From: Promethearchaeota archaeon
GTDB taxonomy: Archaea; Asgardarchaeota; Lokiarchaeia; Sigyniarchaeales; SOKP01
Length of the DNA stretch: 16,209 bases
Direction: 5' to 3'
Assembly (NCBI GenBank): GCA_008080735.1
Contig: SHMW01000005.1
Location: forward strand, 88,145-104,353
Shown: piece after piece, positions 1 through 16,209 of the stretch
Position numbering within the stretch: the stretch's first letter is position 1
Layout: each line of letters begins with the position of its first letter
Made by a program: the position numbers and the translations under genes
The notes under the pieces: generated by a model
What the model saw: the letters and a program-made list of their open reading frames with translations, nothing else
What the model was told of the DNA's origin: nothing
Databases searched by the model: none

Positions 1-72
1 ATTAGAGTCAATACCAACATATCCATTAATATTATTTCTAGGTCCAGTAATATTTTGAGTTAAAATTGGCAT
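1..72 (-). CDS. N-terminus of next tail/baseplate gene, truncated by window edge (MPILTQNITGPRNNINGYVGIDSN...)
   Basis: ATG at 72, 5 nt after the TAA of the 528-aa gene. The frame is open for 24 codons to the window edge. Function is inferred only from position after the TMP and distal tail genes. Confidence 0.6.
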   Translation of the reverse strand, partial: MPILTQNITGPRNNINGYVGIDSN

Positions 73-77
73 AATTT

Positions 78-1664
78 TTATCCATTAGTATTATTATAAG
101 TTGTTTGCATTCCATCTGGGAAAATACCTGTACTACTTGCTTCAGTTATACCACTAGGCTCTATAACCCAAGTTACATTTCTAGAATAATTTCTATTAAT
201 AGGATTCCACGACTCTGTGTCTTGTGAAATATAATAATATCCAGCGTTTGGTTTAACAGCATTAATAATAGAAGATACATCTGGTTTATTAAAATACTGA
301 GAAGCTAAAGAAGACGATGTTATCCCTGAAGACAAAGGATTCATTAGCAGATCTATAGACAATTGACGTTCTGGTGTGGTTTTAGTCTCCATGTACTGCA
401 CAACTGGACCAGAAACTCTACCAGGAACATTAATCAACGCTATCACATCTGTAGGAGCTGTATCAACAATTGATATTTCTTCATTTAATGCATCAGAAAT
501 AATTTGACCAAGATAAGCTAGAAAGCCCCAAGAATATCTAACTAAACCATTAGTCATATCTTTTGTAACAGTCTTAGAAACTGGGTTGCTATTAATAGTT
601 ATCCCAGAAGAGGAAAACTGTTGTGCCCTACTATAAAGTTTATTTTGAACAATTTCCCATTCACTTTCAGCATTAGACAAAGCACCGCTTGTTTCTGTTA
701 TACGATCTTCATATCCAAATATAGTTCCAGTAAGTGTAATTTGTCTTTGATTTTGATTATTAGCATCAAAAGATTCGGTTAACTCCCATTCTTCTCTAGT
801 GTTACCATTTGGATTATATACAAAATTTTCGGTTAGTCCCCATGTATAAGATTCGGGATCAACATTTTCTGATAATTGATAATTATAAAAATTATTAAGA
901 CCAGAAACTCCTATCTGATCTTCAAGATCGCCATACTGATTTAATAATATATGAAACCAATCTTGAACATCTACAGTTGTTAAATTTATTTGATCACTAT
1001 GTTCTACAATAGGAGATAAGAAATTATCAGGATTAAATAAGTCATTTGTTCCAGAGGCAGTAGTAGCAATTAGAATGCCGCTCTGAACAACATAAGCATG
1101 ATCATAACACCAGTCTCTGGCGACACGCAACGCATCGTTAGAACCTGTGTCGGAATAACGATGTTTACCCACCGCTTCTAATGTATGCGTTATGTTGTAT
1201 GTGCCATTTTGTTGTTCATTTAAAGACCAATTCTCACTAGTTCCAGCAAGTTCTGTAATAGACTCACCGCTTACAGCAAATGACTTAAGACTAACGGTAT
1301 ATTCATTTCTATTGGTCCAAGTACCAGGAGAAAATCCAACATTATCTACTTGGCAATATGCTAACAAAGGGTGTCCGCTGGTGCTTGGTGCATCAATTTT
1401 TAATAACCCACCATCGGTGAATAAATTTCGTATTCTCGTTTGTTCATTTAACACACCATTCATGTCATTTCCTGGGTATCCACTTGCACCAGTAGAATCC
1501 AAGGTTTTGCCAACATTAACAATGGTTCCAGTTAATGTAAAATTATATTCAGGATGTAAAATAATACCATCTGAACCACGAACATTTGTTTTTGACCAAC
1601 TAACAAATGGAGCAGGTATTAAATAAGATTCAGTCCCGCCGCTAGGTGTATAACTAACTGGCAT
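78..1664 (-). CDS. Distal tail / tail-tip protein (Dit- or hub-like), 528 aa, internally repeated
   Basis: Directly follows the TMP with a TAATG overlap at 1664. Acidic, beta-rich S/T/N/G composition. TLTGTI occurs twice, 267 aa apart. Confidence 0.6.
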   Translation of the reverse strand: MPVSYTPSGGTESYLIPAPFVSWSKTNVRGSDGIILHPEYNFTLTGTIVNVGKTLDSTGASGYPGNDMNGVLNEQTRIRNLFTDGGLLKIDAPSTSGHPLLAYCQVDNVGFSPGTWTNRNEYTVSLKSFAVSGESITELAGTSENWSLNEQQNGTYNITHTLEAVGKHRYSDTGSNDALRVARDWCYDHAYVVQSGILIATTASGTNDLFNPDNFLSPIVEHSDQINLTTVDVQDWFHILLNQYGDLEDQIGVSGLNNFYNYQLSENVDPESYTWGLTENFVYNPNGNTREEWELTESFDANNQNQRQITLTGTIFGYEDRITETSGALSNAESEWEIVQNKLYSRAQQFSSSGITINSNPVSKTVTKDMTNGLVRYSWGFLAYLGQIISDALNEEISIVDTAPTDVIALINVPGRVSGPVVQYMETKTTPERQLSIDLLMNPLSSGITSSSLASQYFNKPDVSSIINAVKPNAGYYYISQDTESWNPINRNYSRNVTWVIEPSGITEASSTGIFPDGMQTTYNNTNG

Positions 1665-4600
1665 TAAAATCCTCCCTGTCTAACAACTTGCTCTTGTAAC
1701 GTTAATGGCTTGGTGTTCTTTGCATCTCGATAAGCACCGTCTAAAATACGCTGCAATGCTCTGTCAGTAGCATCAGCCGGATTAAGTTGCGATTTAAGTG
1801 CTTCAATTGTTCCAAGCACAACTTGTCGATTAACAGTCTGGTTATTTTGACCATTATCTTCAACATTAACATTTACATCAACATTAGTATTAGTTGAGTT
1901 TCCAGATATATTATTAATGTTTCTAGTTAAATTATTAATACTATTTGTGTTGCTAATTAAAGAATCAGATAATATATTTATTGGTCCAATCAATCTTTCG
2001 AAAGATGGTAAGTCATTTTGACCAAAATTATCTAGAGAATCACTAAGCCTACCCAAATTGTTAGTTAGTATTCCTTGTATCTTTGCTTGTTCGCTAAGCA
2101 GACGATCAATTTGATTTCCAGTTCTGTTTACTGCATCAGACAATCCTGAAGTAGCTAAACCAGCCTGTCCACCAAAAATATTTAAACCAGCACCGCGTAA
2201 AGCTGTTGCGATATCTGCAAACGATTGTGCAGTAACCCCTTGACCAATAGGAATATTTCCAAATAATTCCCCACCCCTTTGTATTTCCTGTAATATAGAT
2301 GGGTTAATTGTCCTAAACCTATCGATAAGATTGTTCAACACACCTGGGTCCAATTGCGGCAGTTGTCCAGCAGAAGTAACACCACGTAGTGGGCCTTGTA
2401 CAAACAATTGTCTAAATCTATTGAATTCAGATTGTATGATAACTTCCGCCCGTCTTATATCACTTGTTGGTGTAGTAGATAATCTTTGACGTTGAGATAT
2501 TTCTTTCTGCAACTCTTGAGAAAGATTGTTAAATCGCTGATTAAGTTCATTAACTAAATCACCGGATTGTTGCAAAGCAATATTAAAAGCATCTTGCGAT
2601 TCCCTTAGGTTGCTTAAAGCTATAACACGATCTCTCTGAGATTCCGGAGAAGTTCCTGCTCTTGTATTGGCCAATCTACTTCGTGCTTGCAGTAAATCAA
2701 AAGCAGATCCAATTAAATCAGGTTGTCCAATAAGCCCTAATATTCTAGATCTTCCACCTTCTATTTGTCTGACGCCAGCACCAAAACCTTGTTGTCGACT
2801 AATTCTAGAACGCTCAAGTTCGATAAAAGCACTTCTAGCCGCATTAGAAGATTCTAATAAAGCCTTTTGTCTTTCATATGAAATATTAATTTCTTTTATT
2901 TGATTATTTAGATTTTCAAAACTAGCTGAAACTCTTGATCTAATTATATTTTCAGTATTAAGTCCATCAACTAGAGATCGAACAACAGATCCAACGTCTT
3001 TTGATAACAAATCAGGATTTTGTTTAAACGATTGTTGTATATTTTCTGACACGGTTTGAATTAAATTACTGGCTTCATCAGACAAACTAGACCTATTAAA
3101 TTGATCTCTTAAAGCTCTTGATATACTCAGAGAAAGTTGTTCAGCAGATTCTTGAGTTATTTGACCACCAGATATTCTATTTTGTACAGAAGATAATATA
3201 TTTGTTAATTCATTTTGTATAGCAATAAATTCGGCTATTATCCTGTCGTTACCAATACCACCAGAGAATCTACCAATAGTTCCTTGAATCTCTCTAATAT
3301 TAGTAGATCTTACAGAAGATATACTTCCAACAATTATATCTAATATTTTATCTGGTAAATCAATTGTTCCAACATTTCCGCTTAGAGAAGATATAAATTC
3401 AGATTGAATATTAAGTACAAATCTTTGTGCTTCATTTCTAAGATTTAACTGTTCAGTCTGTTGTTCAAAAGAAAATAAGAATCCTCTGAAATTTCTGTTA
3501 AAAGTTAATAAATTTTCGGCAATTGCTCTATTAGCGTCGATAATTTTATTGCGTGCTTGCTGTGATTCTACGAAAGCACGTTCTGTCAAACCGGCAATTT
3601 GTCCAAAAACTTCTTCTAATGGAACTCCAGCATTAACAACAGCTTCTATTAATTTAGATCTTATGGCTGATCTTAGCTGTATATCGTTTACACCAGGTAT
3701 AGCAGTAGTAATTTGTACAGCTTGACGCCTACTAATACCAGTCAAAGTATTAATTTGCGTACGTGTTAATTCCTCTAAATTTCCACCGGTTTCTTCAAAT
3801 ATAGTTTTAAAAATTTGTCCAAAGTCATCAAATCTATCTATATCTAAACTTCCAGCTATAGTAACCAGTTCATTTAATGATCTTTCAAGTTCTTGGCCAC
3901 TATTTAAGATACCGGCAGATACAGCACCAATAGCTGCACCAATACCTGCTCCAGCCAATGTTCCTGGGCCTGGTGCAATCGCACTACCAATAGTGCCACC
4001 AAATATAGCACCAGTAGCAGCCCCTGAGAAACTTCCGACTGAACCAGATTGTCGTCTTCTAGCAGATATAATTCGTTCAAGATCTTCTGCCCTTATACTT
4101 CTTTGGTTGAATTCCGCCCTTGGTTGTCTGGAAAATACTGTTGCAAGTTGATCAAACACAAGGCTAGACAAAAACAATCCAATTTCTGGAGATATTCTTT
4201 GTACACCTCTGGATAAACCACCTGTAAAACGGCCAATTCTACCTCCAATACCCGTTCTTTCACGACGAATACGAGCAATATTTTGAGCACGCAATATAGC
4301 ACGATCTCTAACAGATCGTTCTCTTCTTAAAGATTGTGCGGCAGCATCTTGTGCTCTTGTTAACCTTTGTATTGATTCAGAATTACGACGTAAAAATCTA
4401 GGCAATCTTCTAAGTTGTCTTTGACTTCTGGCTAACGACACGCTATTGATCAAAAAGTTTTCAGGAAATACACGGCCTCCTGATGGACGACGTTGCAAAG
4501 CAGCAGATCTTGCAGCAATATTAGCCCTAATATTTGGTTGTGCCGCTAGTGCTATTCCACGTTGTGTTCGAGCTTGTGCTAATGCTCCTGAAGCTCGCTG

Positions 4601-6613
4601 TAATTCTAATTCCGCACGAAATATACCTTGATTGCGTCGTCTTTGTCTAAATTCTCTTATCGATTGATCGAGTGTTAAACCTTGTGATCGACCTTGGGTT
4701 GCAATAGAAGCTGTTAGTCCACGTGGATTAAAAAGAATTGCTCTTTGTGCTAAACTTTCGGTACTAGTTGCCACACCAGTAGCACCTTGTCTGGTAGCTC
4801 TAATAATATTTTGTCTATTATTTTCTTGAACTGCTGCGGTGTTAGTATTAACAGCTTGTGTATTACTACGAACACTGCTAACTAAAGCTTGTTGAGATCT
4901 TGGTACGGATTCTGACACCGATCCACCTGTTCCGGGTACGCTAGTACCTCTAAAGGCACCGGGTCGATATAGTTGTAGTCCAGCGGCAAAGCTTGGTAAA
5001 TTACGTACTGTTCCCGTAAACAATTTAATGCCAGCAAATTTAAGCAATGTTGGTAGTAATGGTTGTAATGCTGAGAGTGTACCGGATACAACACTTGTTA
5101 ATGCACCAAAATCCTGTACCAGTCTAGCTATAGCAGGATCTTCTGCCAATTGCCTAAACACATCCTGAAATCTAGTAGCAATTATCTGCAACTGTTTATC
5201 TATTCTTTGAAGTCCAATAACAGCATCGCGTTGTATAGATCCCGGACCTTTTGTTAAAGATATATCCAAAGCACGTTCAAATTGTTGAAAATTCTGAATT
5301 ATCGGTACAAAAACTTTACCTTGGCGTACTCCAGATATGTTTTCAACCAAACGACCAAATTGCTCTGGATTTAAATTATTAGAAACTTCGGCAATTTCTC
5401 TGAGCCTACTAGCTATACCTTTGAGTTGGCCCTCAGCATCTCTAGTTCTACCACCTGTTAATCGGTCGGTAAATTCAACAACATCAGGACGTAAAAGTCT
5501 TAATGAAAGAGTGTTAATAGACGTAGCAATTGTTGTTGTATCTAAACGAGTCACTTGTCTAATGGCAGCAACTAAAGCGGCAAATTCTTCTAAGGAGCCT
5601 CCTGCCGCACGGAATGCAGCACCACCACGTTGAACAGCGGTAAAAAGATTGCCAGCTTCAAAGGCAAAATTTTTCGACAGTTCGTTGGCTATATCTAACA
5701 CCCTTATAGTGTCAGAACCCGTTAAGTTAAATTGGTTTAAAACTGCAATAACACCAGTCGTCGTAGATTCGATATCATCAAAAGTTGCTGCTAAATCTGA
5801 TTGTGCTAGAGCAGACACGGCATCAAGCAAATCAGATTGTTCGCTAAATTTCTCACCGGACTGAGCTAATCTGGTGGTGATTGCAAATAATTCTTCTCCA
5901 GAAGCACCAAAGTTTTGTGCTATTTCAAATGTTTGTCTAGCAATATTTCGTGCCGTTTCTGCATTACCACCAAGAACTTGCGTTAGTCTAGTAATTTCAG
6001 TATTAATGTTTTTAACAGATTCAGCAGCAATGTTAAAAGCCCTACTAACTTGAAATATAGTGGTAGCTGGAATTAAATATGCTGCCAATCTAGTTGTACT
6101 AAAACCAATGCGAGATGCGAAATTATCTACTGACTCTGATGCTTCACGATGAGCAGAAGCAAATCTACGAACAGATTGTGTAGATTGTCTTGTTGCACGA
6201 GCGGCATCTTTTTGTACACGATTAGCTTCTTTAATTGGTTCTTGCAAACTTGATGCGGCTGGGCCAACAGCACCTGCTCGTGTTCCACTAGTAAAAGCTA
6301 CTCTAACAGATATAGGCTTTCGTCTATTAAAATATGCCTGAGCCTTTTGTATAAATTCACGTGCAGACCTTTGACTATTCGCACCAAATTTAAAATTAGC
6401 AGAATCAATTTTAATCTTGCGACGACTTAATACTTTTTCAATATCTTTTACATCAATCTGAGGACGAAGCTTAACTTTCTTCAGATCTCTTTGTATTTTT
6501 GAAGTATTGATAGTAACAGATAACTGTTTAAGACTTCTCTCAACAGATTGACGCAAACCCTTTGGGTTCGCAATATTAATACCAATACGAAGTTCGCCGT
6601 CTTTTTTGGCCAT
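1664..6613 (-). CDS. Tail tape measure protein, 1649 aa, with TP901-family (PhageMin_Tail-like) core
   Basis: Very long helical A/R/Q/S/I/L-rich ORF after the tube and chaperone genes. Approx. aa 195-375 (INTEITRLTQV...LAQSG...VLNQFNL...VLDIANELSKNFA...AVQRGGAAFRAAGGSLEEFAALVAAI...IATSINTLSLRL) matches the TP901-type core pattern. It has a glycine-zipper segment and an Asn-rich C-terminus. Confidence 0.92.
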   Translation of the reverse strand: MAKKDGELRIGINIANPKGLRQSVERSLKQLSVTINTSKIQRDLKKVKLRPQIDVKDIEKVLSRRKIKIDSANFKFGANSQRSAREFIQKAQAYFNRRKPISVRVAFTSGTRAGAVGPAASSLQEPIKEANRVQKDAARATRQSTQSVRRFASAHREASESVDNFASRIGFSTTRLAAYLIPATTIFQVSRAFNIAAESVKNINTEITRLTQVLGGNAETARNIARQTFEIAQNFGASGEELFAITTRLAQSGEKFSEQSDLLDAVSALAQSDLAATFDDIESTTTGVIAVLNQFNLTGSDTIRVLDIANELSKNFAFEAGNLFTAVQRGGAAFRAAGGSLEEFAALVAAIRQVTRLDTTTIATSINTLSLRLLRPDVVEFTDRLTGGRTRDAEGQLKGIASRLREIAEVSNNLNPEQFGRLVENISGVRQGKVFVPIIQNFQQFERALDISLTKGPGSIQRDAVIGLQRIDKQLQIIATRFQDVFRQLAEDPAIARLVQDFGALTSVVSGTLSALQPLLPTLLKFAGIKLFTGTVRNLPSFAAGLQLYRPGAFRGTSVPGTGGSVSESVPRSQQALVSSVRSNTQAVNTNTAAVQENNRQNIIRATRQGATGVATSTESLAQRAILFNPRGLTASIATQGRSQGLTLDQSIREFRQRRRNQGIFRAELELQRASGALAQARTQRGIALAAQPNIRANIAARSAALQRRPSGGRVFPENFLINSVSLARSQRQLRRLPRFLRRNSESIQRLTRAQDAAAQSLRRERSVRDRAILRAQNIARIRRERTGIGGRIGRFTGGLSRGVQRISPEIGLFLSSLVFDQLATVFSRQPRAEFNQRSIRAEDLERIISARRRQSGSVGSFSGAATGAIFGGTIGSAIAPGPGTLAGAGIGAAIGAVSAGILNSGQELERSLNELVTIAGSLDIDRFDDFGQIFKTIFEETGGNLEELTRTQINTLTGISRRQAVQITTAIPGVNDIQLRSAIRSKLIEAVVNAGVPLEEVFGQIAGLTERAFVESQQARNKIIDANRAIAENLLTFNRNFRGFLFSFEQQTEQLNLRNEAQRFVLNIQSEFISSLSGNVGTIDLPDKILDIIVGSISSVRSTNIREIQGTIGRFSGGIGNDRIIAEFIAIQNELTNILSSVQNRISGGQITQESAEQLSLSISRALRDQFNRSSLSDEASNLIQTVSENIQQSFKQNPDLLSKDVGSVVRSLVDGLNTENIIRSRVSASFENLNNQIKEINISYERQKALLESSNAARSAFIELERSRISRQQGFGAGVRQIEGGRSRILGLIGQPDLIGSAFDLLQARSRLANTRAGTSPESQRDRVIALSNLRESQDAFNIALQQSGDLVNELNQRFNNLSQELQKEISQRQRLSTTPTSDIRRAEVIIQSEFNRFRQLFVQGPLRGVTSAGQLPQLDPGVLNNLIDRFRTINPSILQEIQRGGELFGNIPIGQGVTAQSFADIATALRGAGLNIFGGQAGLATSGLSDAVNRTGNQIDRLLSEQAKIQGILTNNLGRLSDSLDNFGQNDLPSFERLIGPINILSDSLISNTNSINNLTRNINNISGNSTNTNVDVNVNVEDNGQNNQTVNRQVVLGTIEALKSQLNPADATDRALQRILDGAYRDAKNTKPLTLQEQVVRQGGF

Positions 6614-7401
6614 TACTTACTTTTCTTTTTTGTTGATTTTTTAGTTTTAACACAATCTTCAGTATAAGGTTTTTCTGGTTCTATATCACCAATAATATTA
6701 GATAAAGCATTTAAAGCTTCGCTTTCGTCTAAAGGATTCCCAAATTCATCTACATGCTCACCAGTATTAGGATCGATATATCGTAGGTTGTCGTCAACAA
6801 ATTTGTATTTCTTCAGCCACTTCACTTCTGGTAATTTGTTTTCAAAATCTGGATCAAAATCAAAAATAACCCTGTCGACCATATCAGACGATTTAGCATA
6901 AATATCAGTTAATTTATCATTTTTTAAATCATCAATGGTTTCCCAATATTTTTCTCCAGTATCAGGATCAACAATACAAGTGTGTATTATATAATCTTTT
7001 CTATCACGTTCAGCAATAGATTCTATAGTAGAGTCATCGAAAGTTTGACGTTTACGCATAATCTCAACTATTTTACTACGCAGTTTGGTAACTTCAATGG
7101 TTATATTTCTACCAGATTGCTTTGAAATTCCACCCTTGCGTAGTATGTTTAGTTTTTCATTAATTGTATTTTGAATATCTGAAATTGCTTTTTCATCTTT
7201 TTCTGTCCAAATACCACTTTCTTTCAAATAATCATCAACCTGAGATCTAACTAATAGCTTTTGTTTGTTATTACGCAAGATTTCTGCAACACGACCAGCA
7301 TAGTACATATCAGCATCTGATAGCTCTTGTGCTGTTATATTTTTTACCATTAATTTAATTTCTTTATCTTGATTGTCTTTAACAGTGAATTCATTATTCA
7401 T
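6613..7401 (-). CDS. Probable tail assembly chaperone, 262 aa (paralogue of 7717..8760)
   Basis: Charged helical protein immediately upstream of the TMP (TAATG overlap at 6613). AAGGA lies 8 nt before the ATG. It shares an 82-aa ungapped block with the 347-aa protein. Confidence 0.65.
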   Translation of the reverse strand: MNNEFTVKDNQDKEIKLMVKNITAQELSDADMYYAGRVAEILRNNKQKLLVRSQVDDYLKESGIWTEKDEKAISDIQNTINEKLNILRKGGISKQSGRNITIEVTKLRSKIVEIMRKRQTFDDSTIESIAERDRKDYIIHTCIVDPDTGEKYWETIDDLKNDKLTDIYAKSSDMVDRVIFDFDPDFENKLPEVKWLKKYKFVDDNLRYIDPNTGEHVDEFGNPLDESEALNALSNIIGDIEPEKPYTEDCVKTKKSTKKKSK

Positions 7402-7406
7402 ATCTT

Positions 7407-7727
7407 TTATCCTTGATCAAATTTAAAAACTGTCTGGTATCTATTCCAAACCACAGTATGCATATCTAATTCTTTCATAGCGTTTGATCGCTTACGATGC
7501 CCATAATTAAGTATATTAGCTCTGCATTCTTGCCATCGTTTACGCATTTCGCGTTCGTTATCAGTTAATTTATCATCAGTCTTACCATGTCCCCAAATAA
7601 AACCAAAATACTGTTCAAATTCTGAAAGAGGATGGATAATTACTGTTTCGAACTTTTTATTCATAATCTTCTTTAACCGCTCTAAATACTTAGCTTTCAT
7701 CTCTTCGTTTTCGTATTTACTTGGCAT
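7407..7727 (-). CDS. Hypothetical protein, 106 aa, basic and helical, in the tail chaperone locus
   Basis: ATG overlaps the end of the upstream gene by 11 nt and the ORF fills the gap in the operon. No family recognised. Confidence 0.7.
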   Translation of the reverse strand: MPSKYENEEMKAKYLERLKKIMNKKFETVIIHPLSEFEQYFGFIWGHGKTDDKLTDNEREMRKRWQECRANILNYGHRKRSNAMKELDMHTVVWNRYQTVFKFDQG

Positions 7728-8760
7728 TTTGTCTATTAACTCCTAATCTTAGTTCTTGCTTAACATCTCCGAAGTCCAAGTCACCACAAGTGCCTTTTTC
7801 GTTAATAACATCAGACCGACGTTTTTTATAATATTCTGCGACAGAACTATTTAACTTTCTAACCTCATCTATACTTTCTTCATCACACATAATAAATTTT
7901 TCATTTGACAATACTAACTTATTTGACTTATTGCTTATAGTATTATCTTGCTGATGGTTTTGCTCCTTTTTTAATCTATTTATCTCTAATTCATACCAAG
8001 CGTCAAATTCTGTATCGTTATCAATAACAGAATCACTTGGCTTATTTGTACTATCAAAAGCAAAGTCATATATTTTAGACCAAAAGCATAAATTATACTG
8101 GAGTTCTGTCATCTCCGTAGCAGCGTAGTTAAATAATGATGTGCCTGTCTCTTTTGCAACTACCCAATATAGTCGCCACGGATCTGTCCTAGATATTAAC
8201 CGTATATCTTTTTCAGATATAGCATTATCTCTATAATAACATACAACCAAAGTATCTATAAGAGATGGTTTTAGGTCTATATTTGGTGTTAAAATATTAG
8301 TATTTTTAGATATAATGAACCGTCTTTTAGCACGATCTGCTATAGATTCGGCAGTTTGATGATCAAAAGCATGTTTTTTATTATATAAACGTTCAATTTC
8401 AACATTAATCTTAGTCAAAATGTCATTAATTGCACGCTTACGTTTTTTGTGAAATTTTAAATTTGGTAATCTGTCTTGTAATTTCTTATATTCATTTTTA
8501 AATATTTCTAATCTATTTTCGTCTTCATCTGTCCAACGACCCTGTTCTTTTAACAGATCAATCGATTCAGAAACACTAAGGATACCATTATCCCGGCATT
8601 TTCTGTAGTTATAAGTATATATATAATCAGATTCCGCTAGCAATTCAAGAGTTGGATCGGCAACAATAGCGGAAATATCTTGATGATTGTACTGAAAATC
8701 AATACGCAATTTTCCATTTGAGATTCTCCGCACTAATCGTGCTCTTTCGTTTAAATCCAC
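7717..8760 (-). CDS. Probable tail assembly chaperone, 347 aa (shared N-terminal domain plus distinct C-terminal domain)
   Basis: GTG start with AGGA 9 nt upstream. First gene after the tail tube gene, the canonical chaperone position. Charged helical composition. The N-terminal half is paralogous to 6613..7401. Confidence 0.65.
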   Translation of the reverse strand: MDLNERARLVRRISNGKLRIDFQYNHQDISAIVADPTLELLAESDYIYTYNYRKCRDNGILSVSESIDLLKEQGRWTDEDENRLEIFKNEYKKLQDRLPNLKFHKKRKRAINDILTKINVEIERLYNKKHAFDHQTAESIADRAKRRFIISKNTNILTPNIDLKPSLIDTLVVCYYRDNAISEKDIRLISRTDPWRLYWVVAKETGTSLFNYAATEMTELQYNLCFWSKIYDFAFDSTNKPSDSVIDNDTEFDAWYELEINRLKKEQNHQQDNTISNKSNKLVLSNEKFIMCDEESIDEVRKLNSSVAEYYKKRRSDVINEKGTCGDLDFGDVKQELRLGVNRQNAK

Positions 8761-8792
8761 CGTCTTAAATCCTGTTGATTATCCTCTGCAAT

Positions 8793-8822
8793 GCATACCA
8801 AGTCTTTTACAACATGGTATGC
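8793..8822 (-). terminator. Intergenic stem-loop after the major tail gene (attenuator, processing or stabilising hairpin; no U-tract)
   Basis: Perfect 8-bp inverted repeat GCATACCA (8793-8800) / TGGTATGC (8815-8822). In the mRNA it extends by GUU/GAC after a U-U mismatch, leaving a GUAAAA loop. It starts 8 nt after the stop codon and is followed by AUUGCAG rather than poly-U. Confidence 0.45.
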
Positions 8823-8830
8823 TTATTCAT

Positions 8831-9841
8831 TTACAAACCAGCCGGATCAGAGTTTTGCGAAATTTCTAACGCATTTAGATTCTGGAATGAATACGATACT
8901 GTCATAACGCCACCGCCAGCATCGCCACCAGTCTGACTAATGGTTTGCAATTTATTCTTCGTCCCCAAATTAAACGTAGTACTATCTTCAAGTTTAATTA
9001 AAATTGGTTCGTCAGTAAGATTATCCACATCACTTCTGGCATTAACAAAATCACCCGGAGTGGTTCCACCCGGTGATGTGTTAATTGTACAATCAACTGC
9101 GATTGGAAAGTTTGCATAACGATAGTATGGATTCTTTCTGCCGAGTTCAAACAAATCATCACGATTAAAGTTGACAGAAATTGTTACATCTTGAACGTGG
9201 GCACTATATTCACCAGTGTTATCTGGGTTATATCCAGAACCATTAATGGTCTGCATACCCGGTATAAGTGTTGGCCAAACTGAAGCTGTGCCGCTGACGC
9301 CCATGATGACATCTTGGCGACGTTGAACACCAGACGCAGGTGAATCTGTTCCGTCAAATCCAGTAAGATTAACAAACGACGAACTACGCCAGACTTTATC
9401 ATTACCAACAAAGGTTACACTCTCTGTCGAGTTACCATCCACAGGTAATGTATAGTTAAGAGAGTTGGTGTACAAACCAGAACAATAGACTTGTGTTAAT
9501 GGTGTACCAGATGCATTAGACTGATCGTCATCGTATATATTCAACAGCATATCGGTTCTTAAATTTGACCGATTAACTAATTTGTTGCTACTAGCAGTTG
9601 GTGTAGCTAAATGCCATATAAGAGGATACCCATCTAAAACCTTTTCGATAGTTACCTCAACATCTGGCAAATTTTCAATATTTTCATAAATTTCTAATTG
9701 ACCAAGCTCAGTAACCTGCTCTAAGTTAAAAGAAGTATTTGTAGACACACTCTGTACACCATGAACTTCTGTGCCAGAGCCAGTAGAATACTCGCCTAGA
9801 GCAACTAATTGAGTGGCATAATGAACTCTATTAGCTGACAT
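8831..9841 (-). CDS. Major tail (tube) protein, 336 aa, two tandem tube-type domains
   Basis: Lies between the terminator-like gene and the chaperone/TMP genes. It has its own RBS (GGAG) and candidate promoter, and an acidic beta-rich composition. The motif VQxV.....FN.....ELG....Y....NxP is repeated at aa 29-59 and 216-246. Confidence 0.8.
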   Translation of the reverse strand: MSANRVHYATQLVALGEYSTGSGTEVHGVQSVSTNTSFNLEQVTELGQLEIYENIENLPDVEVTIEKVLDGYPLIWHLATPTASSNKLVNRSNLRTDMLLNIYDDDQSNASGTPLTQVYCSGLYTNSLNYTLPVDGNSTESVTFVGNDKVWRSSSFVNLTGFDGTDSPASGVQRRQDVIMGVSGTASVWPTLIPGMQTINGSGYNPDNTGEYSAHVQDVTISVNFNRDDLFELGRKNPYYRYANFPIAVDCTINTSPGGTTPGDFVNARSDVDNLTDEPILIKLEDSTTFNLGTKNKLQTISQTGGDAGGGVMTVSYSFQNLNALEISQNSDPAGL

Positions 9842-9848
9842 AATGGAT

Positions 9849-9887
9849 CTCCGTGATTAAATCTAGTCTGTCTTAAATATTATACAA
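9849..9887 (-). promoter_or_regulatory. Candidate internal (late) promoter -10 box TATAAT and RBS GGAG for the major tail gene
   Basis: The minus strand of the 56-nt gap reads TTGTATAAT (9887-9879) then ACGGAGATCCATT-ATG. There is no TTGACA-like -35 at 17-nt spacing (TACTTA instead). Confidence 0.5.
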
Positions 9888-9897
9888 TCTGAGGAAG

Positions 9898-10833
9898 TTA
9901 ATAAGTACTTAAATACCTCGATATTACAAAGGTTTGGCGAACTTCGGCTCTATATAATCCAAAAATATTATCGATAGGACCACCTGCACTATTTTCAATA
10001 TATGCGTATGTCCAGAAATAATTGCCGTTTCTATCAGACAAATCTGGATATGTCAATGCACCACTAGACAAAGTTCCATTATAATTTAATGGAAATGGTA
10101 TAGTATTAGTGTTAAACAACTTAAGACGTTTTTGAAACTGATTATTTAATATATCAGACAACTTATTTGCAGCAAATGGTCTGTCTGAAAAAATATGATA
10201 AAATAATTGACAATTGTTGTATTCTCCACCACCCAGTTGCAACCCTTCATTAGTACGATCACGCACTTCTACATAAACACTTGGCAACCACACCCTGTCT
10301 TCCTTTAATGTGTCAGCTAAGCCAGATGGTTGAGAAGTACCTATAGTATTGTATCTTTCAAAATATCTATCTGTTATTGTTTTCCATTGTGGACTATCTG
10401 CTAAGTAAATTTCAATATCTCTTAATGTGTACTCACACTGTACGGTTCCGGTAACAGTATTGTCAAATATTACACGACCATTAGCGTAATCAATATTAAA
10501 AGCATTAGTTCCAGTTGTTGAAGTAGGATAAAATACACTATCTATATATATACCAGATATAGAGATTGGATTATCGATAGTAGATTTTGTTGTAATACCA
10601 CTTTCCCAAACCCAAGACGCACCCAAACCTTCATATACACGTCCATCGCCACCATATCTGGGATCGAAAGTTTTTTGTAAATAAGTATATCCAGATACGG
10701 GAGAATCAAATGTAATGTTAGTATACGCACCATCTTCCAATAAACCATATTCTAGCCAAGTCTTAATGTTGTAGGCTAGCATATCATTTAAATCATAATC
10801 ATAAAATTCATTGGTGCCTTTTAAAACTGCCAT
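9898..10833 (-). CDS. Probable tail terminator / tail completion protein, 311 aa, with an inserted beta domain
   Basis: Immediately precedes the tube gene. The C-terminal half RVWLPSVYVEV...EGLQLGGG...LFYHIFSD...ANKLSDIL resembles the terminator-type P-strand/strand/helix pattern. An extra segment contains IDYANGRVIF. Confidence 0.6.
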   Translation of the reverse strand: MAVLKGTNEFYDYDLNDMLAYNIKTWLEYGLLEDGAYTNITFDSPVSGYTYLQKTFDPRYGGDGRVYEGLGASWVWESGITTKSTIDNPISISGIYIDSVFYPTSTTGTNAFNIDYANGRVIFDNTVTGTVQCEYTLRDIEIYLADSPQWKTITDRYFERYNTIGTSQPSGLADTLKEDRVWLPSVYVEVRDRTNEGLQLGGGEYNNCQLFYHIFSDRPFAANKLSDILNNQFQKRLKLFNTNTIPFPLNYNGTLSSGALTYPDLSDRNGNYFWTYAYIENSAGGPIDNIFGLYRAEVRQTFVISRYLSTY

Positions 10834-11606
10834 TAACGTTTCCTAACTGGTGTTCTAAGACGTTTTATTAATGTTTTTGAAACAGCCTCGTTCATAGTTT
10901 TACGTAATTCTTCGTTTCTAACTATTGAATCAATAAGATTATTATTATCTGTTGATATATAGTCTTTTGGTATTCGGTAAGGAAACCTTTCCGCAAACTG
11001 TCGGCGTGTGGTCATAATAGCTTGTCTACTTCTGCTATCCGCATTCGCTACTAATTCCTCTTTAAAAGATATGCCAAATTCACCAGTTTCAATATCTGGA
11101 AAATACTTATCTAGTTGTTTGTTATCTAAATCTAATAAAAGATCCAACCATCTAATACGACGAACGTCACTTTTTCCATTAACACTATCATAGGCAAATG
11201 GTTCAGTATCTGTCAAAGAAGATAGTTCGTCTAAGATAGCATCTGAGTCAATTAACACCCTAACAGTTAAACTAGCTAAAAACCTACTACCTGTTGGTGT
11301 TTGCACGTCCACCACATCAGATGTAGAATACCGCTTAAACATTTCAACTATGGTTTCAACTGCATTATTAGCATGTTGAGGTCTTAGTCCAAATTCAGCA
11401 GCTAAACTTGGCGTTCTTTGCCCTAATATGCTGCGAATAATCGGATGTCGTCTAACAGTTTTGTCAACAATTGGCTGAATTACACTATCAACATCACTGA
11501 TAGCTTTGTTTAATCTGTTGGATATAGTATTAACTGCAAGTTTCTGAACAGCATTTATTAGACTTCTACTGGTTTTTACTTCAGTCACACGTCCTATTTG
11601 AACCAT
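10833..11606 (-). CDS. Putative neck / tail completion protein, 257 aa (start revised to the ATG at 11606)
   Basis: The ATG at 11606 forms a TAATG overlap with the upstream stop, as at other junctions, so it is preferred to the TTG at 11621. The gene occupies the HK97 gp10-like position between head closure and terminator. The call is from synteny only. Confidence 0.45.
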   Translation of the reverse strand: MVQIGRVTEVKTSRSLINAVQKLAVNTISNRLNKAISDVDSVIQPIVDKTVRRHPIIRSILGQRTPSLAAEFGLRPQHANNAVETIVEMFKRYSTSDVVDVQTPTGSRFLASLTVRVLIDSDAILDELSSLTDTEPFAYDSVNGKSDVRRIRWLDLLLDLDNKQLDKYFPDIETGEFGISFKEELVANADSRSRQAIMTTRRQFAERFPYRIPKDYISTDNNNLIDSIVRNEELRKTMNEAVSKTLIKRLRTPVRKR

Positions 11607-12067
11607 TATATTCTTTCCCAATAACTAATAATAAACTTGCTTTCGCCAAGACCTTGTGGTTGTGGCTCACGAATCAGTCTATACTTAGAATAAACACCAG
11701 ATAAATCTGAATTAGGAATCATATAATCACATCTTTTTATATCATCTAAAGTTTCTAGAAAACTTTTTAGTCTAACAACACCTCTGTTTTTATTGACATT
11801 AATTCCAAAATCTTGAAAATCACTAGGATTATATTGTATTAATGCCGTAATGCTCGATGTGTTTTCAACTTCCGTTGGAGAATTATTAGTAGATGTAGAT
11901 TTATAACTAGGTTTTCGCAACGAACGATCGTGTATTGGATCGTTAAATTCTGAATTTACATTTGTAATAGTAGACTTAAAATATAAAGTCACTGGTTTCC
12001 CGAGATTATTTATAAGTTCGGAAATCTTATCATAATATTTATTTTTAAGATTAGTATAATTTACCAT
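11606..12067 (-). CDS. Probable head closure (stopper) protein, 153 aa
   Basis: Follows the adaptor with a 7-nt overlap. The pattern LINNLGKPVTLY ... D-Y-M-I ... KYRLIREP and the size fit SPP1 gp16-like beta-barrel closure proteins. Confidence 0.55.
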   Translation of the reverse strand: MVNYTNLKNKYYDKISELINNLGKPVTLYFKSTITNVNSEFNDPIHDRSLRKPSYKSTSTNNSPTEVENTSSITALIQYNPSDFQDFGINVNKNRGVVRLKSFLETLDDIKRCDYMIPNSDLSGVYSKYRLIREPQPQGLGESKFIISYWERI

Positions 12068-12594
12068 GAGACAAAAGAATCAAAAAATTGTGTAGTTGAT
12101 CTTCTGGATAAATAATCCTGACCGGTAAGAGAATAGTCTTCATGAGTCAGTGGGGTTAGAACTGCTGTCCCAGCGTTCATACTTCGTTTTGTGGCAACTT
12201 TATCTAATAATTTTTGGTATGAACTACATGGCCCGCTTTTAATAATGTCACGATAACCAGCAAAAGATTTACTTAAGTCAATTTGTGTATCGCCATCTTT
12301 TACAGATATTCCATCTCCAGCAGCATCTCTATATTTACCTATATCTAATATACACGCAGCTTTCAACGTAATTAGTGCAATTGTTGGATAGTCTGAATTA
12401 GAAACTGGATCTGGACTAATAGACACATTGTCAACATCAAAAGTATAACTATAAGTATAATCATAATCCTGTGATACAATAATGCCAGCAACTACCAATC
12501 CTTCTTGTATTCTAGCATCTTCATAATCCTTGGTAGACGATAAATCGTTAATTAAATGCCTAACCATTGTTGTCATGACGGTTTGCCAAGCCAT
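12061..12594 (-). CDS. Probable head-tail adaptor/connector, 177 aa
   Basis: N-terminal VRHLIND....YEDARI, a helix (ALITLKAACIL) and a hairpin (ISVKDGDTQIDLS) are typical of SPP1 gp15/HK97 gp6-like adaptors. Strong RBS AGGAG 8 nt upstream. Confidence 0.65.
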   Translation of the reverse strand: MAWQTVMTTMVRHLINDLSSTKDYEDARIQEGLVVAGIIVSQDYDYTYSYTFDVDNVSISPDPVSNSDYPTIALITLKAACILDIGKYRDAAGDGISVKDGDTQIDLSKSFAGYRDIIKSGPCSSYQKLLDKVATKRSMNAGTAVLTPLTHEDYSLTGQDYLSRRSTTQFFDSFVSW

Positions 12595-12602
12595 AAATCA
12601 AA

Positions 12603-12607
12603 CTCCT
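12603..12607 (-). promoter_or_regulatory. Shine-Dalgarno AGGAG for the adaptor gene
   Basis: The minus strand reads TAATAGGAGTTTGATTT-ATG. Confidence 0.75.
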
Positions 12608-12612
12608 ATTAA

Positions 12613-12960
12613 TTAGGCAGTATAAGCTACAGAATTCTCTATATAAAAAGGTTTAGATAAATGAGTAATATATCTACTGTTTTCAACTAGCCACAAGTTT
12701 ACATAATATTGACCAGAATCTGTACCTATATCTGATGACGTAACAGTAATAGTAATTGTTTTATTAGTATTATCTATATCGAACGATCCTGGACTTATAC
12801 TATACTTAATTATTAATGTAGGATCGTTATTAGGATTATTTTTAGACACACTCAGCACAATATCATCAAGAGTACTTAAGTCTATAGTAGTTGGACTAGT
12901 ATTAGCCATTATATTTTCAAATACAAATTGTAAATCAACATTTTGTGGTATAGTAGACAT
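12613..12960 (-). CDS. Small Ig-like virion protein resembling the BppU N-terminal domain, 115 aa
   Basis: The pattern IDLS..IVLSVSK...IIKY...G.F.I.....ITITVTSSD....GQYYVNLWL....T....F.I...V matches the beta-sandwich found in fibre/baseplate-upper attachment proteins. Confidence 0.5.
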   Translation of the reverse strand: MSTIPQNVDLQFVFENIMANTSPTTIDLSTLDDIVLSVSKNNPNNDPTLIIKYSISPGSFDIDNTNKTITITVTSSDIGTDSGQYYVNLWLVENSRYITHLSKPFYIENSVAYTA

Positions 12961-13145
12961 TAATCTGTAGCCTTTATAGTAATACCATTAATTATATTAG
13001 TATTATTAAATACAATTCCTTTAAGTATGTTGGTATTGCTGACTGTAATTATTTTAGATATAGTAACATCTAAAGATCCGGTTTTAATCAAACCTAAAGT
13101 TGTGTCATGCTTTTTTCTTAATAATACAATAATTCTTGGATTCAT
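12960..13145 (-). CDS. Hypothetical protein, 61 aa (start revised to the ATG at 13145), I/T/N-rich
   Basis: The ATG is 4 nt after the upstream stop, and the stop overlaps the next ATG (TAATG at 12960). The ORF fills the operon gap exactly. Confidence 0.6.
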   Translation of the reverse strand: MNPRIIVLLRKKHDTTLGLIKTGSLDVTISKIITVSNTNILKGIVFNNTNIINGITIKATD

Positions 13146-13149
13146 TATT

Positions 13150-14571
13150 TTATGTTCTACCAATTAAAGTAGAGAATATATTAGAATTTCCGGACACTAA
13201 ACCCGAAATTGTAACTAATGCAGAAGTCCCGCTGGGAACTCTTTGGGCTGCCGAAGTAGTGTCATACTTATAAACATTACTTGATCCAATTTCCGTCATA
13301 GATTGGCCATCAATCAAGCTTGATCCATCGCGTTGCATAACGGTTATACTCATGCCTGAAGCTTCGGTTAGTGTTGAGTTCTGATAAAAGAAGGCTGTAT
13401 ACTCGTCCCTGGTTTGTGAATCATCAAAATTAACTTGAACATTGCAATGGTAAATATTTTCATCGTCAGAAAGATTAACTTTTCCTTCAGATGAAGAAGA
13501 ACCGGCTATATATGAATCTGGTAATTTATTTAATATAGTTGTTAAGTTACCAGAAGTTGTAACATTCTGTTCATTCAATTCTGAAAATAGACTTGCCAGA
13601 CTTTTATTACTTGATTCTAGATAAACGTCTTCTGTTGCCCCATAAACATTTAATCCATAAAAATTCGTTCCTATGGTGTAAATTCCATAATCGTAGCCTT
13701 CAATTGCCATCCCAGCAGTTCCGTTAGCAGCTCTATTGAATTGACCATAACCAAGGTTAGAAGTCATGTTATATTGACCGTAAGCTATTGCTCCGGTTGC
13801 CTGGTTTAGTTGGCCAACCTGCCCGCCAACGCTTCTAGAACCATAACCGTTTAAATGTGTGTTTTCTAGGTCTAACGCACCTTCATCGGCAATGTCACAA
13901 GAAGCTTTTAGCTGCCGTAGCGTTATAGTAACTCCCCCAGTTCCATCTAGCATATTTTTAATGTCTGCTGCAACGCCACTGCTTGAAAACACTTCGGTAA
14001 TATTCGCATCAACTACGCCAGTCAATGTTCTAGAACCAACATTCCACACGCCAGAGTTAGTAGCTCGTGAACTTATACTTGCATCAATATTACTACCATT
14101 AAAAGGTGTAGAATCTGAAAGAATGTCAGTTTGTGATAAGTCATTTAAGTCATCAAATGTTTGTTTTGTACCTGTTAAGGTTCTAGAATTAGTTTGCCAT
14201 ATGCCACTTGTACTACTATTTGTAAGTTCTGTTTCTAGATAATCTGTACCAAGTATGAATGAATCATAAATATTATCTGGTACAATTCTACCTTGCCATA
14301 TTGTTGTGTATGCACCAGAAGTTGAACCAACAATAGCATTAACTTGTAATTGTGCTAAAGAACCAATTGTAGCATTAGCTGGTATAGTTCCACTTGCATA
14401 GTAATCACCAATTCCATCATCTATTATATTAACAGTTGCAGCATCTATAGTGCCATCTAATAATAATCTACCATATGGTGTAGAATCTGCATCTGTAGCT
14501 GCACCATCCGTATCACTTACACCGAATCTAAGAACATAATTTAATGATTGTTTTGCAATGTCCAAACCCAT
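13150..14571 (-). CDS. Fibre/appendage-like virion protein, 473 aa, modular
   Basis: Acidic and S/T/G/N/D-rich. It has beta-sandwich-like N- and C-terminal regions, two SGxWxxxSRTLTG repeats and a central run of (Y)G-hydrophobic repeats. Confidence 0.55.
   Translation of the reverse strand: MGLDIAKQSLNYVLRFGVSDTDGAATDADSTPYGRLLLDGTIDAATVNIIDDGIGDYYASGTIPANATIGSLAQLQVNAIVGSTSGAYTTIWQGRIVPDNIYDSFILGTDYLETELTNSSTSGIWQTNSRTLTGTKQTFDDLNDLSQTDILSDSTPFNGSNIDASISSRATNSGVWNVGSRTLTGVVDANITEVFSSSGVAADIKNMLDGTGGVTITLRQLKASCDIADEGALDLENTHLNGYGSRSVGGQVGQLNQATGAIAYGQYNMTSNLGYGQFNRAANGTAGMAIEGYDYGIYTIGTNFYGLNVYGATEDVYLESSNKSLASLFSELNEQNVTTSGNLTTILNKLPDSYIAGSSSSEGKVNLSDDENIYHCNVQVNFDDSQTRDEYTAFFYQNSTLTEASGMSITVMQRDGSSLIDGQSMTEIGSSNVYKYDTTSAAQRVPSGTSALVTISGLVSGNSNIFSTLIGRT
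14017..14208 (-). repeat. Intragenic peptide repeat SG(I/V)WxxxSRTLTG, two copies
   Basis: SGIWQTNSRTLTG at 14170-14208 and SGVWNVGSRTLTG at 14017-14055, 51 codons apart. Confidence 0.85.
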
Positions 14572-14572
14572 T

Positions 14573-15664
14573 TTATATTTTCCTGATAAATCCAGTGTTT
14601 ATAAATGAAGCGAAACCGCCGCCACCTGTTGTGGTAGAACGTTGAACAGCACCCGCATCGGACGTAACGGAACCGTTTTTCTCGAACGGAAGTTGCTGGC
14701 CAGCGTCTATTGCCCCGGCACCACTGCCCGGTGTGAAGTCGTCGCCTGCTGCGTCATCGTATGCCGCAGTGCCCGTTGAACAATCGATCTCAGTCACGTC
14801 GGTTGATCCACCCGACGTGTTCGCATCATCGCCAGAACCGAAAACACACCGGATTGCATACCCAACTTGTCCATCTCCATCCATTCCATACTCGCCGTTG
14901 TTCGTGAACAGGCAATCAGTCGCCCAAACCGGCCCAGTTCCGACGCATAAGCCATCGGATTCATTCGAATCAAATGTACAGTTTTCAAAACAGCTATAGG
15001 AATTTGCTCGTGCACCACAGCCAGTTCCACCTGTCCCGTTGTTATAAAATACACAGTTAATGTAGCGGTTGCGTCCCTGAGCACCATCAACACCGTCATT
15101 AACATTTGAATCGAAAAAGCAATCGACACACATGGCCCTGCTTGGGTCCCTAAGACCTTTCCCCCCATTTAAGTCAAATTGGCAATGGCTGAAATTTTGA
15201 TCCGGTTCGTAATCCGCATCGAAGCCATTTCCAACGGCACCGGTAAACCTGCACCGCGACCAGCCGTTGTCGCCAGCGGATGAATCAAGATAGACGCAAC
15301 GATAAGCTAAACTGTTTCCGTCAAATACAAGGTTCGCAAAGCTAAGCCCGGTATGATTGATCGTCAATAGGTCGATGCCAAACCAGCCGCTGCTACTGGC
15401 CTGAATCGTTGCCCTCGTGCCATCGATGCCACCGGTCGAATTGCCGCCCGTAAACAACACGTCCAAGGACCCGGCGGACGTAAGAGCCGATCCAGATGCG
15501 ATAGAATGGGTGCCGTCCGCACAGATTACAACAACGTCACCGGCGGATAATACACCAGCGTTACATTCATCGAGGGCTTTCTGGATCGTTGCCCAGCCAG
15601 CGGCGAACGAGGTGCCAGCGTTGGAATCACTGCCGCCGGATTGTCGAACGTAATACGTCGCCAT
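14573..15664 (-). CDS. Right-handed parallel beta-helix (pectin-lyase-like) spike, putative polysaccharide-binding protein or depolymerase, 363 aa
   Basis: The N-terminal YYVRQSGGSDSNAGTSFAAGWATIQKA is the classic cap of beta-helix proteins. Repeated rungs: NLVFDGN, RCRFTGA, HCQFDLN, DCFFDSN, NCVFYNN, NCTFDSN, DCLFTNN, RCVFG. C-terminal DF...GAIDAG...DAGAVQ cap motif. Confidence 0.8.
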   Translation of the reverse strand: MATYYVRQSGGSDSNAGTSFAAGWATIQKALDECNAGVLSAGDVVVICADGTHSIASGSALTSAGSLDVLFTGGNSTGGIDGTRATIQASSSGWFGIDLLTINHTGLSFANLVFDGNSLAYRCVYLDSSAGDNGWSRCRFTGAVGNGFDADYEPDQNFSHCQFDLNGGKGLRDPSRAMCVDCFFDSNVNDGVDGAQGRNRYINCVFYNNGTGGTGCGARANSYSCFENCTFDSNESDGLCVGTGPVWATDCLFTNNGEYGMDGDGQVGYAIRCVFGSGDDANTSGGSTDVTEIDCSTGTAAYDDAAGDDFTPGSGAGAIDAGQQLPFEKNGSVTSDAGAVQRSTTTGGGGFASFINTGFIRKI

Positions 15665-15900
15665 CTTTTAGCTCGCACTCAAAGGCCGAACACAGGGCTT
15701 GTTGATCACGTCCGCAACGCCCGCTTGGTCAAGCTGCGTCTGATACGCCTGCAACTGCGTGACCAGATTCGCAACGTCAGCAGCGGTCAACCGCGAAATT
15801 CCCTCAGCCTCCCGGCCGTCGGCAATCGAATCATCAGCCGAACTGCCGATGGTCGTACCGATCCCGCCGTTCCAGTCAACCAGAGTCGCATCAACTTCAG
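14610..15900. other. GC-rich island (likely recently acquired module)
   Basis: Hand counts inside: 39/60 GC at 14701-14760, 26/60 at 15001-15060, 38/60 at 15781-15840. Flanks: 16/60 at 14521-14580 and 16/60 at 15901-15960. Confidence 0.85.
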
Positions 15901-15985
15901 CTTTCAAAGCTCTAAATTTCTCACTTAATGGTCTAATTTGTTCATTACAGAATTTTATTGCTTGTGTGTTTGTAATGTCTGGCAT
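15668..15985 (-). CDS. Hypothetical protein, 105 aa, helical; possible partner/adaptor of the beta-helix spike
   Basis: ATG 5 nt after the upstream stop, and stop 3 nt before the spike ATG. Two amphipathic helices flank a DGREAEG loop. Function is inferred from co-transfer with the spike gene. Confidence 0.7.
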   Translation of the reverse strand: MPDITNTQAIKFCNEQIRPLSEKFRALKAEVDATLVDWNGGIGTTIGSSADDSIADGREAEGISRLTAADVANLVTQLQAYQTQLDQAGVADVINKPCVRPLSAS

Positions 15986-15990
15986 TTTTT

Positions 15991-16209
15991 TTAATTCTCT
16001 TTTAATTTGTTTAAAGCAGATTCAAGTATGTTCTGTATAGTTGTGTTTGATTTGCCAAAATAATCAGCTAACTGTCTATGTGTATTGTTTCGCCAATATT
16101 TTCGATAAATTATTTGTTTCTCTAAGCTGGTTAGTTTTTGTAGATCAGGAATATTATTAATTGTCTGGTTGTTGCTTTTGTCTTGTAATTCGGCCAGATT
16201 GTTCAAACT
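15991..16209 (-). CDS. C-terminus of an RNA polymerase sigma-70 family (region 4 HTH) protein, truncated by window edge
   Basis: LQKLTSLEKQIIYRKYWRNNTHRQLADYFGKSNTTIQNILESALNKLK fits the sigma region-4 consensus L..L...E+.II...Y....T..EIA...G.S...V......AL.KL+. The frame stays open to the window end, so the TTG at 16206 is probably not the true start. Confidence 0.75.
   Translation of the reverse strand, partial: SLNNLAELQDKSNNQTINNIPDLQKLTSLEKQIIYRKYWRNNTHRQLADYFGKSNTTIQNILESALNKLKEN

What the first reader, a model, noticed from the sequence alone, without database searches (positions are those of the whole stretch)
1664..6613. A 1649-aa tape measure protein purged of Met, Cys, Trp, His and Tyr
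Seen: the translation has no Met after the initiator, 0 Cys, 0 Trp, 1 His and 5 Tyr in 1649 residues, while Phe is abundant. The effect is protein-specific. The 336-aa tube protein has 4 internal Met, 2 Cys and 3 Trp, and at that Met rate about 20 Met would be expected in the TMP. The 528-aa neighbour is Trp/Tyr-rich. Genome-wide sulfur sparing or GC bias therefore cannot explain it. Established: TMPs are often Cys-poor but normally contain Met, and Met, Cys, His, Trp and Tyr are the side chains most reactive with singlet oxygen and hypohalous acids, whereas Phe is comparatively inert. Inference: the protein ejected into the host envelope is under selection to be chemically unreactive. This could reflect an unrecognised oxidative, halogenating or residue-targeting host defence, or photo-oxidative stress on the virion. 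Avoiding internal starts could explain the Met loss but not the others.
Basis: partly seen in the sequence, partly recalled or inferred. Interest (0 to 1): 0.85.

Follow-up and report, generated by a model that had tools for sequence, protein, structure and literature searches.

The report
Phage tail ruler shuns oxidisable residues
The long protein that sets tail length and forms the DNA-injection channel in a family of uncultured phages has repeatedly lost almost all of its five most easily oxidised amino acids, which suggests selection for chemical inertness, but the cause is not shown.

Summary
Confirmed: the 1649-aa tape measure protein (TMP; PF10145, beside a T5-type tube) has 0 internal Met, 0 Cys, 0 Trp, 1 His, 5 Tyr, 79 Phe. 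It lies on a bacteriophage contig from marine sediment, probably mis-binned into an archaeal genome. Zero Cys is ordinary for TMPs and ejection proteins. The loss of Met (0 vs 40 expected), Tyr (5 vs 33), Trp, His and much Lys is not. It is a family trait: in 170 relatives the five residues sum to 0.1-8.6% (29 below 1%; query 6th lowest), versus 2.3-9.3% in 37 unrelated TMPs. Met, Tyr, Trp and His rise and fall together on the tree and trade against Phe/Ile/Leu, at unchanged bulk and hydrophobicity and independent of GC. The near-zero state changes about 14 times. Neighbouring genes barely follow. Best reading (0.45): weak selection against redox-reactive side chains in an exposed, unrepaired, low-copy injection protein. 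A cost-times-decay economy fits the same list. Photo-oxidation is unsupported (sediment source; Met-rich relatives in ocean-water data), and no evidence points to a dedicated host defence. Not found in the papers searched or elsewhere in this scan.

The parts
1664..6613 (-). Tape measure protein gene, 1649 aa; M0 C0 W0 H1 Y5 F79 K39 R163
   Evidence: PF10145 E 3.6e-20; seven PHROG TMP families; no indels in two runs
5336..5920 (-). PF10145 (PhageMin_Tail / TP901-type TMP core), residues 232-426
4934..6226 (-). Conserved all-helical region, residues 130-560; most of it is predicted with high confidence
   Evidence: AlphaFold2 mean pLDDT 88.4, 19 helices; no significant PDB fold match
6077..6079 (-). 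Tyr179, a retained Tyr at a conserved Phe/Tyr column; shows that the purge is not absolute
   Evidence: column is F116/Y42 in the family and Y in 11 of 22 purged members
3905..3961 (-). Only strongly hydrophobic segment (residues 885-903), in a Gly/Ala-rich stretch; candidate membrane-inserting hairpin (inferred)
   Evidence: Kyte-Doolittle mean 1.72; sequence
8831..9841 (-). Major tail tube protein, T5 pb6 / P74-26 type (non-contractile tail); not purged
   Evidence: model pLDDT 74; Foldseek E 2e-7 to T5 tube, 1.6e-6 to P74-26 tube; composition
6613..8760 (-). Three genes (262, 106, 347 aa) between tube and TMP; tail assembly chaperones by position only; not purged
   Evidence: conserved order in related loci; no Pfam or PHROG hit
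78..1664 (-). 528-aa gene after the TMP, tail-tip region by position; Trp/Tyr-rich control
   Evidence: no family hit

Best explanation
The gene is an ordinary-function TMP of a long non-contractile tail. Its unusual composition is kept by weak, protein-wide purifying selection against redox-reactive side chains (Cys, Met, Trp, His, Tyr, more weakly Lys), which are replaced by inert look-alikes (Leu/Ile/Phe; Arg for Lys). Shown: the composition, its family-wide graded nature, the joint rise and fall of the residues, and the replacements. Inferred: the reason. A TMP sits as a few extended chains in the tube and is then ejected to span the cell envelope, so its side chains are exposed, there is no repair in a virion, and one oxidation or cross-link along about 1600 residues could jam ejection. 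Most of the chain tolerates substitution, so even a very small benefit per site can empty it of these residues. The strength of the pressure differs between lineages, probably with host or niche. The oxidant and the place of damage (virion in the environment or host periplasm) are unknown.
For: The depleted set is discrete: W, M, Y, H (and C) are 2.9-6 log2 units down in purged members while every other residue stays within 0.75. Independent contrasts over 160 relatives: H-M 0.43, M-Y 0.42, M-W 0.38, W-Y 0.37, H-W 0.36 are five of the six strongest positive pairs; M-I -0.49, M-F -0.47, M-L -0.38, Y-F -0.35. They persist after control for fourfold-site GC, appear between separate regions of the protein and in sign tests on terminal pairs (W-H 30/38, Y-H 33/49). 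Total hydrophobic content (rho 0.05) and mean volume (rho 0.01) do not track the purge. In rich members the residues are spread along the chain, not in an added domain. Neighbour genes span only 7.2-11.6% and lack the Y-F, M-W and Y-H pattern. Published HOCl reactivity order is M~C > H > W > K >> Y > R (10.64898/2026.06.17.732355); the query also has the lowest Lys after residue 600 of 160 relatives. The lambda TMP is six extended chains that form much of the trans-envelope channel (PMC12617516).
Against: No oxidant or habitat link shown. The source is marine sediment in an assembly binned with an archaeon, and the phage carries a B12-dependent reductase; both fit a low-oxygen niche (inference). 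A 5%-Met relative occurs in ocean-water studies. Across prokaryotes only Cys tracks oxygen (PMC2515869), and Met rises under oxidative load in animals (PMC10967345). Lys does not follow in many purged members (8-9% in L037, L056, L057). Longer TMPs are slightly less purged (rho +0.26), against a simple target-size argument. The same residue list tops a cost-times-decay scale (PMC4209132). M-Y co-variation is weak in the smaller locus set (0.19) and in the sign test (32/50, p 0.06).
Confidence: 0.45

Rival explanations
1. Economy: the TMP is a long, loosely constrained protein that sheds residues that are costly to make and keep (cost times chemical decay) or scarce in a given host; no damage to the virion is involved.
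For: Krick et al. rank W 892, C 741, H 536, M 446, Y 350, K 242 as the top six, then F 208 (PMC4209132), exactly the depleted set. Cost-times-decay correlates with depletion (rho -0.53, p 0.02). TMP and neighbour contrasts correlate at 0.41, so there is a phage-wide component. Virion genes of this phage have half the Met, Cys and His of the early genes. Extracellular proteins are known to be economical (PMC2932507).
Against: Plain ATP cost is not lower than the family median (21.06 vs 20.99); Phe, Ile and Arg are enriched; the pattern is a step, not a slope. A TMP is a low-copy protein, while the high-copy tube and other long late proteins keep these residues. The decay term of that scale is itself chemical reactivity, so the two readings overlap.
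Confidence: 0.2
2. Structural or transit constraint: packing in a T5-type tube lumen and refolding into a membrane-spanning channel disfavour Trp, His, Cys (and less strictly Tyr, Met); Phe serves as the anchor residue. Lineages differ in how the chain packs.
For: The tube is T5-like and T5 pb2 has C0 W2 H2. Cys is absent from nearly all TMPs and ejection proteins. Phe and Trp act as TMP anchors (PMC3271669). W and H are low throughout the family (medians 0.05 and 0.23%).
Against: Volume and hydrophobicity do not change with the purge. Tyr to Phe and Met to Leu/Ile hardly alter shape. T5 pb2 keeps 36 Met and 30 Tyr. Well-supported sister sequences differ fivefold (P0152 1.09 vs P0144 5.39).
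Confidence: 0.15
3. Counter-adaptation to a specific host defence in the envelope (an oxidase or haloperoxidase, copper or iron chemistry at Met/His/Cys/Trp/Tyr, or Lys conjugation).
For: The trait switches often (14 parsimony changes), as host-dependent traits do. It is focused on the ejected protein. The Lys-to-Arg shift in the query's subclade resembles escape from Lys conjugation; a ubiquitin-like defence that modifies a tail protein is known (10.1101/2023.09.04.556158), though its target is the central fibre.
Against: No host identified, no defence gene linked. Ejected proteins of T5, T7, P22, lambda, SPP1 and others are not purged. Tyr179 and several other sites persist, so selection per site is weak; ambient chemistry would suffice.
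Confidence: 0.12
4. Photo-oxidative (singlet oxygen) stress on free virions in sunlit water.
For: The five residues are the textbook singlet-oxygen targets (own knowledge). Two purged relatives come from one KOPF15-1 sample, which I recall as coastal surface water (study identity from memory).
Against: The query comes from marine sediment. A 5%-Met clade is found in LUOE20-1, LINN22-1 and Tara data. Exposed capsid and tail proteins, which light would hit first, are not purged.
Confidence: 0.04
5. Mutational or translational by-product: AT bias, codon reassignment, or avoidance of internal starts.
For: TMP Met correlates with GC3 across loci (rho 0.59) and with fourfold GC in contrasts (0.37).
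Against: Position-specific base frequencies predict M14 C31 W5.5 H41 Y41. GC3-matched unrelated TMPs have 3.3-9.3%. ATG occurs 31 times and TGG 86 times out of frame. In-frame GTG/TTG are at normal rates (p 1.0, 0.8) and their lack of a ribosome site is within chance (p 0.19). ATA columns are not Met columns (0.6% vs 2.3%).
Confidence: 0.04

Closest known systems
TP901-type tape measure proteins (Pfam PF10145; lambda gpH, T5 pb2, TP901-1 TMP, SPP1 gp18)
   Same: PF10145 core above the curated cut-off, position after tube and chaperone genes, helical, Ala/Gly/Gln-rich, no Cys; T5 pb2 also has very little Trp and His.
   Different: The cultured TMPs tested hold 1.9-4.3% Met and 3.95-8.4% of the five residues; 37 unrelated TMPs never go below 2.3%. 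This one has 0.36%, and no clear Trp/Phe repeat period was seen.
Podovirus ejection proteins (T7 gp14-16, P22 gp7/16/20)
   Same: Ejected into the envelope; 0-1 Cys and mostly little His.
   Different: Rich in Met, Tyr and Trp (sum 5.6-8.7%), so the purge is no general property of ejected proteins.
Economical extracellular proteins (FliC, CsgA, FimA; PMC2932507) and the cost-times-decay proteome model (PMC4209132)
   Same: Fewer Met, His, Trp; the depleted list equals the top of the cost-times-decay scale.
   Different: Those proteins also lose Phe and Arg and are very abundant. This TMP is low-copy, gains Phe and Arg, and is no cheaper than its family.
Oxidation-avoidance in proteomes (PMC2515869; PMC10967345)
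   Same: Same candidate residues.
   Different: Those studies find only Cys avoided with oxygen; here Met, Tyr, Trp and His move together in one protein family.

Membership tests
Tape measure protein (PF10145 type) | PF10145 match above gathering score | tested here: met
   73.1 bits vs cut-off 33.2, residues 232-426; PHROG TMP families
Tape measure protein (PF10145 type) | Long gene directly after tail tube and chaperone genes | tested here: met
   tube fold matches T5 and P74-26 tubes; order conserved in related loci; chaperone labels are by position only
Tape measure protein (PF10145 type) | Mainly alpha-helical | tested here: met
   model of residues 130-560 nearly all helix, pLDDT 88; rest not modelled
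Tape measure protein (PF10145 type) | Gene length sets tail length; protein is ejected and forms a channel | not testable with these tools
   needs virions; inferred from lambda (PMC12617516)
W/F-periodic repeat TMPs (11/18-residue units, PMC3271669) | Regularly spaced Trp/Phe markers | tested here: not met
   no Trp; Phe spacing counts show no dominant 11- or 18-residue peak; no tandem array of that kind
Economical extracellular proteins | Lower mean synthesis cost, with fewer aromatic residues including Phe | tested here: inconclusive
   cost 21.06 vs family median 20.99 and unrelated TMP median 21.73; Phe enriched; cost-times-decay 86 vs 110
Counter-defence against an oxidative or halogenating host system | A host enzyme or system that tracks the trait and damages the protein | not testable with these tools
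   host unresolved; no defence gene linked
Virus of the archaeon in whose assembly it lies | Archaeal-type genes, integration or spacer match | tested here: not met
   contig C5 encodes bacterial-type DnaE, DnaB, DnaG, SSB, GluRS, RuvB; only 4 of 122 ORFs hit the rest of the assembly and the one short DNA match lies in the reductase gene

The most novel reading that the evidence does not exclude
In a widespread family of uncultured large siphoviruses the ejected tape measure protein is repeatedly stripped of all oxidisable side chains because certain hosts or niches attack the incoming injection channel chemically (an undescribed oxidative, halogenating or metal-based envelope defence). TMP composition would then be a sequence marker for that chemistry.
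Probability: 0.15. Interest if true: 0.85.

Novelty: new variant of a known kind. Interest (0 to 1): 0.55.

Why it matters
Proteome-wide studies find little avoidance of oxidisable residues apart from Cys. This family offers a rare natural series (0.1 to 8.6%, with repeated switches and close sister pairs) in which Met, Tyr, Trp and His move together in one protein while bulk and hydrophobicity stay fixed. It makes testable whether chemical damage to the injection apparatus limits phage fitness, and where that damage occurs. If the driver is in the host envelope it would point to an undescribed defence chemistry. If it is economy or ambient decay, it is a clean but more modest example of residue-level selection.

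Tried and rejected
Assembly or frame artefact: rejected. Alternative genetic code: no in-frame stops, and ATA columns are not Met columns; the contig encodes a PP-loop, TilS-like protein. DNA motif avoidance: ATG and TGG are common out of frame, and CAR, TTG, GTG codons are normal. GC bias: rejected. Sulfur sparing: explains neither Trp, His nor Tyr; neighbours keep Met at 1.0-2.2%. Size or hydrophobicity: flat. Added enzyme domains as the source of co-variation: residues are spread evenly in rich members. Other purged proteins in related loci: almost none (lowest of 322 non-TMP ORFs: one at 1.8%, a 281-aa ORF at the edge of L047, then 3.4%); head genes are missing from contig C5, so internal head proteins of this phage were not tested. 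Host assignment by RuvB relatives and by tube relatives in genomes led nowhere. Habitat look-up of JGI sample numbers in papers failed. PDB sequence and fold searches for the TMP core gave nothing significant. Literature searches for a described TMP composition bias found none. Promoter, terminator and repeat scans showed nothing above chance.
Full report
Observation. The finding's coordinates hold one minus-strand frame of 1649 aa. After the initiator it has no Met, Cys or Trp, one His and five Tyr, with 79 Phe, 39 Lys and 163 Arg. The other window genes predict about 18 Met, 16 Cys, 20 Trp, 16 His and 75 Tyr. At 0.36% it is the lowest of 1625 long ORFs in the assembly. Contigs of two runs cover it without indels.

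What it is. The protein matches PF10145 above cut-off and seven PHROG tape measure families. Residues 130-560 fold as a confident all-helical region with no solved relative. The 336-aa gene upstream folds like the T5 and P74-26 tail tubes, so the tail is most likely long and non-contractile. The window ends a 104-kb contig that encodes bacterial-type DnaE, DnaB, DnaG, SSB, GluRS, RuvB and a B12-dependent ribonucleotide reductase, while the rest of the assembly is archaeal. It is therefore a bacteriophage, probably mis-binned. Both runs that hold it are marine sediment of one study. The host could not be assigned.

The right baseline. In 37 unrelated TMPs, 31 have no Cys; medians are Met 2.35, Trp 0.49, His 0.56, Tyr 1.85%, and the sum never falls below 2.29%. 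TMPs and ejection proteins of T5, lambda, TP901-1, SPP1, L5, Mu, T7 and P22 have 0-1 Cys and sums of 3.95-8.7%; T5 pb2 has only 2 Trp and 2 His but 36 Met and 30 Tyr. So the missing Cys is ordinary and low Trp/His has precedent. Against this baseline Met (0 vs 40), Tyr (5 vs 33), Lys (39 vs 129), Trp (0 vs 8.7) and His (1 vs 9.4) remain low. The baseline is small and leans to Bacteroidota-related and archaeal-bin prophages plus a few isolates.

A family trait. Among 170 relatives of 900 aa or more the sum ranges from 0.12 to 8.6%, median 2.4; Cys is absent in 162 and Trp in 64; the query is sixth lowest and the only one with no internal Met. Twenty-nine are below 1%. On a tree of the conserved region the near-zero state is scattered, needing 14 parsimony changes (many deep nodes are weakly supported, so this count is approximate). 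Well-supported sisters differ up to fivefold, and P0010, 40% identical to the query, has 63 Met.

A coordinated axis. In 159 independent contrasts, five of the six strongest positive pairs among all 190 are H-M, M-Y, M-W, W-Y and H-W (0.36-0.43), and these residues trade against Phe, Ile and Leu. Where rich members have Met, purged members have mostly Leu, Ile or Phe; where they have Tyr or Trp, mostly Phe; these are also the usual exchanges among rich members, so the replacements are conservative, not special. The pattern holds after control for GC and, more weakly, in sign tests on 50 terminal pairs. Total hydrophobic content and mean side-chain volume do not change. Neighbouring tail genes vary only from 7.2 to 11.6% and lack most of the pairwise pattern, though their sum correlates with the TMP's at 0.41. 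The depletion is a step: W, M, Y, H and C drop 3-6 log2 units, everything else stays within 0.75, with Lys a weak sixth.

What is excluded. Base composition predicts dozens of these residues, and GC3-matched TMPs keep them. ATG and TGG are not avoided as DNA words. Alternative start codons are used normally. ATA is not read as Met by the evidence of aligned columns. Plain synthesis cost equals the family median.

Mechanism. What the five residues share, and Phe/Ile/Leu lack, is easy oxidation; the published HOCl order is Met~Cys, His, Trp, Lys, Tyr, Arg (10.64898/2026.06.17.732355). A TMP lies as a few extended chains in the tube and then forms much of the channel across the envelope (PMC12617516). 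I infer that its side chains are exposed and unrepaired, that one lesion or cross-link can block ejection, and that in a loosely constrained chain a very small per-site benefit is enough. Tyr179 survives at a conserved column, which fits weak rather than absolute selection. I give this 0.45. The same list also tops a cost-times-decay scale (PMC4209132), so an economy reading (0.2) cannot be separated by sequence alone. A packing constraint (0.15) probably explains Cys and part of Trp/His. A dedicated host defence (0.12) has no direct evidence. Photo-oxidation (0.04) conflicts with the sediment source and with a 5%-Met clade in LUOE20-1, LINN22-1 and Tara data (I recall the first two as open-ocean studies), although two purged relatives come from one KOPF15-1 sample (recalled as coastal surface water). 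Published surveys find only Cys avoided with oxygen (PMC2515869; PMC10967345), which counts against an easy oxidation story but also makes the pattern unusual.

Verdict. A real, statistically strong and apparently undescribed compositional trait of a known kind of protein. It belongs to a family, not to this one gene, and it switches repeatedly. I found no paper on it and no other note in this scan. The cause is unproven. New variant of a known kind; interest 0.55.

Noticed in passing
G000 contig C5 (window is C5:88145-104353): A 104-kb bacteriophage contig with bacterial-type replication genes sits in an archaeal (probably Asgard) assembly; likely mis-binned. Head genes are not on the contig.
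   Followed up: yes
window 1664-4813 (TMP residues after 600): Strong Lys-to-Arg shift: 1.2% Lys after residue 600, lowest of 160 relatives (median 7.2%); Arg 9.9% overall; net charge +48. Shared by the closest relatives but not by all purged members.
   Followed up: partly
window 14573-15985: Two genes (363-aa beta-helix protein, PF13229, with 15 Cys; and a 105-aa protein) have GC 0.51-0.52 and GC3 0.5 against 0.33 and 0.2 for the rest; probably recently acquired.
   Followed up: no
window, all 15 main genes; C5 late region: All 15 window genes end in TAA; 19 of 21 late ORFs end in TAA versus 62 of 101 early ORFs.
   Followed up: no
L025:3510-8234 (C5:58510-63234): DnaE is split into two ORFs (687 and 512 aa) with two unrelated ORFs between them.
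   Followed up: no
L022 and L023 (C5:1-40000): The phage carries a TilS-like PP-loop protein, GluRS, IMP dehydrogenase, RuvB, class II ribonucleotide reductase and tRNA-Arg and tRNA-Gln genes.
   Followed up: partly
L135:4845-12023 and L142-L151 (P0024-P0029, P0193): An ocean-water clade of the same TMP family is Met-rich (4.6-5.0%) while Cys, Trp and His stay low: the opposite extreme for Met.
   Followed up: partly
L029:3949-7732: In the most purged relative (0.12%), a LAGLIDADG gene and four other genes lie between the tube gene and the chaperone-like genes.
   Followed up: no
window about 3900-4050: Gly/Ala-rich hydrophobic stretch in the TMP (residues about 860-903) resembling a glycine-zipper membrane hairpin.
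   Followed up: partly

Follow-up and report, generated by a model that had tools for sequence, protein, structure and literature searches.

A conserved three-gene, frameshift-free cassette with a putative role in tail assembly in uncultured long-tailed phages

Introduction

The G/GT frameshift is among the most conserved recoding events in phages. G and GT form a nested pair, consisting of a short form and of the same short form with an extension, and annotators use the frameshift to find chaperone genes. Tail assembly chaperones of this frameshifted type include gpG/gpGT of phage lambda and gp13/gp14 of HK97 (Xu, Hendrix and Duda 2004; PMC5009743).

Frameshift-free arrangements have also been described. 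For the Bacillus phage 0305phi8-36, Hardies et al. (2007; PMC2147016) proposed a two-gene paralogous chaperone, in which two ORFs with a paralogous domain were held to ‘recapitulate’ G/GT without a frameshift. For some T4-like phages, a short and a long chaperone encoded by distinct genes are reported in PMC10885494, with reference to Vladimirov, Gautam and Davidson (2022, Virology 566:9; also described through PMC12846349), and in the Microbacterium Cluster EA phages two ORFs at the chaperone position are apparently expressed separately, with no evident frameshift (PMC7302621). The frameshift-free chaperone pair is, as an idea, already published. Here, we describe a locus in which two paralogous genes, A and B, and a smaller gene between them, S, precede a tape-measure gene. 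This A/S/B layout is an unnamed and widespread variant, and it differs from the known cases in the unique C-terminal parts of both paralogues, the lack of a short form, the third gene in between and its large, unrelated family.

Gene layout of the locus

The window, i.e. the whole stretch of DNA analysed here, comprises 16,209 nt of contig SHMW01000005.1 (GCA_008080735.1, a Promethearchaeota archaeon assembly; positions 88,145-104,353), and every one of its genes lies on the minus strand, to which all coordinates below refer. In order of transcription, a 336-aa gene (8831..9841) is followed by A (347 aa, 7717..8760), S (106 aa, 7407..7727), B (262 aa, 6613..7401) and a 1649-aa gene (1664..6613), whose start overlaps the stop of B by 1 nt. 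The 1649-aa protein is a tape measure protein, matching PF10145 (E 3.6e-20) and tape-measure PHROGs (E down to 1.6e-25). The 336-aa protein has no Pfam match of its own and is tail-tube-like by structure, the ESM Atlas model of the exact protein matching clusters with PF26461 Phi812_tail_tube (TM 0.83) and PF18906 Phage_tube_2; similar-sized genes are found before A in related loci. With the tube-like gene on one side and the tape measure on the other, A, S and B occupy the entire interval between them, which is the location of a frameshifted chaperone pair, and the order is alike in 37 loci.

Gene A starts with a GTG at 8760, a start backed by the alignment of its N-terminal helix with those of ATG-started homologues, and at least 15 full-length homologues were found, at 33-41% identity. 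Alignment and an AF2 model divide the protein into a domain shared with B (residues 1-165, 8266..8760), composed of a helix, a beta-hairpin and five helices including a long helical hairpin, and an A-specific, all-helical region (residues 166-347, 7720..8265), which contains a disordered linker at residues 273-286, three terminal helices and about 20 invariant residues, many of them aromatic or charged (TDPWRLYW, YDFAF, FDAWY). No match to the A-specific region was found in the PDB or BFVD, and its sole structural neighbours in the Atlas are unnamed viral clusters of 344-349 aa. S overlaps A by 11 nt and is unrelated to both A and B, hhalign against either family giving a probability below 1%, and the idea that S is a divergent version of the shared domain was rejected.

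B combines the shared domain (residues 1-150, 6952..7401; a beta-hairpin and helices) with a B-specific region (residues 151-262, 6616..6951), in which a small alpha/beta part, an LPE..WLKK motif and the DUF3659-like G-x-x-V-D repeats present in B-type tails are accompanied by a disordered tail. Most of the 87 B-type proteins compared carry the motif PF(L/I)DD(D/E)GNP near the end of this tail; the window has a degenerate copy, PYTED (6655..6669), followed by a lysine-rich end. The B family is acidic throughout (pI 4.6-5.6 in 40 relatives) and the tape measure is basic, while the A family has a median pI of 5.9, reaching 9.0, with 6.6 for A of the window.

Paralogy of A and B

A and B are true paralogues with a common N-terminal domain, about 140 residues long. 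BLASTP aligns them over 137 residues at 29% identity (E 1e-11), and their family profiles, built from 15 A-type and 7 B-type sequences, align by hhalign over 136 columns with a probability of 98.2% and an E of 3.2e-14. The original prediction of a gene duplication had been drawn from an ungapped alignment of 82 residues, which is real (A 64-145, B 53-134; 27 identities by our count, 26 as claimed), and from a spacing of 56 codons between the same tryptophan and phenylalanine in both genes, which we recover, at the positions given there (8533 to 8365 and 7207 to 7039), as W76-F132 of A and W65-F121 of B; profile-profile alignment, named there as one of the checks, is significant. The C-terminal parts, which had been described as different, indeed have no alignment to each other. 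The AF2 models of A (pLDDT 85) and B (pLDDT 82) have the same N-terminal layout, with a beta-hairpin and then helices including the long helical hairpin.

When the shared domains of the A and B proteins of 28 complete loci are placed in a maximum-likelihood tree, one branch (100/99) parts all A from all B, and the same subclades recur on the two sides. A and B therefore descend from one ancient duplication, which is older than all sampled phages. The A copy of the domain evolves faster than the B copy, with end branches of about 0.3-1.3 compared with about 0.1-0.6.

Distribution among uncultured phages

In a library of 1.84 billion proteins, 2650 cluster representatives match a profile of the shared domain at E up to 0.001, and they fall into two size classes, of about 345 aa and of about 240-320 aa. 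The motif PF(L/I)DD(D/E)GNP alone recovered 44 viral loci on contigs of 4-233 kb. By HMM scan, all 37 non-identical loci with enough flank, the window included, keep the order A-S-B before the tape measure, so that the three-gene arrangement, whose survey in relatives had been proposed, is conserved in all of them. A giant ORF always lies 3′ of B, and the sizes of A and B stay constant while this tape measure spans 1600 to >3400 aa. In some relatives, homing endonuclease genes are inserted between the tube and tape-measure genes.

No cultured relative turned up when 50,697 phage records were searched by blastn and, with A and B, by tblastn, and matches of a distant B to Providencia were rejected as repeat noise. 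Apart from the DUF3659-like repeats in B tails, neither A, S and B nor the 87 B-type relatives have a match in Pfam, PHROG or NCBIfam, and none of them falls into a curated chaperone family of these collections, Phage_TAC of Pfam among them. PDB sequence profiles returned nothing meaningful for the three proteins.

Comparison with described chaperone systems

A and B had been predicted to be a hard-wired G/GT-like pair with the longer copy first. They are paralogues, with A first, S between them and no frameshift, and to this extent the prediction holds; its mapping onto G and GT is only partly apt, because A and B each have a C-terminal part of their own and no short form turned up. Rather than one N-terminus with and without an extension, A and B have N-terminal domains that are about 27% identical, each followed by a part of its own. 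Ten short matches, together with P0060 and P0120, were considered as forms limited to the N-terminal domain, and no such form was identified. Two of the ten are raw-read entries without contigs; the others that were examined proved to be pieces of contigs, or B genes disrupted by an indel or by a stop codon in frame. Five of the ten cluster with full-length proteins of 263-276 aa, one stands alone on a 1-kb contig, P0064 sits at the end of a poor assembly, and P0105 (locus L057) results from a one-base insertion in a 2x contig. P0060 is interrupted by an in-frame stop, as judged from a protein entry without DNA, and P0120 comes from a 551-bp contig.

The cassette also departs from the lambda and HK97 type in other ways. 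That type is frameshifted, whereas A/S/B has neither a frameshift nor a nested pair; A and B are two to three times larger and have no sequence similarity to it, profile comparison with lambda gpG and HK97 gp13 included; and the cassette has an extra gene, S, without a counterpart in the lambda scheme. The model of B gives a middling fold match to HK97 gp13 (PDB 2ob9) that lies within the chance range of helical models and is absent from a wide search of B, and the HK97 chaperone fold was not found as a match for A.

The pair of 0305phi8-36, whose paralogy we reproduced (gp143/gp144, 35% over 92 aa, E 1e-13), resembles A and B in that two separate ORFs, with one paralogous domain in common and no frameshift, lie upstream of a tape-measure gene of great length. 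The large size and long tail of the phage are further likenesses, and the proteins of the pair are acidic. Homology between the two pairs is, however, not seen (hhalign probability below 1%). The shared domain is C-terminal in one 0305phi8-36 protein and N-terminal in the other, but N-terminal in both A and B; 0305phi8-36 has no S-like gene between the pair, and a large virion protein, gp145, separates it from the tape measure. In a pair of the 0305phi8-36 type, both proteins would be expected to have a strong net negative charge; the pI is 4.6-5.6 in the B family and has a median of 5.9, up to 9.0, in the A family. As the citing articles describe them, T4-like phages are similar in that the short form and the long form each have a gene of their own, but there the long form contains the short one, whereas A and B both have unique extensions. 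The Cluster EA ORFs are two parts of a split G/T pair and not, like A and B, paralogues with a common domain.

Proposed function

We lean towards the view that, throughout a large clade of uncultured phages with long tails, A, S and B are one conserved cassette for tail assembly, in which the N-terminal domain of A and B would coat the tape measure, without recourse to a frameshift. The evidence for a chaperone role is circumstantial, and consists of the position between tube and tape-measure genes, the acidity of B, the constant size of A and B, and the helical nature of the proteins together with the motif-bearing disordered tail of B. Most likely, many copies of the N-terminal domain would cover the tape measure protein in the manner of lambda gpG, and each paralogue would carry its own C-terminal adaptor. 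The adaptor of A would be the conserved helical domain; that of B would pair a small domain with an acidic, disordered tail, at the end of which lies a short docking motif that reads PFLDDDGNP in most relatives. Through these adaptors, the coated tape measure might be connected with other components, e.g. the tube subunit and the tail tip or terminator, and A and B would presumably be absent from virions. A, S and B would be made as separate polypeptides, in relative amounts set by gene-specific expression and not by frameshifting; in most relatives, a hairpin that resembles a terminator and follows B, ahead of the tape-measure gene, perhaps contributes as well.

Several features speak against a chaperone. 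At 347 and 262 aa, A and B far exceed the usual size of short-form chaperones, and neither of them is simply a short form. The invariant residues of the A C-terminal domain look more like those of an enzyme or of a tightly fitted structural interface, and, at the sequence level, A, S and B match no entry of Pfam, PHROG, NCBIfam or the PDB and show no profile similarity to lambda gpG, HK97 gp13 or gp143/gp144.

A more elaborate proposal, which we put forward tentatively, is that the three proteins are the obligatory subunits of a chaperone machine for giant tape measures (1600 to >3400 aa), with a hetero-polymer coat of the two paralogues, two adaptors, one of them bearing the docking peptide PFLDDDGNP, and a small third subunit, the stoichiometry being set by transcription attenuation in place of frameshifting. 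If this were true, the machine would represent a new and very large chaperone superfamily without a cultured member. The A/S/B cassette would escape annotators who rely on the G/GT frameshift, and naming the shared domain would allow three genes to be annotated across a large uncultured clade. The cassette also provides a second independent natural case, after 0305phi8-36, of duplication standing in for frameshifting, and makes it testable whether the frameshift is needed for a fixed ratio or just for two related proteins. The gain is incremental, since the principle has already been published and the function here is one that we infer.

B alone could instead be the tape-measure chaperone, one gene then doing the work of the long form and supplying the adaptor tail itself. 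A would be a neofunctionalised copy with another task in tail assembly, e.g. recruitment of the tip complex or of the terminator, or an enzymatic step. We consider this unlikely. It would account for the slow evolution of the B N-terminal domain next to the much faster one of A, for the uniform acidity seen in B only, and for the invariant residues, about 20 in number, of the A C-terminal domain, and the HK97 chaperone match, middling and within the chance range, was likewise obtained for B only. However, A retains the whole shared domain in 28/28 complete loci and is itself never lost, suggesting that the domain still serves a related job, and no enzyme fold or family matched A.

It is somewhat less probable again that A, B or both are virion components, e.g. 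tail-lumen or ejection proteins travelling with the tape measure, a role that would suit their size, large for chaperones, the tight linkage of the cassette to the tape measure and the presence of the large virion protein gp145 in the same interval of 0305phi8-36. Helical structure, acidity, a disordered tail and a short motif at the terminus are better suited to an assembly factor than to a structural protein of the tail, and A and B remain constant in size while the length of the tape measure varies.

Lack of a conserved frameshift

A conserved frameshift that fuses A, S, B or the tape measure is very unlikely. In the window, the last -1 stop of A lies at codon 342 of 347, and the -1 frames of S and B open only 3 codons and 1 codon, respectively, before the stop, with no slippery heptamer there. 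The original prediction, that the -1 frames are closed by stops and leave no route to a fusion of these ORFs, agrees with this, and no such route is conserved in relatives. Across loci, every junction occurs in each of the possible relative frames (0/1/2), with counts of 8/14/15 from A to S, 2/24/13 from S to B and 8/18/12 from B to the tape measure. Some junctions are same-frame pairs with a stop between, downstream frames overlap the upstream gene by a few codons only, and nearly every locus has the tape-measure frame closed on its upstream side. Slippery heptamers are not conserved across loci, and several loci lack any in a given gene. Freely varying frames and the absence of a conserved slippery site together argue strongly against a conserved fusion. 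Heptamers that recur in B near codons 170 and 190 were rejected, since in AT-rich genomes they arise from the codons for the conserved E-N-x-F-L-K-K, and several loci have no heptamer in B.

Cryptic recoding, whether by a +1 or -1 frameshift or by readthrough, could still fuse neighbouring ORFs and make separate genes only part of the story. S of the window does lie in the +1 frame of A, with an open overlap of 8 codons, B lies in the -1 frame of S and the tape measure in the -1 frame of B, and B is broken by an in-frame stop in one relative and by a frame change in another. We regard such recoding as highly improbable, since the junction frames differ among relatives and include same-frame pairs parted by a stop, no heptamer is conserved, and the frame change, seen in L057, comes from one additional T that lies off any slippery site, in a contig of 2x coverage. 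Most improbable of all is that the three genes are accessory cargo, lodged by chance in the tail module and unrelated to tail assembly: they have no functional annotation and homing endonuclease genes do insert in the interval in relatives, but all three keep a fixed order in 37/37 loci, have diverged along with those loci and, in the window, are translationally coupled to the tape measure.

Hairpins in the intergenic spacers

The 70-nt spacer between the tube gene and A in the window contains only an 8-bp inverted repeat without a T-run (GCATACCA ... TGGTATGC, 8793..8822), read directly from the sequence and not called by a terminator scan. In four loci (L002, L004, L005 and L006), a proper hairpin followed by a T-run is present at the tube-to-A junction, and it is between these two genes that hairpins are found in the subclade of the window, where B and the tape measure adjoin. 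Phages of the main clade have a spacer of 74-110 nt between B and the tape measure, which harbours a strong hairpin and, after it, a T-run and a Shine-Dalgarno-like site. The 12 B-to-tape-measure spacers that were folded all gave z-scores of -3.4 to -6.0, and their stem sequences differ among loci. These hairpins suggest that dosage may be under transcriptional control, as annotated for HK97.

A putative attenuator ahead of the tape-measure gene

In the main group of relatives carrying the cassette of the inferred tail assembly chaperone paralogues A and B and the small gene S between them, the spacer separating B from the tape-measure gene has a recurrent organization. In about 27 related loci (within L008-L047), this spacer is 74-110 nt long; within it, a T-run follows a 10-18-bp hairpin, and an AGGA/GGAG site precedes the tape-measure ATG, as exemplified by L028:1646-1733 and L047:3557-3638. 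Folding of 12 of these spacers yielded z-scores between -3.4 and -6.0 in every case, and the stem sequences vary from locus to locus. The association of a hairpin with a T-run resembles an intrinsic terminator or attenuator, and such a putative element would keep transcription of the tape-measure gene below that of the tube, A, S and B genes.

In the subclade to which the window belongs (L002, L004, L005 and L006), B and the tape-measure gene are contiguous or overlapping, and a terminator-like hairpin is located in the spacer between the tube gene and A. The position of the putative attenuator thus differs between subclades, preceding A in the window's subclade and the tape-measure gene in the main group. 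The window itself has, in its tube-to-A spacer, no more than an 8-bp inverted repeat (8793-8822), which lacks a T-run. The tube-to-A interval of some relatives also harbours inserted small HNH and LAGLIDADG homing-endonuclease-like genes, as in L003:5251-5874 and two related contigs.

C-terminal tails of the B-type proteins

Near their end, the B-type proteins of the relatives (P0050-P0168) carry a variable number of G-x-x-V-D-x-x-G repeats, and weak DUF3659 matches, with E up to 1, were obtained for 43 of 87 B-type proteins. In most of them, the repeats are followed by a conserved short motif, PF(L/I)DD(D/E)GNP, which resembles a putative docking peptide, and then by an acidic or lysine/arginine-rich tail. 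The B protein of the window has a degenerate copy of this motif, PYTED (6655-6669). In locus L057, B is broken into ORFs of 161 and 94 aa (L057:5001-5805) by one extra T, reading TAC TTGG versus the expected TAC TGG; the contig is labelled 2x, and the extra T is probably an assembly error rather than recoding.

Tape-measure length in relatives

Among relatives L031, L029, L016 and L021, complete tape-measure ORFs after B reach 2604 and 2633 aa, and others, open at the locus end, exceed 3047 and 3463 aa, which, taking about 1.5 angstrom of tail length for each residue, would correspond to tails of 400-500 nm or more.

Host and binning of the window contig

The bacterial-type hairpin and T-run terminators and the Shine-Dalgarno-like sites of the relatives suggest that the hosts of this clade are bacterial, and contig C5 of genome G000, the source of the window (C5:88145-104353), may therefore be mis-binned. 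A 10-N scaffold join occurs within the 85-90 kb stretch of this contig, probably just ahead of the window. At about 14500-16000 of the window, GC content rises to about 0.50, versus 0.31-0.39 in the rest, coinciding with the beta-helix (PF13229) gene region.
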